This document shows, piece by piece, positions 1 to 64,000 of a stretch of DNA of 64,000 nucleotides. This stretch comes from Octopus vulgaris. Its lineage: Eukaryota. Position numbers and translations under genes: made by a program. Location: contig OX597834.1 in assembly GCA_951406725.2 (NCBI GenBank), positions 29,760,001 to 29,824,000 of the forward strand. The letters run 5' to 3'. Positions within the stretch are counted from its first letter, which is position 1. The number at the start of each line of letters is the position of its first letter. Below the pieces are notes generated by a model, which made no database searches, had not been told where the DNA came from, and saw only the letters and a list, made by a program, of their open reading frames with translations.

Positions 1-172
1 GTATTTCGTCTGCCATTATGTTCCGAGTTCAAATTCTGCCGAGGTCGACTTTGCCTTTCATCCTTTCGGGGTCAATAAATTAAGTACCAGTTACTCACTG
101 GGGTCGATGTAATCGACTTAATTCATTTGTTTGTCTCCTCTGTGTTTAGCCCCTTGTGGGTAATAAAGAAAC
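1..172 (+). mobile_element. SINE family A (tRNA-derived, Meta-domain-like core), cut by window start
   Basis: B box GAGTTCAAATTC, core GACTTTGCCTTTCATCCTTTCGGGGTC.ATAAATTAAGTACCAG, tail GCCCCTTGTGGGTAATAAAGAAA; matches full copies at 8174, 14996, 19028. Confidence 0.9.
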
Positions 173-463
173 ATATATATATATGTATGTGTGTGTGTGT
201 GTGTATATATAAATATCTTTATCTTTTATTAAACTTTTAATACTTTTGATATTTAAAAAAAAATTAATTAATTAAATAATATATAAATATAAAAATATAC
301 ATACATACATATATATGTATATTTGTATATATATATATATATATAAAATTTATAAGTTTAAATTATTTAAATCATTTTTTATTTTTAAATTAATTTTATG
401 TATTGGCTTATGTTTTTCACTGTTTGATTTGCCTAATAGTGGTTTTATCTCTAATTTAATATA

Positions 464-507
<44 letters not shown>

Positions 508-777
508 CGCCAAGTAAGTTAAGTGTTGTGGATCCAACCCACTAAGGGATAATACTTATCCAATATAATGTTGGTATAATACCCAAATTATTAATACCCA
601 AGTGTTTTTAATTGTAATGGAATAAACTTTCTTATTGTATTAAATGGGTGAAGGTAAAGAAATATTATACCATTAATTTATATTACAAATAAGAAAAATG
701 AAGAAACAATTCAGTTGGTTTATCAGTTTTAGGATAAATATAGATAAATATAAGTTATGTTTTGTATTGCTAAATAG

Positions 778-935
778 ATCACAAGTATGGTTGAGTGGTA
801 AGAAGTTCGCTTCCCAACCCCATAGCTCAGGGTTCAGTCCCATTGTAAAGCACCTTGTCTCTCCTACTGTAGCCCCGAGTAGATCAAAGCCCTGCAAGTG
901 GACTCCATAGATGGAAACTGAAAGAAGCTTGTCAT
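778..935 (+). mobile_element. SINE family B, degenerate 5' half
   Basis: GGTTCAGTCCCA B box and GATGGAAACTGAAAGAAGC motif shared with full copies; a 3' part appears to resume near 1490-1600. Confidence 0.7.
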
Positions 936-1060
936 ACATATATATATATATATATATATGTATATATTAATAAATAATGTAGGATAAAATTTTTTTCGGG
1001 GAAAAAATTTTTATCAATGGCCAGCATATCAAAAAATACCTTTAAAGGTTAAATTTATAA

Positions 1061-1281
1061 ATAATTTACAAGATAAGGGCAAAAGAAAAATTCTAATGCC
1101 AAATGAAAATTTATTATTAATTAACCCCTAAATTCGACCAATGCGGTAATAACGAATTTTTTAGAGATTTCTATCAGTTTGTTTTGAGACGCATAAATTA
1201 TAATGGTTATTGAAAAGTTTTGTCTTTTTTACGGCATATTTGGCACTAGAATTTTTCTTTTGCCCTTATCTTGTAAATTAT
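1061..1281. repeat. 44-bp inverted repeat (1061-1104 / 1238-1281) within a (TA)n-flanked cassette
   Basis: ATAATTTACAAGATAAGGGCAAAAGAAAAATTCTA.TGCCAAAT and its reverse complement, 1 mismatch. Confidence 0.85.
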
Positions 1282-1679
1282 GTGTATATATATATATATA
1301 TATTACTGTGTTATAAGTCTGCTACTTATATAAATTAAGATTAAAAGTTCATAGTAAACACGTAAACATGGCTACTCATACGCCTACATGTGTGCTCGCG
1401 GACCCACGTGCGTACTTATACATCACTATGAAAACGTGCACATCTTCACTCGCATTTTTCACCAAATATATATATATATATATTCCAATGTCTGTGTATC
1501 TTTGTTGGTTTGTTTATGTCCCATTAACTTAGGGTTTGGCAAAATGAGAGTGACAGAATAAATATCAGGCTTCAATATTAAATATGTACTGCAGCTGATT
1601 TGTTTCATATATTCGATATGATTCGTTATTTACTAGTTTCAGCTTGAGAGCTGGAGCCATATGATATACATATATATAC

Positions 1680-2173
1680 CTTTTTCTTTTGCTTCTTTTA
1701 GTCATTGGATTGCAGCCATGCTGGAGCACTTGAAGGGTTTAGTAAAAATAATTGACCCCATTTCTTATTTTTTAAGCCTGATACTTATTTTACCAGTCTC
1801 TTGTGCTGAATTGCTAAGTCATGGGAATGTAAACAAACCAATACCAGTTGTCAAGCAGTGGTGGAAGACAAACAAAAACACATGTTTACCAGCACAGCTT
1901 CCATGACTTTCAGAAACATTTTTTCACGCTGAGAGTTTCTGAAGCATGGAACAGACTACTGGCATCAATCGTTAGTTGTTGGAGCACTTCATCCTTCAAA
2001 ACTTCCATGCTTCCTGAGATTCGCCAACACAACACCTGATTCCCCCCACCCTCCATACAAGCATGTATCTGACTCATACACTGTTTGCTTTCCAGACATT
2101 TATACATTACTGCATATGCTTTATATGCACTTTTGACAAGTTGTGGTGCACCTGAGCACTGTATACAATAATT

Positions 2174-2223
<50 letters not shown>

Positions 2224-2320
2224 CACATAGATAGGCTTCTTTCAGTTTCCATCTGCCACTCACAATACTTTGGTCAGTCCAGGGCCAAAGACACTTGCCC
2301 AAGGTACCACTCAGCCATGC
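1680..2320 (-). mobile_element. SINE family B (old), interrupted by a CR1-like LINE 3' end
   Basis: GCCATGCTGGAGCAC tail at ~1715 and GGCTTCTTTCAGTTTCC...CACTTGCCCAAGG head part at 2234-2310. Confidence 0.75.
1885..2222 (+). mobile_element. CR1-clade LINE 3' fragment (ORF2 C-terminus, 3' UTR, (ATT)n tail)
   Basis: QKHFFTLRVSEAWNRLLASIVSCWSTSSFK fits the CR1 ORF2 C-terminal motif (HFF..RV...WN.LP..VV......FK); stop at 2039; (ATT)n 2177-2221. Confidence 0.8.
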
Positions 2321-3477
2321 ATATAGATAGATAGATACATAGATAGGTAGACACATACATACAGACATAGAGGCATGCATATATGCATACATACACATTT
2401 TTGTGTTTATATATATATATAAACGTGTGTGTGTGTGTGTGTGAATGCACACATCCATATAGAGATATCATGTTAGCACATACATTTGTGCTTATGTCTA
2501 AATATGTACACATATACATACAGTGGATCTATGTATGTGCGCGCAGAAAGGCTTTCACTCATATAAATGCATATACACCCCAGTGTATGTGTGTATATAT
2601 GTATATATATATATATATATACTTTTTGCCATTTGCCATTCTTGAGAAACAGCATGTATAAATAAAAATAATAGAGATGAAACACTTTGACCCCGATTAG
2701 GTCTAACTAATGATTTATGATGATTGCTTGGAAGGAAAAGAGGGAAAAAAATACCAAGTTCAATTCGAAACAAAGAAACACTAAGAACACAACAAAGAAA
2801 GATAGAAGAGGAAAAGGTGCTAATTGTTGCTGGATTTTTATTGGTTCAAAACCAATTTGAAACTGTGACAAACCTTCGCAACAGAATCATTTCTCATTGA
2901 AAACCACTTTCTTCTACCCTTGGTAATGTGTCACCAGAGAAATCTCTATGACACAGAGCAACATCCGACTCCAATGTCTCACCTTCTTTCATTCGTATAA
3001 CACAGGCAAAACTTTGCCGTACTTCACTTCTTATTCATGCCATCAACACCATACCAGCTGCTGCTCTCTGGTTGGTACCACCAGCCACCATTATTGTCCT
3101 TCAAACATCTGTGTAGAAAAGAGATGGCCATCATAACAATACAACATACTGCCTTTGTGGTTAGCCCCACCACCAAAAAAAAAAAATCCCTAGAAACCTT
3201 TCATTCTCTCTCTCTAGCTCTCTCTCTCTCACTCTCACTCATACACACTATCTATCCAATTATCTATCTGTCTGTCTATTTATCTATTTAGCTGTTTGTC
3301 TTTCTATCTACATCTATCTATCTCTATTTCTATCTATATATCTATCTCTATACATTTCTGTTTATATATCTTCCTATCTGTCATCTATCTATCCTTCCAT
3401 CTGTCTATATATCTATCTCTTTGTCCCTCTTTTTCTCTCATTCACAATCTCCCTATATCTCTTTGTGTCTCTGACTG

Positions 3478-3517
<40 letters not shown>

Positions 3518-4145
3518 CTTCTCTTTCTCTCTCCAATCTGGTCACCTTCATTTTTTACACTGACTTTACAATGACCATGTGTCACTTTGACAAGGTGTGA
3601 TTTCTTCCCTCTTATATTCTTGTTTATTTCCATTATTTTTCTATTTCCTTTCTCTTTTTTTCTGTTAGGTTTTGGTTGGTGATTCCAAATGCTTTTATTT
3701 TTCTATTATTTATCTTTTGCATTCACATTCTTTCCTGTTGTTTTTCTACCATATTTCTGTTGTTTATCTCATGTATTTTGTCAGTTTTTTTCTGTTATCT
3801 TTTCTGTTTTTTATAGATCTAAATTGCACTGATGCTGTTTTTGTATTCTGTTTCGGTGCTGTCTTTTCATTTCTTTAATATTATTTCATTAGATTTCTAT
3901 TTGGCTTCTTTTTCCCTAATTCTATATTTCTGCTAATGCATTTTCCCAATCCCATATACAACCCTTCCTTGGCGACTAATAAAAGTTGATGATTGGAAAG
4001 GCATCCAAAAATGGCTGAAAAAAACTCATCCAACCCATGCCAACCTGGAAAAACTTATGTAAAATGCTGTTGATGATGATGATGATGATGATGATGCACT
4101 GTTTCAACTGTATTGCTCCTTATTTCTGTTTTATTGATTCTAATA

Positions 4146-4555
4146 CTCTCTTTTCTCTTTTACTTGTTTCAGTCATTTGACTGCGGCCATGCTGGAGCAC
4201 CGCCTTTAGTCGAGCAAATCGACTCCGGGACTTATTCTTTGTAAGCCCAGTACTTATTCTATCGGTCTCTTTTGCTGAACCACTAAGTGACGGGGATGTA
4301 AACACACCAGCATCGGTTGTCAAGCAATGCTAGGGGGACAAACACAGACACACAAACATATACACACACACTTATATATATATACATATATACGACAGGC
4401 TTCTTTCAGTTTCCGTCTACCAAATCCACTCACAAGGCTTTGGTCGGCCTGAGGCTATAGTAGAAGACACTTGCCCAAGATGCCACGCAGTGGGACTGAA
4501 CCCGGAACCATGTGGTTGGTTAGCAAGCTACTTACCACACAGCCACTCCTGCACC
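4146..4555 (-). mobile_element. SINE family B, full length
   Basis: tRNA-like head (A box TGGCTGTGTGG, B box GGTTCAGTCCC), TTGGGCAAGTG core, internal TA/CA microsatellite, tail CAGCATGGCCGCAGTCAAATGACTGAAACAAGTAAAAGAG. Confidence 0.92.
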
Positions 4556-6623
4556 TATATAATATGTATACTTTCATATTTTTTATGCTGTTTATTTTTC
4601 TTGTTATCATTCTATTGCATTTCTATTATATTTCCTACATCTTTGCAACCTACTTATACTTATTTTCTCCTCTTTTATATTTCTACGTGTTTTTTTTTAT
4701 AGCATATTTTTGTATGTATTTTTGCTGTTTTCTGCTGATTTTTTCAGTTACTTTTCTGTTGGATATCTACTGTTTTTCTAATATATTCTGCTGGGGTTTT
4801 TTTTTAATTCCTTTTTGTTAAATTTCCATGGAACTTAACCTTTTCACTCTTTACTGTTATTTTCCTACAATATTTATGATGTTTTCCTGGTGTATTCTTG
4901 CTGTTTTTTCTGATATCTATTTTTAGTGTACTTTGGTATTATTTGTATTTGTTTGTTTTTTTACCGTTTTTTAAAATTAATTCATTCTTTTTTTTTTGAT
5001 TTTGGATTTTTGGAAAATTTAAAAAAAATTCTTTCCTCAAAACACCTTTTCTCTCATATTTTTGTGGCTATCATTTTACTAATTTTGTACTTCTGTCAAA
5101 TATTTTTTCCTACAGTGTATCTTTTTTAATTATCTAATTAAAATTTTTATCACATTTGTATTTTACTTACTGTGTTTTTTTATTGTTTTCTAATTTTTTC
5201 CCTCAATTTCTTTTATTGTTTTATGTTATCCTTTTTCTCTTTTTTGTTTGTTTTTTCCTTTTTCTTTTAAACTTTCCTTTCACTTCTTACTCTTTTCAAG
5301 GTTTTTCTCATAGTATCTGTTTATTAATTCTGTTTTTTTTAAATCTGTTTTCTTCAGCTATTCTTCTTTTAATCCATATTCTTCTTATTCCAGTTTTTCT
5401 ACAAGGTTACTTATCTTATTTTACAGTGTTTCCTGCTTATTTCTGTGGCCCAGAAGTTAGGATTTTGGGATCAAGAGATCATGGGTTCTATTCCTAGACC
5501 AGCTGTTCCAAATACCATCTTGAGTTATTTTACCAAATTCTTCATTGTTTTCAAAATTAATTGAAATAAAGAAAGTGTATTTCAACAGAAATAAGCTAAG
5601 GAAAGGATTAAATGCTATGGAACAACGATAAGCTCTGACCACATTGGGCCTGTAAGCTCAAGACAGACATTAACTTAAACTCTTTTTTTATCACCAAATT
5701 ATGAAATTGTTACTTTTCCATGTTTGATATTGATCCCTTTTACCAATATACATTTGTTAATTTATCAGATATTGATTTTTAATCAATGTTGTTGATATTT
5801 TTCATATGTTACTTAAGTTGTTCTGCTGTGGGTCAGCCATGATCAAAGGCACTCCTTCTGTGACCTCCCCCTCTTTTTTTAGGAATAGTGCATCAATAAC
5901 TACATTATCGAATGTGTTCTTATTTTTTTCTTTCAAATCAAGTGTATAATGGAGTAAGATGTAGCTGCTATTTTTAGCAGGTTGAGCAACTACATAAAGT
6001 CTTCTTCCCTGATTCATCAACAAAGTTTGTTGCTGTTGTTGTTATTGTTTTTGCTATTGTCTTTTTTTTCAATGTCATTATTATTAACATTGTTTTCTGG
6101 TTGACCCTGTTGTTGTTGTTGTCATTATTTTGCTCTCTTTTGTTGTTGTTCTTGTTGTTGTTATTGTAGTATCTGTTTCATTTTTGTTATTGTTGTTGCT
6201 TTGCCACCATGTTTTTTGTTTTCATGCTTTATGATTTTGAGGGAGATTTGGCTGCAAATTCTATCAGGTCAAGCATCATTCTTGAGGGTGCTTTCATTTA
6301 GAATACTACTATGTTGCTACTACTATAGATGATGTTGTTGTTATTGTTGTCGTATGAACTCTCTTGAAATGCAATGATGCAGTGGGGGTGGTAGTGATGG
6401 TAGTGGTGGTGGTGATGGTGGTGATAGTGGTGGTGGTGAAAGGCTTAGTGGTGTGAACAGGGTTTGAGTGTAGCTCCGTATATGAAATGATGACAACGAC
6501 CACAATGACAATAATGCCTACAATGTCAACAATGACTGCGCTAGTGGTAGGGGAGGGGGGATTAGCGGTGGCAGTAGTGATGATGATGATGATGATGATA
6601 ATGGTAGTGGGAGATGGCAAACA

Positions 6624-6657
<34 letters not shown>

Positions 6658-6994
6658 TTGGTTGGCAGGATAGGAGGAGGTGGTAAGAAGAAAATGAAGA
6701 GACAACTCTGACATATGATACAGCTAAATAATTAAGCCATACTTAATGATGTAATTTTATATTCCATTTGACTTCTTACTGCCTCTCAGACTGACAGCAG
6801 AAGAGAGAAATATGCTGGTCAGTTCCACTCAGTTCAGAATCTGTCCACTATTATGATGTAGGTGGAATTATGGCTTGTTTGGCCAAACAAGGTCACCAGC
6901 CCTGTTGAATAGCATTTTCATTTTCACTATTTAAGCCTTGTCTCAGTTCCTACTTTCATTTTACTTTAATCCCCCCACCCCCCGTATGTTTGAT

Positions 6995-7285
6995 GCAGAC
7001 ACAGCTGTGTGGTTAAGAAGCTTGTTTTGTAACCATGTGGTCTTAGGTTCAATCCCACTGTTCAGCATCTTGGAGAAGTTACTCCAACTATAGCCCCAGA
7101 CAGACCAATGCCTTGTGAGTGAATTTGATAGATGGAAACTGTGTAGAAGCCCATCATCTGTGTGTGTGTATCAATGTGTTTGTCCTCACCACAACCACTT
7201 ATCAACCAATGTTGGTGTGGTTATATCCCTGTGACTTAGCAGTTCAGCAAAAAGAAACTGATAGAATAAGTAACAGACTTAAGAA
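6995..7285 (+). mobile_element. SINE family B, diverged copy
   Basis: Colinear similarity to full copies (GGTTCAATCCCACTG, GATGGAAACTG, GATAGAATAAGTA). Confidence 0.75.
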
Positions 7286-7496
7286 AAAAAGGATATCTCT
7301 TTCCTCTGAGTTCAAATCTTGCCAAGATCAGCTTTTGCTTTTTACCCCTTCTAGGTCAATAAGTAAAGTACTTAGCAGTGAAAGAACTGGTCAGGAGAAG
7401 ACACTGGAATTGCAATAACCAATAACCTGTCGTATCTCAGAAGGCTCATTACACACCCTTGCAGCACACCCACACACACTTGTGTGCATGCATGCG

Positions 7497-7534
<38 letters not shown>

Positions 7535-8078
7535 TACTATTTCACTTCTTTTAATATTATCAGATAATTTGTTAACCGATTAACTAATTGATTGTTTGGT
7601 CAATCAAACAACTAGATTTGTCAAAGTCTTTTCTCCATTATTTGTAATCTCAACAATGACAGGCTTTCTCCACTCCAAGTCTGCTTCACATATGTAAAAT
7701 ACTAGAAAACAAGGACCAGTTATTTGCTATCTAAAAAAAATATAGACAAAAATAAACTAATATCATCGTAAACAAATCCTGTTTTTCCATACTTGCATCA
7801 GTTAGACAGAATTTACCGACACAGATTTTCTATAGTTGGATGCTCTTCCTGTTGCCAAACCTCCCTTGTTACCAAGCAAGTTAATCTTTCCTCCTGGCCA
7901 GACATGTTTTTCATGGAAGACTGGAAACAGACAACATTTACATGACGCTGACACTTGTCTGCAAGTATCCCATGAAGTCAAGGCAGGGAGCCAGTAGCAC
8001 ACACACACACACACACACATACGTATATATGTATGATGGGCTTCTTTCAGTTTCTATCTATCAAATCCACTCACAAGG

Positions 8079-8168
8079 CATTGGTTAGCCTGGGGTTATA
8101 ATAGAAAACATTGGTTAGCCTGGGGTTATAATAGAAAACATTTGTTAGCCTGGGGTTATAATAGAAAA
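8079..8168. repeat. 30-bp tandem triplication CATTGGTTAGCCTGGGGTTATAATAGAAAA inside a minus-strand SINE B
   Basis: Units 8079-8108, 8109-8138, 8139-8168. Confidence 0.9.
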
Positions 8169-8173
8169 AAAAA

Positions 8174-8404
8174 GGTGGCGAGCTGGCAGAAACGTTAGCA
8201 CACGGGGCGAAATGCGTAGCCGTATTTCGTCTGTCGTTACGTTCCGAGTTCAAATTCCGCCGAGGTCGACTTTGCCTTTCATCCTTTTGGGGTCGATAAA
8301 TTAAGTACCAGTTACGCACTGGGGTCGATGTAATCAACTTTATCCGTTTGTCTGTCCTTGTTTGTCCCCTCTGTGTTTAGCCCCTTGTGGGTAATAAAGA
8401 AATA
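8174..8404 (+). mobile_element. SINE family A, full length, nested in SINE B
   Basis: GGTGGCGAGCTGGCAGAA head, B box, core; TATAATAGAAAA duplicated on both sides. Confidence 0.93.
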
Positions 8405-8901
8405 TATAATAGAAAACACTTGCCCAAGATGCCATGCAGTGGGACTGAAACCAAAACCATATGGTTGGGAAGTAAACTTCTTAACCACAGAGCTACACCT
8501 GTGTCTTATTAGTTATTCTATTCAAACCTCAATGAACGAATCTTCACTAACACACTACCATGTCTATCAGAAGTCATATTAACTTTAATATAGATTTAGT
8601 GTGGGAGTGTATTGAATTTCAGCATGTGATTCGAGTTTATCAGATCATTGTTAACCTTCGTACTGGAAGATAAAACTAAGTAGTATGATCAATCTATTAT
8701 TGAGGATTAGACAAATATCTAATCCCATATGAGATTAAAAGTCTCCGACCACTATCGCTTTAACTGTCATATCATTTTAATAAATTTGGGATGTTGAAAG
8801 AAAAAGCATTGCATTGAGGGTCTGTTGACTACTATTTCTGTTGGTGGTTTTATTTTTTTTTTATTCTTACAACAGCATAATGAATTTCAAGTTCATCCAC
8901 T

Positions 8902-9313
8902 CTTTACTCTCTCTTTTACTCTTTTACTTGTTTCAGTCGTTTGACTGCGGCCATGCTGGAGCACCGCCTTTAATCGAGCAACTCGACCCCGGGACTTATT
9001 CTTTTGTAAGCCCAGTACTTATTCTATCGGTCTCTTTTTGCCGAACCGCTAAGTGATGGGGACGTAAACACACCAGCATTGGTTGTCAAGCAATGCTAGG
9101 GGGACAAACACAGACACACAAACACACACATATATTTATATACATATATACGACGGGCTTCTTTCAGTTTCCGTCTACCAAATCCACTCACAAGGCTTTG
9201 GTCGGTCCGAGGCTATAGCAGAAGGCACTTGCCCAAGGTGCCACGTAGTGGGACTGAACCCAGAACCATGTGGTTGGTAAACAAGCTACTTACCACACAG
9301 CCACTCCTGTGCC
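8902..9313 (-). mobile_element. SINE family B, full length
   Basis: Near-identical to 24817-25226 reverse complement. Confidence 0.92.
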
Positions 9314-10626
9314 TAGGAATTTTAATGGATTATATTTATTTGTTGCAGTACTGATTAAAAGACTGTGGTTTCAATTCCTGGACTGGGTAGCGCATCATGT
9401 TTTTGAGTAAAACACTTCATCATACATTGCTCTGGAATCACTTCAACGTCTGGTGTGTCACCTGTACATCGTACACCTGTACAGTTAATTTGATGAAGGA
9501 AGGGAGGTAATGTACAGCACAAACATCTGATCACTATAAATCACCTGTGCAGGTTGTTCAGCCATTAATTGCTGAACACACATCTGTTATTTATGAAGAT
9601 GTTTTGGGGTTTCTACCTTTATTATTTTTTTTAATTCTGATATTGATGAAATTCTTGGAGAATTTCCCCTTCTCCTTCTGTTGATTCTTTTTTATTTCCT
9701 TAAGTCCTTGGACCACAGCCATGCCTGGATACTATTTTGTTGGGCTTAATTGATTAAATTAATTCTAGTATTTTGTTTAATTTTTCAACTTATTCTATTA
9801 CTCCCTTTTTGCTGACCAACTAAGTCAGGGTAATTTCTAAACAACTCAACATTGGTTATCAAATGGTGAGGGAAGGTGAGGAGCTTAGCTGAATAAATTG
9901 ACTCCCCCGCCCCAATACTTGAATGATATGTTATCGAATCTGAAAAGATGAAAGGCAAAGTTGATTTCAACATAATTGATTTCATTTCTTTGCTGCTATG
10001 ATGTCTGAGGCAGTAAAAGTTATGTGAAAGATGATATGCTGGGAGTTGAATTTATTCAGGTCCCTTGCATCAATATCAGTGGGATCACCATAAACAGAGC
10101 AATATTGTTCCTGCAGTATTTTTGCCATTTTTTTTTTTTTTTAGCTTCATGGTGGAGAATGTTGCTATCATCTATCAGTGGACCATCAGGTGAAACAGCA
10201 GCCCTATGTTTGTTAGCATATGAATAGAACACTTTTAGGCTCTGATTTTTTTTCTTTTCGACAACCCAGTTTTGGATGAATATTTATTTAGTACTTTCAT
10301 CTTGTTTTAGAGAATCATCAGGAATGATTCTTTTACAGAAAATTTATGCTTTTTATATATATATATATGAGTTAGTTGAAAAAATATGTAATTGCATTGA
10401 AAAGAGAATTTTTTTGTTTTTTGAATCTCTGTGTGTGTGTGTGTGTGTGCGCGCGCGCATGTGCATGCATGTGTATTTGTGTGTATGTACATATGAGTTT
10501 GTATGTATGTGTGTGTACGTATGTGAGTGTGGTAAATTTTTGGAGGCTTGATTAGAAGAAGAAAAGGAAAAGGAAAGACAGGAAGAAAGAAAGGAACTCC
10601 TTTCTTTCTACCTATTTTCAAATATA

Positions 10627-11055
10627 TAGGGTACAATGAATAAACTGTCTAAATTATGCAAAAATGAAAATAACACTGACATCTCATTTTGATAGATATA
10701 ATTACCAAAATTACATAAAAATATCTTAAAATACTAAAGTGTAAATTTATTCAATAAAATCGCCATTGGCTTCAACCATGGCTTCCAGACCACTTTAGAA
10801 TCTCCTGAAACTCCTCTGGATGGTCTCCTTGTTTAAGTTGGTGAATGCTGTAATAATTCTTGTCTTCAGTTCATGTTTGGTGCTACAAGGAGTTTTGTTG
10901 GTCTCTCACTCAACTGTGCAATATAGTAAGGGTCAGTTAGGCATCGTATATGTAAGAAAAACAATCCATATCGGAAGCTCCAATACGAACATTTCAGAGT
11001 GTTTGGGTGTCAATCTGAGGACAGTGTTGGATGTGTCTAATGGTGATTATGAAGC
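10627..11055 (-). mobile_element. Tc1/mariner (DD37D-like) rearranged remnant
   Basis: 10627-10920 matches the end and transposase C-terminus of the copy at 25648; 10960-11055 encodes HTH-like ISECLGVNLRTV on the opposite strand. Confidence 0.75.
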
Positions 11056-11187
11056 TCTTATATATATGTCCAATAGTTTAATGAACTGTGGTATGTAGAG
11101 AAAAGGAAAGAAACCTTTTCTGCCGTGAGACAAAGCAAAATATGTTGAGTCAATATATGTTCTCAATTCACAACCCATCCTCTAAAC

Positions 11188-11388
11188 CAGTGGTTTTCAA
11201 CCAGGGTTCCGCCAGCACAGTCCAGGGGTTCTGCAAGAAGTTACAAAACTGCTAAAATCGGCAGTAATTTTTAATTCTCCTGTGCAGATATGTGTGCATA
11301 AGACTATTAAATTATTGCACAGGGGTTCCTCGAGCCAGTGGAATGTTTCCTTGGGGTTCCGCTCCAGCAAAAAGTTTGAAAAGCACTG
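11188..11388. mobile_element. hAT (Charlie-like) MITE, 201 bp
   Basis: TIRs CAGTGGTTTTCAA / TTGAAAAGCACTG; perfect 8-bp TSD CTCTAAAC (11180-11187, 11389-11396). Confidence 0.92.
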
Positions 11389-11885
11389 CTCTAAACTAAA
11401 ATGTCCCTTACCTAATAAATGCAACTGCTTCTAATTCTATCACTTCAGCCATGTAGAACACAGCAGAAAATTTACATAATGCTGTGCTTCATGAAAGACC
11501 AAAAGGAGGGAGCTATCCAAGAACCAGAAGTCATCAGCTCTACACATACATAACTAATTCATTACTCCTTTCAACACTTGTGTCACTTCACAGATACTTT
11601 CTAATTAAACGCTCATGTTCATTAATTAAGCAAGTATATTAGCAAACCAGCAAATGCAACCCAGTGATTTGTAGAATATATTCTACTAATTAAACCATGA
11701 CAAGTCAAGCTATCATGTATTTCAGCACCACTTACCAAATGAATGGAGAGCAACCAGAGATGGGAATAATTTCCATAACTGCCATCCTCTCTTTTGCTTG
11801 TTATTCAGTTTTTCCTTTTCATGCCAACATGGCTGGAGTGGGGCAGTGGGGTTATGTGTTGTTGCCTTTGTTGGTTAATTATTTT

Positions 11886-12210
11886 GTTAAGTTTTTAAGG
11901 TGGCAAGGTGTCAGAATCATAATCAATGCTGGATAGAAATGATTCCAGCTCTTTATGTTCTGAGTTCAAATTCCACCAAGGTAGACTTTGCCTTTCAAGT
12001 TTTTAAGGTGACAAGGTGACAGAATCATTATCAATGCTGGATAGAAATGATTCCAGCTCTTTATGTGCTGAGTTCAAATTCCACCAAGGTAGACTTTGCC
12101 TTTAATCTTTTCTCGGTAGATGAAATATGTACCAGTTGAGCACTTGGGTCAATGTAACCAACTTGCCCCATCCCCCAATATTTCAGACCCTGTGCCTATT
12201 GTAGGAAGAA
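11886..12210 (+). mobile_element. Diverged SINE A with tandem duplication (~108 bp) of its 5' half
   Basis: AAGTTTTTAAGGTG.CAAGGTG.CAGAATCAT...GAGTTCAAATTCCACCAAGGTAGACTTTGCCTTT occurs twice in tandem. Confidence 0.8.
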
Positions 12211-12302
12211 CTATTTTGATAAGTTTTTTAATATTCTTATGGTATTTGTATCTACAAAATATTTTTGACTTTCTTTCTTTTTCACTTTTGGATAGTTCTT
12301 CT

Positions 12303-12732
12303 GGATCTTTTCAGTTTGAACGGCAGTTTTTCCTAGCGGTATCATATGAAATTATCACCCATAATTATGACCCTAGTATCGATCTATTGCATTTCAATCT
12401 GTTTAGTGTTAGGGTTAGTTAGGGTTAGGGTTGGGGGCAAGGGTATCTTTTTTTCCTTCAGAGATGTAAATAAACCCAATCTGTTTCTTAAACGAGGAAC
12501 ATATTCATACAGCACAGAATGTTTTTTACCTCTATAGACGTCAGTGATTGGTTGAAATTGCAGAAATTGAAGAAAAAAAACAACAAATATCTTACAAACT
12601 ATAGAATTTTCTCAATAAAGCCAAGAGAAAAAGATGTTTTATAAACACATTCTACCAGTATATGAAGTTTAAAAGTGTTTAGTTACACAGAAATTATTTT
12701 TAAAAAACTGCCGTTCAAACCGAAAAGATTCC
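12303..12732. mobile_element. GG-terminated MITE (Merlin-like), copy 1
   Basis: TIR GGATCTTTTC.GTTTGAACGGCAGTTTTT; near-identical copy at 49446; internal TTAGGG units; no TSD visible here. Confidence 0.88.
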
Positions 12733-13316
12733 AAGGTACAAGTTAGCTACAAAGATCAAGGTATACTTGCAAGATAAACAGAATGAGGTATTAACTTCAG
12801 GCTTCCCACCCTTGATCCAGCAAAATAGTTGTGTGTGCGTGTGTGTGTGTGTGTGTGCTTGAGTTTAGTGAAGAGTAAAATATAATCATAAGAAGACAAA
12901 GAAAGAATTTAGCAAATCTTTAATGAGAAGCTAGAATTGTTCCTATACCATTCTGCTTATAATGCCATTGTGTACAAAAGTTCCAGTAAAAAGTTATGTA
13001 ACATTTGTGGTTTTAGACACTAAAGTGGAACTTCATCAGCCTTGCATTAAAAAGTGCACAATTACACTGTACCTCTTGCATTGGCACAATGTAAAAGCAC
13101 ACCTTTTGATGCCAGTCTGGGCATGTCGAACAGCAATCTGGTATCTTTGGATACACGTGATGCACTTCTTCATTTTCCATAAGCCAGATCCACTAACAAG
13201 GCTTCGGTCAGTCTTGGGCTGTAAAAGAAGACACTTGTCCAAGTTGCTGTACAGTGGAATTGAACCTGAAACCACATGGTTGGAAAGCAAACTTCTTAAC
13301 CACACAGCCATGCTTG

Positions 13317-13441
<125 letters not shown>

Positions 13442-13689
13442 TGTATATGTGGGTGTGTGCATGTGTGTCATTTTCCTCTTGATGTTAAACAACTACAAAA
13501 TAGCCTTTTGTTGCCAATTCCATATATCTTGCAAAACTGCCAATGATGACAACACTCACAACAACAACAATACTTGTATCATCAGCATCCTCTTCTGCCA
13601 CATTATCATCTTTATTTTTATCCTCATCTATTCAGTCAAGCTAAAAACAACATAAAAAAAAGTGAATACAGAAGATACATATATATATG

Positions 13690-13783
<94 letters not shown>

Positions 13784-14995
13784 TAAATTTTGTGATGAAT
13801 CAAATTACCTTCCAATCCCATGGTGCTACTATATTTGTTAGTTTAATGTCCTTCATGGACCTTGGTAATGGTAGTAGTGAGGGTGGTGGTGTTGGTGGTG
13901 ATGGTGGTGGTGTTGGTGGTGATGGTGGTGGTGGTGGTGGTATTAGTTGCAGGATCATCATCACTGAGAATGGTGTGTGTGTGTGGTGATGGTGGTGGGT
14001 GATTGTTGATGCTAGTAGTGATGTTGGTATGGTCTGTGGTGGTGTTGGTGTAGTCACTGTCACTGAATGGGGTGTGTGTTGATGGGGAAAGGGTGATGCT
14101 AGTGGTGATGGGGATGGTGCCAGTGATGGTATTGATAGTGACGTTGTTTGTGCTGATGGTTTTGTTGTTGTTGGTGGTGGTGGTGGTGGTGGTGTAGTCG
14201 TAGTAATAGTGGTTCATAATGACAGTGATATTGGTCATAGTAATGATGGTGGTGTTGATGTCATGGTTAGTATGATGATTGTGGTTATGATGATGCTGGT
14301 ACTCATGGTGGTGGTGGTGGTGGTGGTGTTAGTGGTGGAATATGGTGGTTGTGGAAGAGGTTTGGGGGAAGTAAGGGAATGATCATCTGAACCACCACCA
14401 CCACCACAACCGCTACCATCATCTCCACCATCACTACCACTTCAAACACCATTATCACAGTTACTACAATCATCACTGACACCACCACCACCACCATCAA
14501 CCCCTATCGCCCCCACCCCGTACTATCACCCACCCCACCCCCCGTCCCCCACAAACATCACTAACCTATCAAAATGTGATAAATAGCTCTGTAAGGTATT
14601 CCTCCACAAGGAAATACAAGAAAAAGAAAACCCAGTCCACTCCAATCCAACAAGACTTACTCTAAATCTATCTCGTTCCATTGATCATCAGCATCATCAT
14701 CATCACCATTATCCCCACCACCACCACCACCATCATCGTCTTGTTTCTATTTTTAACTTAGTTTCTTACTGGCTCTTTTCTCCCCCCCCCCCCCCCCCGT
14801 CTCTCTCCCCTCCCTACCTCCACCATCCCTTTCCCATCAATTTATATATTTATTCATATATGTTGATGCTTCACACCATCCATATTTGATATGTTGTTTT
14901 GGTTTGTTTTCATTCATATTTATTGACCACACCACCGTTGTAGTTGTTGCTCTTATTGCTGTCATCGTTATTGTTATTATTACTAAGCTGGTTAA

Positions 14996-15353
14996 GGCGG
15001 CGAGCTGGCAGAATCGTTAGCATGCCGGGTGAAGTGCGTAGCCGTATTTCGTGTGCCGTTACGTTCTGAGTTCAAATTCCGCCGAGGTCAACTTTGCCTT
15101 TCATCCTTTCGGGGTCGATAAATTAAGTACCAGTTACTCACTGGGGTCGATATAATCGACTTAATCCATTTGTCTGTCCTTGTTTGTCCCCCTCTGTGTT
15201 TAGCCCCTTGTGGGTAGTAAAGAAATAGGTAATTCGCCCGTCGCTCCGATCTGAGTTCAAATTCCATCCAGGTTGACTTTGCCTTTCATCATTTCGATAT
15301 CTGTCCTTGTTTGTCCCCTCTGTGTTTAGCCCTTTGTGGGTAGTAAAGAAATA
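14996..15353 (+). mobile_element. SINE A full copy (14996-15227) followed by an internally deleted second copy
   Basis: GGCGGCGAGCTGGCAGAATCG head; second B box/core/tail at 15250-15353. Confidence 0.9.
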
Positions 15354-15560
15354 ATTATTACTATTTGATGGAGGGGAGGGGGGTACTGCGATCCTTGTAG
15401 CTGTTGTTGTCATTTTTATTGTTTTTGTTGTTGTTACTCCCACCATTGGGGTTTCTCTCCTTTTTGTTGTTGTTATTAACCCCTCCCCTTAAAATCGCCA
15501 AATTTTGAAACCATTATTAACGTCGTTGGTATAAGGCTACAAGTTGGCAGAATTGTTAGC

Positions 15561-15778
15561 ATATAGGCGCAGGAGTGGCATATAGGCGCAGGAGTGGCAT
15601 ATAGGCGCAGGAGTGGCTGTGTGGTAAGTAGTTTGCTTACCAACCACATGGTTCCAGGTTCAGTCCCACTGCGTGACATCTTGGGCAAGTATCTTCTGCT
15701 ATAGCCTCGGGCCGACCAAAGCCTTGTGAGTGGATTTGGTAGACGGAAACTGAAAGAAGCCTGTCATATATATGTATG

Positions 15779-15810
<32 letters not shown>

Positions 15811-16034
15811 TATGTGTGTATGTGTTTGTGTGTCTGTGTTTCTTCCCCTAGCATTGCTTGACAACCGATGCTGGTGTGTTTATGTCCCCGTTACTTAGCG
15901 GTTCGGCAAAAGAGACTGATAGAATAAGTACTGAGCTTACAAAGAATAAGTCCCGGGGTCGATTTGCTCGACTAAAGGCGATGCTCCAGCATGGCCACAG
16001 TCAAATGACTGAAACAAGTAAAAGAGTAAAAGAG
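15561..16034 (+). mobile_element. SINE B, full length with triplicated 19-bp 5' end, inserted in an old SINE A
   Basis: (ATATAGGCGCAGGAGTGGC)x3 at 15561-15617; host SINE A head at 15535-15560 resumes at ~16038. Confidence 0.9.
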
Positions 16035-17564
16035 TATATCAGACAACACGCTTAGTGGTATTTCTTCTGACTCATTACGTTCTGAGTTCAAATCCCACCA
16101 AGTTCAACTTTACCTTTCATTTTTTCAGGGTCAATGAAACAAGTACCAGTCAAATACTGGGGTCAGTGTAATAGACTTACCCCCCTCACACACACCCCAC
16201 CCCACCTCAAATTTCAGTGATTGTACCTAGAGCGGAAAGGATTATTAAAGTTGTTGTTTTTGTTACTGCCATTATTGTTGTTGTTTCATTGTCATTGTTA
16301 TTACTATTGTTGGTGTTGTTGTTATTATGGCTGTCATTGTTGTTATTGTTCTTATTGTTATTGTTGTTATTATGACTGTCATTGTTGCTAATATTGTTTC
16401 ATTGCTGTTGACATTATTGTCATTGCTGTCAACGTTGTTGTCCTCGTTATCATTTCTAATGAGACTTTATTTTCACTCTGCTGACCTAAAAATTTTGTTG
16501 CCATATTTTAATTTATTCGATTCTTTTTCTGTAAAACATTACATTTTTACATTGTTTATTGTCCACATTGTTTATTTCAGCTGAAATAGTCACACTGCAA
16601 CATATACTTGTACTCCAGCTGGGACTGAACTCAAACATGTTTCTGTAAAACATATCAAACATGACTACTGATGTAGGCTAAACTCTTATAAATATTGAAA
16701 AAAAAAATACACAACTAAGGTGGTGTTCCAGCATGACCACAACCAAATGACTATTTATGCTATGGTGGGATAGGAAACTTAAAGAGAAATTAGCAGAGAG
16801 CTCCATAAACCTAACCAAGTACTCCTGCTACGTGGATGATATCAGTATAGTAGCCAAAGCCCTACAAGATAATGGTGATGATCTAGAAGCTAACACTATG
16901 GAGAGCATGCAGCAAATAGCTAACTTCATCCACCAGAGTATAGAAATAATGATAGACTACCCTAGTAAGCACCCTAACTATAGATTACCTATTTTTAGAC
17001 ACCGAACTCTGGTTAGAAATGAAGAATGGTAAGGTCCAGATCCTTCACTCTCATTATGCCAAACCCATGGCCTCTAAGTACCTTGTTCACAAGAAAGCAG
17101 TGATTGCAAACAATACCAAGTTCAACATTCTGATAGCTGACTTGGTGAGAGTGATGGGGATGTGTCTTGCATGTGGGACCCTATGGAACTGGATAGACAC
17201 ATACAATACTACATCCACCACATGCAGTTATATGGCTACAACCAAAGGGACAAGATTAGAATGTACAAAGATGCAAGTACAAAGGTATCATAGAGAGTGA
17301 TGCTAAAGGGATCTGCTCGTTGTACAGGAGTAAACCCTGGAACAGCAGGAAAAGGACCAGTAATAAGATAAATAAGGCCAACACTTGGTATGACAACAAA
17401 AAATACCAGAGTGTCATTTCGTTGATGCTACCCTTGGCAGCAAACTAGCACATCTTTTTAGAAAAACATTAAGTAAGGCTAATCTACAAATTAAAGTAGT
17501 AGGGAGGCCTGGTGCCCCATCAAAATCTCTTATTTGTAGTACCTATCCCTTTGATAAGTCCTAT

Positions 17565-18016
17565 CATCATCGTTTAATGTCCGTTCTCCATGCTAGCATG
17601 GGTTGGACAGTTCGACCAGGGATCTGGGAAGCCAGAAGGCTGCACCAGGCTCCAGTCTGATCTGGCAGTGTTTCTACAGCTGGATGCCCTTCCTAACGCC
17701 AACCACTCCGTGAGCGTAGTGGGTGCTTTTTACGTGCCACCTGCACAGTTGCTAGGCAAGGCTGGCAACGGCCATGATCGGATTGGTGCATTTTACGTGC
17801 CACCAGCAGAGGGATCACAACTGCAGTTTCCATTGATTTTGATATTGGTGTACTTGACTCAATGGATCTCCTCAAGCACAGGGTCGAAATGGTGTTTCTT
17901 CACTTGCCACCTGCACAGGAGTAGTCCAGCAGTCCTGGCAACTGCCGGGTGCCAGTCATAGGATTGGTTCCATTTCGATTCCGATTTCACTTGCTCCAAC
18001 AGGTCTTCGCAAGCAG
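17565..18016 (-). mobile_element. RTE-type (TGA)n-tailed retroposon (family C), 5'-truncated
   Basis: CATCATCGTTTAA.GTCCG...CTACAGCTGGATGCCCTTCCTAACGCCAACC shared with 55638, 57232, 28742; flanked by 163-bp direct repeat; RTE assignment is inference. Confidence 0.8.
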
Positions 18017-18083
18017 AATACCAGAGTGTCATTTCATTGATGCTACCCTTGGTAGCGAACTAGCACATCTTTTTAGAAAAACA

Positions 18084-18465
18084 CTAGCAGTATCGCCCGG
18101 CGTTGCTCAGGTTTGTAAGGGAAATAACTATAAAGCATTTTTAGAGAGTTATAGCCAAAAAATAACAAAAAAATGGGAAAAAATGATGGTAAATTTTTTT
18201 TTAGTTAAAAAAGGTGGAGTTGCGTCCCCTAGACAGTTTGCGGTTTGTGTTTCTGATTCTCGACCCCATGTCGAATTTATCGATTTTTTTCAGAACTGGG
18301 GGAACTTTTCAAAATGTTCGCTGCGTTAGTTTTGAATTATGACATTGGGCTATGTGTGTGTCAAGTTTCATCAGAATCGGTTGAAAGCCGTGGTCAGGGT
18401 GAGGGTACAAGCAAACAGACACACAGAAACATGCACAGACAAACTGCCGTTTATATAGAGAGAGA
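18084..18465 (-). mobile_element. Non-autonomous Helitron, 382 bp
   Basis: Minus strand starts TC, ends CTAG after hairpin CCTGAGCAACGCCGGG; inserted between A and T with no TSD; empty site AAAACA/TTAAG preserved in the duplicate at ~17463-17473. Confidence 0.92.
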
Positions 18466-18729
18466 TTAAGTAAAGCTAATCTACAAATTAAAGTAGGATG
18501 GAGGCCTGGTGCCCCATCAAAATCTCTTATTTGTAGTACCTATCCCTTTGATAAGTCCTATACAGAGTACAATTGTGTTGAATGTAGGATGAACCCATGG
18601 GTCAACTGCAAGATTAGGAATGTAGTGTATAGATTATGATGTACTGAGGGATGGTGCAGAAACATGACAACTCCCTACATTGGAGAGACTGCACACAGGA
18701 TAGCATATAGGTGAACATAGGTGAGAGCT

Positions 18730-19340
18730 CAAATGCTGCTGCGATCGTTAATCATGAGTGGAAGCTTGCCAAATGCCAGGAGCTGGTAGAGCAATGCAGA
18801 AACCAAGTCTTGGAGACATATTGCAAGGTAATTGAAGTGGGCTGCTGGGGTTTCTCTGACCAGGCTTGAAATTGGTGGTGCAGCAAAGAGGAAGACCATA
18901 AATTCTGTTACTGATAAAAGTGATTTTGGATAAAGGGAGTAGAACAGGGGTTTACTACTGCTGCTGGGATGAAAGCTGAGACTTGACCAGTATCAGCTGG
19001 GTCAACTGGACAAGGGTGGTCTAACAGGGTGGCGAGCTGGCAGAATCGTTAGCACGGCGGCCGAAATGCGTAGCCGTATTTCGTCTGCCATTACATTCTG
19101 AGTTCAAATTCCGCCGAGGTTGACTTTGCCTTTCATCCTTTCGGGGTCGATAAATTAAGTACCAGTTACGCACTGGGGGTGGATGTAATCGACTTAATCC
19201 GTTTGTCTGTCCTTGTTTGTCCCCTCTATGTTTAGCCCCTTGTGGGTAGTAAAGAAATAAGGGTGGTCTGACACCCAAAGACCCCAAACTCTTTCAGACT
19301 TCCAGAAACATCACTAATGATTCCATCTCAGAGCATCCAG
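18730..19340 (+). mobile_element. Hero/R2-group non-LTR retrotransposon 3' fragment (restriction-like endonuclease)
   Basis: HEWKLAKCQELVEQCRNQVLETYCKVIEVGCWGFS fits the RLE motif K..KY..L...C...G......IEVG.RGF. Confidence 0.7.
19028..19258 (+). mobile_element. SINE A, full length
   Basis: 11-bp TSD AAGGGTGGTCT at 19012-19022 and 19259-19269. Confidence 0.94.
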
Positions 19341-19658
19341 GAGATGTATTTTGGAACCATAGCCATACAGCATTCCCGTACTTCTAGAACCACACAACTT
19401 TTCTATATTTCTCATGGCACACAACCTTGTCATATTTTACAATTTTTAGAAATAATGTGTTAGAATTGATGTTGATATTCTAATTCGTGTTTGAGTCTTT
19501 GGTAATTGTTATTGTTGTTGTTGTTGATGTTGTTGTTGTAGAGGTTGTTGTCGTAGACTTTGTCAATGATGTTTTTGGAAATGAAACTACCAAAATATTG
19601 TTTCTCCCACTCTTTTTGATACACACACACACAAACCCACACACACAAACACACACAA

Positions 19659-19723
<65 letters not shown>

Positions 19724-20536
19724 AACACACACACATACAAACACACACACATATATACACACACATCTTTGTCCACTCAAACCTTCGTTCTCTTCACCAC
19801 CACTACCTCCCACCACTACTCACTTCACTCACCACTTTTCTGTTATTCTAAAAACGAAAAATAAAAGAATTTCTCCGTTCCCCAACACCAACACCAACAC
19901 ACCTTCGTTGACTCATCTCCCACCATCACCACCACCACCACCACCACCACAACTACAACACTTACCAACTCCACCCACCCCTCTGTTATTCCAAAATAAA
20001 AGACATATTAACAACAACTACAACAACAACAACATCATCATTAAGAAATAACTTTTGAAATTGTCAGAAAAGTATCCAAAGGGGAAAACAAAGAGAAAAA
20101 TAAATATTAAATAAAAAAAAACACACAAAGAAAACAAAGGCAATAATCAATCTTATAAAAACATAAATAAATAAAAGAAATTAGCAACAAACAAAAAATC
20201 AAAAAACTTTAGACCCTTATAATTGTTATTGTGGTTTAGGGAGTATGTTGGTGGGCGTGTCCTTTCATTTGTTTTAACTTATATATTATATAGTTTGCTC
20301 TGTTATATGTGGTTTTCTAAGGAAATCCCATTTGTGTTATAAAATGGTTTAAGTTTAAACACTGTTTTATATTGTGCACTATACGATTGTGTGTGTGTGT
20401 ATTGAAGTGCATGGGTGGTGGAGTACATAAATATATATACATATATTATAAACATTATATATATATATATATATATATATACCTATCTATCTATCTATAT
20501 ATATATATATCTACCTATCTATCTCTCTCTCTCTCT

Positions 20537-20580
<44 letters not shown>

Positions 20581-20961
20581 GAGAGAGAGAGAGAGAGAGC
20601 AAAAAACTGCACAGAAAGTTGATATATAAATACTCACACAAACATATATATATATATATATATGTATGTATGAATATAATTATAAATTTTCTATAGAAAA
20701 GCATAAAAAGCATGGAAGTGCTCAAGTCAAACCCAAGATGCTAGACAAGTACAAGAGATACAGAGAAGAAGTTCAATTCAGGCAGACTATGATTGGTGTG
20801 TACATATACGGATTTAATATGATAGAAATGTCTGAAACATATATTAATACATAGAAATATAAAAAAATATAGGGTAAGTTTACGAAAAAAACAAAAGACG
20901 AAGACAGGTGGTGTACAAAACAAACAGATGTATTAGTATAACGCTCAGGAATAGAAAAAGT

Positions 20962-20997
20962 CTTTTATGTTTCGAGCCTATGCCCTTCCACAGAAAG
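20962..20997 (-). ncRNA. Degenerate minimal hammerhead ribozyme motif
   Basis: CTTT-CTGTGGA-A-GGGC ATAG GCTC-GAAA-CAT-A-AAAG; stem I and II pair; core has A6>U. Confidence 0.55.
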
Positions 20998-21283
20998 CGA
21001 CACAGAAAGAAACAAGGAGAGAAACAAGGAGAGAAAAAAATGTGTGTAGTGGCTAGTGATCTATCATGGCGACTGATGTATAAAAATATATATATGAATG
21101 TTAAAAATATGCAAGGACAAATAAATATATAGATATATATAAATATAATATAGATAAAAATATAGATAAGAATAAGGAAATATAGAAGGACATTTCTTTT
21201 AAAAATTCAAAATAAATTATGGAATGGAGGGAGTAAGAGATGTTAAAAAGAGATTTTGGTACCATATTTAAAAGGAAATGATG

Positions 21284-21379
21284 TATTCTGACAATCGTTT
21301 CTAAAATTCATTCAAAGAGTACATGTGGATCTTATGATTCACTTCCAAGGAATGCCCCCATCATCAGGGAAAAAGAATA
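21284..21379 (-). ncRNA. Hammerhead-like motif with long stem II
   Basis: CTGATGA...GAAAC GATT GTC AGAATA; stem I imperfect. Confidence 0.5.
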
Positions 21380-22929
21380 GTGTTTGCCCCAGAAATGTAT
21401 TGAATGGTTTAGCAAGTATTAATTAATGTATGTTTTATATAAGAGTCATACAAGTTATGAAAATTTTTAAGAGAGCAGGTGGGTGTTTTTTAAATTTTTT
21501 CAAATAATAACCAAGTGGCAATAAATTGTTATAGTATAGAAAATATTATGTGGGTTCGAATTTAAATTTATTTGAAATGTATTAATATATGTTTCAGACA
21601 ATTCTATCATATTAAATCCGTATATGTACACACCAGTCATAGTCTGCCTGAATTGAACTTCTTCTCTGTATCTCTTGTACTTGTCTAGTATCTTGGGTTT
21701 GACTTGAGCACTTTCATGCTTTTTAAATTTACACGAATTTAAATTTAAATTTACACGAATGAATAGCTTGAGATAATTTATTTAAAACAGTGGAATTTTC
21801 CTAGCATTTAACATCTATATTCCATGCTGGCATGAATTAGATGGTATGACAGGATCCAGCAAGTCCAAGGAGTGCACTATGCACCTGTGTCTGCTTTGGT
21901 AAGGTTTCTACAGCCAGATGCCTTTCCTAAAAAGTAACCACGATGTGTCCTGGGGGGCTTTTTCATGCCATCAACACTATTGAGGTCACCATGCAGCTCA
22001 TGTGTAATTGTAGCTGTTATAATCTTGCATGTTGTGGTATATATTTGGTGTAATTTAGTGTATTTCTGGCTGTGATGATCATTATGTCTTTGAGATGGTC
22101 CTGGTGGTGATGGTTGGTGTGCTTTGGGCTGTTGGGATATTGAAGCCTTTGCCAGCTTTTGTAGGGATATTGAAGCCTTTGCCAACAACAGCTGATGTCA
22201 CTATTGTTGGGGTTTAGCCACAGGTCAACCCTGATCAAGGAGAGCTATGGTCAAAGGCATTCCGGTCAGGTTCATTCTATCTTTTTCCAATGTCCAAGGA
22301 ACTTAGGACCACCACATTATTCTTGTCCATCTCTTAAGACAATAAAATAAGATTTGAAAGTAGTTTAGCAGCTATTTCTAGCAGGCTAAACAACCATGTA
22401 CAGGCTTTTCACTTAGCCAATAGTTGATGTCTCTGACTTGTTGACAGTAGTAATAATAATAATTATATTATAACAACAACAACAATAATAATAGTTCTTT
22501 GTACCATAGGCATTGGACCTGAAAGTTTGAGGAAAGGGGCTAATTGATTATATCAGCCATAAGGTTCAACTAGGGTGAAAAGCAACCATGGTAGGATTTG
22601 AACTCAGAATAGAAAAAAAAGTTGGAAGAATACTGATAAGAGTTTTGTCCAATGCCATAACGAGTCAATAATACTAATGATAATCATTATCATCATTGTT
22701 ATCAGCATCTTTGTATCATGTTAGAAATAGTAATTGTATTTGAGATCATCATCATTGTCATCAACTACATTGTTACCTACATCAACACCTTCATCTCTGC
22801 ACTCATCTGGGTGGTGGTGGTGGTGGTAATGTTAGTCCTCTTCAGCATCACAATCATCATCAACAACTGCGACAACAGCACCACCACCACCACCATCATC
22901 ATGATCATCGGTACAATCAGTATTGTGAC

Positions 22930-23240
22930 TGTGTTGGTGATGATGGTGATGGTAGTGATATGGTGGTGGTAGCAGTGGGTGGAGGTAGTGGTAGTGATGG
23001 TAGTGGTAGTGGTGGTAGTGATGGTGGTGGTAGTGATGGTGGACGTAGTGGTAGTGGTGGTGGTAATGGTGGTGGTAGTGGTGGTAGTGGTGGTGGTAGT
23101 GGCAGTGGTGGTGGTGGTGGTAGTGGTAGTGGTGGTGGTGGTAGTGATGGTGGTGGTAGTGATGGTGGTGGTAGTGGTGGTGGTGGTGGTAGTGATGGTG
23201 GTGGTGGTAGTGGTGGTGGTGGTGGAGGTAGTGGTGGTAC
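22930..23240. repeat. (GGT/AGT/GAT)n trinucleotide tract
   Basis: Direct reading; gives spurious poly-G/V/H ORFs. Confidence 0.95.
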
Positions 23241-23991
23241 TGATGTTGACGGAGATAGATGGTAGAGATCATAAGAAGTTAAGAGAAAGAATTCCTCGTT
23301 AGTTAATTATATTTCCTTCCTTCCTTCCTTTCCTTTCCTTTCATTTTTGTTACATTTCATTCGCTTCTTGTTGGATAGTTTTTTTATTAATTTTGTTAGG
23401 TTTTTTTTTTTTACCTACCCACATCCCTCCCCCACCCTGCTTACACTCCCATCTACCCACTCCATCGCTAATTTGACTCTATGACTATAGGAAAAAAAAC
23501 CTTTGATATGTTTAGACCTAGCATGAAAACAATCCAAAATCTTCTACAATAATAATAATAATAATAACAAAGATAATGATAAATCAAAGCAAAAATACAT
23601 TTAAACAAAATACAAATAAGAAATAATCAAAAACAAGGACTAAAAAATGAACACAAAAAGGTAATAGCAAACAATAAAACAAAAGTAAGGGGAAAAAAAA
23701 ACCAAGAAAAAACAAGATGAAAAGAAAGGTAAAAAGAAAATCAAACTGGATGGGAAAAATTTACGGATAAAAATAAACTTGAAGCTTCACTGAGACAGGA
23801 GGGGGTGGGAGTTAGTTTAGCACAGCTTCAGAGGGAAGAGAGAGAGAGAGAGAGAGGGGGGGGGGGAGAGAAAACCCAAATACAGGAATTTCTAGGGAGT
23901 TTGAGTCAACTTTAAGAGTAAGTGCTGTTAGCTCCTACTTTTACTCTCTTGCTTTTCGTATATGCATATATGTGTGTGTGTGTGTATGTAA

Positions 23992-24040
<49 letters not shown>

Positions 24041-24301
24041 ATATAAATGTATATACATAATATATGTATATATAAATGTATATACATAATATATCATATG
24101 CACAAATATATATGTATATATACATATGTATTTACATACATTACATATACACAAACACACACATATTTGTGTATGTATAGATATGAGTACACATGTACAT
24201 ACATATGTAACATATACATATATACATTCATACATAGAGCCTCATATATATATATGTATAGAAAATTCCATTATATAGATATGAGTATATACTTATAAGC
24301 A

Positions 24302-24336
<35 letters not shown>

Positions 24337-24780
24337 CTATGCATACATAACAGACACACACACGTACACACACCTCTGGCACCATTTTCATTGTCATCCG
24401 GACAGATTAGTGGTTGCACAAAGAAAACGGAAAGCAGCAGAGAAATAAACTGGATATAAGAAGAAAAAAATAAACAGAATAAAATAAGATCAAGGAGATG
24501 ATACTAAATGAAAGGGATTTTGTGTGTGTGTGTGTGTGTGTGTTTGAGTGTATGATTTTTTTACATGCATACCTATGTATACACACACACACAGATCAAT
24601 CGATAGATAGATAGACAGGTAGATAGACAGATGTGTGTATAATTACAAATATATGTTTGTATATGAAATCCAATTAGACATATATATATATATATATGCA
24701 TATATCTATATGTATGTATGCAAGTATCTATTTTTGCATGTACTTATTTATCTTTATGTGTGTGTGTGTGTGTGTGTGTG

Positions 24781-24816
<36 letters not shown>

Positions 24817-24818
<2 letters not shown>

Positions 24819-25225
24819 CGCAGGAGTGGCTGTGTGGTAAGTAGCTTGTCTACCAACCACATGGTTCCAGGTTCAGTCCCACTGCGTGGCACCTTGGGCA
24901 AGTGTCTTCTACTATAGCCTCGGGCCGACCAAAGCCTTGTGAGTGGATTTGGTAGACGGAAACTGAAAGAAGCCCATCGTATATATGTATATATATATAT
25001 ATATGCGTGTGTGTGTTTGTGTGTCTGTGTTTTTCCCCTAGTATTGCTTGACAACCGATGCTGGTGTGTTTATGTCCCCGTTACTTAGCGGTTCGGCAAA
25101 AGAGACCGATAGAATAAGTACTGGGCTTACAAAAAGAATAAGTCCCGGGGTCGAGTTGCTCGATTAAAGGCGGTGCTCCAGCATGGCCGCAGTCAAATGA
25201 CTGAAACAAGTAAAAGAGTAAAAGA

Positions 25226-25226
<1 letters not shown>
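24817..25226 (+). mobile_element. SINE B, full length, flanked by (TA)n on both sides
   Basis: Complete head-to-tail copy between TA arrays. Confidence 0.94.
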
Positions 25227-25271
<45 letters not shown>

Positions 25272-25647
25272 ATTTTCGTACTTTGATATGTGTATAAAGA
25301 AAAATAGTGAGTAGAAAAACTCCAAAATAACAGACTCCAGTGATAAGTTTACCCAACTCATTGCACTCTACATGTGCATGAGTGTGTCCATGTGGGTTTA
25401 TGTATTTTTGTCTTCATATCATGTGACAGTTGTAAATAAGTGTTTACCATTATACAAGAGGTGGCAATCACTTCCAGTATTTTGTGAAAACCTTTCCAGC
25501 CATGCAGAAATATTACCTTGCTTGTAAATGGGTAAAGATTGGCACCAGGAGGAGCATCTGGGTGGAAAAATCTGATTCAACAGTTCCATTTCAGTCATAC
25601 AGTCATGGAAAAGTAGGCACAAAATTGATAATACACACACACACATA

Positions 25648-26600
25648 TAGGGTGCAGTGAATAAATTGTTGTCTAAATTATGCAAAAATGAAAATAACAC
25701 TGACATCTCATTTTAACAGATATATTTACCAAAATTACATAAAAATATCTTTGAATACTAAAGAGTAAATTTATTCAATAAAATCGCCATTGGCTTCAAC
25801 CATGGCCTCCAGACCACTTTGGAATCTTCTGCAACTCTTCTGGATGGTCTCCTTCTTTAAGTTAGTGAATGCTGTCATAATCCTTGCCTTCAGTTCATCT
25901 TTGCTGTTACAAGGGAGTTTTGTTGGTCTCTCACTCGACTGCACCCCACACATAATAATCAAGTAGGTTGCATTCTGGGGAGTTAGGGATGATGTGGTCA
26001 CTGAAATTATTTGAGAACCATGACTGAGTTCTCCTGCTTGTGTTGCATGGTGCAGAGTCTTGTTGCCAGAAATAGTGTCTTCCAGCAGCCACTCTCTTGA
26101 CCCAGAGCAGCACTTGCTCCTCCAGCCACTTGGCATACAGTGTTGAGTTTGAGGTCATGCAGGAAGATGTATGTAGACATAACTAGTGATGTTGACTGGA
26201 TGTTTGATTTTTATCACTCTCGGTACGTTTTGTGAATACGGTACGTCAATGGTTGGTCTGTGTGTTCACCATCTGACCCTGGCAGAAATTTTTTCTCGTT
26301 TGAGAGAAAAAAAAGTATGTTCAGTTGGAAAGGATGCTTGAGTTTGTTCAAAAACTTCCTAGTATGGTAGTTCTTCTTGTCCTTGATGGCTTGGGGTAAA
26401 AATTGGCCCTTTCTCATCTTGTATGAGGAATACCAAATGTCTTCATGCACTACGTGCCTGATAAGAAACTCAGACACTCCCATGTCCCTGGTAATGGATC
26501 TGATTGACTTGAAGGTATCATTGTCAATCATGGCCTGAATCTCACCAACAAATTCAGGAGTTCTTTTCTTATCAGAGCAATCAGAGTGAGTTAAAACCCT
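25648..26600 (-). pseudogene. Tc1/mariner DD37D-like transposase remnant with one terminal repeat
   Basis: FLSNEKKF, WQQDSAPCNTSRRTQSW, PNSPECNLLDYYVWGAVE, ...VEANGDFIE*; frameshifted; end TAGGGTG at 25648. Confidence 0.9.
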
Positions 26601-27152
26601 GAGGGATTGCCAGAACAGCAACTGGATAATTCCATATCATCTTCCTTCCACAGATCCTGCTTGTTGATGTTCCAAAAATGACCAGAAGATTTCAAAAGGA
26701 AATAATCACCGAGTCGATGCCAAGGGATCAAATTTGAGTTTAGGGATCTCTCGGGAGTCTCAGTTCCTTTTTATAACCTACCATCACCACCACCACTACC
26801 GACACCACCGCCGCCACCAAGAACTACATCAATGAGCAATTACTGATGTGTTGTAAATAAGTGTAACAACCGGTGATATGCAAATTATCCAAATCTGCAC
26901 CCATTAAGTCATCTCCAATGAAAAAGGAGGAGAGAAGAGGAGGAGAGAAGAGGAGGAGTAGGAGGAGGAGGAGGAAGTAGATGCAACAGAAGTAAGAATG
27001 AAACATAAAAGGACAACAAACAAGATATGGGCATTAAAATTTCATATTTTCATTGTCACCGTAACCATTATTTTCATCAATTTTAATCATCATCAGCAGC
27101 ATTATTGTAATCACCTTAAGCATATTCATCATCAATGCCATTCTCATCATCG

Positions 27153-27187
<35 letters not shown>

Positions 27188-28741
27188 ATTATAATTATTA
27201 TTATTATTATTATTATTGCAATTATCATTATCATCATCATCATCTCAACAGTAATCCTCATCATTTCAATCACCATTATTATTGCTATTGTTTTTATTGT
27301 TGTTATTATTGGCATCATAATTATTGTTATCATCATCATCATCGTTATCACATTCATTACCATTAAGATCAAGAAATAACACCAACTGCCTAAATTCTTT
27401 TTATTTTTTTATATTTTTTGTTTTCGCTTCCATTTAATTTTGTTTTTTTGATGAGTTTTCTTTTTTGTTATTTTTTTTTTTGTTATTCATTAGTATTTTA
27501 ATATTCAGTTTTGCCAGTTGTGTAATCCTTTCAAGCACCAAGTTGCCAATAGCAACAGCAACAGCTTTACAAATAACAACAGCATCTCCAACAATGACAT
27601 AAAAATTTAACGGCATATTCAAAGATTTTGCCAAAATACTGGAACCGAGAGGAAAAATAATGAAAAATTAATGAGAGACCTTCCTTTTTCAGAGAGATGT
27701 TGCTGACATTGCATTGTTTCCTAAAACAAAACTAGCAATATGTCATAGAATTTTCATAGAAACATCTCAGAAACAGTTCCATTAATTTGGAGGAAGAAGT
27801 TATTAGGTTTTAGTTTTTTTGTTTTGATTTTTTTTGCTTTGTTTTTTGTTTTACAATTTGAAGTGTATTTTTTTGCTTTGTTTTTTTTTTGTTTTATCCG
27901 TGGTTATTGCACTGGTTCTATGATTTACTCGTCAGATCAATTGATCAATTGTTTTTCAAAGATGGATGCCCTTCATACCAATCACTAACCATTTATTTGG
28001 AAGAAGGAATGGAACCTGTTTTTTGCAGAGGATTTTTATCTATTTTTGAGGTACTAACATGGATATGTGGTTAAGAAGTTTACTTCACAAATACATGGTT
28101 TTGGGTTCAATCCTACCTGAGCAACAATCTTCTACTACACCCCAGGCTGGTCGATGCCTTTTGAGTAAATTTGATAGACAAAAACTGTAAGATGTTTATC
28201 TTCTATACTGTAATAAAGAAAAATGCTTATTGGAGTGCATAACGTTTACTAAAAGAAAGCAATTATTAAAATCAACATTGTCTAGAAAGTTCTTATAAAT
28301 TCCAATCTTAATATATTGTTATCAAAATGTGATTTTTAGGGTTGTTTTATTACTGATGATTTCATCTTCATGATTCACTTGCAAAACTAATTTCTATTCA
28401 CTATGACTTAGCCATCTACAAGATAGTATTTTTTAACATCTCTGATTATACTACAAGAAATATGAAGATTACCCAAATATTTGCAATACTACTTTTTACA
28501 GACATGTCAGTAAAAATATTTCTTCAGATTATAAGTTAAATCCAGGGGCAGCCAAATTATGTTGCTCGCAGTATCCTTTCATATCTGTTGAATGCCATTA
28601 AGAAATAGAAAGCTGAATAAAAAAAGGGGTTTTAAAATACATCAATTGTACCAAATATAAACCTGAATATATAATATATTTGCATATCAAATGTAAACAA
28701 AATTAGTTAAGAGAAATAACTCAGCTGGTATTATGATATGA

Positions 28742-29190
28742 ATCATCATCATCATCATTTAGCGCCTGCTTTCCATGCTGGCATGGGTTAGAGAGTTAGG
28801 CTGAAACTGGTAAGCTGGAGAGCTGCACCAAGTTCCAATCTGATTTCTATGGCTGGATGCTCTTCATAATGCCAACTGCTCCAAGAGTGCAATAGGTGCT
28901 TTTCACATTCCACTGGCACAGGTGCCAGTTTCATGATACCAGCATCAGCCATGACTATGATTTCACTTGGCTTGATGGGTCTTCTGCTCAAGCACAGTAT
29001 ATTGCCAAAGGTCTCTGTCATTTATCTCATTTATCATATCTGTGAGGCTCAATGATTGAAAGGTGCTTTTTATGTGTCAGTTACATGGCACCAGCATTGG
29101 CCATGACTACAGTTTCACTTGGCATATCACCAAAGGTCTTGGTCACTTGTCATTGCCCCATGAGGCCCAACGTTCAAAGATCATGCTTAA
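28742..29190 (-). mobile_element. Family C RTE-type retroposon, diverged
   Basis: (CAT)n tail, CCATGCTGGCATGGGTT, GGCTGGATGC motifs. Confidence 0.7.
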
Positions 29191-29404
29191 GTTGAAGAGT
29201 AATATACTAAATATCATATGGAAAAAAAATTTGCTATTTAAATTTATCTCTTTGTTTGAGAAAGAAAACAAGAGCCTAGTGGCAATTGTTTGTGACTCTT
29301 AAATTAAAAGAGAAGTTAATTTCAATCAATTAATTCTCAAGTTTATTTGGAGAAGGATTTTTTGAGAGAGATTTGGTTACTTATTTTATAAATAGTTATG
29401 CTTC

Positions 29405-29650
29405 AGAGTGGAGTAAAAACCTACAGAACTGGTCCCTAGAGCAGTGGAACAATGTTATTTTCTCGGACAAATCATCCTTTACCTTATTTCCAACCACCGG
29501 CTGAGTATACGTGTGGAGACAGCCAAAAGATGCATTTGACCCAGACTGCCTTCTTCCAACTGATAAGCATGGAGGAGGATCTGTGATGATCTGGTGGTGG
29601 GTGGGGGGAATATATCTTGAAAATCCACCAGCCTAATGATTTCCCTTTAT
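29405..29650 (+). pseudogene. Tc1-like transposase fragment
   Basis: EQWNNVIFSDKSSFTLF...VWRQPKDAFDPDCLLPTDKHGGGSVMIW. Confidence 0.85.
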
Positions 29651-30817
29651 GCATTTACGTTAGTATGTATGTATACTACAGCAGAATGAAAGAAGAGATT
29701 TAGTTAAATACTTCATTATAGCATCATAAATTACATACTCTTTACACATATTTCACTTGCATCACTTAGTAAATAACAATGGATTAAATTACTATTTTGC
29801 TCATTTCTTCTGAAGATCTGGTGTTCAAAGTAATTATGCACTCCTCTATGTAACAATTATCACACAACATTGTAGAACACACTAGTAAAACACATGTAAG
29901 GATTATATAATTTATGATGTTATAGAGTTAAATTAAATCTCCTGATTTATTCTACTCTCATAAATACATTCTGTAAATTATGGAAAAGTATACAATACCA
30001 AAAATAAAAATTAGGATTCAACAGGTCCAAAGACTGCATTGAACTCCAATGTCTGCTTTGGCATGGTTTCTATGATTAGATTACCTTCCTAATGTCAATC
30101 ACTTTACAGTATGTACTAGAAGCCTTTTCTTTTCATATTGCCAGCACTAGTGAGGTTGCTATGCAGCCTGCACAATTAGGATTCTCTTTAGGCTGAGTGT
30201 TGCTGTAATCAGGAGAGGGTTAAAGTGAGAGAGGGAGGGGGGAGAACAGAACAGGCTTCTTGCTGTTGAGGATCTTTGCAGCTATTCACAATTTTGAAGA
30301 AGGGGTAGGAGTGACTTAGATGGAGCTGGAAAGAAATAAAAATAGCAGTGATGAGGTGCTGAGGTATACACTCAAGATCTGAAGTGAATAGAAATGTGTA
30401 TGGACAGGAGAAGAGGAAGTGTGGCCAAGTAGAGGTTTCAGAGGTGAATAGAAGTGAGTGAGTATAGGATCACAGCTCATATGGGGGTGTAGTGTTTGCA
30501 AGAGTAAGGGATGGCTAGAGGTAGGGAGTTGGTAAGAAGGGGAGTATAATGAAGAAGAACAAGTGTTGAAGAATGATAAGTAGGGAAGAGTAGGTGGCTA
30601 CTGTAGAAATTATACAAGGTTGAGGGGTGACCAATGCTACATAAGAGGGAGGGGAGAGGAGATAACTGACTGTGCAAGTTTTATATATAAATGTGTATGA
30701 TACACACATATATACACACACACTCAAACACACATGAACAAAAGTATGTGTGTGTATGAGTATGTGTGAGTATGTATGTCTCTTTCTAGACATATGTACA
30801 TGTATGCATATATATGC

Positions 30818-30865
<48 letters not shown>

Positions 30866-31064
30866 GCATGTATGTATGTATATATATATGTGTGAGTGAG
30901 TGTACTCATGTATGTATGTGTATACATATATAATATATGTTTGTATGTATATATAGAGAGAGAGAGAGATACATACACACATATATATATAGGTGCACAT
31001 CTGTATTTGAATATTTGTGCATGAATGTATGTGTGTGTGCATGTATATACAGACACACACAAAT

Positions 31065-31067
<3 letters not shown>

Positions 31068-31099
<32 letters not shown>

Positions 31100-31117
31100 A
31101 GAGAGAGAGGAGAGAGA

Positions 31118-31180
<63 letters not shown>

Positions 31181-31271
31181 GAGAGGGAGAGAAAGAGAGA
31201 GAGGGAAAGAGAGAAAAAAGAGAAAGAGACAGAGACAGACAGACAGAGAAAGAGAGAAAGAGAGAGAGAGA
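31068..31271. repeat. GA-rich purine microsatellite
   Basis: (GA)n/(GAAA)n mix. Confidence 0.95.
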
Positions 31272-31970
31272 TGGGGTAGTAACCAGAGATGTATATACAC
31301 TCTTTTTTGGTCTTGGCAATAGGGAATGGAATGAATAAATGAATGAAAAAAATATAAAACCACAAACAACAACAACAACAAAAAATTACAAAAAAAAAAA
31401 ACACGAACAAAACAAAACAAAACTAAATATGTTATTACCGATATTCATTTTAGCATTTAATGAATAACATGAGAGATCTTTCATGAAGCTACCAAAGATC
31501 TGAAAACTGTTTCTGATTCCAAAATTGGTTCAGACTCACCAATGCAATTCTTTGAAAAAAAATAAATAAATAAATAAATAAATATGAGCTTGATATTTGT
31601 AGTTTTTTTTATTTTACAACCATTTTTATTTAATTTTGTTGGTTTCGGTTCTTTGTGGGTTTTTTTCTTTTTTTTTTTTGGTGTGTTTTTTTTGTAGTTT
31701 ATTTTCATATGTATTGATCAGGTATGGCTGTTGCTGCTAATTTTGTCGTTGTCCCTGTTTGTGGTTGCTGTTACTGTTGTTATTGGGCCTTTGTGCCAGG
31801 TCAAAAGATTATTATTATCATTATTATTATTATTATTATCATTATTATCATTGTTATTATTATCACCACTACCATCCTTGTCGTTGTCATCATCATCATC
31901 ATTGTTGTTGCTCTCTTTATTCGTAACATTTGTATTTATTTTTTTTGTTTCCCTTCTGGGAAATGATGAA

Positions 31971-32005
<35 letters not shown>

Positions 32006-32382
32006 CATCATCATCATCATCATCTCTGACTCCGTCACCACCACATCATCATCATCATCATCACCGTTGTTATTTAAAAAATAAAAAAAAAGAGACAGTA
32101 ATCATTATTATATTATAGTTATCTTCACCACATCATCACCAACATCATCATCATCATCAGCATCATCCTCATCATCATTTCATTTGTTTGTTTTTCCTGT
32201 TATTCTTTCTTTTTTTTTATATTTGTATTTTTTTTTTATTCTTTGTCTTTGTTGCTTCTGTTACTCTTGTGGCAAATAACAAAATGATTATTAATACTCT
32301 TCTTCTTCGTCTTCTTCATTTTCTTCTCCTTCTCCTCCTCCTTCTTCTTCTTGATAATTAAAATAATAATAATAATAATAAC

Positions 32383-32414
<32 letters not shown>

Positions 32415-33128
32415 TAATAATAATAATAATAATAATAATAATTACCCCATCATTATCATCATCCTCATCATCAACACCATTATTTTGATATCTTTGTTGT
32501 TGTTGTAACTGTTATTGTTGTTGCTATTATTTTGATACTATTAACCATCATGGCTACTTTATTTTTCATGAAATTTTTTTCTCTTTTATTCCCTCCTTGC
32601 ACATTTTTATACTTCTTTTATTTATTGTGCTTTTTTTTTTGCTTCTTCTTTAGCTTCTTTTGTTTTGTTTTGGTATTTTGTTGTGTTTTTTTTTTTCTAA
32701 TTTAGCTCAAATCATTCCAGAAATAGGTTTGTAATGGAAAAATATCAAATAACAATCAAACACAGCTGTTTTTTTTTTTTTCTAAATATATACCATTCGG
32801 AAACCGTTCCGATCTATTTTATATTTTTGTTATTATTGTTCATTATTGTTTTTATTATTGTTTATATTACACACAAAGATTTTTATGAAATAAAACAAAA
32901 AATTATGGACACACAAAGAACACCATTATGGGTTTCTATTAAATATAATTGGACAAGTCTTTCAAGAAGTCATCAAATGCACAATTATTGAATTTTTAGA
33001 AAATACTTTGTTTCATATAGTTAGCAACGTGATATATATATATATATATATGTGTGTGTATGTGTGTATATATATATGTGTATATATATGTGTGTGTGTG
33101 TGCATGTGTATGTCTGTGTGTGTATATA

Positions 33129-33164
<36 letters not shown>

Positions 33165-33234
33165 TGTATGTATGTGTGTATGTGTATATGTATATATATA
33201 TGTGTGTGTGTGTGTGTATGTGTGTGTGTATATA

Positions 33235-33283
<49 letters not shown>

Positions 33284-33769
33284 GTATATGTATGCATATA
33301 AGCATGGGTGTATGGTAAAGAAAATCTTTTCACAACTAGATAGCTTTTATATTCAGTACTATTATGTGACACTTTGGACAAATGTCTTCTACTGTATCTC
33401 TGGGTTGACTAATACTTTGTGACTGAATCTGGTAGACAGTGTATGAACTCCTGTTGTGCATGTGTGTGTTAATATTTCACTTAGGTAAAGCGATACTAAT
33501 AATGTGACATCAGAACGCAATATACATATTCTTCAGAATAAAGTATTAGTTGAGTACAGAGTGTAACTATAGAATTGAATAAATAAATGACAAAGGCACA
33601 GGAAATTATGAAATGAGCATCATTAGCTTAGAGCTGTTTCTGCTATGAAATACAGGCACCCAGAGTTGAGTGCTTGTGCATCAACTTACAGCTTCCTCCG
33701 ACCTTCTAAAATGAAGTGTCCTTCATGTTAGAAGCTCCAGTTTTTTTATCACACACACACACACATATA

Positions 33770-35455
33770 TAGTGTCATGCACAAAATTATTGGCACCTCT
33801 ACAACATTCGATGATGAACAATCAATAGTGTATTATCCTTTATGCTTAATAACTTCCTGCTATCTGTGAGGGCAATTTCCAATTATCCTCGGGCACAGAT
33901 CAAAAGGAATTTTAGTCCATTCTTCAATTACATATTCTTTCAGCTTCAATTACATATTCTTCAAGTTAGATGGCCCTCTTGCTTTCACTCTTTTCTCTAG
34001 CTCCCATAATAAATTTTCTATTGGGTTTAAGTCAGGACTTTGAACCAGCCATGGGAGTACCTCTATCTTGTTTTCTTTTAACCAATTTTGGATTAAACAT
34101 GAGGTATGCTTGGGATCATAAAGGTTCCACAGTGTGCTGATCCCAGATGCTTCACCAATAACTTCAGGTTTACATCCAAAACACCAACACAATTCTATTT
34201 TGTTATCGTTCCTTCAATTTAAGTTCATTTTCCAGAGCCTTTAGCAGAAAAATAGGTCTGCAGTATTATGCAGCCTCTGCCATGTTTGATGGTATTCTTT
34301 GGATTGTCGGCTTCTCTTCTTTTACTCTAAATGCTAGTCCTATCATTGTGGCCTAACTCAAGATTGGTTTCATTAGACCATAGAACTGAGTGCCAAAAAC
34401 ATTCATCCTTCTTCAGAAAGAACCACGTAAACTTCAAACAATCTGTTAAGTGCTTCTTCAACAATAGTGTATTCCAGGGATGCCTTCAAACCACCTCTAT
34501 TGAAAGTTTGAGTAATCGTTGACCTTGAAGTATGAACTCTGATAGCTGTCAATTTGACTTTCATCACTGCAGTCATTATCTTAGGATCATCGTTGACTGT
34601 TTTAATTAACATTCACTCATCTCATTCTGAAAAGTGTTGTTTTTTGTTTTTTTTCTGCAGTATCAATTCTTGTTCTCCAACAAATATTTCATGATTATGT
34701 TGCAAACAGTTGATTGAGCAATATTGAAATTCTTAGATATTTGTTTCTTTACTACCCACAAGGGGCTAAACTTAGAGGGGACAAACAAAGACAGACAAAC
34801 GGATTAAGACGATTACATCGACCCCAGTGCTTAACTGGTACTTAATTTATTGACCCTGAAAGGATGAAAGGCAAAGTCGACCTCGGCGGAATTTGAACTC
34901 AGAACGTAGCGGCAGACGAAATACGGCTACGCATTTCGCCCGGCATGCTAACAGTTCTGCCAGCTCGCCGCCTTGAAATTGAAATTCTTAGATATTATAT
35001 AATAACCATCTCCAGCAGTGTGAGCATCAACAATCTTTTTCCTTGAGCCAGAACTGTGCTCCAGCACCCTCACCATGACATTGCAGATAGGTTTGTTGAC
35101 CAAAAGAAGGTTGCAAGAACATTGTGTAAGTGATGTCACAAGGCCTTAGAAGTTCCTGTATTTTACAACTTTCTCAGGATGATGTAATGTCTATTAATCA
35201 ACATGTATTCTTATATTGTAGTCCAAATCAGTGTTTTTTGCAATGCAATAATAAAAATTATTTTGAACCATGCTTGAAAGATTTATCAGCTGAGATTACC
35301 AAACATCACCAGACGTCCTCTTTTGGCAAAATTTATGCTTTAGTTGTTCACATTATTGTGACATAAGAGCACTTTTGTACACATCTCATTTTAAAAACAA
35401 ATTCAATAAAAACCCATTTTTGACAAGGAGTGCCAATAATTTGTATGCATAACTG
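33770..35455 (-). mobile_element. Tc1 (DD34E) element with both TIRs, transposase degraded
   Basis: TIRs TAGTGTCATGCACAAAATTATTGGCAC / GTGCCAATAATTTGTATGCATAACTG; DPKHTS...LPWLVQSPDLNPIENLLWELEKRV. Confidence 0.88.
34742..34972 (-). mobile_element. SINE A inserted in the Tc1 element
   Basis: Full copy; TSD ATTGAAATTCTTAGATATT at 34723-34741 and 34978-34996. Confidence 0.93.
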
Positions 35456-35470
35456 TGTGTATGTGTGTGT

Positions 35471-35508
<38 letters not shown>

Positions 35509-35980
35509 ATGCACATGTGCATGTGTGTGTGTACATGCATGTGTGTATGTGCATGTGTTTGTTTGTTTATGGAGGTCCTGGTTGTTCTTGAGCAAAGCAC
35601 TTTATTGCTCCAGATCACTCAGCTGGCAAAAATGAGTAATCCTGCAGTGGAGTGGTGTTCTGTCCAGGAGTGTTGGATATGCCACAGAATCTGGGAAACT
35701 GACTTTATAAGCCTATGGCTTGGGATGACCCTTTGATCTTTCTTTTGATATTTGTTTGTGTGTTTTCAACTTGTGGTTTGATGCACTCACAATCACAAAG
35801 CGAGCTAAATAGCTACTTGGTGTTTTTAAGAATGGAGAGGTTAAAGCTAAACTTAATTCATTCATACCTTAAAGTAAAGTACGTTAACAGTTATTCAAAT
35901 TCATTCCCACTGAAATGTGGGATGTTGAGATCTTCATTCCCACTTATATGCATGTAGGCATTTTTTATTTATTTTTTTTT

Positions 35981-36195
35981 ATTTTATCAAGTTTCAGCTC
36001 ACGAGCTGTGGCCATGCTGGGGCACCGCCATTTGTTGTTGCTACATGATTTTACTTCACGGATGCTTTTTAGCAATTGCCATTTGGTGCATGAGAGAGTT
36101 CGATGCAGCTGCCCTCATCTGCACCTCCTGCCATGAAGTTGGTTCATCTGGGACACCTGACAGGAAGAGATCCAGTTTCATTTTAAAGACATCTG
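35981..36195 (-). mobile_element. CR1-like LINE 3' end whose tail matches SINE B
   Basis: VFKMKLDLFLSGVPDEPT...RAAASNSLMHQ then GGCGGTGCCCCAGCATGGCCACAGCTCGTGAGCTGAAAC. Confidence 0.8.
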
Positions 36196-36199
36196 GAGA

Positions 36200-36400
36200 G
36201 TTTTTTTAGAAATTCTATTAATAATCTTCTCGTTGGTCCACAGCATAGACAGGGATTCCTTGGAGCAGACTAGGCATCTCCTGCAAATGATACTGTATGG
36301 TTTTGCATACCCTACTATGGACCAAATTGCACTTAAATTTATCTTCCTTCAGTCACCACACAAAATCGGCCAAAGTTGTTTAAGGTCTTTTATTGATTCT
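36200..36400 (-). pseudogene. Penelope-like GIY-YIG C-terminal fragment
   Basis: IWSIVGYAKPYSIICRRCLVCSKESLSMLW resembles the PLE motif W.I...A.PY....RC.LC..EK..I. Confidence 0.65.
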
Positions 36401-36445
36401 CTTGTAAATATGTGTGTGTGTGTGTGTTCTATAAGTAGTTAAGAC

Positions 36446-36648
36446 TATGTCTGGTCACAGAGTCATCAATCGTTTCACATCCACAAAGCACTAGGCCTTA
36501 TAGATGGCTCATCAGACTCAATGGCAGATGTACATCCTTCCTCAAACTCTGAAGAGGGATGTGCATCTGCCATTGAGTCTGATGAGCCGTCTATAAGGCC
36601 GAGTGCTTTGTGGATACGAAACTATTGATCACTTGATGACCAGATATA
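36446..36648. repeat. ~200-bp palindrome, each arm carrying a hammerhead-like core
   Basis: Arms reverse-complementary about ~36547; GAGT-CTGATGA-[stem II]-GAAAC on + at 36575-36634 and mirrored on -. Confidence 0.85.
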
Positions 36649-36726
36649 TATTTCACTGCTTGTAAATACATTACTGCTCTATTCTTTAGAGTGTGCTTCT
36701 TTTTCGGATGCATGATCCACTGAGGA

Positions 36727-36777
36727 TATATATATATATATACACACACTCACAGATACATATATATACTCATATAG

Positions 36778-36820
<43 letters not shown>

Positions 36821-37241
36821 CATACACATACATATATATATACACATACATGTATATATATACAGACATACATATATATACACATGCATATATATATGTA
36901 TACACATACATGCATATATCTATGTACACACATACATGCATATATATATATGCACACACATACATACATATATATATATACACACATACATACATATATA
37001 TATATACACACATATACATATATATATATATACACACATACATACATATATATATACACACATACATACATATATATATACACACATACATACATATATA
37101 TATACACACATACATACATATATATATACACACATACATATATATATATATACATATACACACACACACATATATATATACACACACAAACACACACATA
37201 TATATATACACACACACATATATATATATACACACACACAC

Positions 37242-37316
<75 letters not shown>

Positions 37317-37340
37317 TGTATGTATGTATGTATATATACC
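36727..37340. repeat. Compound (TA)n/(CA)n/(TATG)n array with ~22-bp higher-order units
   Basis: Direct reading. Confidence 0.9.
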
Positions 37341-37759
37341 TAGATATATATAAATGTATCTTTATATTCAGGCATTTATATATATATATATGTATGTGTG
37401 TATGGATAGGTGAATGCATATTTCAGTGCAAGAAGGTTTTGGGTTCTTAAAGAATTGTTTTTACAATTTGAAATTCTTATTAGTTATATGTTTGATATTA
37501 AATTTATATGTTCTCTTGCTTCATGCCATTACTATTTACCAGTATGCCAAAACAGTAGCGGCAATTCTACTGAAAACTAATATATAATATTCATGTTTGA
37601 AGCAAGATTCTTTGAGAAGATTCAATTTATAAAAATTTGTAAGTAAAATAAATTAAAATAAAAAATATAATACAAAAATATGAAAACAAATTGAAATTTA
37701 AATTGAAATGTAAAAAAGAAATTATATGCATATATATATATATACACATATATACATAC

Positions 37760-37810
<51 letters not shown>

Positions 37811-37827
37811 ACGACATGTATATGTAT

Positions 37828-37858
<31 letters not shown>

Positions 37859-38188
37859 CACATACACATGTTTATGTATATATGTATGTATGTATATTAT
37901 ATATATACACATCCATAAAAATTTAAAATTTAAAGATGACAAACAATTTCAATTTAGTTAAACAGTTTTAAAATTTCTTATTTTTTTAAGAGCGAAAATT
38001 TTCGTCAAACTTTGAATTATTTGTGTGTATGTATATATGCATTTTATTTTTGTTTTGTTCTTGTTTTCTTTTTGCTTTTGTTGTATTTTGCATATTTCTC
38101 TTTTACTTATATTTACACACACACACACATACATATATATACATCTACATATATACACATATATACATACACATATATACATACATAC

Positions 38189-38257
<69 letters not shown>

Positions 38258-38450
38258 GTATGTTTCTAACAGCCTTCCCTTTGAGCTAAAAATATTGTTT
38301 GATATTAATTTTCATAAAAATCTAAATGTTATGGGAAAATATTATCTTGAGTGATGATATATCACGGAATTTTAACCTTTCCAAAAGTTTTCTAACAAGA
38401 AAATCTCCAATATATATATTTTCTGCCTAAAATAAATAATTAGAATATAT

Positions 38451-38485
<35 letters not shown>

Positions 38486-38550
38486 GAAAATTATGAAATT
38501 TTAAATATATTATTATTATTATTATTTATTATCATTATTATTATTTATTA

Positions 38551-38583
<33 letters not shown>

Positions 38584-38665
38584 GAATTCTGTTGATTTCA
38601 TTGAGGTTGTTGTTTAATTTTTCTTCAGTATTTCTTTCTGCATATTTTCATGAAGTGTCTTTCCT

Positions 38666-38748
<83 letters not shown>

Positions 38749-39711
38749 ATCTACCCTCTTGCTCTTTCTCCCTCTCACTTTTACCATTCCTCTTACACTG
38801 TCTCCCTCTCTCGCTTTGTCCTTCTCTATTTTCTTCCCTGCTATGCCACCTAATCTTTCATCCATTGAACATTATGTGATCTTTTCTTGTTAATGTCATT
38901 TAAAATTTCATAATATTCGAAATTAAATGAAATTTAAATTACTCATCTACTTTCAGATATATTTCTTAAAATGTTTATATACATATACACACACACAAAT
39001 ATATATATATACACACACACACATATATATATATACGCACATACACACATATATATATAAATACACACACGCACACACTCATACACATACTTATGTGTAT
39101 GTATATTGAAGCTTTATTATATGATGTAATATATATATAAAAATAAACACACATACATATATACATGCAATTAGTAAATCTGTGTCTACATATATATATA
39201 TGTATGTGTGTATATATGCATGTACACACACATATGGATATGTGTTTGTATATATATATATATATATAAATATATGTATGTAATATTGACATACACAAAC
39301 TATATATGTATATATATATATATACACACATGTGTATATATAATTGTTTTAGCCACTTTCTTTCTCTCATCCGTATTCTTCCCTTCCTTCGACTCCACCA
39401 CCATAACCACGCCAACACCACCATTCTCTATCTTCCCAGTTTCCCCCCATTTTCCATCCTTCATCTTAGACTTACACTGCTATCTTCATACATGTCTTAC
39501 TGCACTCATTTACATATTTGTTGAGAACTTTTGCAAAAATTCTTCATTTCTTTGTATTTTTAGGTGTTATAATGTTATAACTTATAAGAGCAGAGCTACT
39601 TATGTACAGGCATGTATTTATATAACTTTGTGAGTGTGTGTGTGTTTCTATATATTTGTTGGCATCTGTATAATTTTGTGTGTATCATAGTGTGTGCCTG
39701 TGTACTTGTGT

Positions 39712-40014
<303 letters not shown>

Positions 40015-40627
40015 TCATCTACATAGACACATCCACACATACAAATATATGCATATATATGACTACATATGCATATACATACATGTGTTATTATAATGTA
40101 TTATGGTATTTGTATTTGATGTTGTCATTTAGTTGTAATTACCTGAATACAGGTATGACTGATTAGTTAAGTTATTTGTTTCCCAATCATGAGATCGCAG
40201 GTTCATTCCATTTCCTGTCCTCTTAGACAAATGCATTTTTTTTTTTTACTTTGACCTCACTTTGAGCTTAAGACTCTTGAGTGATAATGAGTGGACAGCA
40301 AATATGAAAGCCCTTCATATAAGCTGTACCTGTTATTCAAGGATCCAGCATTGTTACTGTGTTATAATGATTCTGTATGAGAATTACATTAAGAGCGTAA
40401 GAGCCTGTGAGATACTCAGCTACTTACATTAAAAATTCAGTTTAGTGGGTAGGGTAGTTTGATTGATTGATGAAACAGCTCAATTACTCATTATGGAGGC
40501 CAACTGAGGATTCGTTAATGCTTTTATTTCGTATACATTAAACTCATTAAATACTTGTCTATATGTGAAAATATGTATGTGTGAGTGTGTGTGCATACAG
40601 ATGTATATATATATATATATGCGTATA

Positions 40628-40681
<54 letters not shown>

Positions 40682-40745
40682 GGTAGGCACATATATGTAT
40701 ATAAATATATACACATATATATATACACACATATAGGTAGGCACA

Positions 40746-40921
<176 letters not shown>

Positions 40922-43284
40922 CATATGTGTGTGTCCCCCTTTATCATCATTTAATGTTCCTGTTCCATGCTGGCATGGGTTATATTCATATGTGAACAGC
41001 CATATAACTATATATTATTCACACTCACACAAATATGCATAAGTATATATCTATAAATATTCATGTATGTATACATCAACACACACACACACACACACGC
41101 AAACATTCATATACACATGTATACAAGTATATACCTTCATATAACAGATGATATTGTTGTTGCTGTTGTTGTTGTTGTTTAATTATAATTACCCGTGTTG
41201 CTTTTTATCATTAACAGTGTTGTTTTTGTTGTTGTTGTTGTTGTTTTTATTGTTCCTCTTTCCAATCTTAGCTTTCTCTCTCGTTTGCATTTAAATTTAT
41301 ATATATATATATATTTACATTTGTTTGTTAGTTACCTTTAATTGCTTGTGTATATATTTGTTTGTTTGTTTGTGTGTTTGTTTATTAATGTAAAACCGAA
41401 AGCTTCTTCATGATAATTAATTCCATCCTGGTTAAGAGAGTAAAATTCATATGAGGAAATCTGTTGCCATTAAGTGGGAAACGGATAAAAGCCGAGGAAG
41501 AAGACGAAGACGATGGCGCAGTCACCGACCGAACGTCAGTGCATTAACACAGCAAGCAATCACACACCTGATTTCTCTTTTGTCTACGATACAGATGGAG
41601 GATGCTGTCATCATCACCAACCCCACCACACACACACACACACATATACCCTCAACCAACTCCCCCTCCCCCGCCCACTACCACCACCACCACCACCACA
41701 ACCACCCCATCATTGTGCCACCACTAGCATCTCTGCTGCTGCCTCTACTACAACTATGATCACACTGTCATTACTACTACTACAACTACTATGACTACTA
41801 CTACTATGACTACTACTACTGCCCCTACCACCCTTATCACTCACATAGCCATCACCATTACTACCACTACTACTACTACTACTACCAACAACACCATCAC
41901 ACCTACCACTACCACCGCTACAAGTAACACTATGACCACCACCACCACTATCACTATTAGTATCACCACTAGCACCAACATATATCAATATGACCACTAC
42001 CACTTCTGCTATGAACACTACTACAACCACTACTACACCCCTCTCCACCATAACCACCACCACCACCATCCCTACTAACACCACCGTCACCATCATCATA
42101 TAACTAAAACCAATGCCACTATCTCTGCGTTCTCTTCTTCTTCTTGGTGTTACTGCAGCTGCTGTTGTTGGTTCTATGCTGCAGCAGCAATGGTGCAATA
42201 TCCTGCATACCGTTGCATACACAACCACTGCATTCTATACAGCAACACAACAGTCCATCGCTTGCCCCCCCCCCTACACCCAGATGATCAGGGCATCACC
42301 ACCGCCTCCGCTGCCCGAGTCACACAGTCATATTCCACCAACACTGTGACACCACAGCACCATGTTGGAGGCACATCAGCTTCCTCCCCTCCATCATCAT
42401 CATCATCATCAACACTGTAACTACTGCCACCACCCTCATCATCTCTGTTGTAATCACCACCACTACCACAAACATTGTCATCATCATCATCATCATCACT
42501 ATCAAATGACTATCATCATCATCATCATCATCATCATCACTATCAAATGACTATCATCATCATCATCATCATCACTATCAAAATGACTATCATCATCATC
42601 ATCACTATTGTAACCACCACCACTACTACCACCCTACTTACCCCAATACTACCCCCACAACTACCACGACCATTATCACCACAACTATAAGGGCTACACT
42701 ATCACAACAACAACAACAACAACCACAACTAGAAGCACCACCACAGCAGCAACAACACCAACAACAATAACCACTGCTATTTCAACTCTTGCTGCTGGGC
42801 AAATGACTTCTACCAAAATCTCAGATGATCCCGAATGTTGTGAGTAAAATCAGTGGAGATTTGAACTCATAGCTGAGGATATGGTATAATGGATTGATTG
42901 ATTTGATTGAACTCCAAGTTGGTTTAGTACCCCTCACTGAAAGTGGAGTACTCCTTATTAATAAAAGTAGGGTACTCATTGTGGAAACTGATGGTTACTT
43001 CCATTTAATGGGTAATTTTATATGTGACAATAGGTTACTGTGTGTGTGTGTGAGAGAGAGAGAGATGCTGGTGTTGTTTTTATAGTGGTGGTGGTGGTGA
43101 TGTTATGTGTGTATGTGTGTGTGTATGAGAAAGAAAGAGAGAGAGAGTATATATGTGTGAGGAGGAGAGAGAAAATCTTGGTGGTGGTGGTGTTATGTAT
43201 GTAAGTATGTATTTGTGTGAGAGAGAGAATGATTCTGGTGATAGCAGTGGCTGTGGTGGCAGTGGTGGTGGTGGTGGTGGTGTA

Positions 43285-43324
<40 letters not shown>

Positions 43325-43422
43325 TATGTATATCATTGAGTAACTCTTCTGCCATAGGTTTTATTAAAATCAAACTAACACTAATTCAGCTGTGTTGCAA
43401 CAGACATACCTCTATATTGCAC

Positions 43423-43476
<54 letters not shown>

Positions 43477-44174
43477 ACTAAGCAGCTTTCACTTACTCCT
43501 ACTCAGTGGTACCTCATTATCATCATCATCATTTAATGTCCACTTTTCCATTCCTTCATGGCTCACATGAGATTTGTTGAGGTAGATTTTCTACAGCTGG
43601 ATGCCCTTCCTGTCATCAACCTTCACCTGTTTCCAAACAAGGCAATATTTCCCTATGGCCTGACATGTTTTCATGGAAGATTGGAAGTGAAAATAAACCA
43701 CTTGTATGATGGTGATGTTCATTTACAACCATTACATGATGTCAAGACAAAGGTTCACACAAAAACACACCTTCACACATGAGTTTCTATCAGTTTCTGT
43801 CTAACAAATCAACCCACAAGGCTTTGGTTAGAAGACACTTGCCTGAGGTGCCATGCAGTAGAACTGAACCCAAGACCACATGGTTGGGAAGCAAGCTTCT
43901 TAACCACATGTATGTATCATTATATGTATGTATGTTTATCACTGATGTGTTGTTAGGGTTCATCTCACTACTGACAGAAACAGCATGATCTTTATTGATT
44001 GTGGTGAGACTGTATAAAAAGACAGGTGTTTAAGACTCTCCAGTGTGTTTAGTTCAGTTCAGTTTCCTTTCTGAATGCAATGTGATGGTCAACAATATTT
44101 ACAGGTTTACCTCTATAGTCTTTAATAGTATTATATATGTATATGAATGTAATGTGTGTATGTTATATATATAT

Positions 44175-44331
44175 AGTGGCTGTGTGGTAAGTAGCTTGCT
44201 TACCAACCACATGGTTCCGGGTTCAGTCCCACTGCATGGCATCTTGGGCAAGTGTCTTCTGCTATAGCCTCAGGCTGACCAAAGCCTTGTGAGTGGATTT
44301 GGTAGACGGAAACTGAAAGAAGCCTGTCGTA

Positions 44332-44368
<37 letters not shown>

Positions 44369-44578
44369 ATGTGTGTGTATATGTTTGTCCCTCTAGCATT
44401 GCTTGACAACTGATGCTGATGTGTTTACGTCCCCGTCACTTGGCGGTTCAGCAAAAGAGAACGATAGAATAAGTACTGGGCTTACAAAGAATAAGTCCCG
44501 GGGTCGATTTGCTCGACTAAAGGTGGTGCTCCAGCATGGCCGCAGTCAAATGACTGAAACAAGTAAAAGAGTAAAAGA
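44175..44578 (+). mobile_element. SINE B, near full length, in TA context
   Basis: Matches family consensus. Confidence 0.92.
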
Positions 44579-45009
44579 TATATATATATATTTTAAATTT
44601 ACGGTAAAAATATTTCTTTACCTTCGCCTGTTTAATACAATAAATGAATTAATTGCATTCCAATTAAAAACATTTATGTATTAATGAATTTGGGTACTTT
44701 ACCAACAGTTTATTGAATAAATGATATCCCATTGTGGGTTACACCTATAGCCCCTATCTTACTTTGTGTAATCTTGCACTTGCAGGTGTGCAATTATAAC
44801 AGAACCCAAGTGAAGTGTTTGATTACTGTTAATGAGCAAATGTGTGTTCCATATGTATATGTGACTGTGTGTATAGGTTCACCTTGGGACCTCAAATGGA
44901 GGAACTCTGAAATGTTATATAAATTTTCACCGTACCTTTTACCAATTGTATCTGGAGATGTATGTATATATTCATATATGAATGTATGTGTGTTGAAAGA
45001 GAGTGACAG

Positions 45010-45077
<68 letters not shown>

Positions 45078-45079
<2 letters not shown>

Positions 45080-46260
45080 GAATACATAGAGAGGTAACTT
45101 TGCTGAAAGATTCTCATATGAGACATGATTAAATGCTTTCCCAATGTCCAGGAAAACAACATAGATTTTGTTTGGTGATGTTCTGAATAGCAGGAACCCA
45201 CTGGCGTGTGATTTATGGAAGCTGACGTAGCAAGACATGTGATGTAGGGAAGCAGATCACTTTTAAAGTTTTAGATGTGTCTTAAGAGAGATCTGGTTGT
45301 TATATCATACACATGTTATAGCGCCGGAATGGCTGTGTGGTAAGTAGCTTGCTTACCAATCACATAGTTCCGGGTTCAGTCCCACTGCATGGCACCTTGG
45401 GCAAGTGTCTTCTACTATAGCCTCAGGCTGACCAAAGGCTTGTCAGTGGATTTGGTAGACGGAAACTGAAAAGAAGCCCGTCGTATATATGTATATATAT
45501 GCATTGCGGTGGTGGGGTGGTGTTTAGTTAGCAGTGTGGTGTTGGTGTTGTGGTTGGTATGTGTATGTGTGTGTGTTTGTGTGTCTGTGTTTGTCCCCCT
45601 AGCATTGCTTGACAACCGATGCTGGTGTGTTTATGTCCCCGTCACTTAGCGGTTCAGCAAAAGAGACCGATAGAATAAGTACTGGGCTTACAAAGAATAA
45701 GTCCTGGGGGTCGATTTGCTCGATTAAAGGTGGTGCTCCAGCATGGCCACAGTCAAATGACTGGAACAAGTAAAAAAAGTAAAAGACAATGTCAAATTTG
45801 TTCTGGAGCCAGATGTGGGCCCTAAAATTGGATCGACAGAGAAGGCTGAAAAGAATAGAAATGAGATTGTTTGGAGGATGCTCAGGGCATTGCTGAGTGA
45901 GAGGGAGACAAACAGTGAATTGCAGGAGATGATGATGATAAGAACAGAGCCAGTAATGGATATCAAGAAAAGAAATGGAATGAAATGAAATGGCTGAGTC
46001 ATGTACTGAAGAAGGTTGAAAGTCAATGAGTGAAAAGAGTGATGGAAATGAAGGTAGCAAGGAGTAGAGGAAGAAGATTAAGAAAGGCATAGATAAAGAT
46101 GATGGAGGGAGAAGGTTGGCAGTGAGGTGTAAAAGATAGGGTACAATAAAAAAAAAAAGGTCCTTCATAGGAATTAGCAGGAGAAATGGCATTTAACTGC
46201 TTGTGTTGATATTATCAAGGATTATGTTAAGTCTACAAATGACTGTGGAATATTCAGCCA
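45078..46260 (-). pseudogene. Highly degraded LINE ORF2 (RT motif, possible APE remnant), interrupted by SINE B
   Basis: IYVVFLDIGKAFNHVSYENLSAKLPLY at 45078-45175; upstream extent uncertain. Confidence 0.55.
45320..45786 (+). mobile_element. SINE B carrying a ~60-bp foreign insert in its microsatellite
   Basis: Full family match; 45500-45560 matches 47434-47486. Confidence 0.9.
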
Positions 46261-46450
46261 CTTCCACTATAATTCAGTGAATAAGTAGTTCCATTAAATG
46301 AACAAGAAAACCCGTGATTGAAACCAATGCAAGACCCCTTTTTGTGAATCCCACAATGACACTTGGCAAAGCAGTTATTGTGAGGGCATTTATTTGTTAC
46401 CATGTATTTTGAGTTTCGTATGGATTGATTTTCAAATAAATTTTAGTACC

Positions 46451-46680
46451 TATTTCTTTACTACCCACAAGAGGCTAAACACAGAGAGGACAAACAAGGA
46501 CAGACAAAGGGATTAAGTCGATTGCATCGACCCCAGTGCGTAACTGGTACTTAATTTATCGACCCCGAAAGGATGAAAGGCAAAGTCGACCTCGGCGGAA
46601 TTTGAACTCGGAACGTAACGACAGACAAAATACGGCTACGCATTTCGCCCAGCGTGCTAACGGTTCTGCCAGCTTGCCGC
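46451..46680 (-). mobile_element. SINE A, full length
   Basis: Reverse complement of family consensus. Confidence 0.93.
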
Positions 46681-47819
46681 TTTTGTGTCAAAGGATTTGC
46701 TGAGTTGTAGGACACATAAATTCAAGAGAGATGAGGTTTAGGAGAGAAGCTTAAGAGTTCAGAGCAGACTGGTGTTTTGCACCATGCCCATAGCACAGAT
46801 ATTATTCTCTCTCTCTCTCACTCTTCTTTCAGATTTTTATACCTCAAAATTTGAGTTCCAGTACCAGCAATACACCAGGATTAATTCAATTCAAATGTTT
46901 ACAAATAAAGGAAAGCAATCTCCTCAATCATTTTTCAAAGAATTTACCAAAATTCAATTTTCTACCTTATCTTACCATACGTAGTGTTCAACAGTGATGT
47001 TGTGATATTAAACAGTGCCTTCATCACAAACCACTAATCAACAAAGCAAGCTAGCGAGCCAACAACCAATCAAACTAATAAAAGAAGAAATTCTCATCAA
47101 GGAAATACTAAACAGTCAGTACCGTTCCTGAAAACGATGTTTCTATTGAGAAGCAGCAACACCCGACACCTGACCACCAACACCAATTCCGATAGACAAG
47201 GTTAGTGTCAGGCGATGACAATGACAGACAACGGAAAATGTCAAATTACTGCTGATATAAAACTTCACTTCAGCAGAATCTATCTGTTTAGATTGTTTTT
47301 CAATCAAAATCCTCACCACAAGAGACCTTGCTGGTGGTGGTAGTGGTGGTGGTGACGGTGATATTGGTAGCGGTGGTGTTATTGGGGTTGTAGCGGTAGT
47401 TGTGTTGGTAGTGGTGGTAACGGCAGCAGTGGTTGCATTGTGGTGGTGGTTAGTTAGCAGTGTGGTGTTGGTGTTGCGGTTGGTATTGATGGGAGAGAGA
47501 GGGAAATAAAAATCACCTGGTCTACCAAATTCGGCAACTTCCAGCAGAGATCTGAGAAAAACCTCTAAGGGGGTTTTCATTTTGATAGAACCGTGTTGAG
47601 GAAATGGACAGCCATGTTGAAATGGCAGAATCATTTATTTATTTATAGAGATACGATTTAGTTGTAGAGAATTATTTATGTGAAATTACCACTGGTGAAG
47701 GGAATTCCTCTTAGAAATAACCAGCCTCAGAAATTTGTCCATTTTGGAAAACTTTTAATTAAGTTTAAAGGAAATAATGAAAAATACCTAATGTTGTTGT
47801 TGTTATTGCTGTTGTTGTT

Positions 47820-47873
<54 letters not shown>

Positions 47874-48829
47874 TAGCTTTTATTTCATTTCCCTTCGTAT
47901 TATCTCTTGAAACAAATTTACTTTTCCTCCATGACCCACCAGCACGACCACCACCACCACCACAAACGTCCCTAATGCCCCCTTGCCTGACTTATTTTAA
48001 TGTTGTTAGGGAGGAGGGGTATTGTTGTTGGGGGGGGAGGTGGGGGTTTGTTGTTTCTTTTCATTTTAAGTATTCTGTCAAAGAGAGAGAATAAAGCTGT
48101 GACTCTTGTTGAAGACGTGATAGTATTTATATTATTGGGATGATAATGATGATGACGATGGTAGCGGTGATGCTGACACTGATGATGACGACGATGACTT
48201 GTTGCAATTCTGGAAAAGAAAAAAAAATGGTATTTGTGGTTGTTGTTGCTGTTATTGTTTAGTTACTGATCAACTCTGACTGAGCAGCAAACACATGATC
48301 AAAAGCATTCCAGCTGTGACCACCACATCTTTTTGCTATAGAATCCAATAGGCATTATCTCACAAGTCTTTTTTCTTTTTGTTTGTTTGTTTATGTGCAA
48401 CCTTCAAATTGAGGATATGTGGCTGCTATTCCAAGCAGGATGAATGGCCACATTGTGGCTCCTTCACTATAGTTGTTTTTTGTTTCTGTTTAGCCCCAGG
48501 TCACCTATAAAATGATTCCCTGCATACTATAATCCCATATTCCTTTGATCAGTGGAGAAGAAACAGTAGTCTCAGGTGCAATCCCAGGTGTGCTTAACAA
48601 GGGTTGATTTATGCTAAAAGAAGCAAATTCAAAAATATATTTAGTTAAAAAAGACCTAGAAAGCATCAGAATAAAGCTGGAATGGCTAGAATCACTGAAG
48701 TTCAATGTTTGGTAAAGAAGTCCCAAATATTGATATGCTAACATTGATAGAATATTATTTCTAATTTAGGCGGCAGAACAATTTCGAAAAGTAAACATGG
48801 AATGCAAACAAGGAAAGAATAGTCTTGAG

Positions 48830-49320
48830 TTATTCCCTACTTGGCAAAATACTTTCCAATGCTACCCAAGAAAGTTTGCATAAAAAAAAAAAACTCATTA
48901 AAAACAATATGGAAATTGCAATAAAATATATGCAACAAAACAAAGACAAGAAAACCATGCAAAAGGAGAAGAGTCCTTGATTTAAATTCCAGAGATATTC
49001 ATCTCAAAACGAAGATCTAATTGCATTTGAAAACAATCTCTTTAACTTAATAATGAATACAGAATTTAATTTTAGAAAGAATAATTTATTACACAAGCTA
49101 AACTCAGGCTAAATAACAATTAAATCCTCCAAGAACTTCTTCATGTTTGAAGGCAAAACAAGGAATTTATAAGAGGCAGATAATGACACTTTTATATAAG
49201 GGAATAATAAACTTCTACAATGCAACCAACAACATATACAATAATATCAAAATGAAAGTACAACAGATAGCTGCAAAGCATAACATCCAAGTCAAATTTA
49301 AATGCTTCACCTCAAAAACA
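48830..49320 (+). pseudogene. Penelope-like element pre-RT N-terminal fragment
   Basis: QNEDLIAFENNLFNLIMNTEF...KLNSG*ITIKSSKNFFMFEGKTRNL resembles the PLE L..FE.DL..LI.NI.F...ADKT.N region. Confidence 0.55.
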
Positions 49321-49445
49321 TTTGTCACCACATTGGAGGAAAAATCTATCTTATATGTAGACTCATTAATTCTTCCCGAAGTAGTTCTGGCATAGTAAGT
49401 AAAATAGTCATAGAGTAATGGCTGAAACAAAGCAATCTGAATTTT

Positions 49446-49860
49446 GGATCTTTTCGGTTTGAACGGCAGTTTTTTCTAGCGGTGTCATATGAAATTGTCA
49501 CCCATAATTATGACCCTAGTATCGATCTATTGCATTTCAATCTGTTTTAGGGTTAAGGGTGGGGGGAAGGGTATCTTTTTTTCTTCAGAAATGTAAATAA
49601 ACCCAATCTGTTTCTTAAACGAGGGAAATATTCATACGGCACAGAATGTTTTTTTTACCTCAATGGATGTCATTGATTGGTTGAAATTGCAGAAATTGAA
49701 GGAAAAAAAACAACAAATATCTCACAAACTATAGAATTTTCTCAATAAAGCCAAGAGAAAAAGATGTTTTATAAACACATTCTGCCAGTATACGAAGTTT
49801 AAAAGTGTTTAGTTACGTGGAAATTATTTTAAAAAACTGCCGTTCAAACCGAAAGGTTCC
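49446..49860. mobile_element. GG-terminated MITE (Merlin-like), copy 2
   Basis: ~29-bp TIRs; perfect 8-bp TSD TGAATTTT (49438-49445, 49861-49868). Confidence 0.92.
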
Positions 49861-51706
49861 TGAATTTTTATCAATGGAATAAAATTGTAGAGTCATCATT
49901 TGGTTCACATATGGAAAGTTATATAAATTGATGGTTGAACATTTAATTCTTCCATAAGCTAGGATCAACAAGGAGATAGCCAATATGAAGAAGAAATCAA
50001 GTGCTTATTAGAATTATTGAGTATTTGGAAGATAAAGTTTATATGGTATAACACAGTGTACAACATTGGTGTAAAAACTGGTTGTGAAAAATATTTCTCA
50101 ATTGGTCTTTAACTACAGATTTCGGTCAAACTAAATGATTTGACCTAGATTTCTGCCCCACTGACTTTCGATGATCATAACTTTCAGAAAAATGGATATT
50201 TTTTAATGAAATTTTATACGAATATGTGTCATGTAGATTCCGAATATACAAAATTTGGTGGGGGGAGTGTTTTAGGAGGAGGTGAGGTGGGGAATTTTGG
50301 AAAATTCACTGGAGTCCCCTTCAATTCCTCATAACTTTCAAGAAAATAGATATTTTTTATTGAAATTTTCTACAAGTATACCTCAGATTATGTAGATTCT
50401 GAGGAAATAGAAATTTGTTGGAGGGTGGGACATTCAGAGGCTATTTTTGAGAACTGTTCTCCACCTGGGAACAAATCGTCCATATTTGTTTCATTTTATC
50501 TGTTTTGTGCGTTTGTGCATCCATATATTTCTACTCAAGCAGCTGGCAATGAAGTTGTCACCAGAAAACTCGTATTGCTAAAAATAACAGCTAAACGTCT
50601 AAACGTTTCTAACAGAAGGGCATTGAATGGAATAATTCCCCGTTTCAACTTTTTTTAATCACATATGTGTTTGTGAGTGTGTGAGAGGACACTGAGAATA
50701 AGTATGCCACCCCTTTGTCCTTTTTTTTTCTCTCTCTCCGTTTTGACAAGGATTTTTCAAATTTCATTTTACACTCAGGTCTTCCAGCTGATGTGGGTCG
50801 TGGGGGACATTTTAGGAAAAAAATTTTTTTTTAAATTTATGATTTTTTTTTCACCTCATCCCCATGCACTTAAAAACCATGAGAGAAGCTTTTTCGGTAC
50901 TCCTTTATATCACACACCTTTTCTTACGAAAAATTATTTTTTAACCGTAAAAGGCTTCTCCCATCGTTTTTAAGTGCTTACGACAGGAAAAAAAGAAAAA
51001 AATTGGCCAAAATTTCTTCAGTCTGGATTAGGGGTAAAGAGGAGAAAGGAGGGAGGGGAAAAAAGTTAGACCCTGGTGAAAAAGGAATTCGAGAAATCAC
51101 CGTCAAAACGGAGATTTCGGATCCAAAAACTCTGCCAATACTGAAATTAGTCATTACTCATTTTGCCCCTATTTAGACATAATTTTCTGAAAATGAAAAA
51201 TTATCAAATTAGACATTAATGTGCAAAAATATAACAATTGACATGGAATGCAACAGAGAAAAGGATAGAAATTGTTAAACAGCAAAAATTTGAATCATTT
51301 TTGATTTGCAACTTCAATTACAATCGAGTCGAACGAAGTTGAGGAAAAATGTCTTGAAAGAAAAGTAACACTCTCCATAGTAATTTCAAATGTTTGAGCA
51401 ATTGGAATTGTACAAAATGACGAAAAATATAGACGGAAGAAAGAAAGCAAAAAGTTTCGATTTTATGAAAAACATTGCAAGATATGTGCATTTATAACTA
51501 AAGCTAAATTCAAAATTTACATTCAAGAATATTTCTTACTTACTTGTTCGTTCGTTCGTGAAGACCAGTTTTCGCTGCATCAGAGAAATAATAAAGTCTA
51601 CAAGGGTCAATATATGTGGGTGTGTTTGGCCCTTTAATTCCAGGATCAAGGGTCAAATTATGCATTGTTAAAACAAAATTGGGTTCCTTTCTGTTAAACT
51701 ATTTCT

Positions 51707-53321
51707 TCAAGCTACAAAATGAAAATCTAATAATATTTGCGAAAAAGGGAAAAAAATATTTAGTGTATGTTGTATTCTGATCTTATAAAATGTGTATTGT
51801 TCTGCAATTTGAACAAGATGTTCAAATTTTCTCCTGGGGTACCTCTTCCACCACATAAACTCGATTAAATTTTGAGGGAACAACTTGGAAAAGGTACCAG
51901 AAGTTTGTCGATATTTGCACTTAGCATACACGCCCACATGGTTTCCACATGGTTTGTGTGGACACCTTTGGTTTCATCTGAAGAGCAAGATGGGGTTGGG
52001 GAGGAAGACCCCTGCCACCGAGTGAATACGAAAAACGATGGAAGGATGTGATGAGAAAGGTGGGTGTGAGAAACCCAGCTTAATCATCGAAGAAAGGAAA
52101 AATTAGTTGTTGGGCCTTCTGGGCTACCGGGTTCAAATTTTGAACCTGCAATTTTTTCCCTTTTTTCCCCCTTTTTACCATGTTATGTTCTCTAGTTTTA
52201 TTTTTAAAAAATACAAAAGTTCTCGTTGTAAAGGCAAAAGTAAACCAATTATTCGTTTAAAGGCAAAAGCAAGCCAAGGTTTCGTTTATTTCATATTATA
52301 ATTAAATTTTTAAAAGTCTCATTCGAACTCTTGTAACATTTTTGTATTTGTCTGTCTTGTTATGTCCTTTTCTATGTTAGATCTCATGATCATAATAAAG
52401 ATTTGCGAAATGCGTTGCCGTATTTCGTCTGCCGTTACATTCTGAGTTCAAATTCCGCCGAGGTCGACTTTGCCTTTCATCCTTTGGGGGTCGATAAATT
52501 AAGTACCAGTTACGCACTGGGGTCGATGTAATCGACTTAATCCGTTTGTCTGTCCTTGTTTGTACCCTCTGTGTATAGCCCCTTATGGGCAGTAACGAAA
52601 TGAATAAAGATTTTACCTTCGGTTTCATCAACAAATGATATAGAATGGAAACCTAGATTTTGCAAAATACGGTACACCGCCCATTCGTCGGTAAAAATTA
52701 TATTACATGGATGGACATGTTGCTGGCTAATGGATTCCAAAGGATCCATGGACCGGCTATTATCCGGCCACTCTGGAAGGAAGCAGTTCATGGGATTGTC
52801 CAATGAAATCCCACCCAACACTCGAATGCCGTCGTAGTGCGCGCCCCGCCGGTTTTTTTCCGGTGCAGAAATTACGATCCGTAAATGGCGACCAGGACAC
52901 CAGTACCGCCAATCGTTACCGGATTGTTAATAATGTTTTCTGCTAAAACGTCTCGGCAGAAATTAGCCAAATACCACCACAGTGGACCAACTTGCAATAT
53001 TAAGTTCACGCATCATTGATTTTACTGGTTCCTCAATGGACCCCCAATACAGAATCTGCAGTATTATACCTAAAGAGAGGTGGCCATTAGAGAAAAACGA
53101 TCTGTTTCTAATGGAGTAGCTCTTCCGACATCGCCGAGAGCAGTGCACTTCCAAGTATATCCATCTCGATGCTGCGATGATTTAACTAAGGAAAAATTGC
53201 GGCCACATTCACAGACATGAGCTTGAGCTAAAAGCCCATATATTTTTCACCAGTCAATTAGCCCGCCATGGTCAGTGCATATTCGAATAATGTCTGATAA
53301 GTGAAATGGAGGATGGTGCAT
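51707..53321 (-). pseudogene. Merlin / IS1595 (ISXO2-like) DDE transposase pseudogene
   Basis: ATG 53321; CECG...DGYTWKC...CRKSYSIRNRSFF, ANFCRDV...IGGTGVLVAIYGS* (VEIDES site mutated), VLGGI, IIFTDEWAVY, FVDETEG / [21 protein letters not shown]; stops, frameshifts and an insertion. Confidence 0.9.
52404..52600 (+). mobile_element. SINE A, 5'-truncated, inside the transposase insertion
   Basis: Family match; flanked by AATAA(A)GATTT. Confidence 0.9.
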
Positions 53322-55602
53322 GATATCGACGTTAGAATTCAAAAATGGGAAGCAGGACAAAAGATGATGATGGTTTCAATCAAAAATGAGAAGAGAATAA
53401 AAGCTGGACAACAGAAGCTGATGGTTTCAGTTCGAAATTCCTGCAGAATAAACTTTAAAACCGGATAAAATTGTTGATAATTGATCAGTCATTCTTTGCA
53501 GAAATCCCTAAACCCCCATGTAAATGGTAAATGATTTTGGAACTTTCTGTCTAAGAACTCCTGCAGGACCATTGTCCGTCCTTCAGCACGGACAAACTTT
53601 AATCGAGTTTATGTGGTGGAAGAGGTAACCCAGGAGAAAATTTGAACATCTTGTTCAAATTGCAGAACAATACACATTTTAAAAAATCAAAACATAACAT
53701 ACACTAAATGTTTTTATTCTTTTTCGCAAATATTATTAGATTTTCATTTTGTAGCGTGAAGAAATAGTTTAACAGAAAGAAACTCAATTTTCTTTTTACA
53801 ATGCATAATTTGACCATTGACCCTGGAATTAAAGGGCCAAACACACCCACATATATTGACCCTTGTAAACTTTATTATTTCTCTGATGCAGCGAAAACTG
53901 GTCTTCACGAACGAACGAACATGTAAGTAAGAAATGTTCTTAAAATGTAAATTTTGAATTTAGCTTTAGTTATAAATGCACATATCTTGAAATGCTTTTC
54001 ATTAAATCGAAACTTTTTCTATCTTTCTTCCGTCTATATTTTTCGTCATTTTGTACAATTCCAATTGCTCAAACATTTGAAATTACTATGGAGAGTGTAC
54101 TTTTCTTTCAAGACATTTTTCCTCAACTTCGTTCGACTCGATTGTAATTGAAGTTGCAAATCAAAAATTATTCAAATTTTTGCCGTTTAACAATTCCTAT
54201 CCTTTTCTCTGTTGCATTCCATGACAACTGTTATATTTTTGCACATTAATGTCTAATTTGATAATTTTCCATTTTCAGAAAATTATGTCTAAACTGGGGC
54301 AAAATGAGTAATGACTAATTTCAGTATTGGCAGTGTTTTTGGATCTGAAATCTCTGTTTTGACGGTGATTTTTCGAATTTCTTTTTCACCAGGGTCTAAC
54401 TTTTTTTCCCCTCCCTCCTTTCTCCTCTTTACTCCCATCCAGACCGAAGAAATTTCGGCCATTTTTTTCTTTTTTCCTGCCGTAAGCACTTAAAAACGAT
54501 GGGAGAAGCCTTTACGGTTAGAAAAAAAACAAATTTTTCGCAAGAAAAGGTGTGTGATATAAAGGAGTACCGAAAAAGCTTCTCTCGTGGTTTTTAAGTG
54601 CATGGGGATGAGGTGAAAAAAAAATCATAAATTTTCAAAAAAAAATTTTCATAAAATGTCCCCCCACGACCACCACATCAGCTGGAAGACCTGAGTGAAA
54701 AATGAAATTAGAAAAATCCTTGTCAAAACGGAGAGAGAGAGGGGAGGAAAGCACAAAGGGGTGGCGTGCTTATTCTCAGTGTCCTCACACACACACACAA
54801 ACACATATATATGTGATTTTTAAAAAAATTGAAACGGGGAATTATTCCATTCAGTGCCCTTCTGTTAGAAATGTTTAGACGTTTAGCTGGTATTTCTAGC
54901 ATAACGAGTTTTCTGATGACAACTTCATTGCCAGCTGCTTGAGTAGAAATATATGGATGCACAAACGCACTAAACAGAGAAAATGAAACAAATATGGACG
55001 ATTTGTTCCCAGGTGGAGAACAGTTCTCAAAAATAGACCCCCCTGAATGTCCCCCCCACCCCCACCCCACAAAATTTCTATGTCCTCAGAATCTCTATAG
55101 TCCGAGGTATACTTGTAGAAAATTTCAATAAAAAAATATCTATTTTCTTGAAAGTTATGAAGAATTGAAGTGGACTCCGGTGAATTTTCTGAAATTCCTC
55201 ACCTCAGCTCCTCCTAAAACACTCCCCCCCCAAAAAATAATTTTGTATATCCGGAATCTACATGACACATATTCGTATAAAATTTCCTTAAAAAATATCC
55301 ATTTTTCTGAAAGTTATGATCATCGAAAGTCCGTGGAGCAGAAATCTGTAGTTATGCTGGATGGTTAATGTCGTTGAGGACTACAATATAAAAAGATTAC
55401 CAGTTATTTTCTACTCTCTCCACACTTTTTCACTTCTGCACATTGGTCATGTGACAGTCTGCCATATCTCAGCATTAGCACATCTACATCTGCTCCGAAA
55501 TCCAGGCTGTTTAGTCCAAAAGATTGCTTGATTAAAACAATTAAATGCAACACATTCATATTTAGGTGCATACATACACACATCCATCCATACATACATA
55601 CA

Positions 55603-55637
<35 letters not shown>

Positions 55638-55639
<2 letters not shown>

Positions 55640-55811
55640 TCATCATCATCATCATCATCATCATCGTTTAACGTCCGTTTTCCGCGCTTGCACGGGTTGG
55701 ACGGTTCGACCGGGGTCTGGGAAGCCAGGGGCTGCACCAGGCTCCGGTCTGATCTGGCAGAGTTTCTACAGCTGGATGCCCTTCCTAACGCCAACCACTC
55801 CGCGAGTGTAG
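55638..55811 (-). mobile_element. Family C RTE-type 3' end, CpG-intact (young)
   Basis: (CAT)n tail plus conserved family motifs. Confidence 0.8.
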
Positions 55812-55900
55812 TATATATGTATATATATATATATATGCATGTACCGTTGGCGATTTTTTTTTCCTCTGTCTTCCCTTCTCTGGATCTTTCCTTCTCCTAT

Positions 55901-55935
55901 GTTTCCGACGAAGAGCTCCGCTCGAAACGTTAAAC
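55901..55935 (+). ncRNA. Minimal Penelope-type hammerhead ribozyme motif
   Basis: GTTT-CCGACGA-A-GAGC TCC GCTC-GAA-ACGT-T-AAAC: stem I GTTT/AAAC, stem II GAGC/GCTC, palindromic stem III, GUU site; U4>C. Confidence 0.7.
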
Positions 55936-56039
55936 CCTCCTTCTTTCCTGAGCATCCAATAATACTATATTTGTTCCACATCCTCGCGTTGTTGTGTTTT
56001 TTTGTGCTTTCTTGTTTGGATTAACTTTATATATATATG

Positions 56040-56093
<54 letters not shown>

Positions 56094-56373
56094 TATATAT
56101 ATACACATATGTGTGTGTGTTTGTGTGTGTTTGTGTATATGATGCAAACAAAAACACTGAAAATAAAAAATCAAATACAGAGTAAAACAAGTGTAAGTTA
56201 TTCCCCTCGATGGGGCTTTATTGGAATAAATTAATAAAGACAGGGACAAGTTGGGACCTGTTTCATCCTTCCATTGAGATACTGAAGACTCGTTAACCAC
56301 AGTCTTCTACCAATAATATCAGTGATTATGATGATGGTGGTGATAATAAGAGTAATTACACATACACATACAA

Positions 56374-56425
<52 letters not shown>

Positions 56426-56478
56426 GTATATATATATATGTATATATATATGTATATATATATATGTATATATATATG

Positions 56479-56511
<33 letters not shown>

Positions 56512-56561
56512 GCATAATATATATGTATATATATATGTATATATATATGTATACATATATG

Positions 56562-56610
<49 letters not shown>

Positions 56611-57231
56611 GTATACATATATATGTATATATATATATGTATACATATATATGTATATATATATATATACATATATATGTATACATATATATAGGTATAC
56701 ATATGTAAATATTTGTGTGTATATACACATTATGTGTATATGTATGCATACAAGTAAATTCATATTTGTATAAACACAGACACACACATATGTATACACA
56801 CTCACACTGAATGCCAAGAATAACATTTAGAGCAATCTACACAATGTCTCTCCTCCTCCCTCCCCCCATTATGCTGTCTGTATGTTTTCTGAGAAGGACA
56901 TTGAACTAGGCAAGGCTGGGGGTGTGGGGAGAGTCAAGGTGTAGAGATCTTGGTGGGGAGGGGTAAGTCGATGAAGATAATAGCAACACATTGAATGGTA
57001 AAGTGGTTCTATTCTGAGATGTGATGTGATGGTTGTGATAATGAAGACGATGGCAGCTGTTATTAATAAGGATGTGATGGTGGCGTAAGTGCTTAAAATG
57101 ATGTTAGCAGAAGGTGCTTATGTAATTAATGTCAATAGAGGTTGATAGTGTGGTGTTTGTGGTCATGAAAGTCCAGGTGATGGTGGGCTAATCTATTTTC
57201 CAGTCAATTTTATGTAAATCTTCATCATCAG

Positions 57232-57545
57232 CATCATCATCATCATCGTTTAACGTCCGTTCTCCATGCTAGCATGGGTTGGACGGTTCTGGGATCCGGG
57301 GATCTGGGAAGCCAGAAGGCTGCACCAGGCTCCAGTCTTATCTGGCAATGTTTCTACAGCTGGATGCCCTTTCCTAACGCCAACCACTCCGTGAGTGTAG
57401 TGGGTGCTTTTTACGTGCCACCCGCACAGGTGCCAGGCGAGGCTGGCAACGGCCACGGTCAGATTGGTGCATTTTACGTGCCACTGGCACGGAAGCCAGT
57501 CGAGGCGGCACTGGCTTCGGCCACGATTCAGATGGTTCTTTTTAC
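57232..57545 (-). mobile_element. Family C RTE-type retroposon
   Basis: Colinear with 17565-17810. Confidence 0.8.
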
Positions 57546-57699
57546 GGTAATGATGGTGGTGGTAGTGTTTAGTCTCAAGTCAGAATTGACTAAACAGATC
57601 TTTGGTTGAAGATCTTGTAGCCAGGACCATCTCAAGTTCCCTTCATTTACAGGATATTTGGGCTAAATTTGACAGTTTGCAAAAGAGGGAAAGAAAACA

Positions 57700-57950
57700 C
57701 AATATTCCATAAAAGATCAAAACCTATCTACTAGATCATGGTTGGGAGATAACATTTTACTCAAAGTAGCTGCATTCAGCTTCCACCAGAGCCACAAGAT
57801 AGGTCCAGATTGATGGATATATTCCTCACTGTGTCACTGGGAATATCTTTGAACATCTTAATCTTGACCATCAGCTCAGTTTCCACATTTTGGGCAGAGC
57901 AGTTGATGTCTTTCTCAGCCGTGCTCCACACATAGTAATCCAAGTGGTTG
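57700..57950 (-). pseudogene. mariner (DD37D-like) transposase C-terminal fragment
   Basis: NHLDYYVWSTAEKDIN...ELMVKIK...VEAECSYFE*. Confidence 0.7.
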
Positions 57951-59221
57951 GCATCAGGGAGGGCATAAAGTCATAGAAACTATGCCAAAACCAACAGCAG
58001 AACTTGGCACAGTTGTCTAGTTTGCCAGCTCCAGTCAAACTGTCCAACCCATGCCAGCATGAAAACTAGACACTAAATGATAATTATGATGATGATGATG
58101 ATGATATATAATTTCCATAAACTAATGCAGTGGCCTGTTTCTCTGCAGATTTCACAGACTGCCAGGTGTGTGTAAATGTATGCGTGTGTGTGTGTGTGTG
58201 CAAACGCGTGTGCACACACACACACAAACAGTTACATGGATATATATATATATACATAGTAGGTGAGAAAAAATAGACAGGTGTTTGTACATTTTTGTTT
58301 ATGTAGTCTACATGTGTGTGTGTGTATATATATATACACACACACAAACATATATGTAGCTTAAAGCTATGACCCCAATTGCTTTCCAATTCCTTTTCTA
58401 AAATTTCACTTTACATATTATTAACTTTTTATCCAATTTCTAATTTTTTTTAATTTCTCTCTACGATTCCTTTCTATCACAGTTTTTGTTGGAACTCCTG
58501 GAGTCTTGCATGTGCAGTGGGCTTGCTACCTGCAGCCTATAAGTACCATGCTATCCATTCCTTTCAGCTTATTATTATCATTATCATTCCTAGATATCAT
58601 CATTTATTTTTTAATATAATTTCATTCTTAAATCCTTTCTAATCATTTAAAACACTCACTACACCAATAAGTGGAGCTGATGTCTTTTTTCTTTTGCCCA
58701 TTGCACTCATATGTGCAGATGCGCAGTTATGTATAGGCTTACATACATACATACCGCTATCACCACTGACTTCAGACACCCTACCATCACTTTCAGCCTG
58801 AAAGCCCTACCAATATTTAAATCTTAAAAAAAAAAATATATCATTTATATGTGACCCAGTTATGTTTTTGCTTCTTCTTCTGTTATAGAATATCAAATAA
58901 ACAGGTGAGGCCAATCTTGAATCTCAAAACCCCTCTCTTCCATACTATCCATATTCTTCAATATTTTTGTGTGGATGTTAATGCATATATGTCCGTATCT
59001 GTGTAATTGTGTACATTTATGTGCATGTGTGTGGGCGAGGTTGTATGCATGTATATATTTATGTATGTGTCTACATATATATGTGCATGTGTGTGGGGGA
59101 GATTGTATGCATGCATATACTTGTGTCTGTGCCTACATATATATGTGTGTGTGTGTGTGTGTGTGAGTGTGTGTGTGTGTGGGGAGATTGTATGCATGCA
59201 TATACTTGTGTCTGTGCCTAC

Positions 59222-59279
<58 letters not shown>

Positions 59280-59755
59280 ATGTGTATCTGTCTCTTTATG
59301 TGTGCATGTATGAATATCTAATTGTTTTTTTTTTTTACATATCAATTTACTTTTCAGCAGATATATTTTTTTTCGTTTTATTTGATCACGTATTTGTTTG
59401 TTTTGTTTATTGATATGTTGTTTTGTTTTGTTTTGGGGACCTTTCTGTTACTTTTTCTTTTTCGAAAATTTCAAATTTCCACTCAATAAATTTCGTATCT
59501 TCATTATACTAAAATCGTTTATTTTCTACTTTTCTTTCAATCAGTGGACAAATAGAAACACACATTCTTCTCTCTTACACTCACACACTCACACACACAT
59601 GTATGTATAGATGTGTATGTACATATTTGGTGAAATATACATGATGTATATCCTAAAGAGCCTAAGGGCAAAACGGAGTCACACACATATACATGTATGT
59701 ATGCATGTACAGTCACATATGTACATACACACATATATCTATGTATGTAGGTATG

Positions 59756-59801
<46 letters not shown>

Positions 59802-59810
59802 TATATATAC

Positions 59811-59851
59811 ATATATATATGACCTTAAATTTAAACATAAATATATATATA

Positions 59852-59901
<50 letters not shown>

Positions 59902-59958
59902 TATATGACCTTAAATTTAAACATAAATATATATATATGTGTGTGTAAAATATATATA

Positions 59959-60030
<72 letters not shown>

Positions 60031-60070
60031 TATATAACCTTAAATTTAAACATATTTATATATATATATG
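59811..60070. repeat. Three copies of ACCTTAAATTTAAACATA embedded in TA/TG microsatellite
   Basis: Copies near 59822, 59908, 60038. Confidence 0.9.
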
Positions 60071-60218
60071 TGTGTGTGTGTAGATATGTGTATGTGTGTG
60101 TGTGTAAAAGATGTTACATGCATATAAATTATAAATATCTGTGTATGCATTTTTAATAGATACAGACACATACACATATGTATAAATATTCATAAATTTG
60201 TAAATAGATAAGCGTGCT

Positions 60219-60268
<50 letters not shown>

Positions 60269-60316
60269 AGAGTTACAGTGCATGCACATGTGCAAATGCA
60301 CTCATGCACATACAGA

Positions 60317-60354
<38 letters not shown>

Positions 60355-60862
60355 GATATATAAGCAGTGTCTCTGTATATGTACATACATATACAAGATA
60401 CTCAAAAGAACAATATCAAGTGTACAAGCAGTCACTGTATTTAATAACACACTTTGGCTGCAGGCAATGAAAAATAATAAAACTCATGCTGTGCACACTT
60501 TCAAAAAAAAAAAAAAGAAACTATGCAATATATCACATATTGAACTGTTATTTATGGATATATATATATATATATATATATACAGAGAGAGATGTATATT
60601 TGTTTAACAGAATCTTTGTGTAAAAATACCAATCTAAATATTTAGAAAATTTGAATGCTGTATACTTATATATATATATAGAGAAAAATTTTGTCTTTAC
60701 ATAATCTTTTTTTAAATTTCCCATTTTCTTATATTAATAACATCAATTTAGCTTTATGGTGTATTTCAATGTCTACTTGAATTTTGGCAAATCAGTGTAT
60801 CAAATTGAATGAACAGCTACACACACACACACACATACACACACACACACACACACACATTG

Positions 60863-60939
<77 letters not shown>

Positions 60940-60990
60940 CATATATAGATACATGTGTTTGTATGTGTATATTGATAGACAGATATATAT

Positions 60991-61033
<43 letters not shown>

Positions 61034-61629
61034 AGAAACAGTTCACTATGTTTTATATTAAATATTTATAACATATTAATAGGGTGAAAAAATGTCTAGT
61101 TTTTCTACAAAAATAATAACATTCGGGTTATAACTAAAGATATATGTTTTATGGTTATGTGGTTAAAGCGTTCATGTACCAACAGCAAGATTCCAGGTTC
61201 AATCTCTGCAGCTCTTTGGGTGATTGTCTTCTTTTATAGTTTTTAGTTGACCAATACCTTATGACTGTAATTTGGTTGGCGGAAACCATGAATGACGGTA
61301 GACCTGCTTTTGAATCTTGTCTTGATATTGTATGAATCACAGATTTTCTGAATTTTAACCAACATGCTTCTAACATATGCTGTGTGGGGAAGTACATGTC
61401 AAAGAATAGACCCAACATTTCCTCTGCATGTCATGAAAGGCAACTAAAAGAAGTTGAGGTAGGATTTGCACTCTGACCCTTGTAAAACCCTCATCAGCAA
61501 TGACTACCCAAACAGACCCATGGGTTGGAGGGGTGTCGCCTGTATGGTGCAAAGGTATCATCTACCAGGAGAAGGGAATCCTCAACTAATGGCAGAAATA
61601 GCAATGCACTATTACAGCACATGCCACCA

Positions 61630-61642
61630 TACTACAACAACA

Positions 61643-61692
<50 letters not shown>

Positions 61693-61792
61693 AACTACTA
61701 TTACTACTACTATTACTACTACTACTATTACTACTACTACTACTACTACTACAACTACTACTACTTCTTCTACTACTACTACTACTACTACT
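61630..61792. repeat. (TAC)n trinucleotide array
   Basis: Direct reading. Confidence 0.95.
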
Positions 61793-62098
61793 GTGAAGAA
61801 AGATAACTGTAAAACCTTGTTTAACTTACAAGTACAATAGCTATACAGGCTGATATAACTGTAGTTGTGGGTTAACTCCAAAAAGGGATAACTGCATCTG
61901 TGGGGTAACTATGTAGAGTGACAAATGTAAAAGTTTGTTTAGCAGCTCACCTAATCTGAAAGCAGTTGTCCCCAATAGAAGTGATCAAATATATGATACT
62001 GAGACACCTAGACATAAATCACCTCATAATGATGATAAATATCTGTTGGTATATTGACTTTGGGGTGGGTAGGGATATGGTTGGCTGTGTTTGCATGA

Positions 62099-62136
<38 letters not shown>

Positions 62137-62291
62137 GCAGACACGTGTGTGTGTGTGTGTCTATGTATTTATATGTGTGTTAGTACCAGTCTGTCTATGC
62201 ATGGCTGTGGTGGTTTATGGGAATACTTGTGTGTCAATAGATGTATGTCCGAGCATGAGTGTCTGCATATGCATCTGTATGTATGTGTTCA

Positions 62292-62373
<82 letters not shown>

Positions 62374-62945
62374 ACTGTCTCTGTAAGTGTGAGTTTATGT
62401 ATTTGTATGAAGACCAGCAACATTAAACAGTCTCCCAAACTTGTTTCCTTCTCTTCAAAAGCTATCTTATTGCAATACATCCTGTATATATATATGTATG
62501 TGTGCTTTATTTATGTATGTATATATGTAATAATTTATGTAAGCAAGCATGTGCATGCATGTGAGTATGTATGTATGTGTATATACATGTGTATATATAA
62601 AGTATTTTAGTAGTCAGTGTTAACTACATGTTATTTATGCATGAATTATAGACACATGAACATGTAGTGTACATGTTAATAGAACAGAGCAGAACAAAAG
62701 ATCTTGAATGACTGAAAACAAAAGGAATTCCTTGCCAAAGTCGTTCCCTTTGTCCCTAACAAATGGGGAGGAATTTTCATAATTGTAGGCCTTTGCCCAG
62801 TGATGCATTGGCTCCACCGTCTCTTCATCATTGCAGCATTATCTTTATCATCAACTGGTTGCACTGCCTGCATGTGTTTCCATGACACTCAGTCACAGTT
62901 CAATTCTATTCAGCCGGTCAGAGGGGTTTCAATCTGTCACCTTAA

Positions 62946-63165
62946 CCCTTTTGTTACTGTATTTATTTTGAGATGCTCTGTGCTTCTTTCAATTACTATA
63001 AATATAACAAAGAATTTTGTAAAATGACTTGGTTATCATTCAGCTAGTATTAGGAACATAAATTGTGACTAAGGTTTGATGGAAGATTTTAATTCAAAAC
63101 TTTTGAAAACAAGACATTTGTACTCAGAGCCAGAGCCGGTTTCAGCCGGGTTGGTAACAAAAGGG
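62946..63165. mobile_element. piggyBac-type MITE, 220 bp
   Basis: TTAA|CCCTTTTGTTAC ... GTAACAAAAGGG|TTAA. Confidence 0.92.
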
Positions 63166-64000
63166 TTAAATACACTTGACATAGGTCTTTGCTTGTCGTC
63201 CCCTAGCTCTTCCTTGTGTCAGGCTTCCACAAAAGAACCTCACTCACAATTTCATCTTCAGCTCTCCAGCAATGCCTTATGAATCTGACCCTACATTTTT
63301 TTGTTGATGTCTCGTACTGGATGAAGATTTTCATTTAGTCACTTGTTGGTCAGAAAATCTGTCTGGGTGACAGTCAATGAGAGTTACTGCAATATAAACA
63401 TAGGAGCAGCATCCATGGTTTTGTAATCAGCTAATGAAAGATTTATAATAACTCAAATTTTTTTATAGTGCACCCATAATAGGTTGTCAGTCTTGGATTT
63501 TCAGTAAACTACATCTTGATTGTCAGTGGGTGAACTTCTAGCAAGGTGGAGTAACAATTTACATCAAACATCTTAATCCGAATTGGGTTATTATAATTGG
63601 TAAAATATAATATATTACCAGGATGATACATATTAATTAACTTATTCTTCCCGTTTAAAAATAATTGTTATTTTCCTTCTTACAGAAGCTACAGAGGATT
63701 TTTCTATTTATGTATTTCTTACTATGAGCTGAGGAATAACCATGAAACATTAAAATTTACATGATTCTCATTTAGTTGCCATACATATCTGGACAAAGTG
63801 GTGGCATTATGTTTTTACTGGACTACTTAAAAGTGGATTTGAGAATTGCTTTTGTGAAATTTAGTGAATGTTGGAACTTGAAGTGATGTATGATATCTGC
63901 TTGGTAGACTATTGCTTCAGCATTATCTTTATGAACAAAGTGACATAAATGAATAGTTTGGCACTGCCTGTGGTTGCATGGGATTGGTTATTGCTTTGGT

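Follow-up and report, generated by a model that had tools for sequence, protein, structure and literature searches.

A Merlin-type transposase pseudogene within 1.75-kb inverted arms with non-Merlin ends in Octopus vulgaris

In a 64,000-nt stretch of Octopus vulgaris DNA (hereafter the window), a 5.24-kb element (50112-55352; table 1) combines a Merlin/IS1595-type transposase pseudogene with two long inverted arms and with ends that are not those of Merlin. The explanation favored here, which we hold to be somewhat probable, is that a Merlin passenger resides in an abundant carrier with TA/TTAA-type ends and that the arms were lengthened by arm-to-arm copying, as in Galileo. The architecture is odd; the processes are known. 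The element is now inert and decaying.

Table 1. Features of the element and its insertion site (positions in the window).
Feature	Position	Strand	Remark
Left TA, candidate target-site duplication (or last two bases of the TTAA/TTTA context 50109-50112)	50110..50111	.	
Left arm: native transposase 3' end and 1.67 kb downstream to the tip ACTACAG	50112..51874	-	Frame crosses 51874 unbroken
30-nt insertion, left arm only	50124..50153	.	22-nt GG..CC hairpin 50124-50145, 8-bp duplication (1 mismatch)
Subterminal direct repeat, ~155-bp period, 76% identical, mirrored in right arm	50175..50425	+	Within the commonest part of the arm
Degenerate older palindromic module, present in each arm; two paired segments, 71-81% complementary	50735..51114	.	
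GGTCAAA, 133 bp beyond the stop codon, mirrored at 53809-53815	51651..51657	+	Candidate Merlin 3' tip relic
Merlin/IS1595-type transposase pseudogene, full-length (residues 5-308 of the O. bimaculoides family)	51785..53345	-	
636-bp secondary insertion between 15-bp direct repeats 51964-51978 / 52615-52629 (1 mismatch)	51979..52614	.	High depth
SINE inside the 636-bp insertion, 11-bp duplication AATAAAGATTT	52405..52602	+	
Upstream region of the transposase gene, without inverted match to the 3' side	53346..53592	-	
Right arm, inverted copy of the left arm	53593..55352	+	Inner junction bridged in 4/4 runs
Right TA, candidate target-site duplication (or part of TTAT 55352-55355)	55353..55354	.	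Bridged in 3/4 runs among contigs listed
Fossil Hydra-clade Penelope-like reverse transcriptase gene, left part, ending at catalytic-motif I-G-L	48770..50109	+	By eye, unscored
Likely continuation of the Penelope-like fossil: D-G codons, then K-x-I-T-x-x-F	55355..55420	+	By eye; weaker half

The arms (92% identical) enclose a spacer of 1,718 bp (51875-53592), and their alignment (50147-51874 / 53593-55347) extends over 1,765 columns with 92.1% identity (95.3% with gaps excluded). The match reaches the tips once the left-arm 30-nt insertion is allowed for. Thus, the two ~1.75-kb inverted arms around a ~1.7-kb spacer of the preliminary description are confirmed. Divergence is uniform along the arms (82 of 1,720 sites differ, chi-square p 0.77), and 27 indels also separate them. 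The start of the right arm mirrors the last 28 transposase codons and the stop codon (53599-53682), and the mirrored 3' end of the gene, first described as lying at 53598-53680, is found at 53599-53679. Without later insertions, the element measures ~4.56 kb.

The tips read TA-ACTACAG...CTGTAGT-TA (hyphens mark the boundaries of the element), and the parse TTAA-CTACAG...CTGTAG-TTAT is equally good. The 5'-GG termini are not present at the tips, which are ACTACAG or CTACAG, and no symmetric GG..CC pair with a duplication is found. A target-site duplication of 8-9 bp is absent at the outer ends, and the outer flanks have no common direct repeat of at least 7 bp. When every symmetric position of the arms was scanned, direct repeats of 8-9 bp (up to one mismatch) turned up 21 times, all of them AT-rich palindromes, none of which adjoins GG..CC. 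The arm and flank scans therefore bear out the earlier reading of non-Merlin ends without an 8-9-bp duplication. Pfam revealed no hidden genes in the arms, Rfam gave 0 matches, and no tips besides the element's own are located in the window. The exact tip-region patterns had 0 matches in the viral, metagenome, and genome contig collections searched.

Once the element is removed, the flanks join in frame at I-G-L-Y. The element appears, from the translations, to split the catalytic motif of a Penelope-like fossil, which is an indication of a clean insertion. A TA duplication and a TA-CAG tip are familiar from Tc1/mariner, and this parse of the ends agrees less well with the empty site (an excess of 6 nt and loss of the Tyr codon). 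Since Pfam, the homolog search, and the viral scan gave no scored identification of the flanking fossil, its Penelope-like identity rests on a by-eye, unscored comparison of the translations with proteins in the supplement of PMC8557442. The right-hand continuation is a short match of this kind, 2 nt short. None of the flanking fossil sequence occurs in the arms.

The transposase belongs to the Merlin/IS1595 type, as the preliminary description had stated, judging from profile scores and from its kinship with an O. bimaculoides family, to which it is 63% and 75% identical over residues 5-308. The window's own piece scores below the curated cut-off of the DDE_Tnp_IS1595 profile (E 0.004), and its closest relatives score above it (E 1e-11 to 4e-20). 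In a quick tree of 102 rows, built without a named Merlin reference sequence, it groups with three O. bimaculoides proteins as their sister (SH-aLRT 100) and lies within a 91-row group (support 98) that contains all five loci with GG ends and 8-bp duplications. Distant viral relatives (22 loci, 8 of them in the tree) served as outgroup only. The tree placement that had been proposed thus falls among eukaryotic Merlin-like proteins. The Octopus-family protein (~308 aa) aligns with ordinary Merlin proteins end to end, with no domain extra or missing.

This copy is dead, with two stops, four frameshifts, a 6-codon deletion, and the first Asp of the D-D-E triad changed to Tyr; the second Asp and the Glu are retained, and the triad is intact in most relatives. 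Of its conserved sites, 14% are changed, versus 45% of the variable ones (p 4e-5). The four frameshifts compare with 6.1 expected since the arms were equal, and the 8 of 57 conserved sites changed compare with 3.1 or 9.9 expected, depending on the baseline. On these counts, the decay is compatible with an enzyme intact when the arms were equal. That equality would date to roughly 7 million years ago (JC distance 0.049 at 0.0036 per Myr; PMC13282606), which is a lower bound if conversion continued.

In total, 80 related loci were examined, of which 54 have room on both sides for the end search. Five of the 80, all more distant relatives, are complete canonical elements (GG..CC, perfect 8-bp duplication, 1,288-1,736 bp), and every relative with cleanly readable ends is canonical. 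Two further end-search matches out of seven, L037 and L058, were set aside as low-complexity or palindromic and non-GG. The canonical relatives with DNA are only 35-49% identical. L023, the closest relative with DNA, ends ~135 bp beyond its stop codon, and together with L055/L085, nearest in the tree, it carries short repeats starting with GG. The gene end recurs in inverted orientation over more than 39 nt in 0 of the 80 loci.

Read depth was expressed as summed contig depth relative to the single-copy flank, which is not a copy number, in four runs (X1-X4, from three studies with three organism labels) over 51875-55540. It amounts to 1.7-8 times single-copy over the gene (52613-53350), 1.7-4.6 times over the first 250 bp of the arm, 12-16 times within 53843-53965, and 200-1600 times towards the tip (54950-55318). 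Over its outer 400 bp, the arm remains highly repetitive right to the tip; the flank outside the tip is single-copy. At the innermost arm, the depth is 1.7-3.2 times single-copy, two of which are supplied by this locus; double-armed copies are thus somewhat more likely to be rare or absent elsewhere. The low-copy Merlin part against the far commoner outer ends makes a chimera fit better than a foldback lineage, and the step at the place where a canonical Merlin would end supports the Merlin passenger, although other steps occur along the arm.

Under the favored explanation, a small Merlin would have inserted into a non-Merlin transposon, itself abundant and bounded by TA/TTAA-type ends. This carrier family would account for the outer 1.5 kb of each arm, its many short derivatives having the same tips, and the Merlin part would extend from ~135-250 bp past the stop codon to beyond 53592. 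Repair would then have copied the left arm inwards, via the Merlin 3' end into the coding sequence, in the manner proposed for the recombinant ends of Galileo, and the arm-to-arm copying would have overwritten the Merlin 5' end. An outside transposase, either of Tc1/mariner type (TA) or of piggyBac type (TTAA/TTAT), may have inserted the whole unit, or the carrier before it was filled. We give equal weight to transposition of the complete composite and to its rapid assembly at the present site.

Nesting is routine at this locus. The 636-bp retro-type insert that interrupts the gene is likely a 5'-truncated retroelement, and six or more other long copies of its SINE lie in the window. A true intron was considered for this insert, with GT..AG available inside the 15-bp repeat, but the relatives are contiguous and the insert is repetitive. 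The 30-nt insertion has the appearance of a very small Merlin-type insertion that postdates the equality of the arms, and the palindromic module is possibly a nested MITE. Canonical Merlin-type MITEs are present in the window, and inserts with GG..CC ends and 8-bp duplications are located at 49446-49860, at 25650-25946, and inside the left arm, indicating that canonical Merlin-type chemistry has acted in this genome. GGTCAAA is a suggestive candidate for the Merlin 3' tip, with a spacing like that of L023 and no partner end found. For the candidate tip, the upstream region, the 22-mer, and the neighboring MITE, no alignment was better than shuffles, and a Merlin 5' end is not recognizable in 53346..53592, where no inverted match to the 3' side exists. 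The element has no end sequence in common with a Tc1-like fossil at 33.7-34.7 kb. The search for host exons covered 95 of the 115 open frames of the window, the other 20 being those from 49.1 kb onwards, around the element; it found none, and only a Tc1-type DDE_3 fragment matched.

Described Merlin families start with GG, have inverted repeats of 24-462 bp, and make 8-9-bp duplications, as cited from Feschotte 2004 in a passage of Lopes et al. 2021 (PMC8101967). The hallmarks used in the preliminary description (GG, shorter terminal repeats, 8-9-bp duplications) agree with this source and with the five clean relatives. In contrast, the present element has arms of 1.75 kb that include part of the coding sequence and a length of ~4.56 kb rather than 1.3-1.7 kb. 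In O. vulgaris, 18 Merlin families are annotated (PMC13282606 supplement), and two young ones account for 28,998 bp in 11 insertions (PMC13282606 table 1). In the case of Galileo, inverted ends of up to 1,260 bp recruit internal sequence (Marzo et al. 2013, PMC3573991), and end length is regarded as an unreliable family character (PMC3573991). Its copies with two recombinant TIRs, and foldback-like elements, resemble our element in their very long inverted ends, internal tandem repeats, and inverted internal sequence. Galileo, however, is of the P-superfamily, with 7-bp duplications and its own transposase, and its longest ends are in gene-free copies; neither a P-superfamily transposase nor a 7-bp duplication was found in the element, where the sequence recruited is partly coding and derives from the gene of an enzyme to which the tips do not correspond.

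For piggyBac, TTAT is among the rare variant flanks, subterminal direct or inverted repeats are common, and terminal repeats are ~14 bp (Bouallegue et al. 2017, PMC5381638). The ends studied here can be read in this manner, with subterminal repeats, TTAA on the left and TTAT on the right in one copy, and CTACAG fitting five of six tip-motif positions. A passage of PMC5753468 gives a TA duplication for Tc1/mariner, and TA stands on both sides of this single copy, equally parsed as TTAA/TTAT. In the 12 of 12 read-through frames of the arms and insert, no match to a piggyBac transposase had E <0.06 and no Tc1/mariner transposase was present; the window's Tc1-like fossil is unrelated.

Several observations weigh against the passenger. 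No Merlin end pair or 8-bp duplication lies inside the unit, the candidate 3' tip has no significant partner, and the carrier transposase was not found in the arms. The rise in depth from centre to tip is also expected from one family with internal-deletion derivatives, the inner arm is not detectably younger, contrary to a late local extension, and canonical ends are known from the relatives of 35-49% identity and not from the O. bimaculoides family of 63-75%. Some of these points, together with the gene decay, suit a cognate lineage, in which long foldback arms and TA/TTAA-type ends arose within an octopus Merlin subfamily and were cut and pasted by the subfamily's own transposase, the abundant tip-sharing repeats being its MITEs. 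The tip-to-tip symmetry is perfect and the insertion site clean, even divergence fits insertion with perfect 1.75-kb arms, the enzyme may have been alive at insertion, and the copy shows selection as a separate subfamily. Nevertheless, we consider this unlikely, and equally so in its full form, where an IS1595-type transposase switched from GG/8-bp to ACTACAG/CTACAG ends and TA- or TTAA-type targets, with 1.75-kb arms carrying its own gene end and a MITE family of hundreds of copies. The described Merlin families and the five clean relatives all have GG and 8-9-bp duplications, the 1.67-kb 3' region far exceeds that of the relatives, and the innermost arm, the depth of which double-armed copies should double, is below the gene. 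The chimera is preferred because the Octopus-family protein is ordinary and the relatives with readable ends are all canonical. Of the two options offered in the preliminary description, foldback lineage or chimera, the latter thus fits better, but "captured" is too strong a word if it implies that the carrier uses the Merlin enzyme.

Placed after the cognate lineage, and doubtful, is an inverted dimer of two single-armed copies (~2.8 kb without later insertions), which met in head-to-head orientation through a local hop or through break repair, the second copy then losing nearly all its gene. Such an origin would account for divergence that is even throughout the arm and for an inner junction found nowhere else; junction contigs are near single-copy (35-60 versus 45-53 for the flank in X1-X3; 8.7 versus 6.4 in X4). 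The young Merlin families of O. vulgaris also average ~2.6 kb per insertion (PMC13282606). On the other hand, the right tip meets TA and the fossil without a left-over 5' end, so that a transposase must have acted on both tips or a homologous end must have served for priming, and the non-Merlin tips stay unexplained, so that the dimer folds into the passenger or the cognate lineage. It is improbable that ordinary chromosomal DNA next to a Merlin remnant was duplicated in inverted orientation and has its TA ends by chance: a 2-bp duplication is weak evidence in itself and the right-hand fossil match is short, but the repetitive outer arm stops at the tip, the fossil is absent from the arms, and the flanks join in frame. 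Least probable, and already largely refuted, is an assembly artefact. Contigs from three runs have 26 extra letters over 52566-52947, and certain small lesions may therefore be errors or peculiar to this genome; the bridging evidence concerns the right-hand junctions, and no single record covers the whole unit. Misassembly, which had been suggested for checking, is unlikely since contigs of other runs bridge both right-hand junctions; moreover, the arms differ by 82 sites, 27 indels, and the 30-nt insertion.

The arm duplex contains 28 perfect stretches of at least 21 nt (1,084 nt in total). The proposed dsRNA hairpin is therefore possible on paper, and would need a transcript crossing both arms. 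Whichever explanation holds, read-through of the locus could give rise to a 1.7-kb, 95% duplex, which would be of interest for studies of RNA editing and small RNAs in cephalopods. If the passenger explanation is true, nesting and arm-to-arm copying would yield a giant palindrome, to be entered as Merlin in repeat libraries because of its protein alone, octopus Merlin counts may include chimeras, and an abundant, unclassified family of ends would be marked. If, on the contrary, the cognate lineage is true, the GG ends and 8-9-bp duplications that define this DDE superfamily would not apply to all of it, one branch cutting and targeting differently.

In this part of the window, self-alignment returned a single long inverted repeat, which pairs 50147-51874 with 55347-53593 at 92.1% identity across 1,765 columns, with 47 transitions and 33 transversions. 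The match reaches the tips, that is, the outer ends of the arms, once 30 nt inserted in the left arm are allowed for, and the unit measures ~4.56 kb without later insertions. Substitutions between the arms affect 82 of 1,720 sites (JC 0.049) and are uniform along their length (chi-square p 0.77, nine bins). Each arm contains a degenerate palindromic module (50735-51114 and its mirror). No symmetric position along the arms showed GG..CC with an 8-9-bp duplication, and no direct repeat of at least 7 bp common to the outer flanks was found. The preliminary description of inverted arms with TA-type ends and without an 8-9-bp target-site duplication was correct. The arms appear to be mosaics of repeats.

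Features of the unit, its surroundings and other repeats of the window
Feature	Position	Strand	Remarks
Unit	50112-55352		TA flanking either side
Transposase remnant, full-length	53345 to 51785	minus	
GG..CC hairpin, 22 nt	50124-50145		left arm only; 8-bp duplication
MITE, 415 bp, GG..CC	49446-49860		perfect 8-bp duplication (TGAATTTT), canonical Merlin signature; ~250 bp left of unit
Second copy of the 415-bp MITE	12299-12734		90% identical; flanks do not match
GG..CC element, 297 bp	25650-25946		8-bp duplication (1 mismatch), microsatellite context
Decayed Tc1-like transposase	~33750-34740	minus	DDE_3, E 0.00024
Fossil Hydra-clade Penelope-like reverse transcriptase gene	48770-50109 and 55355-55420		by-eye identification only

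The closest relatives of the transposase, at least nine, are proteins predicted from Octopus bimaculoides, pointing to an octopus host. They exceed the Pfam cut-off for DDE_Tnp_IS1595; the window piece by itself gives E 0.004. Identity of the window copy to the O. bimaculoides majority sequence is 63% across 235 residues and 75% across 63. Its lesions are four frameshifts, two stop codons, the loss of six codons and a changed first catalytic Asp. Of 57 conserved sites 8 are changed, and of 148 variable ones 66 (p 4e-5); six O. bimaculoides copies decay evenly, by 4-8% (three more were omitted as frameshift-read). Conserved sites spared here, together with even decay there, show that the window transposase belonged to a subfamily under its own selection, which died afterwards. 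Among the 40 variant rows listed of ~695 from the runs, 27 letters lie in the gene: 10 toward the family residue, 2 away, 4 silent, 10 other changes and 1 beyond the aligned codons. Some of the lesions are recent or private. Gene decay does not reveal if the enzyme was still alive at the time of arm equality: 4 frameshifts are observed where 6.1 are expected, and for the 8 conserved-site changes the expectation is 3.1 (p 0.011) or 9.9 (p 0.80), by baseline. The gene is split by a 636-bp insert bounded by 15-bp direct repeats, inside which sits a SINE with an 11-bp duplication. The 15-bp duplication around this retro-type insert (51964-52629) includes AGGT on the gene strand; in principle, the insert could be removed exactly by splicing, like an insertion-made intron.

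Translations of the left flank match by eye, motif by motif and in the same order, Penelope-like proteins of the Hydra clade (supplement of PMC8557442); scored searches for the identity of this flanking fossil found nothing. Two inserts break it, the 415-bp MITE and the 5.24-kb unit. The left flank terminates at I-G-L, the rejoined empty site gives I-G-L-Y, and D-G codons follow after 7 nt, 9 being expected. The unit seems to have inserted at a single point within the catalytic motif of this older fossil, and flanking DNA is absent from the arms. The ends are readable in two ways from one copy, TA/ACTACAG or TTAA/CTACAG...CTGTAG/TTAT (slashes mark the boundaries). A further reading, TA/CAG, was rejected as a poorer fit (spacing 15 instead of 9, Tyr lost). 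Compared with the piggyBac tip motif of PMC5381638, the TTAA/CTACAG reading fits five of six positions, and TTAT appears there as a rare piggyBac flank.

The scan for GG..CC with a duplication gave 8 matches in the window versus 0-3 in ten shuffles; three are used here, and the other five include matches taken as other repeats. The 297-bp element is possibly a further Merlin-type MITE and the 22-nt hairpin, provided that it transposed, would be a minute Merlin-type element. Near 35430-35477 the Tc1-like transposase has a 48-bp inverted repeat partner; the ends of the unit are unrelated to it.

Summed contig depth, as each bin over the flank bin, gives a rough profile rather than copy number, similar in all four runs. 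Relative depth in the gene is 1.7-8, and its upstream region shows 6-12 and 2.4-3.6. The arm begins at 1.7-4.6 for its first 250 bp, rises to 12-16 in the adjoining bin, spans 4.5-230 through its middle and reaches 200-1600 at 54950-55318. A separate patch of high depth lies at 54212-54334. The tips belong to something much more abundant than the gene. Depth in the innermost arm does not exceed that in the gene, so the profile leans against many double-armed copies elsewhere. The first depth step coincides with the expected end of a canonical Merlin. GGTCAAA, 133 bp beyond the stop, is identical to the tip of the 22-nt insert; this candidate Merlin tip has neither a partner end nor statistical support.

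From at least 398 confirmed metagenome loci, 80 were kept, 54 with room on both sides. Seven passed the end test (14-nt inverted repeat and perfect 8-9-bp duplication), five being GG..CC elements of 1,288-1,736 bp (L026, L035, L040, L065 and L069); the other two, non-GG matches of low complexity or palindromic sequence, were excluded. In PMC10294476, the mean for curated bivalve Merlins is 1,635 bp. The tips of L035 (204-1864) and L069 (4287-6022) differ at positions 3-5, with the perfect 8-bp duplication kept. In none of the 80 kept loci does the gene end recur in inverted orientation over more than 39 nt; 26-39-nt repeats lie near the stop in nine. A quick tree of 102 rows, the careful search being unfinished, groups the window protein with the O. 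bimaculoides family (support 100), then with L023, P0006, P0009 and P0012 (84). L023 has a 33-nt repeat with GG before it on the left, truncated by the contig end ~135 bp beyond the stop. These relatives with DNA are only 35-49% identical and so set the prior on the ends without deciding it. Four proteins of 1,600-1,750 aa (P0007, P0011, P0041 and P0133) have several Merlin-query matches each, P0007 containing five DDE_Tnp_IS1595 stretches; they are possibly tandem arrays or domesticated genes.

Contigs of four public runs, carrying the organism labels A, A, B and C and coming from three studies and no more than four samples, were aligned to 51875-55540 at 84% likeness. In all four runs listed contigs bridge the inner right junction (53592/53593), and in three of them listed contigs also cross the outer right end. 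Depths at these junctions are close to single-copy flank. The left inner junction falls within an uninterrupted reading frame. Misassembly, the objection raised in the preliminary description, is unlikely, the run data covering the right-hand junctions with no single contig across the whole unit; an assembly artefact is scarcely credible. The insertion appears common to related organisms.

Between the two origins first proposed, a foldback-like Merlin lineage and a chimera, we lean modestly toward the chimera, namely a Merlin passenger in a long-ended carrier followed by arm-to-arm copying, which needs no new chemistry. Merlin would have inserted into the carrier, and repair would have copied one arm over the other, continuing past the 3′ end of Merlin into the final 28 codons, with the Merlin 5′ end lost in copying. 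Such an outcome is described, and the copying route proposed, for Galileo by Marzo et al. (PMC3573991). A cognate lineage of Merlin that has acquired new ends is improbable, though three points favour it: the even divergence of the arms, an enzyme that may have been alive, and the lack of Merlin ends inside the unit; all Merlin families described in PMC8101967 are canonical, and so are the five clean relatives. That the unit is an inverted dimer is slightly more doubtful still, and a plain duplication is very improbable. Even arm divergence implies that the composite of passenger and carrier moved after forming, or formed fast on site; the arms would last have been equal at least ~7 Myr ago, at the rate quoted in PMC13282606.

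The arms share 28 perfect stretches of at least 21 nt. A hairpin could form only from a transcript across both arms; one starting in the upstream region of the gene would contain the left arm alone. Merlin is already known in octopus, PMC13282606 giving 18 families and 2.19 Mb in O. vulgaris, and none with comparable arms or ends was found in the open-licence literature. The architecture is real and odd, most likely built by known processes, with one possible route to something new.

Follow-up and report, generated by a model that had tools for sequence, protein, structure and literature searches.

According to the available excerpts of PMC3443670, an insertion into an AGGT site doubles this tetranucleotide into a splice donor and an acceptor, and non-LTR elements make up about 5% of the classified introners in those of PMC12130899. 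SINEs share 3' tails with their partner LINEs in the excerpts of PMC4494074 and PMC4824008, and the former also describes L1/Tx1 insertions in DNA transposons, such as Xenopus Tx1 in Tx1D and crocodilian Tx1 together with SINEU in Mariner-N4_AMi. Merlin/IS1595-like transposons are characterized by a PF12762 transposase and flanking inverted repeats (excerpts of PMC8101967), and both Merlin and L1-Tx1 families are annotated in Octopus vulgaris in Table 1 of PMC13282606, as far as that source was available. The literature search on octopus and introners yielded nothing on octopus in the excerpts returned, its match dealing with gammarids.

The window analyzed here is a 64,000-nt stretch of O. 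vulgaris contig OX597834.1, an AT-rich piece of eukaryotic DNA with many microsatellites, in which a Merlin-type transposase pseudogene is interrupted by an insert (Table 1). As the best explanation, held at a probability of roughly 0.72, we propose that the insert is a dispersed repeat between two copies of a 15-base target, likely the 3' end of a 5'-truncated L1/Tx1-like LINE, into which a SINE probably inserted afterwards and which likely never was an intron.

Table 1. Features in and around the interrupted transposase (positions are those of the window)
Feature	Position	Strand	Remarks
Host element, first long inverted repeat arm, with the last ~29 transposase codons	50147..51874	+	blastn 92% with gaps to 53593-55347
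Transposase pseudogene, 3' part (Merlin/ISXO2-like)	51788..51963	-	44/58 identical to P0002
Lower 15-nt duplicate	51964..51978	-	51978 is the G of the predicted CAG acceptor; a second AG ends at 51966
Insert part 1, purine-rich (70% A+G), coding-like	51979..52106	+	128 nt, ends at TAG 52104-52106
Insert part 2, T-rich (42% T), 3'-UTR-like	52107..52404	+	ends with AATAAA; last ~57 nt like the SINE tail
Left copy of the SINE 11-nt duplication, AATAAAGATTT	52394..52404	+	
SINE, 5'-truncated, same orientation as the retroelement tail	52405..52602	+	92-94% identical to 5/5 fuller window copies compared
Right copy of the SINE 11-nt duplication	52603..52613	+	followed by one T (52614)
Upper 15-nt duplicate	52615..52629	-	predicted GT donor at its end (52616-52615)
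Transposase pseudogene, 5' part	52630..53333	-	118/188 identical to P0009, 88/157 to P0003
Host element, second long inverted repeat arm	53593..55347	-	blastn pair of 50147-51874

The closest named relatives of the interrupted gene are ISXO2-like transposase proteins of Octopus bimaculoides, to which the pseudogene is 63-76% identical. The domain PF12762 (DDE_Tnp_IS1595) fell short of the cut-off on the window transposase fragment (E=0.004) and was found in close relatives at E=1.4e-17 and 3.6e-20. A frameshift-aware alignment, run separately for each flank of the insert, revealed two stops (53247, 52872) and three frameshifts (near 53137, 52968, and 52861) ahead of the predicted donor, as well as one frameshift near 51929 after the predicted acceptor, which makes two stops and four frameshifts, i.e., six lesions outside the insert. 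Moreover, the IDES motif, presumably the carrier of the first catalytic aspartate, reads IYGS in the pseudogene and is followed by a stop. The host transposase is broken on both sides of the insert, so that even perfect splicing would yield no protein and rescue nothing today.

The alignment of the two inverted arms comprises 1633 identities and 80 mismatches, and the C-terminal transposase peptide is present in both arms (tblastn). With a length of about 1.73 kb, these arms are far above the 24-462 bp given for Merlin and contain the 3' end of the gene, and it may be that an inverted copy of the element's own 3' end replaces its 5' end. No duplication of 6-10 nt was found at the candidate ends scanned, nor the terminal GG typical of Merlin TIRs, the true ends of the host element being uncertain. 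Near ~50110-50153, the arm seems to be a few bases longer and is broken by an imperfect palindrome of ~23 nt (GGTCAAA...TTTGACC), which sits between two AGATTTC copies and is missing from the other arm. A hairpin in each arm (50865-50978, 54480-54607) gave weak matches to miRNA families below their gathering scores, and two 51-nt direct repeats (73%) lie at 53350-53451, immediately upstream of the transposase start. Elsewhere in the window, two open stretches at 25774-26636 on the minus strand resemble what is left of a Tc1/mariner transposase.

The first-pass annotation had reported a 15-nt direct repeat with one mismatch as an AGGT-containing target duplication around an insert of ~640 bp in the transposase. 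On the minus strand, the repeat reads GATGAAACCGAAGGT at 52629-52615 and GATGAAACCAAAGGT at 51978-51964, identical at 14 of 15 positions and with AGGT inside the duplicates, and 636 nt lie between the two copies at the homology break, in agreement with that description. A 15-nt repeat by itself is not rare in the window, where ten pairs of 15-mers that are not of low complexity and differ at one position at most lie 300-1000 nt apart, the 51964/52615 pair included. It is regarded as a real target duplication because it brackets the exact break of the transposase homology, which ends at the upper duplicate and restarts after the lower one.

The comparison of family copies, which had been proposed as a check, showed that five of the six relatives spanning the insertion site read through it (P0002, P0004, P0005, P0008, and P0009; these are predicted proteins, not DNA), and a 14-residue stretch across the site is the same or a one-letter variant in all five. 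P0001 is devoid of 34 residues after the site, and P0003 stops earlier. The gap of P0001 starts at the same position between G and GT, as if the gene predictor had taken the native site for a donor. As to the assembly, a contig of set X2 (organism label B) spans the 382 letters of 52566-52947, 9 of which differ, and crosses the SINE-side junction by 49 letters, and a contig of set X1 (organism label A) crosses the other junction by 26 letters, which is below the 31-letter bar. Owing to these contigs across the junctions, the insertion is not an assembly artefact, and it is probably common to the two organism labels. Contig joints were absent from this insertion site among the 15 listed of 404, which thus included no empty site in DNA, as were loose ends from the outer insert junctions among the 23 listed of 1073. 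One X1 contig starts at 51975 with seven letters left over, four letters into the lower duplicate, as microhomology would give, which is a weak hint.

The insert is oriented opposite to the transposase and, read on the plus strand, consists of three parts. The first carries an open frame of 33 codons, overlapped by one that ends at the TAG, and might represent the C-terminus of a LINE ORF2 in which small indels have interrupted the frame. As a weak hint, some contigs are one base short at 51999, 52009, or 52012, and their frame would be longer. A phmmer search with the 33-aa frame gave one match, to an unrelated-looking repetitive protein (E=5.8e-4), and no LINE protein, while Atlas, word, and PDB searches with the 5' frame of the insert (~40 codons available) gave nothing usable on ORF2 homology. 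As well, the DNA patterns of the insert had no match in viral, metagenome, or prokaryote collections. The second part, about 300 nt long, ends in AATAAAGATTT, and the third is formed by the 198-nt SINE, a second AATAAAGATTT, and one T. Terminal inverted repeats were not found in the insert (best local scores 5 and 4), and a poly(A) tail is absent from it, as AATAAA is there, but the sense strand ends in TTTT.

Summed contig word depth, taken from the public sets X1 and X2, is no copy number, and the contrast between regions alone was used. At 51988-52109, it amounted to 7306 and 23795 in X1 and to 9367 and 19395 in X2, making part 1 of the insert the region of highest non-SINE contig depth; it falls at about 52110, with values of 624-3918 at 52110-52353, and ranges between 49 and 597 over 11 transposase bins at 52659-53300 (X1, X2). 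Dispersed copies of the insert, a search for which had been suggested together with its discovery, are reflected in a depth far above that of the transposase, which marks the insert as a dispersed repeat. A unique filler sequence is ruled out by the same depth. Contig set X19, presumed to come from RNA, showed zero depth across the transposase flanks, which says nothing about expression or splicing, and the raw-read run X22 contributed 24 reads, none of them 95% alike. The step at ~52110 meets the TAG and the change from purine-rich to T-rich sequence, and would fit a coding end common to subfamilies with differing 3' UTRs.

The nested SINE, which may belong to the octopus tRNA-derived CORE SINEs OR1/OR2, is without the head, of which fuller copies carry 24-32 further letters in the aligned window. 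Its own 11-nt duplication is perfect, and we infer, as had been proposed earlier, that the SINE struck the insert later, an order of events that we regard as likely. Flanking repeats of 11-19 nt accompany three of five other SINE copies, and the duplications of 15 and 11 nt belong to this size class too. A further interspersed repeat family of the window, with a (CAT)n head and copies 88-91% alike, was observed at 55629-55812, 57211-57401, and 17563-17720.

The last ~57 nt of the insert proper (52346-52402) are co-terminal with the tails of all five fuller SINEs, sharing 41-43 identities (~74%) with each; the scores of 42-53 are each above the maximum of 300 shuffles. When 3752 window tiles were compared with the insert tail, SINE tails took four of the top five places, the third being held by an unrelated low-complexity tile. 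The nested SINE copy scored 44 against the insert tail, under its shuffle maximum of 46. The likeness between the two tails, which lies in T-rich sequence, may be rated as modest. One SINE tail so compared is located at 46448-46515 on the minus strand. Folding of the shared tail gave z values from -0.04 to -1.08 and no conserved structure, and the 14 Rfam matches were all far under the gathering score, with no tRNA or SINE match among them.

The splice signals described in the first-pass annotation, a donor GTAAAA after GAAG and the acceptor context TCTTGCTCTTCAG, are both present, and both predicted splices are in frame on paper, yielding the two peptides given there. From the GT at 52616, splicing to the CAG ending at 51978 would remove 639 nt and splicing to the AAG ending at 51966 would remove 651 nt, both multiples of three, and the latter would restore the original exactly. 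Pyrimidines occupy 13 of the 17 positions before the CAG and 9 of 17 before the AAG. Because the CAG has the better tract and the AAG follows 12 nt behind it, the CAG splice would be the likelier of the two, and it would add four residues just before the HTNHVE motif. Neither dinucleotide is given by the insert alone, as the donor GT lies entirely within the duplicated target, and the lower duplicate begins with the G of the acceptor CAG.

As a null, this insert was placed, together with a duplication of 15 nt, at each of 865 sites of the transposase, which produced an exact AG/GT splice at 52 sites and an in-frame GTR..YAG at 56, both types at 30, and either type at 78. For this insert, a spliceable look is thus expected by chance at 3.5-9% of sites. 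Given this rate and a genome that consists of LINEs to about 13% and of SINEs to 12% (available part of PMC13282606), splice-like insertions must be common in it. Rather than marking a newborn intron, the in-frame signals probably arose by coincidence from the duplicated target.

A reading missed in the first pass, namely the tail of a retroelement in antisense orientation, suits the insert better. We infer that the tail of a 5'-truncated LINE, presumably Tx1-like, was integrated antisense into the Merlin-type transposase by target-primed reverse transcription, and that the SINE would then have inserted into the LINE tail, making its own 11-nt duplication. Since the target already held AGGT, any duplication would double it and create the look of a donor and an acceptor, and the antisense of a purine-rich coding end would be pyrimidine-rich and supply the look of an acceptor tract, so that the splice-like appearance may follow from these two properties.

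The locus had instead been taken as a snapshot of introner-like intron creation, in which the duplicated AGGT and the pyrimidine tract of the insert gave rise to a spliced intron while the transposase still worked, the gene decaying later. Such a mechanism is in print (PMC3443670), some introners are non-LTR elements (PMC12130899, both in their available excerpts), and the in-frame splices are joined by a donor and an acceptor context that are fair. However, the gene carries six further lesions and is now defunct to either side of the insert, the look is expected by chance at the several-percent rate given above, the exact acceptor lies behind a better one with its four extra residues and has the poorer tract, and a single locus is concerned, with nothing pointing to intron formation by this family at other places; real intron gain is thus unsupported and quite improbable. 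An even longer shot is that an octopus LINE, the partner of the dominant SINE, acts as a retro-introner, with its antisense coding end as the pyrimidine tract and the doubled AGGT as both splice sites, and that this copy was spliced from a then-active Merlin transposase. As a side observation with higher odds, the insert might be a candidate partner LINE mobilizing the abundant octopus SINE.

Another kind of retrotransposed repeat, either a non-autonomous or older SINE-like family with a SINE tail or a LINE-SINE chimera made by template switching in one event, is doubtful without being far-fetched, and would be consistent with the tail in common with the SINE, the missing protein match and poly(A), and a 5'-truncated SINE that adjoins the tail in the same orientation; template-switch chimeras are also on record (excerpts of PMC4494074). 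The perfect 11-nt repeat around the SINE favors a separate insertion, however, and the drop in depth at the stop codon points to a coding end. This alternative alters the label of the insert and leaves the verdict on splicing as it is. An event at the DNA level, whether a MITE or DNA transposon or break-repair filler with a staggered-cut duplication, is very improbable, as the insert shows no terminal inverted repeats, by which a MITE is ruled out, and, being a dispersed repeat, has polarity as well as a tail like that of the SINE, even though it is textbook background that repair of a staggered break can leave a 15-nt duplication. Finally, P0001 is shortened after the site as a gene model using the predicted GT would be, which could be expected if the insert were an ancient intron of the transposase family flanked by a chance repeat. 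This has practically no chance of being true, because five of the six spanning relatives (predicted proteins) are contiguous across the site, which rules such an intron out, and what the repeat doubles is coding sequence located precisely at the break.

Compared with the L1/Tx1 insertions of PMC4494074, as far as its excerpts go, the nested retroelement of the preferred reading likewise has a tail lying in a DNA transposon, a duplication of ~15 nt without terminal repeats, a 3' tail shared with a SINE, and an adjoining nested SINE, but the host is of the Merlin type, the clade is putative, and a poly(A) tail is absent, for which reason the insert is classed as LINE-like with its clade left open. 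The SINE itself, an abundant interspersed repeat of ~235 nt, resembles by description the OR1/OR2 CORE SINEs named in the excerpts of PMC4824008 and PMC4758252. In terms of the host element, the PF12762 transposase and the flanking inverted repeats are those of Merlin/IS1595-like transposons, from which the long arms and the failure to find a terminal GG or a duplication of 8-9 bp set it apart (excerpts of PMC8101967). As in AGGT protosplice intron gain and in introners (excerpts of PMC3443670 and PMC12130899), a mobile repeat lies between duplicated AGGT copies that would act as donor and acceptor, in frame on paper; unlike these, the host is a pseudogene with no working frame, one locus is involved, neither dinucleotide belongs to the insert only, and the splice sites are predicted.

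Our verdict is that the whole locus is ordinary nested transposon debris. It carries a caution, namely that at several percent of sites, a duplicated target bearing AGGT takes on the look of a new intron. Should splicing be true after all, the locus would represent a dated birth of an intron from an antisense retroelement.

What the first reader, a model, noticed from the sequence alone, without database searches (positions are those of the whole stretch)
55841..56026. ~190-bp hammerhead cassette inserted in (TA)n: candidate microsatellite-targeted ribozyme retroelement
Seen: a non-coding, CpG-retaining cassette bounded by (TA)n contains a 35-nt hammerhead with paired stems I and II and palindromic ACGT stem III. 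A diverged cassette at ~20873-21075 (-) has the same layout (pyrimidine tract, hammerhead, TTCCTGAGC, AATAC, T-rich end). Known: Penelope-like elements carry minimal hammerheads with palindromic stem III thought to act as dimers. Inference: a non-autonomous retrozyme-like family mobilised by PLE enzymes that homes to TA repeats, with unusual cores (U4>C, extra A after A9).
Basis: partly seen in the sequence, partly recalled or inferred. Interest (0 to 1): 0.75.

Follow-up and report, generated by a model that had tools for sequence, protein, structure and literature searches.

The report
Abundant Penelope retroelement end with hammerhead
This 190-base insert in a TA microsatellite is one copy of a very abundant repeat carrying a minimal hammerhead-ribozyme motif, and it is likely the lone terminal repeat of a Penelope-like jumping gene, a known arrangement; only a rarely seen core letter (U4 to C), shared by many copies, is mildly unusual.

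Summary
A type I minimal hammerhead motif lies at 55901-55935, in a ~190-bp cassette between TA tracts. It is the only descriptor hit in the window. A diverged cassette with a damaged core lies at 20873-21075 (-). Thousands of contigs from two assembled DNA-type runs (X1, X13) lie on the cassette, so it is a large repeat family; one raw-read run gave only 2 reads (unexplained).

[quoted passage not shown] TA bias is reported for other PLEs. No tandem array, circular junction or cleavage was shown, so retrozyme membership is not met.

Best reading: a solo pseudo-LTR (pLTR) of an autonomous PLE (0.55). A self-propagating non-autonomous mini-PLE remains open (0.3). U4>C is shared by many copies here and by 30 of 58 coral-type loci: a small novelty.

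The parts
55837..56027 (+). Whole hammerhead cassette (c1); likely solo pLTR / 3' end of a Penelope-like element; ends uncertain by a few bases because of the TA flanks
55812..55836 (.). 5' TA microsatellite flank (likely target)
56028..56103 (.). 3' (TA)38 flank (likely target)
55854..55900 (+). Pyrimidine/U-rich leader before stem I, as in the published PLE min-HHR consensus
55901..55935 (+). Type I minimal hammerhead motif: stem I 55901-04/55932-35, C4 at 55906, extra A 55912, stem II 55913-16/55920-23, ACGT palindrome 55927-30, predicted cut after 55931
55945..55953 (+). 9-nt block shared exactly with the second cassette; candidate cis-signal, function untested
20873..21075 (-). Second, diverged cassette (c2), probably a different family of the same type
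20962..20997 (-). Damaged hammerhead of c2 (U4, A6>U, C.A mismatch at 15.2-16.2, compensatory change in stem I)
55636..55811 (-). Unrelated abundant repeat with a (GAT)10 tail, cut short, sharing the same TA tract; a neighbour, not part of the cassette

Best explanation
The cassette is one recent copy of a repeat present in many variants, and it is likely the solo pseudo-LTR (pLTR) of an endonuclease-bearing, probably Neptune-type, Penelope-like retrotransposon, inferred to have been pasted into a TA microsatellite by that element's own RT and GIY-YIG protein.

Shown: motif anatomy, repeat status, no ORF in or near the cassette, and the same core behind a Neptune-type ORF in another animal group.

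Inferred: (1) a full-length master elsewhere in the genome is transcribed from its pLTR; (2) its protein nicks AT-rich or (TA)n DNA; (3) reverse transcription starts at an internal site just downstream of a pLTR and runs to the RNA's 5' end or stalls, as reported in vitro for an anole PLE, which would leave a ~190-bp, ORF-less copy with near-fixed ends; (4) the hammerhead is a passenger in this copy, at most weakly active (C4, GUU, no stem III), and would need a partner copy or the PLE protein. Most such copies are dead ends.
For: The motif fits the published metazoan PLE min-HHR consensus at every position except 4, and that paper says most motifs occur singly and probably belong to truncated PLEs (PMC4209133).

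A near-identical core is listed there for an Acropora digitifera Neptune element. In 74 of 123 pattern matches (120 metagenome loci) it lies in AT-rich animal-type DNA. In L008 it is ~190 nt behind a broken ORF whose relatives carry RVT_1 and GIY-YIG domains and include two proteins named from stony corals. 11 of those 74 loci keep PLE coding remnants nearby (three pairs look like duplicates). 40 of 58 de-duplicated loci stop 1-12 nt before the core, 7 reach the ORF, and 0 of 58 have a second same-strand hammerhead. 25 of 71 carry an inverted partial copy. So short, ORF-less solo copies are the common product in a family with a coding parent.

The length matches reported pLTRs of 181-218 bp (PMC3846280 passages). 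PLE protein cuts AT-rich DNA and starts RT internally, and the hammerhead is protein-assisted and dispensable for insertion in vitro (PMC11167929).

7454 (X1) and 4337 (X13) contigs lie on the cassette. c1 differs from the majority letter at only 2 listed sites, both CpG.
Against: No parent PLE was found for this family. The window has no RT or GIY-YIG remnant (214 of 220 candidate frames scanned; tblastn blank), and the host genome is not held.

Outside the core, c1 shows no similarity to the coral family (shuffle fractions 0.55 and 0.78), and the shared core was partly forced by my search pattern. The link to Neptune is therefore by analogy.

Both cassettes in the window are ~190-200 bp. Depth over the leader (55880-903) is 1.3-1.7 times that downstream of the core, so most copies keep the leader, unlike the coral family; this fits a discrete mini-element equally well. 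No loose end showing an ORF tail appears among the 18 rows shown (197 not shown; rows at the masked ends dropped). 0 of 74 coral-type loci have (TA)5 within 300 bp. Raw-read run X23 gave only 2 reads in 1934 million letters.
Confidence: 0.55

Rival explanations
1. A discrete non-autonomous mini-PLE (SINE-like): the ~190-bp unit is itself transcribed and re-inserted in trans by a TA-preferring PLE protein, without a circular stage.
For: Apparent common 5' reach of copies: 8 of 16 listed DNA-type contigs start at 55855-57 and 2 at 55847, and leader depth is not lower than downstream depth. Several subfamily-level variants (10-32% of depth in X1). Two ORF-less cassettes of similar length in 64 kb. 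Non-autonomous PLEs and trans-mobilisation by pLTRs are reported.
Against: Fixed ends are also predicted for solo pLTRs by internal RT initiation. Contig starts coincide with a poly-T run where unitigs break anyway. Independent transcription is not shown (X8 is RNA only by guess).
Confidence: 0.3
2. Monomer offspring of a true non-LTR retrozyme: tandem masters self-cleave as dimers at GUU, circularise and are re-inserted by PLE enzymes.
For: Size (~190 nt) is close to retrozyme monomers of 220-390 nt (PMC7229834 passages). Dispersed monomers of pLTR-derived retrozymes are reported (bioRxiv 10.64898/2026.07.22.740005). The palindrome allows a dimer on paper. One X13 contig goes back from 55975 to 55885.
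Against: No tandem copy in the window and no whole-unit head-to-tail joint in 4 runs (weak test). The hammerhead is of the minimal PLE type, which PMC7229834 separates from the canonical retrozyme type. The modelled active dimer scores -7.3 kcal/mol against -24.7 for an alternative duplex and 2 x -4.6 for monomers. U4C lowers activity in a viroid. 8 of 9 tested Xenopus dimers did not cleave.
Confidence: 0.1
3. The TA context is incidental: the element inserts in AT-rich DNA generally, or TA tracts grew after insertion, and c1 simply landed in a local sink.
For: 4.3% of the window is perfect (TA)5+. An unrelated repeat shares the same tract while its two closest copies are not in TA. c2 lacks a true (TA)n on its 3' side.
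Against: The chance of TA on both sides is 1.6-2.6%. Three loose-end rows at 56000-56001 run on into short TA. (TA)n preference is listed for octopus Naiad PLEs.
Confidence: 0.25
4. Chance motif or assembly artefact.
For: No Rfam hit; only 2 raw reads in X23.
Against: 1 of 200 shuffles gives any descriptor hit. 18 runs hold half or more of the sampled words (some may be the source of the window). Stem I covaries between families.
Confidence: 0.02

Closest known systems
Minimal hammerheads (min-HHR) in pLTRs of metazoan Penelope-like elements (Cervera & de la Pena 2014, PMC4209133), nearest row Acropora digitifera Neptune
   Same: Type I, U-rich leader, short stem I, extra nucleotide between 9 and 10.1, G10.1-C11.1, palindromic 15.2-16.2 without stem III, mostly solitary and abundant. 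The core and stem II are nearly the same as the Acropora row.
   Different: C instead of U at position 4 (no such row in the supplement part I read). 3-nt loop II and a different stem I. No sequence likeness outside the core. TA flanks. Parent ORF not found.
Solo pLTRs and 5'-truncated PLE insertions (Arkhipova et al. 2013, PMC3846280; Frangieh et al. 2024, PMC11167929)
   Same: ~200-bp length, no ORF, AT-rich or simple-repeat target, no discernible target-site duplication.
   Different: No inverted partner copy or 30-40-bp tail seen at this locus; the copy number appears far higher than in the rotifer.
Non-LTR retrozymes of animals (Cervera & de la Pena 2020, PMC7229834; Li, Clavereau & Pollet 2026 preprint)
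   Same: Short, non-coding, type I hammerhead, PLE-related; dispersed monomers occur.
   Different: Defined by tandem units and circular RNAs, with canonical hammerheads in the 2020 paper. Here there is a lone unit with a minimal hammerhead and no array or circle seen.
Naiad PLEs, including the octopus families (Craig et al. 2021, PMC8557442)
   Same: (TA)n insertion preference.
   Different: Naiads lack canonical hammerheads. The 3' ends of the two octopus Naiad consensuses I saw do not resemble the cassette by eye, and four short cassette motifs gave no matching context in that supplement.

Membership tests
PLE minimal hammerhead (min-HHR) | Type I topology with stems I and II paired | tested here: met
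   3 of 4 stem I pairs change on both sides across 23 sequences, stem II none and partly forced by the pattern
PLE minimal hammerhead (min-HHR) | Extra nucleotide between 9 and 10.1, G10.1-C11.1, palindromic 15.2-16.2 | tested here: met
PLE minimal hammerhead (min-HHR) | Core CUGANGA | tested here: not met
   c1 has C at position 4; U4 is in 14-32% of laid depth in three runs and in c2. One-letter variant of the consensus.
PLE minimal hammerhead (min-HHR) | Self-cleavage (weak; dimer- or protein-assisted) | not testable with these tools
   needs an assay; no read-end pile-up was listed, but contigs cannot show one
pLTR of an EN+ (Neptune-type) Penelope-like element | Same sequence flanks an RT + GIY-YIG ORF somewhere in the genome | not testable with these tools
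   genome not held; none in the window; met only for the look-alike family L008
pLTR of an EN+ (Neptune-type) Penelope-like element | Variable 5' truncation, partial tandems, inverted copies, optional tail | tested here: inconclusive
   absent at c1; ends masked; one back-joint contig in X13; present in coral-type loci
pLTR of an EN+ (Neptune-type) Penelope-like element | Insertion bias to AT-rich or simple repeats | tested here: inconclusive
   met at c1 (background 1.6-2.6%), weak at c2; family-wide flanks not visible
Non-LTR retrozyme | Two or more tandem units, each with a hammerhead | tested here: not met
   single unit at both loci; no whole-unit joint (low power); arrays elsewhere in the genome are not excluded
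Non-LTR retrozyme | Abundant monomeric linear and circular RNA | not testable with these tools
   only contigs of a run guessed to be RNA were laid (X8)
Non-LTR retrozyme | No coding capacity | tested here: met
   no Pfam hit; no meaningful protein relative of the longest frame
Naiad PLE | No canonical hammerhead; N-terminal endonuclease | tested here: not met
   the cassette has a full min-HHR layout; no likeness seen to the octopus Naiad 3' ends

The most novel reading that the evidence does not exclude
A self-propagating, TA-microsatellite-homing mini-Penelope family of about 190 bp has reached thousands of copies or more while carrying a U4C-weakened hammerhead. The same U4C change marks a successful subfamily of coral Neptune elements, so a damped or protein-gated ribozyme may be favoured repeatedly in PLE replication.
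Probability: 0.2. Interest if true: 0.5.

Novelty: new member of a known kind. Interest (0 to 1): 0.2.

Why it matters
As a solo pLTR it is ordinary: PLE minimal hammerheads occur by the thousand in animal genomes. Two small points have value.

First, the U4C core is a subfamily trait in two distant animal groups. It holds most of the laid depth here and occurs in 30 of 58 coral-type loci, tied to a downstream marker in 23. It creates a CpG that should decay back to U. That gives a natural C4/U4 pair for testing whether PLE hammerheads need to cleave at all, which is still open after the in vitro result that cleavage is dispensable.

Second, a young, very abundant family with apparently fixed ends is a good genomic test of the internal-initiation model against true non-autonomous replication.

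Tried and rejected
- Whole-genome analysis: no genome held.
- Rfam: no hammerhead in the 186-nt cassette (3 chance hits), nor in the 150 of 280 window hits shown.
- A two-cassette pattern found nothing in metagenome, viral or GTDB contigs; an exact core found nothing in GTDB. The one viral match is GC-rich coding DNA without the stems, so chance. The pattern's 0 of 100 shuffles is not evidence, because it was built from the two cassettes.
- 29 GC-rich pattern matches lack the hammerhead context, and 20 AT-rich ones failed the C3/U16.1 filter; all 49 were dropped before the count of 74.
- The cassette's 61-codon frame has no relatives. The single phmmer hit is a repetitive Pro/Ser protein, rejected as chance.
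- An nhmmer profile from c1 and c2 finds no third copy in the window.
- One search used a structure string that was off by one column; one search replaces it.
- Within-family covariation was not seen: no stem I variant reached 3%. Core variants other than position 4 are CpG changes at about 3% in X1, like other CpG sites, so there is no evidence of selection on inserted copies.
- Summed contig depth is not a copy number. My bounds (about 5,000-155,000 for X1; 3,000-93,000 for X13) assume single-copy depth near 20 and 10 and are rough.
- That the host looks like an octopus is my recollection of the repeat landscape; no call names it.

Full report
Observation. Window 55837-56027 is a non-coding cassette between a TA tract (55812-55836) and (TA)38 (56028-56103). 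It holds a type I hammerhead motif at 55901-55935, with 4-bp stems I and II, C at position 4, an extra A after A9, an ACGT palindrome in place of stem III, and a GUU triplet. It is the only descriptor hit in the window; 1 of 200 block-shuffled windows gave any hit. The isolated 45-nt piece folds into both stems. The whole cassette is predicted to keep only stem II and is not unusually stable, z -0.17. Rfam does not recognise it.

Second cassette. The one at 20873-21075 (-) is related: its downstream part beats 499 of 500 shuffles, with a compensatory stem I change. It has U4, a damaged core, no palindrome and no true TA tract on its 3' side. It lies inside a 149-bp inverted repeat whose arms are 97% complementary. 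No third copy was found in the window.

Repeat status. No genome is held. Of 24 listed runs, 18 hold half or more of the 17 sampled words, under four organism labels; 4 rows are marked as possible sources of the window. Laying 4 runs on 55808-56046 placed 7454 contigs of X1 (a possible source), 4337 of X13 and 212 of X8 (RNA by guess only), spread from 99% to under 90% identity. Summed depth is not a copy number; rough bounds give thousands to about 100,000 copies. Against this, the raw-read run X23 gave 2 reads in 1934 million letters. The tool's silent filter for human-like reads or a different sample make-up could explain that, but I could not test either.

Variation among copies. c1 differs from the majority letter at 2 listed sites, both CpG, so it is likely a young copy. 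Position 4 is U in 32% (X1), 24% (X13) and 14% (X8) of depth, against 3-5% change at other CpG sites in X1. C4 is thus a subfamily trait and holds most of the laid depth, a share biased upward because c1 was the bait. No stem I variant reached 3%, so within-family covariation was neither shown nor refuted. Both ends were masked as repeats, so flanks and whole-unit joints are poorly tested. Three loose-end rows at 56000-56001 run on into short TA, and one X13 contig turns back from 55975 to 55885.

What carries this core elsewhere. A scan of metagenome contigs with the core motif gave 120 loci (about 250 estimated in the collection). 74 of 123 matches are hammerhead-like in AT-rich DNA. In L008 the core lies ~190 nt behind the stop of a broken ORF with a CX2-5CxxC linker and a GIY-YIG-like region. 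Its longer relatives carry RVT_1 and GIY-YIG, and two are named from stony corals. The same hammerhead is listed for an Acropora digitifera Neptune element in the supplement of PMC4209133.

That family's copies. Of 58 de-duplicated loci, 40 begin 1-12 nt before the core, 11 reach 13-190 nt upstream, 7 reach the ORF, 40 end at +80 to +95, and none has a second same-strand hammerhead; 30 have C4, 27 U4 and 1 G. 25 of 71 (not de-duplicated) have an inverted partial copy. None of 74 has (TA)5 within 300 bp. Across 23 aligned hammerheads (2 from the window, all 9 unforced and 12 of 66 pattern-forced coral-type ones), 3 of 4 stem I pairs change on both sides; relatedness inflates such scores. Outside the core, c1 is not similar to this family, so it is an analogy and not the parent. 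The window has no PLE coding remnant (214 of 220 frames scanned, 6 low-complexity frames left out; tblastn).

Mechanism. The most likely reading (0.55) is a solo pLTR from an autonomous PLE. In vitro, an anole PLE protein cuts AT-rich DNA, starts reverse transcription inside the RNA just downstream of the pLTR, assists hammerhead cleavage, and does not need that cleavage for insertion (PMC11167929). I infer that such initiation yields ORF-less copies with near-fixed ends, so fixed length alone does not prove non-autonomous replication. A discrete mini-PLE copied in trans (0.3) fits the kept leader and the two similar-sized cassettes. A circle-forming retrozyme (0.1) lacks arrays and junctions, and its active dimer is not favoured by nearest-neighbour energies. 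TA targeting is plausible (background 1.6-2.6%) but rests on one clean locus, which it shares with an unrelated repeat.

What is known. The extra nucleotide, the palindrome, the U-rich leader, weak dimer activity and solitary truncated copies are in PMC4209133 (read: parts 1-2 of 4 of the text; supplement file 2, part 2 of 3 plus passages; file 1 not searchable). (TA)n bias in Naiads, its hypothesised presence in Neptune, and non-autonomous PLEs are in PMC8557442 (passages of text and supplement). pLTR-derived retrozymes and dispersed monomers are in bioRxiv 10.64898/2026.07.22.740005 (parts 1-3 of 5; supplements closed). U4C as a viroid variant with lower activity is in PMC3088659 (passages). 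I read passages only of PMC3846280, PMC7229834, PMC13282606 (30 recently active Penelope families in O. vulgaris; repeat library not seen, and it may already hold this family), PMC3376415, PMC8969392, PMC12602865, PMC6962438 and PMC8967140.

What I did not find in print. Searches showed no paper describing this cassette or U4C in PLE hammerheads. The figure text in the 2014 supplement is scrambled and could hide a C4 family; subscription journals, Repbase and Dfam were not searched. The octopus-like identity of the host is recalled, not from a call. Earlier scan notes on other genomes reached similar readings; they are unchecked and are not used as support.

Verdict. A real, abundant PLE-type hammerhead repeat: a new member of a known kind. 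The retrozyme and family-wide homing claims are unproven. Interest 0.2.

Noticed in passing
window 20704-20852 and 21577-21725: 149-bp inverted repeat, 97% complementary, 724 bp apart, enclosing the second cassette 20 bp from one arm; no other copy in the window. MITE-like element or local inversion-duplication.
   Followed up: partly
window 55636-55811; also 17567-17720, 57243-57401 and 7 weaker matches: Abundant repeat with an (ATC)n end, read as a (GAT)n-tailed retroposon on the minus strand. The copy at 55636 is cut short and shares the TA tract with the cassette, while its two closest copies are not in TA.
   Followed up: partly
coral-type loci such as L003, L004, L016, L022: 40 of 58 copies of the Neptune-type family begin 1-12 nt before the hammerhead core. 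The sharp pile-up could mark an RT stop at stem I, a splice acceptor or a transcription start; copies starting at the cut site are invisible to my pattern.
   Followed up: partly
coral-type loci: U4C is in 30 of 58 loci and is tied to one downstream subfamily marker (23 with C, 0 with U).
   Followed up: partly
window 25771-26636 (-), 33953-34213 (-), 34951-35145 (-), 52540-52926 (-): Decayed DNA-transposon remnants: Tc1/mariner-like frames (DDE_3 E 2e-4, HTH_SB E 4e-6; the 25771-26636 frames by recalled resemblance only) and an ISXO2-like fragment (E 0.004).
   Followed up: no
run X23 laid on window 55808-56046: Only 2 raw reads in 1934 million letters, despite the same species label as X1, where thousands of contigs match. 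Unexplained.
   Followed up: no
window 11889-12103: Two-copy 108-bp tandem duplication, 96% matches.
   Followed up: no
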